NCBI GenBank assembly: GCA_002431905.1
Contig: DJER01000033.1
Coordinates: forward strand, 122,238-162,237
Origin: Christensenella sp. UBA5893
GTDB taxonomy: Bacteria; Bacillota; Clostridia; Christensenellales; UBA1242
Reading direction: 5' to 3'
Length of the DNA stretch: 40,000 nucleotides
Position numbers and translations under genes: made by a program. The notes under the pieces are model-generated. The model saw only the letters and a program-made list of their open reading frames with translations, was not told where the DNA came from and made no database searches. Below, piece after piece: positions 1 to 40,000 of the stretch (positions within the stretch are counted from its first letter, which is position 1; each line of letters starts with the position of its first letter).

Positions 1-1
1 A

Positions 2-379
2 AGTATAAAAAGTCCTGTTGTCATATCACTTATTGGCGATTTGGGTGCAGGCAAAACAACTTTCACAAAAGGTTTTGCAGAAGGGCTTGGGATAAAAGAA
101 CTTGTAACAAGTCCAACTTTTACAATTATGAACGATTATAAAAGTGGAAGACTCCCACTCTATCACTTTGATATGTACAGGCTCAATGGGAAAGAAGAAG
201 CATCAAATCTTGGTTTTGATGAATATTTTGATTTGCGAAAACTCGATGGTGTTGTTGTTTGTGAATGGGCAGAGAATGTTGAAGGACTTTTGCCAAAGTT
301 ACATGTTGAGATAGAGTTTGAAAAAGTTGATGAAAACAAACGTAAAATTAGAATAGGCGTAAAAGGTTGGGTAAAATGA
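2..379 (+). CDS. tsaE: t6A biosynthesis ATPase TsaE (5' end cut by window edge)
   Basis: Frame open from nt 2 (SIKSPVVISLIGDLGAGKTTFTKGF): P-loop GxxGxGKT, SPTF...HFDMYRL and CEWAE motifs typical of TsaE/YjeE. The track start at 41 is an internal TTG. Stop TGA 377-379 overlaps the next ATG. Confidence 0.85.
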   Translation, partial: SIKSPVVISLIGDLGAGKTTFTKGFAEGLGIKELVTSPTFTIMNDYKSGRLPLYHFDMYRLNGKEEASNLGFDEYFDLRKLDGVVVCEWAENVEGLLPKLHVEIEFEKVDENKRKIRIGVKGWVK

Positions 380-1020
380 AAGTTTTAGCATTAAACACGG
401 CATTTGCAAACAGTGATATTGCAGTAGATATTGACGGAAAAAAAGATTATATATCTCATTCGTCAAGTGCAAAGCAATCAGAAAATGCACTTGTTTGTAT
501 TGATGAATTATTAAAAAGAAACAACACAAAAATCCAAAATATAGACATAATGGCAGTAGTTATTGGTCCGGGGTCATTTACTGGCATAAGAATTGGTGTT
601 GGACTTGTAAAGGGAATGGCTGTTGCAAAACCAAGCATAAAACTTGTTGGTATATGTTCACTAGATTTGTTGGCTTACACCTACTATTCACAAACGAATT
701 GTAAAGATTTTTCTTGCGTTTTGGATGCATTAAGTGGCAATATTTTTGTTTGCTCATATGAGAATGGAAAAAGGTCAAGTGACCCAAAAATGCTAACAGG
801 TGAAGAACTTGATAACCTAAAAGGCACAGTTGTTGGACTAAAAGCCGAAAATCTTGATTTTTGCACAGACTTTGTAGACTTTAATCCGCAAATGCTTTTG
901 GAGTATGCAAACTATAAAATCACCAATAATGAATTTGTTGATGAATCAAACTTATTGCCATTATATCTACGTAAATCACAAGCAGAAGCAGGTTTAGATG
1001 GTGCAAATAAAAAGAATTAA
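376..1020 (+). CDS. tsaB: t6A biosynthesis protein TsaB (YeaZ-like)
   Basis: MKVLALNTA..., GPGSFTGIRIGV motif; ATGA overlap with tsaE; conserved tsaE-tsaB-rimI order. Confidence 0.8.
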   Translation: MKVLALNTAFANSDIAVDIDGKKDYISHSSSAKQSENALVCIDELLKRNNTKIQNIDIMAVVIGPGSFTGIRIGVGLVKGMAVAKPSIKLVGICSLDLLAYTYYSQTNCKDFSCVLDALSGNIFVCSYENGKRSSDPKMLTGEELDNLKGTVVGLKAENLDFCTDFVDFNPQMLLEYANYKITNNEFVDESNLLPLYLRKSQAEAGLDGANKKN

Positions 1021-1438
1021 CCAAAATGATTTAATCACCTTGCAAACCATATCTTTTGAACAATTTAAAACCGAAAGTTGGTCAAAAGAGCAATATAGCC
1101 AAGCATTTTTTGATGCTAACTATATTTTCCTTGGGTGCTATGATTGTAAAAAACTTTTAAGTTTTGTTGTGGCAAATGAAAACTTGGATGATGTTAATAT
1201 ACTAATGCTTGCAACAAGTGAAAGTAATAAACATAATGGCTGTGCAAAAAAACTTGTTGAAAATTTACAAAAGTATGTAAAAGATAAAAACAAAACACTA
1301 TCGCTTGAAGTAAAAGAAAATAATTTGCCGGCAATTACACTTTACACAAAACTCAATTTCAAAACTGTTTATGTAAGAAAGCATTACTACAAAGATGGTC
1401 AAAATGCAGTCATAATGTTTTATAACCAAAAATCATAA
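998..1438 (+). CDS. rimI: GNAT acetyltransferase, RimI-like (ribosomal-protein-alanine N-acetyltransferase)
   Basis: About 146 aa, GNAT-like layout; sits directly after tsaB and overlaps its 3' end, as in the conserved operon. Confidence 0.7.
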   Translation: MVQIKRINQNDLITLQTISFEQFKTESWSKEQYSQAFFDANYIFLGCYDCKKLLSFVVANENLDDVNILMLATSESNKHNGCAKKLVENLQKYVKDKNKTLSLEVKENNLPAITLYTKLNFKTVYVRKHYYKDGQNAVIMFYNQKS

Positions 1439-1477
1439 TATGTTGCAATTTGGCATTCGTAAGCATAAATATTTTAT

Positions 1478-2191
1478 ATGGAAATAACATACAAAGGTGC
1501 AAAAGTATATTACAAAGTGATAGGCAATGGCTCGCAAACAGTGGTATATTTGCATGGCTGGGGGACAAGTGGCAGATTTTTTGAATTTATGGCAAATGAC
1601 CTAAATGCCAAAAATATCCTAATAGATTTTCCACCTTTTGGCAAAAGTGAAGAGCCAAAAGTTGCCTATGATTTAAATGATTATGCAAACATAGTAAAAA
1701 GTGTGTTAAAAAAAGAAAATGTAGAAAATTTTTGTCTTATTTCACATTCATTTGGCACTCGTGTTGCAATTTATTTGATTACAATTTATAAGGTAAATGT
1801 AAAAAAATTGGTAATAACAGGCGGTGCAGGACTAAAACCAAAAAATAGTGTAAAAAAGATTTTTAGAAAAATAAAATATAAGATTTGCAAAACTTTTAAC
1901 AAAAATTACAAAGCAGGCTCAAAAGATTATAGAGATTTATCAAATGTTATGAAACAAACATTTAATAATGTAATAAAGTTAAATTTTGACAAAGGACTAA
2001 ACAAGATCAAATGCCCAACATTGTTGGTCTTTGGTAGCAAAGATACCGAAACTCCAATGTATATGGCAAAAAGATTTAGTAAAAAAATACCAAATTCAAA
2101 ACTAATAATCTACAAAGATTTTGACCATTTTGCATATATAAAAAATGGCGAACAATTTTTGTTGGATGCAAAAATATTTTTAAGGGGTTAA
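1478..2191 (+). CDS. alpha/beta-fold hydrolase
   Basis: VVYLHGWG oxyanion region, nucleophile elbow ISHSFG, C-terminal GSKD...DHFAY (Asp/His of the triad). Confidence 0.7.
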   Translation: MEITYKGAKVYYKVIGNGSQTVVYLHGWGTSGRFFEFMANDLNAKNILIDFPPFGKSEEPKVAYDLNDYANIVKSVLKKENVENFCLISHSFGTRVAIYLITIYKVNVKKLVITGGAGLKPKNSVKKIFRKIKYKICKTFNKNYKAGSKDYRDLSNVMKQTFNNVIKLNFDKGLNKIKCPTLLVFGSKDTETPMYMAKRFSKKIPNSKLIIYKDFDHFAYIKNGEQFLLDAKIFLRG

Positions 2192-2192
2192 A

Positions 2193-3815
2193 ATGGATTT
2201 TTTAAGCAAACTTTCACCACAATTATTAATAGCAATTGTCTTGTCGGCGATAAATGGCGTTATGATGTATTTTTTTGCAGGAAAAATGCTCCATATATTA
2301 CAACTTGGTGGCTACAAAATAAAAAGCATAAATGCTTACCTAAAAGAAACAAAATTCAAGTATATCGCAAGACTAATTATTTTGTGCTTTTTGTCTGCTG
2401 CTTGTATGATGGTTGCAAATGCATTGCTTGACGGCCATGGCGAATTTTGGAGTTATATTGGACTTATTTTCTATTTCTATTTTAGCATTGTGTTTATTAT
2501 CAATGTCTATCAAGCTCCACAAAAAACACCATTAAAACAAACTCACAGAATGAACAGACTTTCGTTTGTAGTGTTCTTGCTCTCATCGGCACTCACTTTT
2601 GGTCTTATCGCAGTGTTTACTGAATATGTCCCAAGTGTAAAATTTGGAATTATTGCAATAACACCAATATTCACATATTTGATTGTTCTTGTAAGCCATT
2701 ATATATGTGTTCCGGTTGAATTTTTGTCAAGACAAATCTATATAGGCAGGGCAAAGAGAAAACTCAAAAAAATGCCAAACTTAATAAAAATTGGAATAAC
2801 CGGCAGTTATGGGAAAACCACAACAAAACACATTCTTAATGTAATGCTTTCAAAAAAATATGATGTTTGTATGAGTCCATATAGTTTCAACACACCAATG
2901 GGCTTAACAAAAGTTGTAAACCAATACCTAAAACCTAATAATGATGTACTTATTTGTGAAATGGGTGCAAGGCAGGTCGGCGATATAGCATACCTATGTA
3001 AATTGATACAACCAAAGCACGCAATTATAACAAGTGTGTCAAATCAACACCTTTCAACCTTTGGAACAGAAAAAAATGTTTACAAGGCAAAAAAAGAACT
3101 TGTTGATGCAATAAGTGACGGCTATATATGTTTTAATGCCCAAAATCTTGGCTCAAAACAAATGTTTGACGAATGCAAAAAAAATAAAATTTTATGTGGA
3201 ATAAATAACGAAGATTGTTTTGCAAATATAACAAATATAAAAACTGACAAAAATGGCTCAACTTTTGATCTGACAATTGATAAAAAAACAATATCTTGCC
3301 AAACAAAACTTTTGGGCATTGGAAACTTGGAAGATATAGCACTTGCCAGTGGATTGGCATACACGCTTGGCGTAAAGTTGAATGAAATAAAAAGTGCAAT
3401 CACCACATTAAAACCAATGCCACATAGATTGGAAGTGCTACAAGAAAACGGACTTACAATAATCGATAACTCCTATAATGCATCGGTAGAAAGTAGTACC
3501 GAAGCTCTAAATACCCTAAAAATGTTTGATGGCGACAAGATTGTGGTAACACCGGGACTTGTTGAACTTGGGGAAAAAGAATTTGACGCAAATGTGGTCC
3601 TTGGCGAGCAAATTTCAAAGGTTGCAAGCAAAATTATAATAGTGAACGAAACAAACAAGCAAGCCCTTCAAAACGGGCTAAAACAAGGTGGTTTTAATGA
3701 AAGTAATATATACTTTACAGAAAACCTTAACCTTGCAAAAGATAAGCTAAAAGAAATAGCAAAAAATGGTGACGTAATTTTGTTCGAAAATGATTTGCCA
3801 GACAGTTATATTTAA
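2193..3815 (+). CDS. murF: MurF-like UDP-MurNAc-tripeptide--D-Ala-D-Ala ligase with an N-terminal polytopic membrane domain
   Basis: GITGSYGKTTTK P-loop at about residue 203, IDNSYNASVESS (MurF DDSYNANP-type motif), VTPGLVELGEKE. The first ~190 aa are about 5 hydrophobic helices instead of Mur-ligase domain 1. ddl lies immediately downstream. Confidence 0.8.
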   Translation: MDFLSKLSPQLLIAIVLSAINGVMMYFFAGKMLHILQLGGYKIKSINAYLKETKFKYIARLIILCFLSAACMMVANALLDGHGEFWSYIGLIFYFYFSIVFIINVYQAPQKTPLKQTHRMNRLSFVVFLLSSALTFGLIAVFTEYVPSVKFGIIAITPIFTYLIVLVSHYICVPVEFLSRQIYIGRAKRKLKKMPNLIKIGITGSYGKTTTKHILNVMLSKKYDVCMSPYSFNTPMGLTKVVNQYLKPNNDVLICEMGARQVGDIAYLCKLIQPKHAIITSVSNQHLSTFGTEKNVYKAKKELVDAISDGYICFNAQNLGSKQMFDECKKNKILCGINNEDCFANITNIKTDKNGSTFDLTIDKKTISCQTKLLGIGNLEDIALASGLAYTLGVKLNEIKSAITTLKPMPHRLEVLQENGLTIIDNSYNASVESSTEALNTLKMFDGDKIVVTPGLVELGEKEFDANVVLGEQISKVASKIIIVNETNKQALQNGLKQGGFNESNIYFTENLNLAKDKLKEIAKNGDVILFENDLPDSYI

Positions 3816-3825
3816 TAACCAAAAA

Positions 3826-3861
3826 ATCTCACATTTCATAATATATATGTGAGGTTTTTTT
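3826..3861 (+). terminator. hairpin plus T-run between murF-like and ddl; its 3' arm contains the ddl Shine-Dalgarno
   Basis: Arms 3826-3834 / 3847-3855 (ATCTCACAT / ATGTGAGGT, 9 bp including one G-U), 12-nt loop, T-run 3855-3861. GAGG at 3851-3854 lies 7 nt before ATG 3862. Confidence 0.5.
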
Positions 3862-4971
3862 ATGCAAAATTTATTAGTATTTTATGGTGGAAAAAGCGTT
3901 GAACATGATATAAGCATTTTAACAGCCATTCAAACGATGAAAAATATTAACAAACAAAAATATAATATAATACCAATTTATCTAACAAAAAAACTAAAGT
4001 TTGTTTCTCCAAAAAATTATCTTGACACAAAGACATACCAAAGTGACAAAATGCAATGCAAAAAGGTGGAATTTTTGTATGGCGAAAGAAAAGTGAAAAT
4101 CGGCATAAAAACATACAGCATCTATTGTGCCATAAACTGCTTTCATGGGGTAACAGGCGAAGATGGTTCGCTTTATGCACTAATGAATTTGTGCGATATT
4201 CCAATAACATCTTGCTCAATTCTTGCAAGTAGCACATGTATGGATAAGGTTATAATGAAAGATATTTTCAAGTCAAATAATATACCTTGCGTTGATTACA
4301 CTCTTGTAACATACGATGATTACTTCTTAAATAGGGAAGAAACAATCAAAAACATTCAAGACCAAATAACATATCCGGTCATAGTAAAACCATCAAATTT
4401 GGGCAGTAGTATAGGCATAGATAAGGCAAATAACACAAAAGAACTGGAATATGCATTAGATATCGCATTTTGTTATGATAGGAGAGTTATTGTTGAAAAG
4501 TGCTTGGAAGATTTCAAGGAAATAAACATATCATGCCTTGGCAATAATTTTTGCGAATTATCTTGCCTTGAACAACCGCAAAATTGGAATGACTTTTTAA
4601 ACTTCCAAGACAAATACACAAAAAAAGACGTTATTTCACAAAAAATTCTCAATCCAAAACTAGAGCCAAAAGTTGAAGAAAAAATAAAAAGTTTGGCAAA
4701 ACAATGTTTCAAAATATTTGACTTGTCGGGCGTTGTAAGAATAGATTTTATGGTAAAAGATGATAATGTTTATGTAAATGAAATAAACACTGTCCCGGGG
4801 TCGCTTGCTTTCTATTTGTGGAAGGGTAAAAACATTGAATTTTTTGAACTTATTGAAAGGCTAATTGACCTTGCAATAAAAAAACACAAACAACAAAGTT
4901 TGTGTCAATTTGATTTCAATTCAAATGTCCTTGACAATTATTCAAAATCATCAGCAAAAATGCATAAGTAG
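3862..4971 (+). CDS. ddl: D-alanine--D-alanine ligase
   Basis: LVFYGGKSVEHDISILTA N-terminus, ATP-grasp core (VIVKPSNLGSSIGI), C-terminal VNEINTVPGS motif. Confidence 0.9.
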   Translation: MQNLLVFYGGKSVEHDISILTAIQTMKNINKQKYNIIPIYLTKKLKFVSPKNYLDTKTYQSDKMQCKKVEFLYGERKVKIGIKTYSIYCAINCFHGVTGEDGSLYALMNLCDIPITSCSILASSTCMDKVIMKDIFKSNNIPCVDYTLVTYDDYFLNREETIKNIQDQITYPVIVKPSNLGSSIGIDKANNTKELEYALDIAFCYDRRVIVEKCLEDFKEINISCLGNNFCELSCLEQPQNWNDFLNFQDKYTKKDVISQKILNPKLEPKVEEKIKSLAKQCFKIFDLSGVVRIDFMVKDDNVYVNEINTVPGSLAFYLWKGKNIEFFELIERLIDLAIKKHKQQSLCQFDFNSNVLDNYSKSSAKMHK

Positions 4972-5280
4972 TTATACGCATATTTTATCTAATATTGTTT
5001 TAACATTTGCACCAATATTATTTTTTGATAAGGCACTCTTTAAGGTGTCTTTTTCTTTTTGAGATAAAACCAGTCCCTCAAGAGTAAAATTCTCTGGCAA
5101 AAATATCCCGCCATTTTTCCCATTTTCACAATAAAAAGGTACACCTGCAAGGGTGAGGGAGTCAATATAACGATAAACCGTTCTTGTGCTAATCTCAAAA
5201 TTTTCAGCAATCTCTTTTGCTGTTGTCTTTTTCCTTTTTGACACAAACATAAAAATTCCAAATACCAAATATTGTTTCAT
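4972..5280 (-). CDS. stand-alone HTH regulator (YafY/DeoR N-terminal HTH_11-like, no WYL domain)
   Basis: KKTTAKEIAENFEISTRTVYRYIDSLTLAGVPFYCENGKNGGIFL matches the YafY-type HTH. Start chosen at Met12 of the track ORF (5280), with AAAGGA 8 nt upstream. Confidence 0.65.
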   Translation of the reverse strand: MKQYLVFGIFMFVSKRKKTTAKEIAENFEISTRTVYRYIDSLTLAGVPFYCENGKNGGIFLPENFTLEGLVLSQKEKDTLKSALSKNNIGANVKTILDKICV

Positions 5281-5411
5281 TTCTTTTTTCCTTTTGTGAC
5301 CATAGTATAGCACAATAAAAAATAAAAATCAAACATATGTTCTATTTTTCTAAAAAATTTTTAGAATTACAAAATGTGGTAAATTCAATCAAAAGTTTTT
5401 GGCAAAACTTG

Positions 5412-5440
5412 GTATATAAGCAAATATGTGGGCATAAATT
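5412..5440 (+). promoter_or_regulatory. candidate sigma-E-type (mother-cell) promoter of spoIVA
   Basis: GTATATA (5412-5418), 14 nt, CATAAATT (5433-5440), against my recalled sigma-E consensus kmATATT-N14-CATACAhT. Followed by GGAGG (5456-5460) and ATG 5465. Confidence 0.4.
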
Positions 5441-5464
5441 ACAATATCAAACTATGGAGGTTAT

Positions 5465-6940
5465 ATGGAAAGATTTGAAATATATGATGATATAGCCAAA
5501 CGAACAAACGGAGATATATATCTCGGTGTTGTTGGGCCTGTTCGTTCTGGTAAATCAATGTTTATATCACAATTTATGCAGAATTTGGTAATTCCAAATA
5601 TAGATAATAAACAGACAAAAGAAAGAACAATTGATGAATTGCCACAAAGTGCCGAGGGCAAAACGATAATGACAACACAACCAAAGTTTGTCCCTTCGCA
5701 AGCAGTTAGTATCAATGTTGATAATATAAGTATGAAAGTAAGACTTGTAGACTGTGTTGGGTACTTTGTAAGTGGTGCAATGGGTCACGAAGAAGATAAC
5801 AAACCAAGACTTGTCAAAACACCTTGGAGTGATGAAGAAATACCATTTGAAGAAGCTGCCGTAATTGGAACAAACAAAGTTATTAGCGAACATTCAACAA
5901 TTGGCATTTTGATGACAACTGATGGAAGTATCACAGATATTGATAGACAAAGTTATGTCGAAGCAGAAGAAAAGGTTGCAAAAGAATTAAAAAAGACAGG
6001 AAAGCCATTTGTTGTATTGGTAAATTCAACAAACCCAGAAGGCGAAAATGCAAAAAAATTGGCACAGTCATTATCTCAAAAATATGGTGTTAGTGCTTTG
6101 ACAATAAATGCAAAAGAATTACAAACAAAGGATATTGAAAATATCTTTGAAAAAGTTTTGTTGGAATTTCCAATCAAATCATTAAAAGTAAAAATGCCAC
6201 AATGGTTGCAAGCTCTTGATGGTGATGACCCAATAATTGAGCAAATTATTGAAGAAGTGAAAAAGTTTGGCGAGGGTGCGGAAAAAATAGGCCAAATTGA
6301 CAAAACAAATGTCGCATTCTTGGAAAGTGAAGATTTTGAACCTTTAACAGTTGGCTCAATAAAAATGGGCGAAGGCACAATTGAATTTGATGTAAAGCCA
6401 AGACAATCTTTGTTCTATAAAGTCCTTTCACAAAAATGCGGTGTTGAAGTTAAAGACGACTATCATTTGATAAAGTACATCAAAGATCTTGCTTTTGCCA
6501 AAAAAGAATATGATTATCTTAAAGATGCGTTGGAACAGGTAAGTGAGAATGGTTATGGTATTGTTGTACCAAAGCAAGATAATATGATACTAGAAAGTCC
6601 AGTAATAGTAAAACAAGGCAGTAGGTTTGGTGTAAAGATAAAGGCAACTGCACCATGCTTACATATAATGAAAGTTGATGTAGAAACCGAAGTAAACCCA
6701 CTTGTTGGAACAGAAGACCAATCAAAAGATTTGGTAACATATTTGCAAAATGAATTGGACACAAATCCAGAAGCTGTTTGGCAAATAAATATGTTTGGAA
6801 AAACTCTTAATGATTTAGTTCAAGAAGGAATGACAAACAAAATTACATCAATGCCCGTTGAAGCACAACGCAAGATGCGTAAAACACTTGGCAGAATTGT
6901 TAATGAAGGAAAAGGTGGTATAATTTGCATTTTATTGTAA
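5465..6940 (+). CDS. spoIVA: stage IV sporulation protein A (spore-coat morphogenetic ATPase)
   Basis: MERFEIYDDIAKRTNGDIYLGVVGPVRSGKS Walker A, 491 aa, C-terminal GGIICILL; collinear with B. subtilis SpoIVA. Confidence 0.92.
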   Translation: MERFEIYDDIAKRTNGDIYLGVVGPVRSGKSMFISQFMQNLVIPNIDNKQTKERTIDELPQSAEGKTIMTTQPKFVPSQAVSINVDNISMKVRLVDCVGYFVSGAMGHEEDNKPRLVKTPWSDEEIPFEEAAVIGTNKVISEHSTIGILMTTDGSITDIDRQSYVEAEEKVAKELKKTGKPFVVLVNSTNPEGENAKKLAQSLSQKYGVSALTINAKELQTKDIENIFEKVLLEFPIKSLKVKMPQWLQALDGDDPIIEQIIEEVKKFGEGAEKIGQIDKTNVAFLESEDFEPLTVGSIKMGEGTIEFDVKPRQSLFYKVLSQKCGVEVKDDYHLIKYIKDLAFAKKEYDYLKDALEQVSENGYGIVVPKQDNMILESPVIVKQGSRFGVKIKATAPCLHIMKVDVETEVNPLVGTEDQSKDLVTYLQNELDTNPEAVWQINMFGKTLNDLVQEGMTNKITSMPVEAQRKMRKTLGRIVNEGKGGIICILL

Positions 6941-6955
6941 AATAATAGGTATACA

Positions 6956-6985
6956 AAGCAGGTGAAACAAAAGCCTGCTTTTTGT
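6956..6985 (+). terminator. rho-independent terminator after spoIVA
   Basis: AAGCAGG (6956-6962) / CCTGCTT (6974-6980), 11-nt loop, then a T-run. Confidence 0.7.
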
Positions 6986-7054
6986 TGCAAAAGTTTTGTG
7001 GTTGTGAATTTGTTGCGAAAAATTTGTAAAAATAACCTTTTTAACAAAATTTTT

Positions 7055-7069
7055 GTTGACTATGTCAAC
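7055..7069. promoter_or_regulatory. perfect palindrome GTTGAC-TAT-GTCAAC upstream of the AraC-family gene
   Basis: The 15-bp inverted repeat contains TTGAC(T), a -35-like hexamer, about 40 nt before ATG 7108. Confidence 0.3.
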
Positions 7070-7107
7070 CAATATTAGTAGACTAAGGTAATAAAAATGG
7101 AGTTATT

Positions 7108-8049
7108 ATGGAAAATAAAAAATCAATCTTTTTACCTGATAATGTTACAATTGATTATAGAATTGATCAAGATAATAAAAATAAAAAAGATTATAGAAAG
7201 ATTGCATACACCAAAAGTAAAAGGATGTACATCAAAACTGTCATCAATACAACAGATTCAATTATAAAATCCGTTATCCACAAACATAATGATTGGGAAT
7301 TCATTATTCCGCTTGCCCCAATACCTTGCCTTCTTCAAGATGACGAAGTATGTTTTGGGGAAGTGGGATATGTTTATCCTATAAAGGTAAACACTGAACA
7401 TGGTGTGCAAGCACAGATAAAAGATATTGCAATGATTAACATTATCATTGACAATGCTTGGTTCACGTCAATAATAAACAGATTAAAAGTTAAGCACGGA
7501 CCATCAAAATTCTTTAAGTATACTGATGTGCTAAAAAATATGATTTCAACTTTCTATGAAATTTATAACACAGACTTTGAATTAAAAGAGGATATGCTAG
7601 ATTCCATAGCGGAAGATATCGCATTTGAAATCATTAGGTCAAATGCTCAAGCATTTAATGGCGAAGAATCTTTCAAACCAAGAGTATATCACAAGGGCTT
7701 GCAGGTCGTATGTGACTATATAAATAATAATTATTCACAAAAACTCACAATTGATGAATTGTCAAAAATGGGTGAGATGAGTAAATACTATTTTATATCA
7801 AGTTTTAAAGAATTTACGGGGCTAACTCCAATGGAGTATATAATAAGATTCAGACTTTCAAAAGCAAAATTCTATTTGGAATTTTCTGATCTAAAAATCC
7901 AAGAGATTGCCCAAAAAGTAGGATTTAGTAGCACAACCGCATTTACTCACACTTTCACAAGATATATTGGTGTAACCCCTTCACAATATATCAAAACCCT
8001 AAACAAAAGTGGAGATAAGTTGGGAACAATAAAACTAAATCAAAAATAG
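7108..8049 (+). CDS. AraC/XylS-family transcriptional regulator
   Basis: C-terminal double HTH (LTIDELSKMGEMSKYYFISSFKEFTGLTPMEYIIRFRLSKAKFYL...IQEIAQKVGFSSTTAFTHTFTRYIGVTPSQY). The N-terminal ~200 aa sensor domain is unassigned. Confidence 0.8.
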   Translation: MENKKSIFLPDNVTIDYRIDQDNKNKKDYRKIAYTKSKRMYIKTVINTTDSIIKSVIHKHNDWEFIIPLAPIPCLLQDDEVCFGEVGYVYPIKVNTEHGVQAQIKDIAMINIIIDNAWFTSIINRLKVKHGPSKFFKYTDVLKNMISTFYEIYNTDFELKEDMLDSIAEDIAFEIIRSNAQAFNGEESFKPRVYHKGLQVVCDYINNNYSQKLTIDELSKMGEMSKYYFISSFKEFTGLTPMEYIIRFRLSKAKFYLEFSDLKIQEIAQKVGFSSTTAFTHTFTRYIGVTPSQYIKTLNKSGDKLGTIKLNQK

Positions 8050-8052
8050 AAA

Positions 8053-8076
8053 AGACACCATTTGGTGCCTTTTTTA
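8053..8076 (+). terminator. weak hairpin plus T-run after the AraC gene
   Basis: AGACACC-ATTT-GGTGCCT with one mismatch, followed by TTTTTATT. Confidence 0.4.
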
Positions 8077-8106
8077 TTATAAAAACATAATAGTAAATAT
8101 GGCAAC

Positions 8107-8132
8107 AAAAAAACACCCCAAAGGGTGCTTTT
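8107..8132 (-). terminator. terminator of the tRNA pair (bidirectional shape)
   Basis: CACCC (8114-8118) / GGGTG (8123-8127), flanked by an A-run and a T-run, immediately 3' of tRNA-Arg on the minus strand. Confidence 0.6.
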
Positions 8133-8209
8133 TGGTGGGCTTGAAGAGATTCGAACTCCCGACCTTTGCCTTAGAAGGGCACTGCTCTATCCAACTGAGC
8201 TACAAACCC
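8133..8209 (-). tRNA. tRNA-Arg (anticodon UCU), CCA encoded
   Basis: Reverse complement GGGTTTGTAGCTCAGTTGGATAGAGCAGTGCCCTTCTAAGGCAAAGGTCGGGAGTTCGAATCTCTTCAAGCCCACCA folds by hand into a cloverleaf with anticodon loop CUUCUAA. Confidence 0.85.
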
Positions 8210-8213
8210 ATAG

Positions 8214-8287
8214 TGGAGCGGGTGAAGGGAATCGGACCCTCGCAACCAGCTTGGAAGGCTGGGGCTCTACCACTGAGCTACACCCGC
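8214..8287 (-). tRNA. tRNA-Gly (anticodon UCC), CCA encoded
   Basis: Reverse complement GCGGGTGTAGCTCAGTGGTAGAGCCCCAGCCTTCCAAGCTGGTTGCGAGGGTCCGATTCCCTTCACCCGCTCCA; anticodon loop CUUCCAA; the T-loop reads TCCGATT (see finding). Confidence 0.85.
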
Positions 8288-8304
8288 ATTCAAAATGCTT
8301 TTAT

Positions 8305-8333
8305 ATATTATCATAATTATAATTGTATGTCAA
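8305..8333 (-). promoter_or_regulatory. sigma-A promoter of the tRNA-Gly/tRNA-Arg operon
   Basis: Minus strand: TTGACA (8333-8328), 17 nt, TAATAT (8310-8305), about 18 nt upstream of the tRNA-Gly 5' end. Confidence 0.6.
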
Positions 8334-8362
8334 CAAAAAATTATATTTAAGGTTAAAAAATT

Positions 8363-8390
8363 TTGCAAATATGCTCAAATATGATATCAT
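8363..8390 (+). promoter_or_regulatory. candidate extended -10 promoter giving a leaderless RNHCP mRNA
   Basis: TTGCAA (8363-8368), 16 nt, TG-a-TATCAT (8382-8390). ATG 8397 starts 7 nt after the -10 and has no SD. Confidence 0.4.
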
Positions 8391-8396
8391 AAAAAC

Positions 8397-8729
8397 ATGG
8401 AAAGATTATTTACAAAAAACGATGATGAATTTATATGTCAAAATTGTGGATACAAAGTCCCAAAGTTAAACTACACTTCAAGGGACCATTGTCCAAAATG
8501 CTTATGCAGTTTGCATATTGATATAAACCCGGGCGATAGGGCAAACGATTGCAAAGGCTTGCTTGTTCCATATTCTTGCACACCATCAGCCAAAAAAGGT
8601 TATGTAATAACATACAAATGCTCAAAGTGTGGACAGTTCCATAATAATAAGTCTGCTGATGATGATAGCAAGGAAACAATTTTCAAGGTTATGAATGGTA
8701 GTTATAATGAGAATAGTTACAAAAAATAA
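8397..8729 (+). CDS. RNHCP-domain zinc-binding protein
   Basis: CQNCGYKV...SRDHCPKCLCSLHIDINPGDRANDCKGLL...YKCSKCG matches the RNHCP-domain cysteine pattern. Confidence 0.75.
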   Translation: MERLFTKNDDEFICQNCGYKVPKLNYTSRDHCPKCLCSLHIDINPGDRANDCKGLLVPYSCTPSAKKGYVITYKCSKCGQFHNNKSADDDSKETIFKVMNGSYNENSYKK

Positions 8730-8766
8730 AAAAATATATTGCAAGTTATGCAATATATTTTTTTTC
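8728..8766. terminator. bidirectional terminator between convergent genes
   Basis: Perfect 10-bp arms ATATATTGCA (8734-8743) / TGCAATATAT (8749-8758), 5-nt loop, A-run before and T-run after. Confidence 0.7.
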
Positions 8767-8769
8767 TAA

Positions 8770-11700
8770 CTATTTATTCTTATTTTGTTTTTGTTGTAAT
8801 TTTGCTTGTTTCTTCTCTTCTTTAAGCTTTTTGTTTTGAGCATCTTTTGCAAGTTTTTCTTTTTTTACTTTTTCAAGAATAATGTTTCTTTGAACACCAA
8901 GCAAATATTCTGGCATCTTGTAGCCTTCAATTTTTTGTTTTAGTGATTCAACTTGATTTTCAAGGGCAGTGTGACGTTTTGCATATGCCTTAAAATCTCT
9001 TTCTTGAGCCAATGAAACTTGACCAGTTGTTGTTCTTTGAGCTTTTGCATTTTCTTTGTGAACTTCTTCAATTCTTGCAATCTCTTTTTCAACATCTTCA
9101 ATTTGTTTTTCAACTTCTCTTATCTTTTCATCTCTAACTTTTTCAGCATCTTTTCTAATTACATCACGATATAAAGTTGAATTCCTGTCATATTCACTTG
9201 CTTTTTTCTTTTCCCATTTTTTGATTGTTACTTTTTTCATAAAGTATGCAACAATTGCAATTATCAAGGCAATTGCCAAGATTAGGGAAGGTATCAAATA
9301 CCAAATTACAAGACTATTATTTTCGTCATCTGTTTTGTTGTCGTTATCATTATTGTCATTGTCAGTTGTTTTTGTATCTTCTTTTGAAACAACTAAAATT
9401 GTTTTGTCATTTTTTGCAAATTCTGTTGCTTGTGTGTATTCCAATTTTTCAATTGTTTCAAATTTAAAATTATCAAAGAATGCAACACCTGTTATATCAT
9501 CTGAGCCACTCATTAACCCAAATTTCAAACTAACATCTTTTGCTTCGGCAGGGCATACATAAATTGTGTAAGCAGTCCATTCATCATTAGTTACAACTTC
9601 TGTAAAGTATTTATCAATACCATCAAGAGCAAATATTGCACCAAATTTAGCTTTGTCTTCATCTTTAACATTTTCTTGTTTTGTGTCACCACTAAATGCA
9701 GTGTAAACTTCAATATAGAATTTATAGTATGTGTCAGCTGACAAACTTAATTTATCTTTGTTTGTAAGAGTGTAGGTAGCTTTTCCATTAACTCTGATTG
9801 CTGGCATATATTTTAATGAATTTTCATTATTTTTTGAGTTTGTAATTGAATATTGATTTTGGATTTTTCCGTCTTCAATTTTTCCATCAATAATTCCACC
9901 ATATGCAATAGGAGAGCCTACTTCTGGATTTGTACCACTTTCAAGTTTTTGTGTGTATTTGTATGGTGTGTACATTCCAAAACCATATTTTTGTTCATCT
10001 TTAAAGAAACCAAAGTTTGCAACGGTAAAGTCAATTGTTTTGTGTGATTTTACAAATTCAGCATATGTTTCATCATTCATTGAACTGTCTTGTTCAAATT
10101 TTACATTATCAACAAACAAATATCCTCTTACTGTTTCATCTTCATTTCCAAGACTTATCATAAGTTTGATTGAGTTTGAATATTCTGATGCTTTGATTGT
10201 TATAGAGTAGTTAGCCCAAGCACTTGAATATAAACCTTCGTCTGAATAAATAACATTGTTATCACTGTCCAAAACATAAACACTCATAAGTTTTCTATTT
10301 GTTGTTTGTTCAACAGTTTTGTAATCAAAAGAAATCTTTTGATATGTTTGCTTTGAAACGGTTAGTGTGTCGCTTGTAACACTTTGATATGTTGCAAGTT
10401 TGTTGTAAATCATCAAAATGTTGTTTGCGTCAACATCGACACTTGATGCTGAACTTGGATTTTTAGGGTTACTTAAATTTCCATAAGTTGCTTTGTTTGC
10501 TTCATAGAAAGGTGAGTATGTGTTAATAATTCCAACAATACCTTTGCTTTCGTCTTCTTGCTTAACTGTCCAATCTGCTGGAGCGACTGGGTATTTTACA
10601 TCTTTTTCAACTTTTGAACCAACATTAAATGCACCATTTTTTACTGATGGGTCATTTTCAATTGTTGTAAGTTTTAATGTTGCACTATTTGAAGATTCTG
10701 CATTGTCAAATTGACTCCAAGAAATCTTTTCAAATGTGATATCATCAAATACTACAGCACCGGTTGCATTATTATCTTTGCTACCAAACCATAATTCAAG
10801 TTGTAAATTTGTTTCATAAAGTTCATAACCTTTAACATAGAAGTAGTAAGGTGTGTAGTTGTTTGTTAATTTGTTTTCTGTGTTTGAAGAAATTGTAATT
10901 GTTGAAGTGTTTGCTTTGTGGTCAGTTACAAATTCTTTAAGATTTTCATCTTGTTCAACAAGTTTTGCATAAGCATTTCCACTAAAGTTTGAAGAAAGTT
11001 TTGCCCAAACTGTTATTTTGTATGTTTCATAAGGTTCAACCTTGAATGTTGTGCTCTTAAACCCAAAATATGTTTTTTGATTTGCATACATAAGCATAGA
11101 GTAGTTGTTGTCACTTGATGACATATCACTGCCAAGGTATTCAAGACCTTTTGATTGCATACTTTCTGGGTTATTGATACTTATAACATAGGCATTGGCT
11201 TTGGTTGGTAAAGCATCAACTGATTTCCAACCATGCATTGAACCTGCTTCAAAATCTGCATTTTCAATAACATCTGCCATTGTATCTCTTAAATCAATAA
11301 CATTCATATTTCTTGTACTTGAAGAAATATCATGGTCAAAATAACTCCCAGATAGTTTGTTCATAGTAACATGGTCAAAGAATACTGCATCCAAAGAATC
11401 TTTTGTTTTTGAGCCAAGCCAAAGTTCAATGTTGATTGTTTGCTTTTCAATGCCTGTTGCAATGTAAAAACTATATTCGTCCCAAACACCACTAGAAAAA
11501 TATTCAAAAGAAGTGTTTGCTGTTTCTTCATCAAGTCCAGAAATATATATTGATGCTCTTGCATTGCTTTGGGTTAGGGCATAAACATTAACCTTGTAGA
11601 ATGAGTAAGCATTCAAAGTTATTGAACTTGATTTGTAACCAATGTGGTTTTGTTCATTTTTTGAATCAACTTTTGATTTTGCGTTTATCATAAGAACGTG

Positions 11701-12045
11701 GTCGTCAAAATCATCCAAATTCTTTGAAGGGTTTTGTGTTGATGAAAGGGCATAGTCACTTGTTCTTGATGAATTGCTGAATGTGCTTTCTTTGACATCA
11801 ATAATACCATTCTTACCTGTGCTTGATCCTTGAACAGACCAACCATTTGGTGTTGATTGTAATTGTGTTGTTGAAGATTCATTAAAATCTCCATTTGTTA
11901 CAGTCACTTGTTCAAATTGCATTTCAACACTTGCATCAACGCCATTTAGCAATACCGGCATTTGTGTTGTAAGTGTAAAGCATAGGACAAGGGCAATTGT
12001 AAATACAATCTTTTTTAGTAAATTAAATTTTTTTGTCGTAGTCAT
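8770..12045 (-). CDS. large type-I membrane/surface protein: signal peptide, four CBM4_9-like beta-sandwich modules, D/N-rich linker, TM helix, K/E-rich coiled-coil cytoplasmic tail
   Basis: Start taken at Met15 of the track ORF (12045), with AAAGGTGAG upstream. Each module begins with an N(G/A)DF-type motif and ends with a GxxxFD(D/H/N)(I/V/F)xFE motif (AVFFDHVTMNKLS, AVVFDDITFEKIS, YLFVDNVKFEQDS, VAFFDNFKFETIE). TM is SLVIWYLIPSLILAIALIIAIVAYF. Confidence 0.8.
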   Translation of the reverse strand: MTTTKKFNLLKKIVFTIALVLCFTLTTQMPVLLNGVDASVEMQFEQVTVTNGDFNESSTTQLQSTPNGWSVQGSSTGKNGIIDVKESTFSNSSRTSDYALSSTQNPSKNLDDFDDHVLMINAKSKVDSKNEQNHIGYKSSSITLNAYSFYKVNVYALTQSNARASIYISGLDEETANTSFEYFSSGVWDEYSFYIATGIEKQTINIELWLGSKTKDSLDAVFFDHVTMNKLSGSYFDHDISSSTRNMNVIDLRDTMADVIENADFEAGSMHGWKSVDALPTKANAYVISINNPESMQSKGLEYLGSDMSSSDNNYSMLMYANQKTYFGFKSTTFKVEPYETYKITVWAKLSSNFSGNAYAKLVEQDENLKEFVTDHKANTSTITISSNTENKLTNNYTPYYFYVKGYELYETNLQLELWFGSKDNNATGAVVFDDITFEKISWSQFDNAESSNSATLKLTTIENDPSVKNGAFNVGSKVEKDVKYPVAPADWTVKQEDESKGIVGIINTYSPFYEANKATYGNLSNPKNPSSASSVDVDANNILMIYNKLATYQSVTSDTLTVSKQTYQKISFDYKTVEQTTNRKLMSVYVLDSDNNVIYSDEGLYSSAWANYSITIKASEYSNSIKLMISLGNEDETVRGYLFVDNVKFEQDSSMNDETYAEFVKSHKTIDFTVANFGFFKDEQKYGFGMYTPYKYTQKLESGTNPEVGSPIAYGGIIDGKIEDGKIQNQYSITNSKNNENSLKYMPAIRVNGKATYTLTNKDKLSLSADTYYKFYIEVYTAFSGDTKQENVKDEDKAKFGAIFALDGIDKYFTEVVTNDEWTAYTIYVCPAEAKDVSLKFGLMSGSDDITGVAFFDNFKFETIEKLEYTQATEFAKNDKTILVVSKEDTKTTDNDNNDNDNKTDDENNSLVIWYLIPSLILAIALIIAIVAYFMKKVTIKKWEKKKASEYDRNSTLYRDVIRKDAEKVRDEKIREVEKQIEDVEKEIARIEEVHKENAKAQRTTTGQVSLAQERDFKAYAKRHTALENQVESLKQKIEGYKMPEYLLGVQRNIILEKVKKEKLAKDAQNKKLKEEKKQAKLQQKQNKNK

Positions 12046-12136
12046 AATCTCACCTTTTAATATATTAACTTTGTTAGTATATAGCAAATAGAATTATTTT
12101 GCAAATATTTTTTGTGTATTTGTAAACAATATTTTT

Positions 12137-12508
12137 ATGAAAAAAGGCAGTGGAAAACCAAGTTGGTGGAAAGTTGCTCTTTGTGGCACTATTATTGGTT
12201 TTATCAATGGAATATTTGGTGGGGGTGGTGGAATGCTTTGTGTACCTTTTTTGGAAAATGTTTTAAAGATGGAAACCAAGTATGCTCATGCAACAACACT
12301 ATGTGTTATTTTCCCGTTAAGTGTTGCAAGTTCGATAGTATATATCGGCAAAAATAATATCGAAATAATAACTCTTGTAATAATAACAATTTCGGCACTT
12401 ATAGGTGGCATAATTGGGGCATTTTTGCTCAAAAAACTTAACTCAAAATGGGTAAAAATAATCTTCTTAATTTTGATGTTTTGTGCAGGTCTAAAAATGG
12501 TGTTTTAA
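12137..12508 (+). CDS. TSUP (TauE/SafE) family transporter, N-terminal 4-TM half
   Basis: GFINGIFGGGGGMLCVPFL motif, 123 aa, 4 hydrophobic segments. The stop overlaps the next ATG (TAATG). Confidence 0.75.
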   Translation: MKKGSGKPSWWKVALCGTIIGFINGIFGGGGGMLCVPFLENVLKMETKYAHATTLCVIFPLSVASSIVYIGKNNIEIITLVIITISALIGGIIGAFLLKKLNSKWVKIIFLILMFCAGLKMVF

Positions 12509-12882
12509 TGTGGTATTTGTATCTAATTTTTGGGGTTTTGTCGGGTATAATCGGTGGAATGGGAATGGGTGGTGGCACACTTCTTATCCCACTTTTAACC
12601 ATATTTTGTGGGGTAAGTCAAATTGTTGCTCAAATGTATAATTTGCTTGCTTTTTTGCCTATGAGTATTATTGCCATTTTTATTCATTATAAAAACAAGC
12701 TAATAAAAATAAATTGTTTGCCAATTTTAATTATTTTTGGTATAACATTTTCGGTTTTGGGTAGTTTTGTTGCAAATTTAATGGACAAACAAGTCCTCAA
12801 AATTCTATTTGGCGCATTTTTAATAATATTAAGTATTGTGGAATTTATTAAAATACTAATAATAAAGGGCGACAAAAAGTAA
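12508..12882 (+). CDS. TSUP (TauE/SafE) family transporter, C-terminal 4-TM half
   Basis: MWYLYLIFGVLSGIIGGMGMGGGTLLIPLL motif, 124 aa from ATG 12508. The track ORF from 12448 is an upstream extension in the same frame. Confidence 0.75.
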   Translation: MWYLYLIFGVLSGIIGGMGMGGGTLLIPLLTIFCGVSQIVAQMYNLLAFLPMSIIAIFIHYKNKLIKINCLPILIIFGITFSVLGSFVANLMDKQVLKILFGAFLIILSIVEFIKILIIKGDKK

Positions 12883-12944
12883 AATATTGTTGCTAAATTA
12901 AGTTTTGTATGATAAAATAGTTTGAACAAAGGAGATTACATATA

Positions 12945-13115
12945 ATGGTAGACCCAAAAAAATGTATTGGATGTGGCACTTGTGTTTCTATGTGCCCAGT
13001 GGAAGCAATTTCGTTTGATGAAAATGGCAAAGCAAAAATCAACAAAGATATTTGCATAAAATGCGGAACTTGTGAAGCAGTATGCCCAGTTGGAGCAATA
13101 AAGATAGAAAGATAA
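12945..13115 (+). CDS. 2x[4Fe-4S] ferredoxin, 56 aa (below the ORF-track cutoff)
   Basis: Hand translation MVDPKKCIGCGTCVSMCPVEAISFDENGKAKINKDICIKCGTCEAVCPVGAIKIER gives two CxxCxxCxxxCP motifs. AAAGGAGA RBS at 12928-12935. Confidence 0.8.
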   Translation: MVDPKKCIGCGTCVSMCPVEAISFDENGKAKINKDICIKCGTCEAVCPVGAIKIER

Positions 13116-13126
13116 AAGGGAAAATA

Positions 13127-14617
13127 ATGGATAAAATTGCAATTATTGAAATGAATGAGTTAGGTCTAAAACTATCTATTTTGGAAGTCTGTGATGGCGG
13201 ATATTATAATGTTTTGGACAAAATTTCAGAGAATATAAAACTTGGTAGCAGTGTACAAAATGAAAATATTATACCAAGTGCAAAAATAGGAGAAACAATA
13301 ACTATATTAAAGTTGTTCCGCAAAATTTGTGTAACATACAATGTTTCAAAAATTTATGCATTTGCAAAAAGTTTCATAAGAGATGCAAAAAACCAAATTA
13401 GTTTCTTTGATGAAATATACAACAACACAAGCGTTTCTTTTGTAATGTTGAATGTAGAAGATGAAGTTAAAGCAATTTATTCTGGTGTCATCAACTTTGT
13501 TGATGTTCCAAAGGGAATAATCATTGATGTTGAAGCAAACAAAACTCATATTATTCAATACAACAGAAGAACAATGGTAAATGTAAAAACATTGCCATAT
13601 GGTGCAGTAAGTCTTGCTGACCAAAAAGTTGATTATCCAAGCATTATTGATATGGTAAAAAAAGATATCAAAGATGTTGACTTTTTGCATAATTTGGAAG
13701 AAGAAGTTATGTTTGTTGGAACAGGCTCAACAATGATAAGTATTGGCAAACTTGCAAAAAAAGTTTCACACTATCCACTTGATATCGACAATAACTATGT
13801 TGTTCAAAATGAAGTGTTTGGTGCAGTTTTTGACAAAGTAAAAGACCTTGAACTTGACAAAACAAAAAAATTAAAGGGCATAAGTGAAGACAGAGCAGAC
13901 AGTTTGGTGTCTGGAATGGCAATCGTAAAAGGTATATGTGATGCTGTAAAAATTGAACAATTCTCAATTTCGTCAGGAAGTTTTGAACAAGGCATCGTTC
14001 ATGCGTATGTTATTCCAGAAGCAAATGACAAACCACTTTGCGATATGCTTACACAAAGTCTTGACACAATAAGATTATACTATGACGGTGCAAACTCAAA
14101 CACACAAGACGTATACAACTTGGCAATCATACTATTCAAACAACTAAAAGTAATTCACAAACTCCCAAGAGTGTATATAAAAGCATTAAGAATTGCTTCA
14201 TCAATGTATGATTGTGGTAAGAGAATCAATTATGATAACTACTCAAATTACAGTCTTGATGTTATAATTAACTCAAACTTAAAGGGTGTATCACACAAAG
14301 ACCTTTTGCTTGCTGGTTTTGCTTGCAAATACCAAAATTTGGACAATATAGACCTTGCAGAATGGGTGAAATATAAAGATATTTTAACAGAAGAAGATTT
14401 GGATGCTGTAAGAAAACTTGGTGTAATAGTTCGCTTGGCAGCAGCACTTGACAGGTCAAAGAGTGGCAATATCACTGATGTGAGTTGCGATATTTTGGGT
14501 GATTCAATAATTATGAAGACCATTGTAAAGGAGGATGCAACATTTGATATAAGACAAGGTATGAAAGTTGCAAATGATTTTAAACGTGTTCTAAAGAAAA
14601 GCCTACAAATTATCTAA
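13127..14617 (+). CDS. Ppx/GppA-family protein with degenerate catalytic motifs
   Basis: Collinear with exopolyphosphatase/GppA (ASKHA N-half plus HD-like C-half ending ...VRLAAALDRSKSG). Start at Met16 of the track ORF, after AAAAGGGAAA. See finding on motif loss. Confidence 0.7.
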   Translation: MDKIAIIEMNELGLKLSILEVCDGGYYNVLDKISENIKLGSSVQNENIIPSAKIGETITILKLFRKICVTYNVSKIYAFAKSFIRDAKNQISFFDEIYNNTSVSFVMLNVEDEVKAIYSGVINFVDVPKGIIIDVEANKTHIIQYNRRTMVNVKTLPYGAVSLADQKVDYPSIIDMVKKDIKDVDFLHNLEEEVMFVGTGSTMISIGKLAKKVSHYPLDIDNNYVVQNEVFGAVFDKVKDLELDKTKKLKGISEDRADSLVSGMAIVKGICDAVKIEQFSISSGSFEQGIVHAYVIPEANDKPLCDMLTQSLDTIRLYYDGANSNTQDVYNLAIILFKQLKVIHKLPRVYIKALRIASSMYDCGKRINYDNYSNYSLDVIINSNLKGVSHKDLLLAGFACKYQNLDNIDLAEWVKYKDILTEEDLDAVRKLGVIVRLAAALDRSKSGNITDVSCDILGDSIIMKTIVKEDATFDIRQGMKVANDFKRVLKKSLQII

Positions 14618-14633
14618 TATAAAACAAAAAAAG

Positions 14634-14661
14634 AACATCAAATTTTTATTTGATGTTTTTT
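14634..14661 (+). terminator. rho-independent terminator after the Ppx-like gene
   Basis: AACATCAAA (14634-14642) / TTTGATGTT (14649-14657), 6-nt loop, T-run. Confidence 0.7.
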
Positions 14662-14715
14662 CTTAACAAATTTGACAAAGCAATATGGTTTTGATATGAT
14701 GTAAAAGGAGAAAAA

Positions 14716-15723
14716 ATGGCAGAAACAGTACTTGGAATTGATTTTGGATGTTCAAATATAACAATTCAAAATGAAAATAGACTTTTGTTAAAACAACCAA
14801 ATGTAATGGCAGTAAAAAAGATTGGCGAAGAAGTTGAGTTTATCACAGCAGGCGAAAGGGCAAAAACAATGCTTGGCAAGGCAACCGACAACGTTTATGT
14901 ATTTTACCCTGTAAGTGCTGGCGAAATTGTAAGTGTCAACTATGCAACTTTGGAATTGAAAAAGATTTTTAGCTCGCTTGGTTTAAAATTTGGTTTTTTT
15001 TCACGCCTAAAAGTTATCGCACCAATTCCATCTGGAATAAGTTTTGAAGAGCAAACAAAATATGTAAAGTTGTTCAAAAGTGTTGGTGCAAGGGAAGTTA
15101 TTTGTATTCCAAAACTTTTCTTAACTGCACTAGGCGAAAATATAAATATTGGTGCAAATAGTGCCAAACTTATTGTTGATATTGGTGGTGGAAATGTTGA
15201 ATGTGGAGTAATTAACCTTAACACTCTTATTTGCTCATCAAGTTTGGGTATTGGTGGAAGAACTCTTGACCTTACAATAATTGATTATATTAAGCAAAGA
15301 TATCAAACTATCATCGGCGAAAACACAGCACAAACATTAAAAGAACAAATTTTTAGTTTGTATGCTTCTGACACTGCAAAAATGGATGTAAATGGTGTTA
15401 GCAGTATAGACAATTCTCCGGTTACAATAACCATATATGCAAAAGATATTTTTGAAGCAACGCATTCGTTTTATGATGAAATCATAAAGATTATAAGAAC
15501 AACCATAAGTTCATTAAGTCCAGAGATTTCAAGCGATGTTGTAAGAAATGGTATATATGTTTGTGGCGGTCTGTCAAAAGTTCCGGGACTTGACAAATAC
15601 TTTAAACAACAACTTGGAATAAATGTGTTTATATCATACGAATCTGAAAACTCAAACATAAAAGGTATGTCAACACTTTTATCTCATAGTGATATTTTGG
15701 ATAATATTCTAAAAAACTTATAA
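14716..15723 (+). CDS. mreB: MreB/Mbl-family actin homolog (divergent)
   Basis: Collinear with MreB: LGIDFGCSNITI, AGERAKTMLGK, DIGGGNVECGVI, GIYVCGGLSKVPGLDKY. GGAG RBS at 14707. Confidence 0.72.
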   Translation: MAETVLGIDFGCSNITIQNENRLLLKQPNVMAVKKIGEEVEFITAGERAKTMLGKATDNVYVFYPVSAGEIVSVNYATLELKKIFSSLGLKFGFFSRLKVIAPIPSGISFEEQTKYVKLFKSVGAREVICIPKLFLTALGENINIGANSAKLIVDIGGGNVECGVINLNTLICSSSLGIGGRTLDLTIIDYIKQRYQTIIGENTAQTLKEQIFSLYASDTAKMDVNGVSSIDNSPVTITIYAKDIFEATHSFYDEIIKIIRTTISSLSPEISSDVVRNGIYVCGGLSKVPGLDKYFKQQLGINVFISYESENSNIKGMSTLLSHSDILDNILKNL

Positions 15724-15738
15724 AACAAAAAATTAGCG

Positions 15739-15780
15739 ACAAAGGGACATAATTAAACAAAATGTCCCTTTGTTTTTTTA
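15739..15780 (+). terminator. strong rho-independent terminator after the mreB-like gene
   Basis: 12-bp arms ACAAAGGGACAT (15739-15750) / ATGTCCCTTTGT (15762-15773), then TTTTTT. Confidence 0.8.
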
Positions 15781-15812
15781 TTCAAAAACTATAAACTTTT
15801 TTTGAGGTCAAA

Positions 15813-16601
15813 ATGGCAAGGAAAATAGTTTTTACAAGTGGAAAGGGTGGAGTTGGCAAAACGACTGTATGTGCAAATTTGGGTGCAACACTTTCCAATC
15901 TTGGATTTAGAGTTGTAATTCTTGATGTTGATATTGGACTAAATAACCTTGATGTTGTTATGGGGGTAGAGTCAAAGGTAGTTTTTGACTTGATTGATGT
16001 TATTGAAGGTAGATGCAGGGCAACACAAGCCTTGGTTCAAGATAGAAATTTTGAAAATCTTTATATCTTGCCGTCCTCGCACTCCTATCGTGGCGAAGAA
16101 ATTTCGGCAAATGATATAAAGAATGTTGTGCAAAGTTTGGAATTTAGTTTTGATTATATTTTTATAGATTGTCCAGCGGGTGTTGAACAGGGGTTCAAAA
16201 GGGCTGTTTCTTGTGCAAACGAAGCAGTCATTGTTGTAACTCCACACATTTCAAGCATAAGGGATGCAGACAAAGTTTTGTCAATTCTTTCGTCATATAA
16301 CCTTGACGAAAAATATTTGGTAGTCAACCGGGTTCGTGGCGATTTAATGATGAATGGCGAAATGATTGATGTTGACGAAATAATAAAGTTTTTGCATATT
16401 CCAATACTTGGCGTAATCCCTGAAGATGATGATATAACTGCACTTTCAAGCATAGGTGCTTTGGGTGGAAGCAACTCCAATAGAGCATGGGTTTTGCTTG
16501 CCGAAAATTTGCATAATGGCACAAAAAAAGTGTATGACTGCACACAAAAATATAGAGGATTTTTTGGTAGCATAAGAAGGAATATAAAAAGGAGAATGTG
16601 A
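15813..16601 (+). CDS. minD: septum site-determining ATPase MinD
   Basis: MARKIVFTSGKGGVGKTT deviant Walker A, DCPAG, and a C-terminal amphipathic tail FFGSIRRNIKRRM. Confidence 0.92.
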   Translation: MARKIVFTSGKGGVGKTTVCANLGATLSNLGFRVVILDVDIGLNNLDVVMGVESKVVFDLIDVIEGRCRATQALVQDRNFENLYILPSSHSYRGEEISANDIKNVVQSLEFSFDYIFIDCPAGVEQGFKRAVSCANEAVIVVTPHISSIRDADKVLSILSSYNLDEKYLVVNRVRGDLMMNGEMIDVDEIIKFLHIPILGVIPEDDDITALSSIGALGGSNSNRAWVLLAENLHNGTKKVYDCTQKYRGFFGSIRRNIKRRM

Positions 16602-16837
16602 TGAAGTTTTCAATTGCACAAATAGGGGAAAACAGACTAAAAAAGGTGCTTGTTCAAGACAAAGAACAAAACCCTGAAAGGCTTAAAGATGTGCTTAAGT
16701 CTGATATTCAAAATGTAGCAGTGTGCTATATGGACGATGTTTCAACAAGTGTAGATGTTTTGCCCAGTGATGATGGCGTAATTTTTAATGTTGTAATAAA
16801 GTGTAAAAGAGTTAAAAGTTTTGGTGTTTTGGCATAA
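16601..16837 (+). CDS. minE: cell-division topological specificity factor MinE
   Basis: 78 aa, TGATG overlap with minD, AAAAAGGAGA RBS. GENRLKKVLVQDK and RLKDVLKSDIQNVAVCYMDD are collinear with MinE. Confidence 0.68.
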   Translation: MKFSIAQIGENRLKKVLVQDKEQNPERLKDVLKSDIQNVAVCYMDDVSTSVDVLPSDDGVIFNVVIKCKRVKSFGVLA

Positions 16838-16866
16838 AATACGACATATTTCGCATATGTTTTTAT

Positions 16867-17040
16867 ATGGATAACTTTGGCAAAAATGTTGAAATTGTAA
16901 AAATGCAAAAGGTTGAAAACTTAACCTTAAAGCACAAAATAAACAGCATAATTTTTTTTGATGCGGTGTTTTATATGAGCCTTTTTACACTTTCCATTTT
17001 TTGCTTTTATGAAATTTTTAGTAAAATATGGGTGGTGTAA
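16867..17040 (+). CDS. hypothetical 57-aa single-TM micro-protein coupled to the M50 protease gene
   Basis: Hand translation MDNFGKNVEIVKMQKVENLTLKHKINSIIFFDAVFYMSLFTLSIFCFYEIFSKIWVV. Stop TAA 17038-17040 overlaps ATG 17040 (TAATG). No clear SD of its own. Confidence 0.3.
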   Translation: MDNFGKNVEIVKMQKVENLTLKHKINSIIFFDAVFYMSLFTLSIFCFYEIFSKIWVV

Positions 17041-17888
17041 TGAAAAAGTTTAAGTTACATCCACTTTTTGTTTTATACCTAATATTTTTGTTGGTTTTGG
17101 GGAATTATGAGAGTTTGTTCGTGTATATGCTTGTTGTGACATTGCATGAACTTGCACATAGTTTTGTGGCACAAAAACTAGGTTACAAACTTGACAAAAT
17201 GGTGCTTATGCCATATGGTGTTTGCCTAAATTACAAAGTGAATAATTTTTGCGATAATGACGAAATTTTGATAGCAATTGCGGGCCCACTATCTAATACC
17301 GTTCTTGCAATTTGCACTATTGCAAGTTGGTGGCTTTTCCCAAGCATAATGCCGGCAACTTACTTATTTTGTCTTTCAAATGTTGTGATGTTTTTATATA
17401 ATTTATTACCATGCTATCCGCTTGATGGCGGACGAATTTTGAGTGCAATTCTTTCCAAAAAATACGATAAAAAATGGTCGATAAAATTATGTTTATTTTT
17501 TAATATTTGTTTTTCTTTTATGTTGATTTTAACCTTTATAATTGGGTTGTTTTTTAGGGTAATAAACACAAATTTATTGATTATTTCAATATTTTTAATT
17601 GTTGGAATAATTGAACCAAATAGATATTCTTCATACAATTTTTTATCATACAAAATAATCGATGAATGCTGTATAAATAAAGAGAAGGCGGTTAAATTTA
17701 CATTGATAAATTCAAACATAAAAATATATAAATTAATTGCAAAATTAAACAAAAATAAATTCAATATTTTTTATGTTATGATGCCAAATGGCAAAATAAA
17801 AACAATGAGTGAAATTATGCTAAAAAAATTTGCAATAAGATATAATGCAAGCATAAGTTTGAGTCAAATTCCAGAAATGTATTTATAA
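17040..17888 (+). CDS. spoIVFB: M50 site-2 metalloprotease, SpoIVFB-like
   Basis: HELAH zinc motif inside a TM helix, NLLPCYPLDGGRIL (NxxPxxxLDG), about 282 aa. It lies downstream of minD, as spoIVFB does in B. subtilis. Confidence 0.72.
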   Translation: MKKFKLHPLFVLYLIFLLVLGNYESLFVYMLVVTLHELAHSFVAQKLGYKLDKMVLMPYGVCLNYKVNNFCDNDEILIAIAGPLSNTVLAICTIASWWLFPSIMPATYLFCLSNVVMFLYNLLPCYPLDGGRILSAILSKKYDKKWSIKLCLFFNICFSFMLILTFIIGLFFRVINTNLLIISIFLIVGIIEPNRYSSYNFLSYKIIDECCINKEKAVKFTLINSNIKIYKLIAKLNKNKFNIFYVMMPNGKIKTMSEIMLKKFAIRYNASISLSQIPEMYL

Positions 17889-17912
17889 AAAATTATTGCA
17901 CAAAATAATTTT

Positions 17913-18419
17913 ATGAAACAAACATTAAAATATATTTATGAAAGGCTTTTTGAAGACCTAAAATATGCAGAAACAAAACATAGCATAACAATGACAATTG
18001 CATCAGCAGTTATTGCCTTTGCAAGTACATTTTTTAGCAATAATTATGTTCTAAACATTCTGTCAAGTGCCTGTATTATGCTTGCACTGATTTCAATAAT
18101 CTATAGTTTTATCGCTTTGCTTTCAAGAAATGTTCACGTTTCCAACAAAGAAAAAGCTGTAGCAAAAAATAACTTAATGCTGTACAAAACTATAAAAGAA
18201 TATAGCGACATAAGTTATTGTAAAAAGTTAAGAACAAGTTACCAGTTGCCAAAAGATTACAAAATTGATGAAATGGATTTAGACCTTGCTCGCCAAGTAA
18301 TAACAACTGCAAAACTTGTAAACCTTAAATTTTCATATTTCAACTTTTCACTTGTTTTTTTGTTTTTGAGTATACTTTGTGGAATTGTTGTTGTTTGTAT
18401 AAGGGGAAACATAATATGA
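17913..18419 (+). CDS. small 3-TM protein, Pycsar-effector (DUF5706)/SLATT-like layout
   Basis: N-terminal LKYAETKHS, then TM1 (ITMTIASAVIAFASTFF) and TM2 (VLNILSSACIMLALISIIYSFIALL), a soluble ~70-aa helical stretch (LARQVITTAKLVNLKFSYF), and TM3. The family call rests on recalled motif order only. Confidence 0.4.
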   Translation: MKQTLKYIYERLFEDLKYAETKHSITMTIASAVIAFASTFFSNNYVLNILSSACIMLALISIIYSFIALLSRNVHVSNKEKAVAKNNLMLYKTIKEYSDISYCKKLRTSYQLPKDYKIDEMDLDLARQVITTAKLVNLKFSYFNFSLVFLFLSILCGIVVVCIRGNII

Positions 18420-18769
18420 CAGAAGACTTAAGATTTTGGCTTGAACAAATTGTAGAAGATGACCCAATACCGTATGAAGTAAAACATATAATATTTAGTT
18501 ACATTTTTGATGGTGCAATAACCTTGTGTATGGGTGGAACAGAACAAAAGCCAACCATAAATAATATGTTTGACTATTTCCCACTTGAAGCACAATTTTT
18601 TGATTGTAAAAAACTCAAAAAGATTAAGGACGAAGCATATTTTTGCCGTTTGCTAAAATTTTCACTAAATGAGTGCTTTTGTAGTGAATATTTGAAAAAT
18701 CAGTTCAAAAGCAAAAAAATATATATCTATAATGGCACAAATATGCCAAAATATCTATTTTGTTTGTAA
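18416..18769 (+). CDS. hypothetical cytosolic 117-aa protein, translationally coupled to the upstream TM protein
   Basis: ATG 18416 overlaps stop TGA 18417-18419 (ATGA); AAGGGGA RBS at 18401-18407; no TM segment and no motif I recognise. Confidence 0.6.
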   Translation: MTEDLRFWLEQIVEDDPIPYEVKHIIFSYIFDGAITLCMGGTEQKPTINNMFDYFPLEAQFFDCKKLKKIKDEAYFCRLLKFSLNECFCSEYLKNQFKSKKIYIYNGTNMPKYLFCL

Positions 18770-18776
18770 AAACCTT

Positions 18777-18804
18777 TTGATTTTTCCTTTTGTTTTGATA
18801 AAAT
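18777..18804 (+). promoter_or_regulatory. candidate extended -10 promoter for the DUF4132 gene
   Basis: TTGATT (18777-18782), 16 nt, TG-a-TAAAAT (18796-18804); AAGAGAG RBS; ATG 18823. Confidence 0.35.
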
Positions 18805-18822
18805 ATATCAAAGAGAGTAAAA

Positions 18823-20955
18823 ATGGAAGTTTTAAGAAGTTATACACAATTAGTAAATCAAACAAAAAAAGTATTAGATTATGACATAAGCGAAACCCCA
18901 GTTTTGGACAAAATGTGTCAAGAAGATTTGGAAGATATTGCATCAAGAAGCAAAATGTGTGAAGACATAAAAGAAGTGTCACACCTAAGCGAACTGGTTT
19001 TCCAATTAAACAATTTTAGTTTTGCACTTGTAAATTACACAACAATCTTTTTGGCAATGGAAAAATATGATGAAGTAAAAGAGTTTATTTCCAAAATGTA
19101 TGCCTCCCATGTTGACACACAAAACTATGTCAGCAAATTGAAAGAGTACAATGTGGAAGAAAGATTGTTTGACAGGTTTATTGAAACTGTTATGCTTGGC
19201 AAAATAGAAAGCAAACTATATTTGCCACTTGTTCTAAAATCAATTTTTGATAACAAATCAAAATTATATGTTTGGCACGATATTGCAATGGAATATATGC
19301 AAACATATATGAGAGAAAATAATGACTTGCAAGACATATTCTCACAAAATGAAACTTTGGAACTTGAATACTTGTCTTTGCTTCTTGAATTTAACACACA
19401 AAAGGCAATAAGCATTTTGTTTAATGACCTTGCAAGAGAAAAAATCAGTGAAGAGCATGCTGAACAGTTTTTGAAAGCGTACATAAATGACACATTGGCA
19501 TACTTTGACAAAAACTTGCCAACTGATGACGAAAAGCGTTTTCACTATATCAAGGTTTTGTCGGCAATAAAAAATAACTCAAACATCGAAACAAGACTTG
19601 AAACAATTTACGAAACTGAAAAGAATGAAGAGATAAAGTCATTTTTGGCACAACGCCTTGGAATAACTGAAACATTGAATTTTGGCACATATAAGCATTT
19701 CAAAATTCTTGCACAAAAAAAGGTGACAGACATTCAAGAACGTTCACTTGGTGTTGCATTTGAAAATATGCCACTTGAATTTATTGATGAAACTTTTGCA
19801 AACAATCAGGAAAAAACATATCTCATAAACATATTCAAAGAAGAAAATAACTTGCTTAATTTGGTTAGTTTAAATTCACTTTATCAAATTTTCAAAAAAG
19901 ATAGCCTAAATAGTTTTGCTGAAAAGCTATTTGACAAACTGTCAAATAAAGACGATATAAATTCTGCAAAATGGTGTGTAAGAATGTTCTCGCTATTTTG
20001 TGAAGATATGTTTGAACGCAAAGTTTATGAATTTTTGTACACACTCTATAGACTAAACAGAAAAAAAGAAGCAGTATATCTCACAAAATGCTTAATATAT
20101 AGCAAAAAACCAAAGTTCTTGGAAATGATTACAAGATTACAAACATTTGACTTGTTTATGGCTCATTACAATGATTTTGTAAAGGTCTATGCTCAAGTAA
20201 TGAATAAATCTTGTGAAGAGATAAAAGACCTATCTTTGCCATATAACATAAGTGAAGAAAGAGTGCAGGAAGAAAAATCAAGGCTATACCAAAACTTTAT
20301 TAGTGGGCGAAAGTACTCAAAACAAATATTCAAGTCACTATTTATTGACCATCCAGTATTTAATGAATTTGCACAAAGGTTGGTTTTTGGCGAGTATAAA
20401 CAAAACAAACTATATTCAGTTTTCTTGGTAAATGGCAAAGAAACTGAGTATATATACGGCAACAACTTAGGTAATGCAGGTAATGACGTGTATATCTCAA
20501 TTGTCCATTCGCTTGATCTTGATGATAGATTTGAAAAAGTTGATTTAAGACTAAGTAATCCACTTTTTGAACAATTCAGCATAAGCAAATTTGATGTAAA
20601 AAACTTTAATAGGGCAAACTTATCCGTTTCAAATTTCTATGGAACAATTGTTGAAGGTGAAAAATTTGTTAATAACCTAAAAGCAAAGGGATTTTATCCA
20701 AATCTTAATGATTGCGAAGTGTTGTTTGATAGTTTTATAGGCAAAAATGAAATTCTTAATCTTTTGGTAGAAATTGAACTTCAAAAACCAGTATCTGTCA
20801 TCTCTCCAACAATGGTTCTTGGCAATATTCGTTTTTATAGGCTAAACGACGTTATGATGGATAAACAAAAGTACATAACAAACAAATCTCAAAGCTTAAG
20901 CTTGGCAGGAATAAACGATAGATATTTTGATTACGTTATGAGTGCAATAAGATAA
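18823..20955 (+). CDS. DUF4132-domain protein (MolR/YehI-type C-terminal domain) with a helical-repeat N-terminal region
   Basis: C-terminal FIDHPVFNEFAQRLVFGEY...VYISIVHSLDLDDRF...LSNPLFEQFSISKF follows the DUF4132 pattern (hP..l..RLVWG ... v.l.HPl.L ... QPF.QL). No P-loop seen. Confidence 0.65.
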   Translation: MEVLRSYTQLVNQTKKVLDYDISETPVLDKMCQEDLEDIASRSKMCEDIKEVSHLSELVFQLNNFSFALVNYTTIFLAMEKYDEVKEFISKMYASHVDTQNYVSKLKEYNVEERLFDRFIETVMLGKIESKLYLPLVLKSIFDNKSKLYVWHDIAMEYMQTYMRENNDLQDIFSQNETLELEYLSLLLEFNTQKAISILFNDLAREKISEEHAEQFLKAYINDTLAYFDKNLPTDDEKRFHYIKVLSAIKNNSNIETRLETIYETEKNEEIKSFLAQRLGITETLNFGTYKHFKILAQKKVTDIQERSLGVAFENMPLEFIDETFANNQEKTYLINIFKEENNLLNLVSLNSLYQIFKKDSLNSFAEKLFDKLSNKDDINSAKWCVRMFSLFCEDMFERKVYEFLYTLYRLNRKKEAVYLTKCLIYSKKPKFLEMITRLQTFDLFMAHYNDFVKVYAQVMNKSCEEIKDLSLPYNISEERVQEEKSRLYQNFISGRKYSKQIFKSLFIDHPVFNEFAQRLVFGEYKQNKLYSVFLVNGKETEYIYGNNLGNAGNDVYISIVHSLDLDDRFEKVDLRLSNPLFEQFSISKFDVKNFNRANLSVSNFYGTIVEGEKFVNNLKAKGFYPNLNDCEVLFDSFIGKNEILNLLVEIELQKPVSVISPTMVLGNIRFYRLNDVMMDKQKYITNKSQSLSLAGINDRYFDYVMSAIR

Positions 20956-20982
20956 ATTGACCAAAATTTTTATAATAAAAAT

Positions 20983-21010
20983 GCATAGTAGAAAATACTA
21001 TGTATTTTTT
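20983..21010 (+). terminator. rho-independent terminator after the DUF4132 gene
   Basis: GCATAGTA (20983-20990) / TACTATGT (20996-21003), 5-nt loop GAAAA, then ATTTTTT. Confidence 0.7.
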
Positions 21011-21101
21011 ATTAACATACACTTGATTTTTTTATAAAAATTTGCAATAATATTCTTGCTATGTTGTAGCAATTTTTTTGCTATGTAGTTTGAGGGATAA
21101 A

Positions 21102-22139
21102 ATGAAAATTGTAATTGACGCTTTTGGTGGAGATAATGCTCCAAATTGTAATATTGACGGGGCTTTGCTCGCACTTGAAAAATTTAAAGATATAACAATT
21201 GTATTGGTTGGCGATGTTGACAAAATGAATCCAATTCTTGCAACAAAAAAATATGACAAAACAAGATTGGAACTTGTTGATGCAAAGGATATAATCACAA
21301 ATGACGATGTCCCAACTGTTGCAATAAGAACAAAAAAAGAATCATCACTTGTAAAAGCACTAGACTATCTAAAAACAAATGAAGACTACCTTGGTCTTGT
21401 AAGTGCCGGTTCAACAGGTGCAGTGCTTACTGGTGGCTTTTTGAAAATCGGTAGAATGAAAGGTGTTTCACGTCCAGCACTTGCACCACTTTTACCAACA
21501 AAAACAGGTGGACAGGTTGTACTTATTGACTGTGGAGCAAATGTTGATTGCAAACCAATTAACTTATGCCATTTTGCACTTATGGGTTCGGAATATTTTA
21601 AGGCAATGTTTGGTGTCCAAAACCCAAGAGTTGCACTCCTTAGCAACGGAGTTGAAGACAAAAAGGGTAACGAACTTGTAAAAGAAACTTTCCCAATGTT
21701 AAAACAACTTCCAATAAACTTTGTTGGTAATATGGAAGCAAGAGATGCCTTGACTGGCGATTATGATGTTATTGTTACTGATGGATTTGCTGGAAATGTG
21801 CTTTTAAAAAGCGTAGAAGGAACTGCCAAGTTTACAACAGGTATGATAAAAGAAGCAATGATGTCAAGTTTTTGGGGCAAAATTGGTGGACTTCTTGCCA
21901 AAAACTCGCTCAAAAAAGTAAAAAGCAAGCTAGACTATAACAAATATGGCGGTTCAAATTTTGTTGGATGCAAAAAAACAATAATAAAATCTCATGGTTC
22001 AAGTATTGGTGTAACAATATGTGCCGCAGTTGAACAAATTGTCAAACTTGAACAAAATAAGGTTAATGAAAGAATAGAAAAGGCAATAGAAAATATACCT
22101 GAATTTAATGAAGAAAAAGTTGAGGCAAAGAATGATTAG
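21102..22139 (+). CDS. plsX: phosphate acyltransferase PlsX
   Basis: MKIVIDAFGGDNAP N-terminus, GSTGA, TDGFAGNV motifs. GAGGGA RBS before ATG 21102 (Met9 of the track ORF). Confidence 0.9.
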   Translation: MKIVIDAFGGDNAPNCNIDGALLALEKFKDITIVLVGDVDKMNPILATKKYDKTRLELVDAKDIITNDDVPTVAIRTKKESSLVKALDYLKTNEDYLGLVSAGSTGAVLTGGFLKIGRMKGVSRPALAPLLPTKTGGQVVLIDCGANVDCKPINLCHFALMGSEYFKAMFGVQNPRVALLSNGVEDKKGNELVKETFPMLKQLPINFVGNMEARDALTGDYDVIVTDGFAGNVLLKSVEGTAKFTTGMIKEAMMSSFWGKIGGLLAKNSLKKVKSKLDYNKYGGSNFVGCKKTIIKSHGSSIGVTICAAVEQIVKLEQNKVNERIEKAIENIPEFNEEKVEAKND

Positions 22140-22758
22140 TATTGGTGGTTACACTTTTCGTGATGAACAAAACATCACAAAAGCACTAACACACAGTTCT
22201 TATAGTGCTGACAACTATGAACGCTTGGAGTATTTGGGCGATAGCATACTAGACTTTTTGGTTGGAAAACATTTTTTTGTTGATAAAACACTAAATGAAG
22301 GTATGCTAACCAAACTTCGTGCACATTATGTCAGTGAAGAGAATTTGAGCAAGGTTTTTGACAAACTTAATGTAGAAAACTATGTCAAACTTGGCAAGAG
22401 TTGCAAAGTGCTTACAAAATCAATAAAATGTGATATGTTTGAAGCAATTACTGCAAGTGTATATTTGGATTCAAACATAGATAGATGTGAGCAATTTATT
22501 GAAGAAAATATTTATATTCAAAAGGTAGAAGATATTGAAATTATTGACAATAAATCTCTTCTTCAAGAAATTGCTCAAAAGCATGGACAAAAAGTTGAAT
22601 ATGTTTTGCTTGAAAAATTAGGGCAATCACACAATCCAACATTTGTTGTTGAAGCAAAGCTTGGGGGACTTACTGCAAGGGCAGAAAGCTCAAGTAAACA
22701 AGATGCCGAACAAAAGTCGGCAAAAATTATACTAGACCAACTAGGAGAAAATCAATGA
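22132..22758 (+). CDS. rnc: ribonuclease III
   Basis: ALTHSSY...NYERLEYLGDSILDF signature and a C-terminal dsRBD (HNPTFVVEAKLGG...SSSKQDAEQKSA). Start at Met9 of the track ORF, overlapping plsX by 8 nt. Confidence 0.85.
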   Translation: MISIGGYTFRDEQNITKALTHSSYSADNYERLEYLGDSILDFLVGKHFFVDKTLNEGMLTKLRAHYVSEENLSKVFDKLNVENYVKLGKSCKVLTKSIKCDMFEAITASVYLDSNIDRCEQFIEENIYIQKVEDIEIIDNKSLLQEIAQKHGQKVEYVLLEKLGQSHNPTFVVEAKLGGLTARAESSSKQDAEQKSAKIILDQLGENQ

Positions 22759-25700
22759 ATTTTAAGGAAATAGAACTATCGGGGTTCAAGTCGTTTGCAG
22801 ACAAAACAGATATTAAGTTTGATTCTGGTATCACTGCAATTGTTGGGCCAAATGGTTGCGGAAAAAGTAATGTTAGTGATGCCATTCGTTGGGTGCTTGG
22901 TGAACAAAGTAGCAAACTGCTTCGTGGTTCAAGTATGCAAGATGTCATTTTTAATGGAACTGAAAAGCGTAAAAGTTTGTCATATTGTGAAGTTACATTA
23001 ATTTTTGATAACTCTGACAGATATTTTAACTATGATAATGATGAAATCGCCATAACAAGAAAACTTTATAGAAGTGGCGAAAGTGCATATCTTATCAATC
23101 GTACACCAGTAAGACTTAAAGATATTTACAACCTTTTGTATGATAGTGGAATTGGTCGTGATGGCTATTCTATTATTGGACAAGGTAAGGTTGAAGAAAT
23201 TATTTCTTCAAAACCAGAAAACAGAAGAACAATTTTTGAAGATGCTGCTGGCATTGCCAAGTTTAAGTCAAGAAAAGTTGATGCTGAAAGAAAGTTGGAG
23301 AGAACAAGAGATAATCTAACTCGTGCAAATGATATTATAAGCGAACTTGAAAGACAAATGGGACCACTTAAAAAACAAGCCGAAAATGCAAAAAAATGGT
23401 TGGAACTACGCAATCGTTTGCAGGACTTGGAAGTAAATGCTTATGTTTATAGGTATAACAATGCAAATAGTGTAAAAGCCCAAATTAACACAAAATTGCA
23501 AGCAATTGGCGAAGAAATCAATAACAGACAAAGTGAACTTGACAAAACAACAAATGATTATGACGACTCTATGAAGCAGGTAAGCAGTATTGATGAAGAT
23601 ATTGCTTTAACTCACGACAGCATTCTTAATTTGTCAGTTGAACTTGAAAAACAATCAGGTGAAGCAAACGTAATTCGTGAAAGAATTGCAAATATGAATG
23701 ACACAAAATCAAAGATTACAGTAGATTTGTTAAATGCCAAAAACACAGTCGAAAAAGATAATGCAGAACTTGGCTTCAAAAAACAAAAATATGATGAAGT
23801 TGTGTCAAAATTGCATACATTAAACCTTTCATATGATGAAGTTAGTAATGATTATTTAAAAATTGTTGATGAACTAAGTTTGCATGAAGACCAAACGCAA
23901 GATAGCCAACAAAAAATGTTTGATGCACTAGATAAATTGACTGATATAAAAGCAAATTTCAGTAAATATCAAGCAGAAAGAGATATGCTTCGCACAAATC
24001 TTGCTGAAATGGAACAAAAATTAGGCAATCTTAACAAAACAGTGCAAGAAAAACAAACATCAAAAGACGAACTTGAAACTTTGGTTAAAAAACTAAAACA
24101 AGACAAACAAAGTGCCGAAACAGCACTTGCAAATGCAAAACTAAAACAAGATAGTTTGACAAATGAAATAAAAGAGGCACAAGAAGATAGATATCGTACA
24201 AACTCAAAAATCCAAGTCTATGAAAATAGAAAAAATATGCTTGAAGAAATGCAAAAAGAGTATGATGGTTATCAATATGCAGTAAAAAAATTGCTTAAAG
24301 AAAGCGAAAGGAATGCCAATGTAAAATCAAAAATGGTTGGCGTTTTAGCATCTTTAATCAATGTGCCAGAAAAATATGAAACTGCAATAGAAATTGCACT
24401 TGGTAATGCTGTTCAAAATATTGTTACTTTTGATGAGCAAAATGCAAAAGAACTTATCAATTATCTAAAGGTAAACGATTTTGGTCGTGCAACTTTCTTA
24501 CCAATAAACAAAATTAGACCAAGGGGAATTGCCTCTGAAGACGCAAAAGCACTAACTTTTGCCGGTTGTTTTGGTCTTGCAAGTGATTTAATATCTTATC
24601 CAAGTAACATAAAAGATGTTATATCAAACTTGCTTGGTGCAACGATTGTTGTAGATAATCTTGACACAGCAATTGCAATTTCAAACAAAACAAAATTAAG
24701 TTACAAAATTGTCACTCTTGATGGCGATGTGATAAACCCACAAGGCTCAATGACAGGTGGTTCAAAAAAGAAAGATGCCGCAAACTTAATTAGTCGTGAC
24801 AGAGAAATTCAAACCTTGTCAAAGGAACTTGAAAATCTAAAAAATAACTTGACTTCGCTTACAACCAAAATCACAAATCTTCAAAAAGAATATGATGCAA
24901 CAAAGTTCGCTATCAATCAACTTTTTGATGATAGAAATACTGCTGATATTAACTATGCAAAGGAAAATGAGCGTTTGACATCTTTTGTAAACTCATTAAA
25001 TGAAGCAAAAGCTGAACAAGAAACAATGAATAATCAATACAATAGCACAAAAATTCGTATTGATAACATAACAAAAGAACTTGAGAGTATTGATGAACTT
25101 GAAAACACTGCAATGCAAAATAAAACAAGTGCAAACAAGTTTATTGCAGAACGTCAAGAAAAATTTGCAAAATTGAAGGAACAAAGAGATAACATAAATG
25201 ACACTCTAACAAAGATTAAGGTTGAAATCGCATCACTTGAAGCTCAAAAATCATCTTTTGAAGCAGATTTTGAAAGACTTAATGAAGAAATAAATGTAAA
25301 TACCCTAAAAGCCAATTCTTTTGAAACCGATGTTGAAAAAATTGACAAAACAATAAAAGAAGCCGAAGGAATAATAAGACAACAAATAGAAACAGAAGCA
25401 AACCAAGAAGCAAAAGCAAAACTTGCAAGCTTAAGAAAGAGTTTGGCAGAGTATGAACAAGAAAAACAAACCTTGCAAGATAAAATCAAAAAACTTAATG
25501 ACGCAAAAATGCAAATTATGGATGCTCTTACAAAGTTGAATGATAGAAAGAATGCAAGTGAAAACCAACTTGAAAAAGTTGACACCGAAATTGAACAAAT
25601 GCAAGAACGTATATATGAAGAATATTCTCTTACATATGCAACTTGCCAAGAATTTGTTAGGGCAGATTTCAATATTGATGAAGCAATGCCAGAAATTAGC

Positions 25701-26345
25701 GATATTAAGAAAGAAATATCAAAATTAGGTTATGTAAATGTTCATGCAATTGACGATGTAAAACTTCTTATGGAAAGATATGATGGACTTAAAGTTCAAA
25801 CTGATGACCTAACAAAAGCCGAAGAAAACTTGACAAAGGTAATAGAAGAACTTTCAACCGAAATGATGTCAAGATTTGAAACTGAATTTAACAAAATAAA
25901 TGAAAACTTTAAAGTGACTTTCAGGGAATTGTTTGGTGGTGGTAATGCACGTTTGGAACTTACTGACCCAAATAACTTGCTAGAAAGTGGTGTTGATATT
26001 GTTGCCGAACCACCAGGCAAAAAACTTCAAAACATAACACTTTTGTCAGGTGGCGAAAAGGCATTAACAGCCATTGCAATTTTGTTCGCAATCTTAAAGT
26101 TAAAACCAATGCCTTTCTGCTTACTAGATGAAATTGAAGCGGCACTTGATGACTCAAATGTTGGCAGATTTGCTGAATATTTAAGAAGATTCTCAAAGGT
26201 AACACAATTCATTGTAATTACTCACCGTAAACCAACAATGGAACTTGCAGATTGCTTGTATGGTGTTACAATGGAAGAAAAGGGTGTAAGTAAAATGGTA
26301 AGCGTAAAACTTGCCGATGCACTCAAAAATGTGGAGGTAAAATAA
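22755..26345 (+). CDS. smc: chromosome segregation protein SMC
   Basis: FKSFADKT...IVGPNGCGKSNV Walker A, long coiled coils, hinge (GVLASLINV...), LSGGEKALTAIA signature, LLDEIEAALD Walker B. 1196 aa. Confidence 0.95.
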   Translation: MNFKEIELSGFKSFADKTDIKFDSGITAIVGPNGCGKSNVSDAIRWVLGEQSSKLLRGSSMQDVIFNGTEKRKSLSYCEVTLIFDNSDRYFNYDNDEIAITRKLYRSGESAYLINRTPVRLKDIYNLLYDSGIGRDGYSIIGQGKVEEIISSKPENRRTIFEDAAGIAKFKSRKVDAERKLERTRDNLTRANDIISELERQMGPLKKQAENAKKWLELRNRLQDLEVNAYVYRYNNANSVKAQINTKLQAIGEEINNRQSELDKTTNDYDDSMKQVSSIDEDIALTHDSILNLSVELEKQSGEANVIRERIANMNDTKSKITVDLLNAKNTVEKDNAELGFKKQKYDEVVSKLHTLNLSYDEVSNDYLKIVDELSLHEDQTQDSQQKMFDALDKLTDIKANFSKYQAERDMLRTNLAEMEQKLGNLNKTVQEKQTSKDELETLVKKLKQDKQSAETALANAKLKQDSLTNEIKEAQEDRYRTNSKIQVYENRKNMLEEMQKEYDGYQYAVKKLLKESERNANVKSKMVGVLASLINVPEKYETAIEIALGNAVQNIVTFDEQNAKELINYLKVNDFGRATFLPINKIRPRGIASEDAKALTFAGCFGLASDLISYPSNIKDVISNLLGATIVVDNLDTAIAISNKTKLSYKIVTLDGDVINPQGSMTGGSKKKDAANLISRDREIQTLSKELENLKNNLTSLTTKITNLQKEYDATKFAINQLFDDRNTADINYAKENERLTSFVNSLNEAKAEQETMNNQYNSTKIRIDNITKELESIDELENTAMQNKTSANKFIAERQEKFAKLKEQRDNINDTLTKIKVEIASLEAQKSSFEADFERLNEEINVNTLKANSFETDVEKIDKTIKEAEGIIRQQIETEANQEAKAKLASLRKSLAEYEQEKQTLQDKIKKLNDAKMQIMDALTKLNDRKNASENQLEKVDTEIEQMQERIYEEYSLTYATCQEFVRADFNIDEAMPEISDIKKEISKLGYVNVHAIDDVKLLMERYDGLKVQTDDLTKAEENLTKVIEELSTEMMSRFETEFNKINENFKVTFRELFGGGNARLELTDPNNLLESGVDIVAEPPGKKLQNITLLSGGEKALTAIAILFAILKLKPMPFCLLDEIEAALDDSNVGRFAEYLRRFSKVTQFIVITHRKPTMELADCLYGVTMEEKGVSKMVSVKLADALKNVEVK

Positions 26346-27241
26346 TGGGATTTTTTAAAAAAATTGGCGATGCACTAAAACGTACAAAAGAAGCTTTTTC
26401 AAGAAAGCTTGATAGCCTTTTTAGTGGTGGCGAAATTAACGATGATTTTTATGAAGAATTAACCGATATTTTAGTTTCTAGTGATGTTGGTTACACAACA
26501 AGTGAAGAAATTGTAGATAGACTTCGCATATACGCAAGAAAAAACAAGATAAGAAAAGCGGAAGAAGTAAAAAAAGTATTAAAGACAATACTCGCAGAAA
26601 TGATGGAAGAAGTTGAACCTGTCAAGATTGAATATCCAGCAATAATAACTGTTGTTGGCGTTAATGGTGTTGGCAAAACAACAACAATAGGAAAACTTGC
26701 AGGATATTTTAAAGATAATAAAAAAGACGTAACTCTTGTCGCTGGCGACACTTTTCGTGCAGCAGCAAGTGACCAACTTACCGAATGGGCAAACAGAAAT
26801 AAAGTAAGAATTGTAAAGCATAGCGAAGGTGCAGATGCTGCAGCAGTTGTATTTGATGGTATACAAAGTGCAAAAGCAAAGAAAACCGATGTGCTTATTA
26901 TTGACACAGCAGGTAGGCTTCAAACAAAAACAAACCTTATGGAAGAACTTAAAAAGATTGACAAGGTTATAACAAGGGAGTATCCAGAAGCAAATAGATA
27001 TAATCTAATTGTCCTTGATGCTACAACAGGTCAAAATGCTTTAAGTCAAATTGAACACTTTAACGAATATATCAAACTTGATGGAATTGTGCTTACAAAA
27101 CTTGATGGAACAGCAAAGGGTGGGGTTGTGTTCAGCATTGCACAAGACTACAACTTGCCGGTTGTGTTTGTTGGAACAGGTGAAGCCCTTGGGGATATTG
27201 AACCTTTTGATGCAAAAGAGTTCGTCGATAATTTATATTAG
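26345..27241 (+). CDS. ftsY: signal recognition particle receptor FtsY (short form, NG domain only)
   Basis: VVGVNGVGKTTTIGKLA, DTAGRL, TKLDGTAKGG motifs; start overlaps the smc stop. Confidence 0.92.
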   Translation: MGFFKKIGDALKRTKEAFSRKLDSLFSGGEINDDFYEELTDILVSSDVGYTTSEEIVDRLRIYARKNKIRKAEEVKKVLKTILAEMMEEVEPVKIEYPAIITVVGVNGVGKTTTIGKLAGYFKDNKKDVTLVAGDTFRAAASDQLTEWANRNKVRIVKHSEGADAAAVVFDGIQSAKAKKTDVLIIDTAGRLQTKTNLMEELKKIDKVITREYPEANRYNLIVLDATTGQNALSQIEHFNEYIKLDGIVLTKLDGTAKGGVVFSIAQDYNLPVVFVGTGEALGDIEPFDAKEFVDNLY

Positions 27242-27244
27242 TAT

Positions 27245-27276
27245 AAAAAAAAGATGAGTTAACTCATCTTTTTTTA
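27245..27276. terminator. terminator after ftsY (bidirectional shape)
   Basis: AAGATGAGTT / AACTCATCTT perfect inverted repeat at 27251-27270, with an A-run before and a T-run after. Confidence 0.8.
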
Positions 27277-27372
27277 TGCCGTTTTATAAATAACTATATT
27301 GGTTTACGTTCCAGTCAAAAAGTCATTTTGTCTTTTGCTCCAATGTGTAGTTTTTTGGAAATCTCATCTATT

Positions 27373-27403
27373 AAAAAAACCAAGCAAAATTGCTTGGCTT
27401 TTT
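27373..27403. terminator. terminator of the minus-strand kinase gene (bidirectional shape)
   Basis: CCAAGCA (27380-27386) / TGCTTGG (27391-27397), A-run 27373-27379, T-run 27399-27403. Confidence 0.75.
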
Positions 27404-27404
27404 G

Positions 27405-28316
27405 TTATTGTTGTATAAATTCATTCAAAAGTGAATCTTTTGGGATAAGATTCTTATTCAATGTTCCACACTTTGATAAAATATTTGCAAGTTCTTTTGC
27501 TTTTGGCAATGTTGACTTTTCTAATTTGTCTTTTAAGTCAAAAGCATAAACAAGTGGTTCATACATATGTGTTGAATCAACTTTGTAGTCAACAGTGTTT
27601 TTAAACGGGTCAATATAAAGCTCTTCGCCATCACGAACTTCTTGCCAACCACTTATTGTTTCATCAATTGTTCTTCCACGAGTATAGTAATCTCTAATAC
27701 ATCTACGCATAAGTCTTAAATCAGTATAATTTAGTAACAACTTATCGTCAAAGCAGAAATTTGAAAGAACACAAATGTAAATTTTAAACAATTTTTCTTG
27801 TGGTTGGTCAAGTAGCATAGGATTTAAAGCGTGCAACCCTTCAATAATAATATAAGTGTCGTCATCACATTCTATTGGTGTTTTTTCTTTGTTTTTTCTT
27901 CCTTCAATAAAGTTGTATGTTGGCATATAACCAATATGTTTTTCAAACAAATCAGAAATAAACTCATTAAATAATTTTAAGTCAATTGCAGTTATATTTT
28001 CATAGTCATAGTTTCCGTTAGGTAAGAGAGGTGTTTGATCTCTATCCAAAAAGAAATCGTCAAGAGAAACTGTGATACATTTTTTGTTCCGTCTTTTTAA
28101 TTCCTTTTTAAGAAGTAAACTTGTTGTTGTTTTCCCTGAAGATGATGGGCCAGCAAGCAAGAATATACGCACTGAGTGTTTTTCAAGTGCCAAGTCTACC
28201 ATATCAATTATTTGCTCGTGATACATTTCTTCACTCATTTTTATGAGCAAATTTTTGTCACTTTTTGCCAAATTATTAACTTCTTCCAAATAAAATGCGT
28301 TGTCGTTTGTTTCCAT
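27405..28316 (-). CDS. P-loop nucleoside/uridine kinase-family (PRK-like) protein
   Basis: IFLLAGPSSSGKTTTSLLLKKEL Walker A, SLDDFF, IIIEGLHALNP; Udk/PRK-like order of motifs. Confidence 0.68.
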   Translation of the reverse strand: METNDNAFYLEEVNNLAKSDKNLLIKMSEEMYHEQIIDMVDLALEKHSVRIFLLAGPSSSGKTTTSLLLKKELKRRNKKCITVSLDDFFLDRDQTPLLPNGNYDYENITAIDLKLFNEFISDLFEKHIGYMPTYNFIEGRKNKEKTPIECDDDTYIIIEGLHALNPMLLDQPQEKLFKIYICVLSNFCFDDKLLLNYTDLRLMRRCIRDYYTRGRTIDETISGWQEVRDGEELYIDPFKNTVDYKVDSTHMYEPLVYAFDLKDKLEKSTLPKAKELANILSKCGTLNKNLIPKDSLLNEFIQQ

Positions 28317-28514
28317 AAAATTCCCCTAAGTAGTATATTTCCCCAATTTAAAGCGGGCTATTAGTATATCAAAAAAATGAAGTATTTTCAATAGCAATAT
28401 GTAAATTTTTTGAAAAAAATAAAAAAGTAATTTTTTGACTATTTTTGCCTTTATGTAAATATTATAAATTAGTGTACTAAAATATATATACAAAAAGACA
28501 AAGGAAGGTTAAAA

Positions 28515-29939
28515 ATGAGATTAAAAGAACTACTCAATAATGTTGTGGCAAAGAACGATATTTCCAAATTTGAAGATTTGCAAATAGATAATATTTCATT
28601 AAACGCGCAAAACAAAATGAATAATGGTTTGTTCTTTTGTTTTTCAGGCAAAAACGATGGCTACAAACTTGCAGATAGGGCGGTCAAAAATGGTGCAGTT
28701 GTTATAGTTTGTGAGCATCTGTTTGACACAAAGAATTTGGCAAAACTTGTTGTTGTTGATGACATTAGAGAAACAATCGCAATTGTAAGCCAAAACTTTT
28801 ATAAAACAAAAGATGCAAGGGTTATTGGCATAACTGGTACAAATGGCAAAACAACAACTTCTTTTATAATTAAAAACATATTGGAACAAGCGGGCAAAAA
28901 GGTGGGGGTTATTGGTACAAATGGTATATATTTCCAAAATGAATTTATTGAAGCAACATTAACAACTCCAGACCCAGTAGACTTGCACCATATTTTTTCA
29001 ATTATGTTGCAAGGAAAGGTTGATTATATAATTATGGAAGTTTCGGCACACGCTATTGCTCTCAAAAAGATTTATGGCATAAATTTTGTATGTAAGGTTT
29101 TTACAAATTTAAGCCAAGACCACTTGGACTACTTTAAAACAATGGAATACTATTCAAGAGTAAAAGAAAGTTTCTTTAAAAATGACGATATGATGGTTGT
29201 AAACATTGATGACCATTTGGGGCAAAAAATAGCAAACAAGTATGAAACTGCAATCACATATGGGCTAAAAAACCCTTGTGATGCATTTTGTGTTGAAATA
29301 AATCAAAACTGTACAAAGTACACAATGAATATATGCGATAATGTAATAAATGTATCTTCAAATTTGTATGGCTTGTTTAATGTATATAACACACTTGCAA
29401 GTGCTGTTTGTTGCTACTTTTTAGGCGTTAGTATTGACAATATAAAAAAGGGGATAGAAAGTATAAAAAAGATAGATGGCAGGTTTAATGTTATTGAATA
29501 CAATGACCGAAAAATAATAATTGATTTTGCACATACACCTGATGGTCTTGAAAACGTGTTAAAAGCGGCAAGAAAAATAACTGATGGAAGATTATATTCC
29601 TTGTTTGGTTGTGGTGGTAATAGAGATAAAAAGAAACGTAAAATAATGGGGGCAATTAGCAATAAGTATGCAAACTTCACATTCATAACAAGCGATAATC
29701 CAAGGTATGAAAATCCAAATGATATAATAAATGAAATAGCAAAAGGATTTAATGACAAAAGTTTTTACAAGGTCGAAGATAGAAAGAACGCAATAAAGAT
29801 GGCGATTATGTCCTTAAGGGAAGGCGACACCTTGCTTATTTGTGGAAAAGGTTCAGAAAATTATATTGACGTGGCAGGCAAAAAAATACCATACAGCGAT
29901 TATGATATAGTTAAAAAAATATTGGGAGAACTAAAATGA
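28515..29939 (+). CDS. murE: UDP-MurNAc-L-Ala-D-Glu--2,6-diaminopimelate ligase MurE
   Basis: GITGTNGKTTTS, EVSAHA, and the DNPR motif (TSDNPRYENP) typical of meso-DAP-adding MurE. GGAAGG RBS. Confidence 0.92.
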   Translation: MRLKELLNNVVAKNDISKFEDLQIDNISLNAQNKMNNGLFFCFSGKNDGYKLADRAVKNGAVVIVCEHLFDTKNLAKLVVVDDIRETIAIVSQNFYKTKDARVIGITGTNGKTTTSFIIKNILEQAGKKVGVIGTNGIYFQNEFIEATLTTPDPVDLHHIFSIMLQGKVDYIIMEVSAHAIALKKIYGINFVCKVFTNLSQDHLDYFKTMEYYSRVKESFFKNDDMMVVNIDDHLGQKIANKYETAITYGLKNPCDAFCVEINQNCTKYTMNICDNVINVSSNLYGLFNVYNTLASAVCCYFLGVSIDNIKKGIESIKKIDGRFNVIEYNDRKIIIDFAHTPDGLENVLKAARKITDGRLYSLFGCGGNRDKKKRKIMGAISNKYANFTFITSDNPRYENPNDIINEIAKGFNDKSFYKVEDRKNAIKMAIMSLREGDTLLICGKGSENYIDVAGKKIPYSDYDIVKKILGELK

Positions 29940-30940
29940 CAATGACAGCAAGATATCTAATTGCATTTTTAGTTGCCTTTGTGTTTGGGACAATAATTTC
30001 ACCACTAATAGTCTGTCTATGCAAAAAGTTAAAGGCAAATCAAACAATATTATTCTATGTAAAGGAACATGAAGCAAAAAATGGTACACCTACAATGGGT
30101 GGTATTATATTTATAAGCGTAATACTATGTGTAGGGTTATGCTTGTCCTTTACAGATTATTTACTTTCAATTTTAACAATAGCAACAACTCTGTTTTATG
30201 GAATTCTTGGGTTCTTGGACGATTTTTTAAAAGTCCATTATAAACAAAATTTGGGGTTAAGAGCTTATCAAAAAATTATTGGACAAGTTGGTATTGCAGT
30301 TATCTTGGCAGTGTTTGTATACAAGGCAAATCTCGTTGGCTCACAAGTATTTATTCCGTTTACAAAGCAGACAATTGACCTTGGAATTTGGATTATTCCA
30401 TTTGTTATATTTGTATACTTGGCTGTGGTAAACTCAGTCAATTTGTTAGATGGGCTTGATGGTTTATGTAGTGGGGTTAGTTTTGTATACATCTTGTCTT
30501 TCGCCACTATTCTTTTAATTTATGAAACAGAGTTTAGTGCAAGGGGACTAACCGAACTACAAAATATTGAGCAATTGTGCTTTATTATGAGTGGTGGACT
30601 TTTGGCATATTTTGCACTAAATTGCTTTCCGGCCAGCATTTTTATGGGAGATACTGGCTCTTTGGCTTTGGGTGGATTTATCACAACAATTGCAGTACTA
30701 ACCAAACTTGAATTGTATATACCAATACTTGGCATTGTGTATGTTGTGACAGCTCTTAGTGATATCATACAGGTTTTGCATTACAAAAGAACGCATAAGA
30801 GAATTTTCCTTATGGCACCACTACATCATCATTTTCAAAAAAAAGGTGTGAATGAAAGTAAAATTGTCGCCATATATATAATAACGACTTTGGTAATTTG
30901 TTTGCTAACAATATCATTGTTATTGTATATTGGTGGATAA
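29936..30940 (+). CDS. mraY: phospho-N-acetylmuramoyl-pentapeptide transferase MraY
   Basis: GTPTMGG, NLLDGLDGL, FMGDTGSLALGG, APLHHHF motifs; ATGA overlap with murE. Confidence 0.92.
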   Translation: MTMTARYLIAFLVAFVFGTIISPLIVCLCKKLKANQTILFYVKEHEAKNGTPTMGGIIFISVILCVGLCLSFTDYLLSILTIATTLFYGILGFLDDFLKVHYKQNLGLRAYQKIIGQVGIAVILAVFVYKANLVGSQVFIPFTKQTIDLGIWIIPFVIFVYLAVVNSVNLLDGLDGLCSGVSFVYILSFATILLIYETEFSARGLTELQNIEQLCFIMSGGLLAYFALNCFPASIFMGDTGSLALGGFITTIAVLTKLELYIPILGIVYVVTALSDIIQVLHYKRTHKRIFLMAPLHHHFQKKGVNESKIVAIYIITTLVICLLTISLLLYIGG

Positions 30941-32255
30941 TTTGGAAATTTTGGCAAAAACATTTTTAGTTTATGGCATACAAACAACAGGCAAAAGTGC
31001 TGTAAATTTTTTACTCTCAAGGGGAGCAAAAACTGTTTATATTTTTGATGATAAACCTTGCGAACTTATGCAAGATACAATAAAACTTGATGATTTTAAT
31101 CAAGTCAAAAATCTTAACATTGACTGCTGTATATTAAGTCCGGGTGTTAATGTTTTGGGGAATAAAAAGATTGAACTTTTAGAGAAATTAAACATTCCGT
31201 ATATGAGCGAATTTTGCTTGGGACTAATAAAGTCACAGGGCAAAAACATTTGTATAACAGGAACAAATGGAAAAACTACAACAACAAACTTGATATATAA
31301 ACTCTTAAAAACTCAAAACAAGGAAGTGTTTTTGTGTGGGAATAGAGATATACCATTAACACACTTTGTAAACCAAACCACAAAAAATAGCATACTTGTT
31401 TGCGAAGTTTCAAGCTTTGCTTTGGAGAGTATTACAAATGAGTTTAAACCACAAATAAGTTCAATTCTAAATATCACAGCAGACCACATTTCAAGACATA
31501 AAACTTTTGATAACTACAAAAGTATAAAGAATAACATAACAAAATATCAAGGCACAAATAATTACTTTGTTTGTGAATATAACTTTAAAACAAAAACAAA
31601 CGCAAATTTATTAACATTCTCGTTGTCAAGTAGTGATGCCAATATTTATTGCAATAAAAATTACATTATTTGTTACAATAAAAGACTATTAAAAATAAGC
31701 AAAATAAAATTGCTTGGCGAAAAAAATTTGGAAAACATTATGTGTGCAATACTTATTGCAAAACTGTTTAAAATTAGAAATAGAAACATAAGAAAAGTTG
31801 TTTATTCGTTCAAAGCACCAAGTCATCGAATGGAAGAAATATGTAACATAAATGGCATAAAATTTATCAATGACAGTAAAGCAACAAACCCAGATGCAAC
31901 AATTTGTGCGTTAAAGAGTTTTAAAAACAATGTCATATTGCTTTTGGGTGGCAGTGATAAAGGTTATAGTTATGAAGAAATTTTCTCTTATGTTCAAAAC
32001 GTAAAGAACATAATCACATTTGGCGAAATGAACAACAAAATTTATATGTGTGCAAAAGAACATAATTTTGATTTTGTGGTAAAATTTGACAAATTTTTTG
32101 ATGCTGTATGTTTTGCAAAAAGAATTGCACAAAAGGGTGATGTGGTCTTATTATCGCCAGCGTGTGCAAGCTTTGATGAGTTTTCATCTTACAAGCAAAG
32201 GGGCGAAGAATTTAAAAAAATCATAAAGGGCGAAAATGAAAAAACTAAAAATTGA
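30930..32255 (+). CDS. murD: UDP-MurNAc-L-alanine--D-glutamate ligase MurD
   Basis: ITGTNGKTTTTNLI, DSKATNPDA, LLSPACASFD motifs. The start is uncertain (TTG 30930, GTG 30933 or TTG 30942, all overlapping or abutting the mraY stop). Confidence 0.85.
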   Translation: MVDNLEILAKTFLVYGIQTTGKSAVNFLLSRGAKTVYIFDDKPCELMQDTIKLDDFNQVKNLNIDCCILSPGVNVLGNKKIELLEKLNIPYMSEFCLGLIKSQGKNICITGTNGKTTTTNLIYKLLKTQNKEVFLCGNRDIPLTHFVNQTTKNSILVCEVSSFALESITNEFKPQISSILNITADHISRHKTFDNYKSIKNNITKYQGTNNYFVCEYNFKTKTNANLLTFSLSSSDANIYCNKNYIICYNKRLLKISKIKLLGEKNLENIMCAILIAKLFKIRNRNIRKVVYSFKAPSHRMEEICNINGIKFINDSKATNPDATICALKSFKNNVILLLGGSDKGYSYEEIFSYVQNVKNIITFGEMNNKIYMCAKEHNFDFVVKFDKFFDAVCFAKRIAQKGDVVLLSPACASFDEFSSYKQRGEEFKKIIKGENEKTKN

Positions 32256-33354
32256 TAAAATTATTATAACTGTTTTTGTTTGTATGATTGTTTTGTGCAT
32301 AATAGGTTGTGTTATGGTGTATAGTGCAAGTTCTTACTCGGCACAAAAGAACTTTCATAGCAGTACATACTTTTTAATTAAGCAAATAATCGGTTCTGTT
32401 TTGGGGCTTGTTTGCTTTACTTTTTTTACATTTTTTGATTACCAAAAACTAAAAAAATTCAAGTGGATACTTTTTATTGTTGCAGTAATTTTACTTTGTT
32501 TGGTGTTTGTTCCAAAAATAGGTGTATCAAATTATGGTGCAAAAAGATGGATAAACCTGTTTGGACTATCTTTTCAACCAAGCGAAATTGCAAAATTCTC
32601 TTTGGTACTTTTTTGTGCTTGTCATTTTGCACAACATAAAAAAAATGCAAGAAATTTACAAACATTGCTTCCAGTATTGTTTGTAGGTGGTGTTTTTTGT
32701 ATTCTTGTTATTTTAGAACCAAATATGAGCATAACAATGTGCATTGGAATAACAATGATTTGCATGATGATATTTGGTGGGTTAAGGTTAAAATATCTTG
32801 CAATGATTTTGATTCCCGCAATGTGTTTAGTCCCAGTTTTAATCATTATTGAGCCATATAGACTTCAAAGGTTAATGGCATTTATCAACCCATGGGCATC
32901 GCCACAAGGCGAGGGTTTTCAACTTATTCAATCACTATATAGTTTGGGGAATGGTGGGTTGTTTGGTGTTGGATTATTTTCTTCAAGACAAAAGTATTTG
33001 TATTTACCATTTGCAGAAAGTGATTTCATTTTTTCTATTATTTGTGAAGAATTAGGTTTCTTTGGTGCAACTATTATTCTTGTCATTTTTGCTATACTCA
33101 TATTTTCAATAATAAAAATTGCACAAAATAGCAAAGATACCTTTGGAAGTTTGCTGACGGCAGGAATTGCTTGTGTTATCGCAACTCAGGTTGTATTAAA
33201 TGTTCTTGTTATTTCGGCAAGTATGCCACCAACAGGGCTTCCACTCCCATTTATAAGTGCTGGAAGTACATCACTAATTGTATTTATGAGCGCACTTGGT
33301 ATATGTGTTAATGTTCATAAACAAAGTATAAAAATAAAAATAAACAGAGCATGA
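32236..33354 (+). CDS. ftsW: SEDS-family peptidoglycan polymerase FtsW/SpoVE
   Basis: 10-TM profile, QPSEIAKF, ESDFIFSIICEELG, PPTGLPLPFISAGSTS motifs. Confidence 0.88.
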   Translation: MKKLKIDKIIITVFVCMIVLCIIGCVMVYSASSYSAQKNFHSSTYFLIKQIIGSVLGLVCFTFFTFFDYQKLKKFKWILFIVAVILLCLVFVPKIGVSNYGAKRWINLFGLSFQPSEIAKFSLVLFCACHFAQHKKNARNLQTLLPVLFVGGVFCILVILEPNMSITMCIGITMICMMIFGGLRLKYLAMILIPAMCLVPVLIIIEPYRLQRLMAFINPWASPQGEGFQLIQSLYSLGNGGLFGVGLFSSRQKYLYLPFAESDFIFSIICEELGFFGATIILVIFAILIFSIIKIAQNSKDTFGSLLTAGIACVIATQVVLNVLVISASMPPTGLPLPFISAGSTSLIVFMSALGICVNVHKQSIKIKINRA

Positions 33355-33425
33355 CTAACTCTGTATATATATTAACATATTTGTTATAAGCAATTTTGCT
33401 GTTTATATTCAAATCTAATATTTTA

Positions 33426-33635
33426 CTAATGATAATTTCTTCCAATCAATTCGTCAATTGACATATTTAAAGCATCGGCAATTTTCCAAATATCTAAAAC
33501 ATTTGGAATATTAACTCCGTTCTCCCAATAACTTATTGAAGCATGTGTCACACCAATTAAATTTGCCAATTTTTGCTGAGATAGACCTTGCTCAATTCTT
33601 TTTTCTTTTATTGATTCACCTATAGTATTTTTCAT
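33426..33635 (-). CDS. XRE/Cro-C1-family HTH regulator (69 aa)
   Basis: IKEKRIEQGLSQQKLANLIGVTHASISYWENGVNIPNVLDIWKIADALNMSIDELI is a canonical HTH_3. It is divergent from the nuclease-like gene. Confidence 0.85.
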   Translation of the reverse strand: MKNTIGESIKEKRIEQGLSQQKLANLIGVTHASISYWENGVNIPNVLDIWKIADALNMSIDELIGRNYH

Positions 33636-33648
33636 ATTTTCTATATTA

Positions 33649-33662
33649 GTAAGAATTCTTAC
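33649..33662. promoter_or_regulatory. operator 1: perfect 14-bp palindrome GTAAGAATTCTTAC
   Basis: Abuts a minus-strand TAATAT (33648-33643) that lies 7 nt before the XRE ATG. Confidence 0.6.
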
Positions 33663-33669
33663 AAAATTG

Positions 33670-33698
33670 TTGACTTGTAAGAATTCTTACAATATAAT
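33670..33698 (+). promoter_or_regulatory. near-consensus sigma-A promoter of the nuclease-like operon
   Basis: TTGACT (33670-33675), 17 nt, TATAAT (33693-33698). ATG 33705 starts 7 nt after the -10 and has no SD, so the transcript may be leaderless. Confidence 0.65.
33677..33690. promoter_or_regulatory. operator 2: identical 14-bp palindrome GTAAGAATTCTTAC
   Basis: Lies entirely within the 17-nt spacer of the TTGACT/TATAAT promoter; its centre is 28 bp from the centre of operator 1. Confidence 0.6.
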
Positions 33699-33704
33699 AA
33701 AAGT

Positions 33705-34811
33705 ATGGATAAAAAAATGAATTATAATCAATTTTTTAATGAATTGAAAAAATCTCCTGTGTTCGCAATTTCTTTAAGTTCTAAGGAGTTATTTCACTCA
33801 AACTTTTGGGCTTGGCTCATTGAATATAACAAAGAGTTTGCAAAAGTTTTTTTTAATGACATAGATTATCAAAATATTACTACTATATATCGGGAAGAAA
33901 AACATCGTGATTTAACTATTATTGCGGGAGGGGAGGTATTTATAATTGAGAACAAGATAAAATCTCTGCCATCATCGGAACAGCTTATTAGATACCAAAG
34001 CCGCGAAAGGCATTTTCGTAAAGGCTGTATAACTGGACTTGTTAAGTTTGACAATGTACCAACTGATTGGAATTTTATTTCATACGGACAGATAGGTAAC
34101 TCCATTCGTAATATTAACAATATGTTTAGATCTGATAAATGGTATTTTCTTATTGATGAGTATGTAAATGTAATAAAGCACATAGAATCGTTATTTATTG
34201 AATTCAATGAACAGTACAAAAATAGATTTATATGTTTCGAAGAGTATAAAAAAGACCCAATGCTTAGCGAATTGGAGAGCATAAGATTTGCTGATGTATT
34301 TAAGAAATATAATGCAAATTCATTTGCTAGTTATCTAACAAATAAGATAAAAGTGGAGCTTGAAAATTTAGTTAATAACGAACAAATCAAATTGGATATT
34401 AGTTCAGGATACACAAACAAATCTTCTTTGGTTGATATTAGATATATAAAGAATAAAGACACACAAAACCAATTTTGTATTGGTATACAAATACAAGATA
34501 GCCAATATAGATTTCATGTAGAAAGGCATAAGGGTACTTTAGATTTTGGTGTAAAAAATCCATCTGGTTGTTTGTTTAATGAATTTTTGGCATATGGTTG
34601 GTTTGAAAGTTATGATAGGTCAAAAAAATTGTTTAAAAACAGACAAACAAGTATGCGTGAATCTTATTGTACATATAGCAGTGAAAGTTATAAATTTGTG
34701 TATCAATATTATAATTTGATCGGAGATGAACTAAATTTTGAGAGATTAGCATCACAAATAAAAGAAGATATGACAAAAGCCGCAAACATTATGGAAAAAA
34801 TTGACAAATGA
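33705..34811 (+). CDS. PD-(D/E)XK nuclease-superfamily protein (PDDEXK_4-like layout)
   Basis: N-terminal SKELFHSNFWAWLIEY (the E-x-HS-x-FLAWLL-type motif), then HRDLTIIAGGEVFIIENKIKSLPSSEQLIRYQ, giving D...(I/V)ENK plus QLxRY. Alternative start at ATG 33717. Confidence 0.6.
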   Translation: MDKKMNYNQFFNELKKSPVFAISLSSKELFHSNFWAWLIEYNKEFAKVFFNDIDYQNITTIYREEKHRDLTIIAGGEVFIIENKIKSLPSSEQLIRYQSRERHFRKGCITGLVKFDNVPTDWNFISYGQIGNSIRNINNMFRSDKWYFLIDEYVNVIKHIESLFIEFNEQYKNRFICFEEYKKDPMLSELESIRFADVFKKYNANSFASYLTNKIKVELENLVNNEQIKLDISSGYTNKSSLVDIRYIKNKDTQNQFCIGIQIQDSQYRFHVERHKGTLDFGVKNPSGCLFNEFLAYGWFESYDRSKKLFKNRQTSMRESYCTYSSESYKFVYQYYNLIGDELNFERLASQIKEDMTKAANIMEKIDK

Positions 34812-34818
34812 GGTATTT

Positions 34819-36048
34819 ATGGAAGATGATGCAATAATATTGACATGTCCAAATTGTGGGTCAAATAGTATAGATAAAGTTGGAGATATATTTATCTGCA
34901 ACCATTGTAAAACGAAATTTATGAAGAAAGGGAATGAATCTGCAAGTAATAAATCTATAAAAACTATAAATATAATAAATTCACAAAGTACAAAAAATAG
35001 AGTTGAATCTTATTTAATAAAAAATGATTTAACAGAAGATGATTTTTTGAAAAAAGCATTTGTATTTTTAACCAATTATAAAGAAGCTCCGCGAAATATT
35101 TTCAATGCAGAATTTTCAAATCCTAAATTAGAATATGAACATGTTTCAGTTTTAAGTTATAATTGTAAGATATCATATTCATTATCTATTCGAGTTGAAA
35201 GGCGAGTAAAAAAGAAAGTGGAAGAAGAATATTACGACCAACGTTCGAATTCGTTTAAGACACATTTGGTTGATAAGTATGTTACTGAAACATTTTACGA
35301 ACCTTACTTTGGAGAATATAGTGATATCGTTTCAACAAATGAAATACAAAACAATAAGTATTCTAGTTTTGAAAAAGATTGTATTATAGATATTCTAAAA
35401 AGCGTTTATGAAGATGATTTAGTAATGTCAAATGAAGAATATCAAGAGTTATCGTATAAACAAACAAAAAGTTTGCAAGATAGATGTGTTAATTATCTAA
35501 AGAAACATTACAAAGACTATATTACAATAGATAATTATAAAGACCTAAAATTCTTGAGCACATATGCCACTTTAGAAAACACAACAACATACAAAGTACC
35601 AATTTATAGTTTATCATTCAAATTAGATGAGAAATCTTACACATTATATTGTGTTGCAAACAATTATAGAGATTTGTTTGTTGAAGATTTAGTAGATGAG
35701 CAAAAAGAAAAACTCATAAACAATTACGTTGAAAAAAAAGACAAAATTTTTAAGCCATCATATTACATGTTTACTGCATTTTCAATAGCATTTTTGATTG
35801 CAATTCTGTTATCGTTTTTTATTACAATTGCTCAAGGTACACAAACGCTAAATTATACTCTATTTTACATTTGGTATGTTATAATTTGTGTCCTATTTAT
35901 TACCGAGAAGTGTATATCATCGAAAAATAAAAAAGAATTAAATATTAAGGTAAAAGATTATGAAAATAATAGTCGCATAAAGAAAAAAGAGAGTTGTTTA
36001 AATTATTGTAAAAAAAATAACATTACGAATCTCGATTTTAATGAATGA
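34819..36048 (+). CDS. zinc-ribbon protein with two C-terminal TM helices, function unknown
   Basis: CPNCGSNSIDKVGDIFICNHCKTKF (CxxC-x15-CxxC), ~280 aa unassigned, TM helices YYMFTAFSIAFLIAILLSFFITIA and LFYIWYVIICVLFI, basic tail. The GAGG SD overlaps the upstream stop. Confidence 0.6.
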   Translation: MEDDAIILTCPNCGSNSIDKVGDIFICNHCKTKFMKKGNESASNKSIKTINIINSQSTKNRVESYLIKNDLTEDDFLKKAFVFLTNYKEAPRNIFNAEFSNPKLEYEHVSVLSYNCKISYSLSIRVERRVKKKVEEEYYDQRSNSFKTHLVDKYVTETFYEPYFGEYSDIVSTNEIQNNKYSSFEKDCIIDILKSVYEDDLVMSNEEYQELSYKQTKSLQDRCVNYLKKHYKDYITIDNYKDLKFLSTYATLENTTTYKVPIYSLSFKLDEKSYTLYCVANNYRDLFVEDLVDEQKEKLINNYVEKKDKIFKPSYYMFTAFSIAFLIAILLSFFITIAQGTQTLNYTLFYIWYVIICVLFITEKCISSKNKKELNIKVKDYENNSRIKKKESCLNYCKKNNITNLDFNE

Positions 36049-36074
36049 CTTGTTTAATAAAAAGGATTGGTTAG

Positions 36075-36176
36075 ATGATTATGGAAACTGACAAAATGAA
36101 AAAATTCTCTAATATATTGTTTGCAATAGTATCAGTGATAGCACTGATTGCTATTATTGTTGGCTTTGTAGCCTAA
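36075..36176 (+). CDS. possible 33-aa single-TM micro-protein
   Basis: Hand translation MIMETDKMKKFSNILFAIVSVIALIAIIVGFVA. AAAGGA lies 8-9 nt upstream. Below the ORF-track cutoff. Confidence 0.3.
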   Translation: MIMETDKMKKFSNILFAIVSVIALIAIIVGFVA

Positions 36177-36341
36177 CAGTTAATTTATTGTATTCTTAGG
36201 AAATCACCAGGCATAGATGGCGAATCTTATTTTTTTGCTGAAATAATAAGATTTTTGTAAAATGCCTTGTGATTTTTTTGTAAAATAAACGTTGTAACTC
36301 ACAACAAAACAAATATATTCATACTTTATTTTGGGGGAAGT

Positions 36342-37604
36342 ATGGATAAATTTTATATTTGCGGTGGCAAAAAACTAAACGGGGAACTCGAAATCTCGAC
36401 TTCAAAAAATGCAGTGTTGCCAATTCTTGCTGGATGCATACTATGTGACGGAGTGATAACTATACACAAATTCCCAAAGTATGAAGACACAAAAAATATG
36501 TTGGAAATATTGGAACATCTTGGTGCTAGTTTTAAATTTCAAGGTGATAGTGTGATACTTGACTGCACAAATATAAGCGAATCAACAATACCAATTGAAC
36601 TTGCAAATAAAATTCGTTCATCAATTTTTAGCTTGGGTTCAATTCTTTCAAGGCAAAAGAAAGCAAAGGTTGCATATCCGGGTGGTTGTAATATTGGTGC
36701 AAGACCAATAGATTTACATATAAAAGGGTTAAAGTGTCTTGGCGTAAAGATTATTGAAAGACATGGGTATATTTATTGTGATGGCGGAAATATGAAGGCA
36801 GGGACAATTCCGCTTGATTTTCCTTCGGTAGGTGCAACCGAAAATCTTATACTTGCTTCTGTATTCCTAAAGGGTAGAACAAAAATAATAAATTGTGCAA
36901 AAGAACCTGAAATCATAGACCTTGCAAACTTTCTAAACGAAATGGGTGCAAAAGTCTTTGGAGCAGGCACAAGCACAATTATTGTTGAAGGTGTTGAACA
37001 TTTGAATGGAGTTGAATACACACCAATAGGTGACAGAATAATTGCTGGAACATATGTAATCGCAACTTGTATGTGCGGTGGCAAGGTAACATTAAATAAT
37101 GTCAACTCTGAACATATATATTCTCTTTTAAATAAACTTGAAAATAGTGCTTGCAAAGTACATAGTTATAGTGATAAAATAACAATAAGTGCGTTGGGCA
37201 AACCAAATTGCATTTCAAAGATAGAAACAAGACCTTTTCCGGGTTTTGCCACAGACCTTCAACCACAAATTGTCGCAATGCTGTCCATTGCAAAAGGAAC
37301 AAGCGTTGTTGTTGAAAATTTGTTTGAATCAAGATTTAGGCATATAAGTGAACTAAAAAAACTTGGTGCTGACATTATAACAAAAGAAAACACTGCAATA
37401 ATAAAAGGTGTAAACAAACTATACGGTGCAGAAGTTATGGCTTATGACTTGCGTGGTGGTGCCGGTGCAGTACTTGCAGGACTTGTAAGTGAAGGTTATA
37501 CAACCATTAGTGATATCTACCATATAGACAGGGGATATTACGAGATGGAAAAAGATTTACAAAAGTTGGGAGCAGAAATTGAAAGAATCTCTACAAAAGA
37601 ATAA
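36342..37604 (+). CDS. murA: UDP-N-acetylglucosamine 1-carboxyvinyltransferase MurA
   Basis: KNAVLPILA, active-site loop YPGGCNIGARPIDLH (Cys present), RGYYEMEKDL. GGGGGAAG RBS. Confidence 0.93.
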   Translation: MDKFYICGGKKLNGELEISTSKNAVLPILAGCILCDGVITIHKFPKYEDTKNMLEILEHLGASFKFQGDSVILDCTNISESTIPIELANKIRSSIFSLGSILSRQKKAKVAYPGGCNIGARPIDLHIKGLKCLGVKIIERHGYIYCDGGNMKAGTIPLDFPSVGATENLILASVFLKGRTKIINCAKEPEIIDLANFLNEMGAKVFGAGTSTIIVEGVEHLNGVEYTPIGDRIIAGTYVIATCMCGGKVTLNNVNSEHIYSLLNKLENSACKVHSYSDKITISALGKPNCISKIETRPFPGFATDLQPQIVAMLSIAKGTSVVVENLFESRFRHISELKKLGADIITKENTAIIKGVNKLYGAEVMAYDLRGGAGAVLAGLVSEGYTTISDIYHIDRGYYEMEKDLQKLGAEIERISTKE

Positions 37605-38487
37605 AAAATTGATAATTTCTCTAGGCATTGTGCTTGGTGTTGTTTTGCTACTAATAATTTTATATTTCACATTGTTCACACTAAAAACAGTTGAAATTGA
37701 TTTTAGAAATGAATCACATATATATAGCGAAGAATCAAAGCAGTCAATAGCCGAAGATTCAATAATAAAAAAGGGGACTCCAATATTTTCTTTGAGCAAA
37801 AAGACAATATCAAAAACTTTGGAGAAAAATAACCCATATCTAAAAGTAATAAACATAGAAACAGTTTTTCCAAACAAAATAATTATTCATTGTGCTGAAA
37901 GGGAAGAAACCTATGCGGTAAAGGCAAATGACACAAAGTACTTTATTTGTGATGCCGAATTCAAAGTCCTAAATATTTCGCCAAATTATTATAGTCAGCA
38001 GGCTGTACTTTTTACCGGGTTAGAGAGTTTGATAGAAAACACAAACAGAGTTAATGCCGGTGAATTTTTGGAATTTTTAAGCGAAGCCGAAGTATTAAAA
38101 AATATCGGGACAAGCTTGCTTCGTGCAAACAAAACAGTTGCAATGCAAAAATCCTTGATTGAATCAATAGAGTTCACTTCTGGAATATATTACTATACTG
38201 GAAAAAATCAGCCTTATCTTATTATAAAAGATAAAAATGGTTTTCAAAACAATATTTATGCCATAGACACTTTGCTTGCTGAAAAATTTCAAGCAATGTT
38301 CGCAACTTGGTCAAATGTAATCTATAATCCATCTGTCTTTTATAAAGATGAACTAAATTCAACCGACCCAGAAAAGAAAATTGAACTTTCAGATATCCCA
38401 GAAAAATATTTTCTAAATTACACTCTTAATGTTTATGAAGATAATCATGGAAAACTTGATATAGTAATTTCAAAGAATGAGGGATAA
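37579..38487 (+). CDS. ftsQ: cell division protein FtsQ/DivIB
   Basis: Short cytoplasmic N-terminus, one TM (LIISLGIVLGVVLLLIILYF), POTRA-like (LKTVEIDF...) periplasmic domain. TTG start with GGGAG 6 nt upstream. Sits between murA and ftsA. Confidence 0.7.
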   Translation: MKESLQKNKKLIISLGIVLGVVLLLIILYFTLFTLKTVEIDFRNESHIYSEESKQSIAEDSIIKKGTPIFSLSKKTISKTLEKNNPYLKVINIETVFPNKIIIHCAEREETYAVKANDTKYFICDAEFKVLNISPNYYSQQAVLFTGLESLIENTNRVNAGEFLEFLSEAEVLKNIGTSLLRANKTVAMQKSLIESIEFTSGIYYYTGKNQPYLIIKDKNGFQNNIYAIDTLLAEKFQAMFATWSNVIYNPSVFYKDELNSTDPEKKIELSDIPEKYFLNYTLNVYEDNHGKLDIVISKNEG

Positions 38488-38525
38488 ATCGCTTAAAAAT
38501 ATTCTCATTTTATCAAAGTTTTTTA

Positions 38526-38554
38526 TTGACATAATAAATTTAATTGTTTATAAT
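38526..38554 (+). promoter_or_regulatory. consensus sigma-A promoter upstream of ftsA-ftsZ
   Basis: TTGACA (38526-38531), 17 nt, TATAAT (38549-38554). Confidence 0.6.
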
Positions 38555-38631
38555 TATAAAAAAATGTTATAATTATGCATAAGATAATTTTTGGCAAAAT
38601 TATGGCATTAAAATGGAAAAAGGAGAAAATT

Positions 38632-39795
38632 GTGCCACAAAATAAGGTTACAGTAATAGATATTGGTTCAAAAAGTATTAGCGTTTTGATTGGAAGTCGT
38701 GGGGCTAATGATTCATTTGCTGTAAGTGGATATGGAGAACAAGAATATGCCGGATATTATGAAGGCGAATTCTTGGAAGAAGACAAACTTTTTGAAACAT
38801 TTCAAAAAGCAATAAATGATGCTCAAAGTTCAGCAAATTTAATAATAGACAAGGTTTATGTTGGTGTACCTGCAAACTTTTGTCAATGTAAAACAAAAAC
38901 AATAGTTCAATCTTTTGGTCAAAGAATAAAATTAAGAGAAGAAGACTTGCAAACAATTTATCAAGGTGCAGATGAAAACACAAATGAAAATTTGGTGCTA
39001 CTAAGTTGCTCTCCAATAATGTTTGTTTTGGATGACGGAAGAAAAGTTTTTGATGCTTGTGGTCAAAGGACTTCAAGAATAAGTGCAACATTAAGTTTTG
39101 TTTATGCAGAAAAACAATTTATTGAAAAAATAAATGCACTCATAAAACAACTTGGCATAAGTTCAGTAGAATATCTTTCTTCAACACTTTGTGAAAGTTT
39201 GTATCTATTGCCAAAAGAAAGAAGAGAAGAAAAAGCAATTTTAATTGATTGTGGATATATAGAAACATCAGTTGCAGTAATAAAAGGCGATGGTCTTTTG
39301 GACTTAAAGTCATTTGCAGTTGGTGGCGGACATATTTCAGCAGATTTATCACAGTGTTTAGGAATAACATTCAACGAAGCAGAACAGTTAAGAAAACAAC
39401 TTATATTGTCGGTTGTTCCAAGTGATTCTGATGATTATGAACTCGCAAGAAATGGAACAAACTATCCAATTAGTATGAGAAAGGCAAATGAAATTACATC
39501 CGCAAGACTTGAGATGATGGCAGACCTAATCAAAAAGTGTGTATGTTATGATGGACAAGAATTGCCAGCAGTTCCATATTACATAACTGGTGGAGGAATC
39601 TCTTATACAAAAGGTGCAAAAGACATCTTGTCAGGGTATTTGGGAGTAAACTTAACTTTGATATATCCAAGAGATATGCAATTGAGTAAACCACATTATT
39701 CATCACTTTTGGGACTTATGGACAAAGCATTGAGTTTAGAAAACAAAAATAATGGATTTTTCAAAAATCTAATAAGAAAATTAACAGGAAGATAA
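38632..39795 (+). CDS. ftsA: cell division protein FtsA
   Basis: [36 protein letters not shown] actin-fold motifs. GTG 38632 is preferred (AAAAGGAGAAAATT-GTG); ATG 38602 and 38575 are in-frame alternatives. Confidence 0.88.
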
Positions 39796-39805
39796 GGAGA
39801 AGAAA

Positions 39806-40000
39806 ATGTATAGTAATATTGATGTAGGACCAGTAGCAAATATTAAGGTAATTGGTGTTGGTGGCGGTGGAAATAATGCCGTAAACAGAATGATTGAGGC
39901 AAACATAACAAGTGCCCAATTTATTGCAATTAACACAGATAAACAAGCCTTGCTTTTAAGCAAAGCAGAACACAGACTTCAAATTGGTGAAAAACTAACT
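39806..40000 (+). CDS. ftsZ: cell division GTPase FtsZ (3' end cut by window edge)
   Basis: Hand translation [75 protein letters not shown] at 39794-39800. Not in the ORF track because no stop falls inside the window. Confidence 0.93.

Follow-up and report, generated by a model that had tools for sequence, protein, structure and literature searches.

The question raised by this locus was whether the four ORFs that separate ftsW from murA belong to the conserved dcw cluster, and what they may do together. All four were found where the original prediction had placed them in the window (the whole 40-kb stretch of DNA that was analysed), as judged by the ORF list, the HTH_3 and PF14281 matches and the transmembrane (TM) segments. 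They comprise a gene for an XRE protein and the genes designated here as ORFii, ORFiii and ORFiv. The coordinates of all features are collected in the table.

It was concluded that the segment between ftsW and murA is an insertion foreign to this junction and that it was horizontally acquired. In the relatives L012, L013 and L014 (93%, 90% and 74% MurA identity, respectively) the insert was absent, and ftsW and murA lay about 50 bp apart. The alignment with the empty sites of L012 and L013 resolved both borders to the base. The identity stopped after GTATAAAA (33333) and picked up again at TAACTCACAAC (36295), the insert substituting for ~8 bp of the ancestral spacer. The extent of 33355-36341 proposed originally was right in outline only, and the left border lies somewhat further out because the insert rewrites the last codons of ftsW. 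A module of XRE, ORFii (66%), ORFiii (56%) and a small TM ORF was also present beside an ABC transporter in L001/L026, an unrelated context. A place inside the essential operon had been proposed to favour retention of the cassette. The ftsW-murA junction of L015/L016 was occupied by unrelated cargo (GNAT and acyltransferase genes); this points to a site that tolerates insertions and not to selection for this particular cassette.

The GC content of the insert, 26.6%, was the minimum over all 2961-bp stretches of the window, those outside the insert showing a minimum of 28.1%, a mean of 31.2% and a standard deviation of 1.4. The cassette had been called more AT-rich than its flanks; this held, but the difference was modest, and GC3 did not differ clearly between the insert genes and the flanking genes. 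As claimed earlier, no integrase, transposase or methyltransferase was found in the insert by the ORF list, profile and repeat searches, and the same was true of terminal inverted repeats. Flanking direct repeats had also been reported missing, which was correct except for a sole candidate target duplication, the hexamer TAACTC at 33356-33361 and 36295-36300, which may reflect chance or microhomology. An autonomous mobile element (IS, transposon or integrative element) was rejected on these grounds.

Table. Features of the inserted segment and its junctions (positions in the window)
Feature	Position	Strand	Basis or remark
Inserted segment, ~2961 bp (~2.96 kb)	33334..36294		Aligned to the L012 and L013 empty sites; GC minimum of the window
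Hairpin and T-run, 3' of the XRE gene, overlapping the new ftsW stop codon	33344..33364	-	Terminator-like scan; inside the insert
XRE/Cro-C1-type HTH repressor (predicted), 69 aa	33426..33635	-	HTH_3, E 2.7e-18
Operator O1 (predicted), perfect 14-nt palindrome GTAAGAATTCTTAC	33649..33662		Flanked by the XRE start codon and the -35 of the operon promoter
Promoter of the ORFii-iii-iv operon, TTGACT-17-TATAAT	33670..33698	+	Top consensus match in the region, 11/12
Operator O2 (predicted), identical perfect palindrome GTAAGAATTCTTAC	33677..33690		Lies between -35 and -10 of the operon promoter (17-nt spacer)
ORFii, 368-aa PDDEXK_4-family predicted nuclease	33705..34811	+	PF14281 above gathering score
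ORFiii, 409 aa, Zn ribbon, beta-rich, two TM helices	34819..36048	+	ORF list; hydrophobic segments; AF2 pLDDT 87.9
ORFiii Zn ribbon C10/C13/C27/C30 (CPNC at residue 10, CNHC at residue 27)	34846-34908	+	Sequence
ORFiii TM1, aa 316-338	35764-35832	+	Hydrophobic segment
ORFiii TM2, aa 346-366	35854-35916	+	Hydrophobic segment
ORFiv, 33-aa single-TM peptide	36075..36176	+	Gene call in all public copies
Right end of the insert, non-coding	36177..36294		No ORF
Promoter-like site TTGTAA-16-TATATT	36292..36319	+	Consensus scan; spans the right border, 23 nt 5' of murA

A tightly controlled promoter of its own had been predicted for the cassette, and such a promoter was located together with two perfect palindromes. 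In L001, O2 was identical and O1 was kept with one mismatch (GTAAGAATACTTAC), the repressors of the two modules being 89% identical. L109 and L116 showed an equivalent operator/promoter layout with differing palindromes. The XRE protein is a bare HTH without a sensor domain, which matched the PADLOC HTH models and the 'Control_protein' models (E 1e-5 to 1e-6). The operator/promoter layout supports the prediction that it acts as a repressor on the paired palindromes. The mRNA of the operon may be leaderless, because the ATG at 33705 begins 6 nt past the -10; the public gene calls start ORFii at the second ATG (33717, 364 aa). A small XRE-type HTH and paired palindromic operators at a nuclease promoter are also found in the C-protein R-M systems. 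However, the cassette has no methyltransferase, and its XRE gene points away from the nuclease gene instead of preceding it in one transcript. Further, an operator within the promoter spacer predicts plain repression and not the activate-then-repress switch of the C proteins. A classical type II R-M system, with or without a C protein, was rejected, since all four ORFs of the insert were accounted for and none was a methyltransferase.

The first gene of the operon had been assigned to the PD-(D/E)XK nucleases, and the assignment was upheld. ORFii matched PF14281 (PDDEXK_4) over residues 22-99 with 25.9 bits (gathering score 22.3, E 1.1e-5), and a precomputed match to the same family was present on many of its homologues. 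Residues E28, H31, D69, E82, N83, K84, K86, Q93 and Y97 were invariant in the alignment of 41 family sequences. The motif spacing, given before as D-x13-IIENK, was corrected to D69-x12-E82-x-K84. In the AF2 model (pLDDT 93.9) the elements followed the order H29-41, E58-63, E70-74, E77-84, H91-99 and E104-111 (alpha-beta-beta-beta-alpha-beta), with E28 at the start of H29-41, D69 at E70-74 and E82-x-K84 in E77-84. A PD-(D/E)XK core at residues ~20-126 is therefore supported by the motif, the Pfam profile and the order of modelled secondary structure rather than by structural superposition, the Foldseek search of the model having returned no significant PDB neighbour. Nuclease activity is predicted accordingly. 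The core is followed by an alpha/beta C-terminal domain (aa ~196-367), for which no Pfam, NCBIfam or PDB-sequence match was obtained. The profile searches recognised neither SRA nor DUF262 nor any other modification reader in ORFii, and hhalign against a PvuRts1I-like protein gave a probability of 0.3%. A reader fold of an unrecognised type in the C-terminal domain is possible.

The whole cassette had been put forward as a novel system, which does not apply to ORFii itself: it is a distant PDC-S26-like member of PDDEXK_4. The PDC-S26 model matched in part, with residues 47-158 aligning to positions 86-206 of the 400-position profile (E 2.8e-10, 38 bits), and a second PDC-S26 model covered residues 51-272 (E 2.1e-8). 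The same assignment was obtained for 39 of the 41 family members (best E 1.3e-15). The relatives of ORFii are ~360 aa long and occur in variable, defence-island-like contexts, as does PDC-S26. In contrast to PDC-S26, a single-gene candidate, ORFii is coupled to ORFiii in the window and in L001/L026, and in the window it is placed under the XRE repressor. No published experimental test of PDC-S26 was found in the literature search. The ORFii family was absent from the phage and plasmid collections searched; three partial matches were recorded in IMG/VR.

The novelty of the cassette was better sustained for ORFiii. The N-terminal CxxC...CxxC Zn ribbon and the two C-terminal TM helices described before were both present. 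The ribbon is followed by a disordered linker, a central beta-rich domain (aa ~60-290), the TM pair and a Lys-rich tail, and an N-in/C-in topology is predicted, the TM segments being flanked by K-rich stretches. As noted originally, ORFiii begins 7 nt downstream of ORFii with its Shine-Dalgarno (SD) sequence over the upstream stop, the GAGG overlapping the TGA. The family comprised 101 remote homologues and had no match in Pfam, PADLOC, PHROG or PDB. No PADLOC match below E 0.01 was obtained for ORFiii or for 9 of the 10 relatives tested, and the scattered matches were confined to the Zn ribbon or the TM helices. Foldseek of the ORFiii model gave no significant PDB neighbour, and no member was found in the phage and plasmid collections or in IMG/VR. 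In L001, L109, L019-21 and L111, too, the ORFiii homologue was followed by a small protein whose N-terminus holds a TM segment. ORFiv is conserved in position, not in sequence.

The genomic contexts of both families were then compared. The ORFii family was mostly found without ORFiii: among 80 further loci of the family, an ORFiii relative was present in one, L026, which has the L001-type module. Therefore ORFiii is not generally needed by this nuclease family. Most members other than those of the window and L001/L026 looked solitary or otherwise partnered, the neighbours including WYL/WCX regulators, DUF2779, SLOG, RelB/YafQ, REase-ARP, SLFN helicase and CHAT/TPR proteins. Co-occurrence of ORFii and ORFiii, which had been suggested as a check, was thus limited to one other lineage (L001/L026) and missing from 79 of the 80 loci, so that the recurrent unit is any nuclease with an ORFiii-family protein.

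Such a nuclease, of the PDDEXK_4, PvuRts1I/SRA, GIY-YIG or GmrSD type, adjoined the ORFiii family in six of only eight informative contexts sampled. One relative was located immediately 3' of a PvuRts1I_N+SRA gene, in an island that also held GmrSD_N/HNH, an EcoRI-type methylase and an integrase. A second followed a divergent XRE gene and a LEM-3 GIY-YIG nuclease and was itself followed by a 36-aa TM ORF, thus repeating the full layout of the cassette. Others were found downstream of GmrSD and upstream of a GIY-YIG protein.

Based on these results, we proposed that 33334-36294 is a horizontally acquired, repressor-gated nuclease and membrane-partner cassette, cargo of the type carried by defence islands. 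This reading, in which the function is predicted, was given a probability of roughly 0.58. The contexts of both families are consistent with a defence-type role. The XRE repressor would bind the two palindromes at the promoter and keep the three-gene operon low or buffered. ORFii would act as the PD-(D/E)XK endonuclease. Since it has no partner methyltransferase, host DNA must be spared by another rule, for instance by recognition of modified or otherwise foreign DNA or by a low, repressor-limited dosage. ORFiii, translationally coupled to ORFii, would expose its Zn ribbon and beta-rich domain to the cytoplasm while held in the membrane by the helical hairpin, and ORFiv would be made after it as a small single-TM peptide. 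Coupling of ORFiii relatives to interchangeable nucleases, two type IV families among them, points to a constant membrane-located partner. It might position or gate the nuclease at the entry of phage DNA, or provide a second, membrane-acting layer if cleavage fails. The anti-phage function and the physical or functional coupling of ORFii and ORFiii are both inferred, as would be any defence, abortive-infection or addiction activity of the cassette.

As an alternative, ORFii could be a stand-alone PDC-S26-like nuclease that travels with an unrelated membrane protein, ORFiii (with ORFiv), serving in single-gene defence, superinfection exclusion or outside defence, their adjacency reflecting the packing of defence islands. 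Two of the eight ORFiii contexts had no adjacent nuclease, namely the tsaD-linked clade (L024/L112) and L116, in which ORFiii stands behind an XRE gene only and its own operator promoter. GmrSD and PvuRts1I are self-sufficient enzymes. Adjacency could thus be co-packaging of independent genes, a view to which the predominance of ORFii relatives without ORFiii also lends itself. On the other hand, four independent nuclease-ORFiii pairs (gene gaps of 0-20 nt) showed either a stop/start overlap or 7-20 nt between the genes with an SD on the upstream stop, which argues for co-translation and not loose packing. Moreover, the closest ORFiii relatives (28-56% identity) each had a different nuclease in the same position, as is usually seen where one component is constant and its effectors are exchanged. 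Independent co-travelling genes were considered unlikely.

Less probable still was a selfish, toxin-antitoxin-like addiction module, in which the nuclease or the membrane protein would be the toxin, XRE or the other partner the antidote, and loss of the module would kill the cell. The absence of a protecting methyltransferase, the 100% conservation of the cassette on contigs from at least six samples and its movement without a mobility gene would agree with addiction, and XRE resembled the HTH antitoxins or repressors HipB, Y4mF, MqsA and PezA at sub-threshold scores. However, the divergent, bare 69-aa HTH is unlike the typical co-transcribed type II antitoxins, and at 368 and 409 aa the proposed toxins would be large. 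Relatives of ORFii stand by themselves or beside WYL regulators, type IV restriction enzymes, which need no antidote, are among the partners of ORFiii relatives, and close relatives lacking the cassette have a clean empty site. A type II toxin-antitoxin system with an HTH-XRE antitoxin was rejected, the gene being divergent and the NCBIfam antitoxin matches far below the cut-offs (couple_hipB 43.5 vs 71.65). A housekeeping accessory of cell division or the cell wall, acting in septation, sporulation or chromosome segregation, was judged highly improbable: its setting in the dcw cluster of a sporulating Firmicute, the membrane nature of ORFiii and a right junction that may feed murA transcription are outweighed by the empty sites of the closest relatives, the module beside an ABC transporter, the unrelated cargo in L015/L016 and the lack of a dcw link for either family at other loci.

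Among the known systems, the preferred nuclease and membrane-partner reading lies near the type IV enzymes. ORFii is likewise a predicted nuclease without a methyltransferase, and in operons with genuine GmrSD and PvuRts1I_N+SRA genes the ORFiii relatives take the equivalent place behind the nuclease. Unlike these enzymes, ORFii has no SRA, DUF262/GmrSD_N, McrB-type or similar recognisable reader or NTPase domain. To our knowledge, the type IV enzymes have not been described as needing a membrane partner, and none was found in the literature search. In concept, the cassette resembles Zorya (ZorAB with ZorC/D) and Kiwa (KwaA/KwaB), in which a membrane-anchored component is encoded with a nucleic-acid-targeting partner. 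It is, however, far smaller, and ORFiii, with its Zn ribbon, beta-rich domain and TM hairpin, has no sequence or fold relationship to them. KwaA matched 1 of 32 ORFiii-family members (E 0.004) and the ZorA matches lay over the TM helices, all with E > 0.2; assignment of ORFiii to a known PADLOC membrane component (KwaA, ZorA or others) was rejected by the profile matches.

Neither the ORFiii family as a partner nor its swapping of nucleases seems to have been described so far. It may tentatively be suggested, as a broader and rather doubtful generalisation, that the family is a new and widespread membrane-anchored immune component absent from all defence catalogues. Its members would combine a Zn ribbon with an elongated, beta-rich domain in the cytoplasm and a TM hairpin, and a small single-TM peptide would usually come next. 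This modular 'nuclease + membrane gate' would plug into interchangeable PDDEXK_4, PvuRts1I/SRA, GIY-YIG and GmrSD nucleases, and would tether or license them at the entry of phage DNA or, when these are blocked, set off an abortive response based in the membrane. Should the pairing prove functional, a membrane-located partner would be added to restriction-type nucleases thought to act alone, type IV included, and a handle would be gained on ~100 or more uncharacterised proteins missed by current defence-finding tools. The locus suits experiments, being 3 kb long with four genes, a defined promoter and operators, and natural empty-site relatives; the ORFiii-family loci across metagenomes offer a natural 'nuclease-swap' series.

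The locus also documents a permissive insertion point in the conserved dcw cluster and a case of an insert that rewrites the C-terminus of FtsW. At its left end, the hairpin and T-run is a candidate terminator supplied by the insert, possibly bidirectional. The non-coding right end had no Rfam match, and no plus-strand terminator was found there by the terminator-like scan. The TTG of the -35 in the promoter-like site at the right junction comes from the insert, the empty sites having ATATAA or TATAAC there; this site may serve murA, and the insert may thus have rebuilt the murA promoter.

An insertion of about 3 kb was recognized between ftsW and murA (window 33334-36294). The region was found to hold exactly the four reading frames of the original prediction (Table), and the same four genes are listed by public gene calls on identical contigs. 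The Shine-Dalgarno sequence of ORFiii (GAGG) overlapped the TGA stop codon of ORFii. The remaining window was the core chromosome of a sporulating Firmicute, including SpoIVA, SMC, FtsY, PlsX and Mur ligases. A 1105-aa ORF located among these core genes (8770-12087, minus strand) had no Pfam match at E <= 1e-5, and a 710-aa protein with a DUF4132 domain (E 5.9e-10) was encoded just upstream of plsX and smc (18823-20955, plus strand).

Table. Features of the insert, of its flanks and of related loci (window coordinates unless a locus is named; loci are denoted by L numbers)
Feature	Position	Strand	Description
ftsW			left flank; FTSW_RODA_SPOVE E 1.9e-97
XRE	33426-33635	-	XRE-type HTH protein, 69 aa; HTH_3 E 2.7e-18
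GTAAGAATTCTTAC copy 1	33649-33662		7 nt upstream of -35
Predicted promoter TTGACT-17-TATAAT	33670-33698		best promoter match in region, 11/12; in 69-bp divergent spacer
GTAAGAATTCTTAC copy 2	33677-33690		within promoter spacer
ORFii	33705-34811	+	368 aa; divergent from XRE
ORFiii	34819-36048	+	409 aa; starts 7 nt past ORFii stop
ORFiv	36075-36176	+	33 aa; one hydrophobic helix
murA			right flank; EPSP_synthase family E 1.8e-84
Context 1	window		XRE / PDDEXK_4 / ORFiii / 33-aa TM peptide
Context 2	L001/L026		window gene order, diverged genes: XRE 89% identical to that of the window, ORFii homologue 66%, ORFiii homologue 56%, 74-aa N-terminal-TM protein
Context 3	L019-L021		34% ORFiii homologue directly behind PvuRts1I_N+SRA nuclease, 20-nt gap
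Context 4	L109		divergent HTH_3, LEM-3-type GIY-YIG nuclease, 28% ORFiii homologue 10 nt on, 36-aa TM ORF
Context 5	L110		27% ORFiii homologue behind full-length GmrSD
Context 6	L022/L023		31% ORFiii homologue, then 296-aa protein with C-terminal GIY-YIG exactly at threshold
Context 7	L024/L025, L112-L115		ORFiii homologue alone, adjoins tsaD
Context 8	L116		ORFiii homologue alone behind divergent XRE gene, paired palindromes
Small TM protein after ORFiii homologue	L001 9241-9465; L109 4977-5087; L111 1162-1320; L019-L021 (downstream ORF)		
L015/L016 cargo gene 1			GNAT acetyltransferase, 143 aa
L015/L016 cargo gene 2			Acyl_transf_3 membrane protein, 329 aa

The borders of the insert were determined by using the window MurA as a query against species-representative genomes, which yielded seven relatives. 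The spacing between ftsW and murA was ~50 bp in the two closest of them (uncultured Clostridia MAGs, MurA identity 93% and 90%) and likewise in a Christensenella-labelled genome (74%). In the junction alignment, which the original prediction had proposed as a way of defining the borders, the identity to the empty site stopped on the left after GTATAAAA (33333) and restarted at TAACTCACAAC (36295); hence, ~2961 bp stood in place of ~8 bp. The left end lay within the last ftsW codons, where the FtsW tail of the empty site, KQSIKQ-stop, became KQSIKIKINRA-stop (segment 33320-33364). In the same segment a hairpin followed by a T-run, a possible minus-strand terminator of the XRE gene, was located over the new ftsW stop codon. 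The insert ends shared just one repeat, the hexamer TAACTC (33356-33361 and 36295-36300), perhaps through microhomology or by chance. A mobile element was ruled out as an explanation, since the insert contained no transposase, integrase, other mobility gene or terminal inverted repeats. No Rfam elements were detected in or around the insert. The claimed AT-richness was upheld by a GC content of 26.6%, the lowest for a segment of this length in the window (outside the insert: minimum 28.1%, mean 31.2%, sd 1.4), but not by the third-position GC, which was not clearly different; the donor was therefore probably a similar low-GC organism. Contigs from six or more samples carried the insert-bearing genotype, with 100% identical proteins.

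The cassette was originally supposed to have its own controlled promoter, and this agreed with a near-consensus promoter in the divergent spacer accompanied by two perfect copies of a palindrome, the putative operators, around and inside it. A repressor bound to the second palindrome would shut out RNA polymerase. Both palindromic sites and both promoter hexamers were kept in L001, a contig carrying a diverged copy of the module. The ORFii ATG (33705) was only 6 nt past the -10 hexamer (both within 33693-33707), with the same spacing in L001, and the ORFii mRNA may consequently be leaderless. Public gene calls start ORFii at the second ATG (33717), giving 364 aa. The repressor consisted of an HTH only, lacked a sensor domain and was nearer to controller and Cro-type proteins than to antitoxins; its NCBIfam antitoxin matches were all far under the cut-offs. 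A similar layout, with a small divergent HTH gene and two palindromes around a promoter, was seen in two loci of ORFiii relatives, L109 (3032-3141) and L116 (4835-5000), whose palindromes (TTACACCAATTGGTG and AGAACnATAGTTCT, respectively) were unrelated to the window operator.

The proposed nuclease fold of ORFii was supported by a score of 25.9 bits against Pfam PDDEXK_4 (threshold 22.3), by invariant residues and by a predicted structure. There were 344 homologues of similar length, and E28, H31, S32, N33, W35, D69, E82, N83, K84, K86, Q93 and Y97 were invariant in a 41-sequence alignment. In the AF2 model (pLDDT 93.9) these residues were placed on a helix-strand-strand-strand-helix-strand core (H29-41, E58-63, E70-74, E77-84, H91-99, E104-111), which is the canonical PD-(D/E)XK arrangement (PMC3424549). 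The C-terminal 170 residues formed a predicted alpha/beta domain with its own invariant G260, Q262, W299 and Q334. No match was obtained in a PDB sequence-profile search with ORFii, and profile comparison of its family with the PvuRts1I-like partner nuclease described below was negative.

When the two large proteins were compared with described systems, ORFii matched the PADLOC single-gene candidate defence system PDC-S26 (E 2.8e-10 over a partial region), as did 39 of 41 relatives, whereas ORFiii had no match. ORFii appears to be a new and divergent representative of this known candidate family and is a predicted nuclease; no experimental work on PDC-S26 was found in the literature. In 80 further metagenomic loci the neighbours of ORFii relatives were variable and defence-island-like, and included WYL/WCX regulators, DUF2779, SLOG, RelB/YafQ, REase-ARP, an SLFN helicase, CHAT/TPR and a DNA methylase. 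The co-occurrence of ORFii and ORFiii, which the original prediction had put forward for checking, held among these loci for the L026 module only, and no ORFiii relative was near in the others; the ORFii family therefore appears to work generally without ORFiii. In another locus, L009, the gene 10 nt behind a 49%-identical ORFii homologue encoded a 246-aa protein (6395-7135) that was unrelated to ORFiii but loosely similar in layout: its N-terminus was rich in Cys, and it had a coiled coil and a single TM helix.

The ORFiii family was recovered mainly by exhaustive HMMER search. Word-indexed searches returned two proteins with the single sequence (an identical protein and the L001 homologue) and three with a profile (alignment A3), while among 1.84 billion representatives HMMER detected 101 family proteins at E <= 1e-3, 18 of them at E <= 1e-10. 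The family order was an N-terminal CxxCGS...CxxCG ribbon, a linker, a ~230-aa domain, two hydrophobic helices and a conserved charged tail. The ribbon was missing in some members, and others had extra ribbons. The domain carried the consensus blocks F.R.A...LA....P.DIF, YSASIGYDR, TVTDW.P.SG and LPGD..KD, which were degenerate in the divergent subgroup containing the window protein. In the AF2 model (pLDDT 87.9) very long beta-strands (103-140, 145-176, 240-269) were packed with three helices and followed by a long helical hairpin; hydropathy and Lys-rich flanks predicted both termini to be cytoplasmic. The family architecture, hydropathy and modelled hairpin supported the original description of a zinc ribbon with two C-terminal TM helices. 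No match explaining the central domain was found in Pfam, NCBIfam, PADLOC, PHROGs or the PDB (sequence or Foldseek), the PDB sequence-profile search giving zinc-ribbon matches only. Weak structural matches to other long-strand proteins (aerolysin-type toxins, secretins, FliF) were rejected at a TM-score of ~0.1. In BFVD the model matched two proteins of the giant viruses Yasminevirus and Edafosvirus, annotated as 'DnaJ-like subfamily C member 3' (Foldseek E 2.6e-6 and 7.5e-5), with TM-scores of only 0.23-0.28. Neither tblastn of ORFiii and a canonical relative against plasmid and phage collections nor an IMG/VR locus scan with a narrower alignment (A6) found anything.

Eight informative contexts of the ORFiii family were sampled (Table). 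A nuclease was adjacent in six, from four unrelated nuclease families, and in four of these six the coupling was tight. Each of the nearest relatives of the window ORFiii had a different nuclease. In L109, TTGACT...TATAAT was bracketed by the two palindromes, so that the window architecture recurred with another nuclease and another operator. The L019 island also contained a GmrSD_N/HNH protein, an EcoRI-type methylase and a phage integrase. Wherever sequence downstream of a tightly coupled ORFiii homologue was visible, it encoded a small N-terminal-TM protein, which argues that ORFiv is a genuine gene whose position is conserved. These small proteins were Lys-rich at the start, had a single TM helix at the N-terminus and showed no detectable mutual sequence similarity.

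The related module of L001 (Logan contig) and L026 (ENA contig) adjoined an ABC transporter, and its surroundings lacked dcw genes. Its DNA was 72.6% similar to the window (L001) from the XRE stop codon into ORFiii, and in L001 the ORFii stop overlapped the ORFiii start (ATGA). As judged from these comparisons, the XRE-ORFii-ORFiii module is a unit that moves together.

It was proposed, with a probability of about 0.58, that the insert is a defence cassette gained by horizontal transfer and buffered by its repressor. In this simplest model a PD-(D/E)XK endonuclease without a methyltransferase would be co-expressed with the membrane-anchored partner ORFiii. The latter could localise or gate the nuclease at the envelope, or constitute a second, membrane-acting layer; the two roles were not separable. 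Such roles were favoured because ORFiii is predicted to face the cytoplasm from the membrane, and because two alternative partners, the PvuRts1I/SRA and GmrSD nucleases, are established type IV restriction enzymes. A less probable alternative, in which ORFiii is a separate gene that was simply packaged alongside a nuclease, is favoured by occurrences of the family on its own and by the self-sufficiency of the nucleases in other settings. An addiction module was a weaker explanation still, given the divergent regulator, the large proteins, the clean empty sites of relatives and the fact that some nuclease partners need no antidote. A role in cell division was contradicted by the presence/absence pattern in relatives. 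Neither the ORFiii family nor its small TM companion nor the swapping of nucleases was present in any defence or protein catalogue queried or in the searchable literature, where searches on Zn-ribbon/TM partners of GmrSD or PvuRts1I, on PDDEXK_4 and on PDC-S26 gave no description of this pairing; short of proof, the pattern appears undescribed.

Two relatives of 74% identity, L015 and L016, carried other cargo at the ftsW-murA junction (L015 8158-10000 and the same span in L016). The spacer therefore looks like a permissive, recurrent insertion spot in the lineage rather than one chosen by this cassette. No plus-strand terminator was found after ORFiv, and the insert separates murA from ftsW; hence, murA may depend either on a hybrid junction promoter or on read-through that starts at the repressed promoter of the cassette. 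The right junction created TTGTAA-16-TATATT (36292-36319), 23 nt upstream of murA, and the empty sites have ATATAA or TATAAC at the position of this predicted murA -35.
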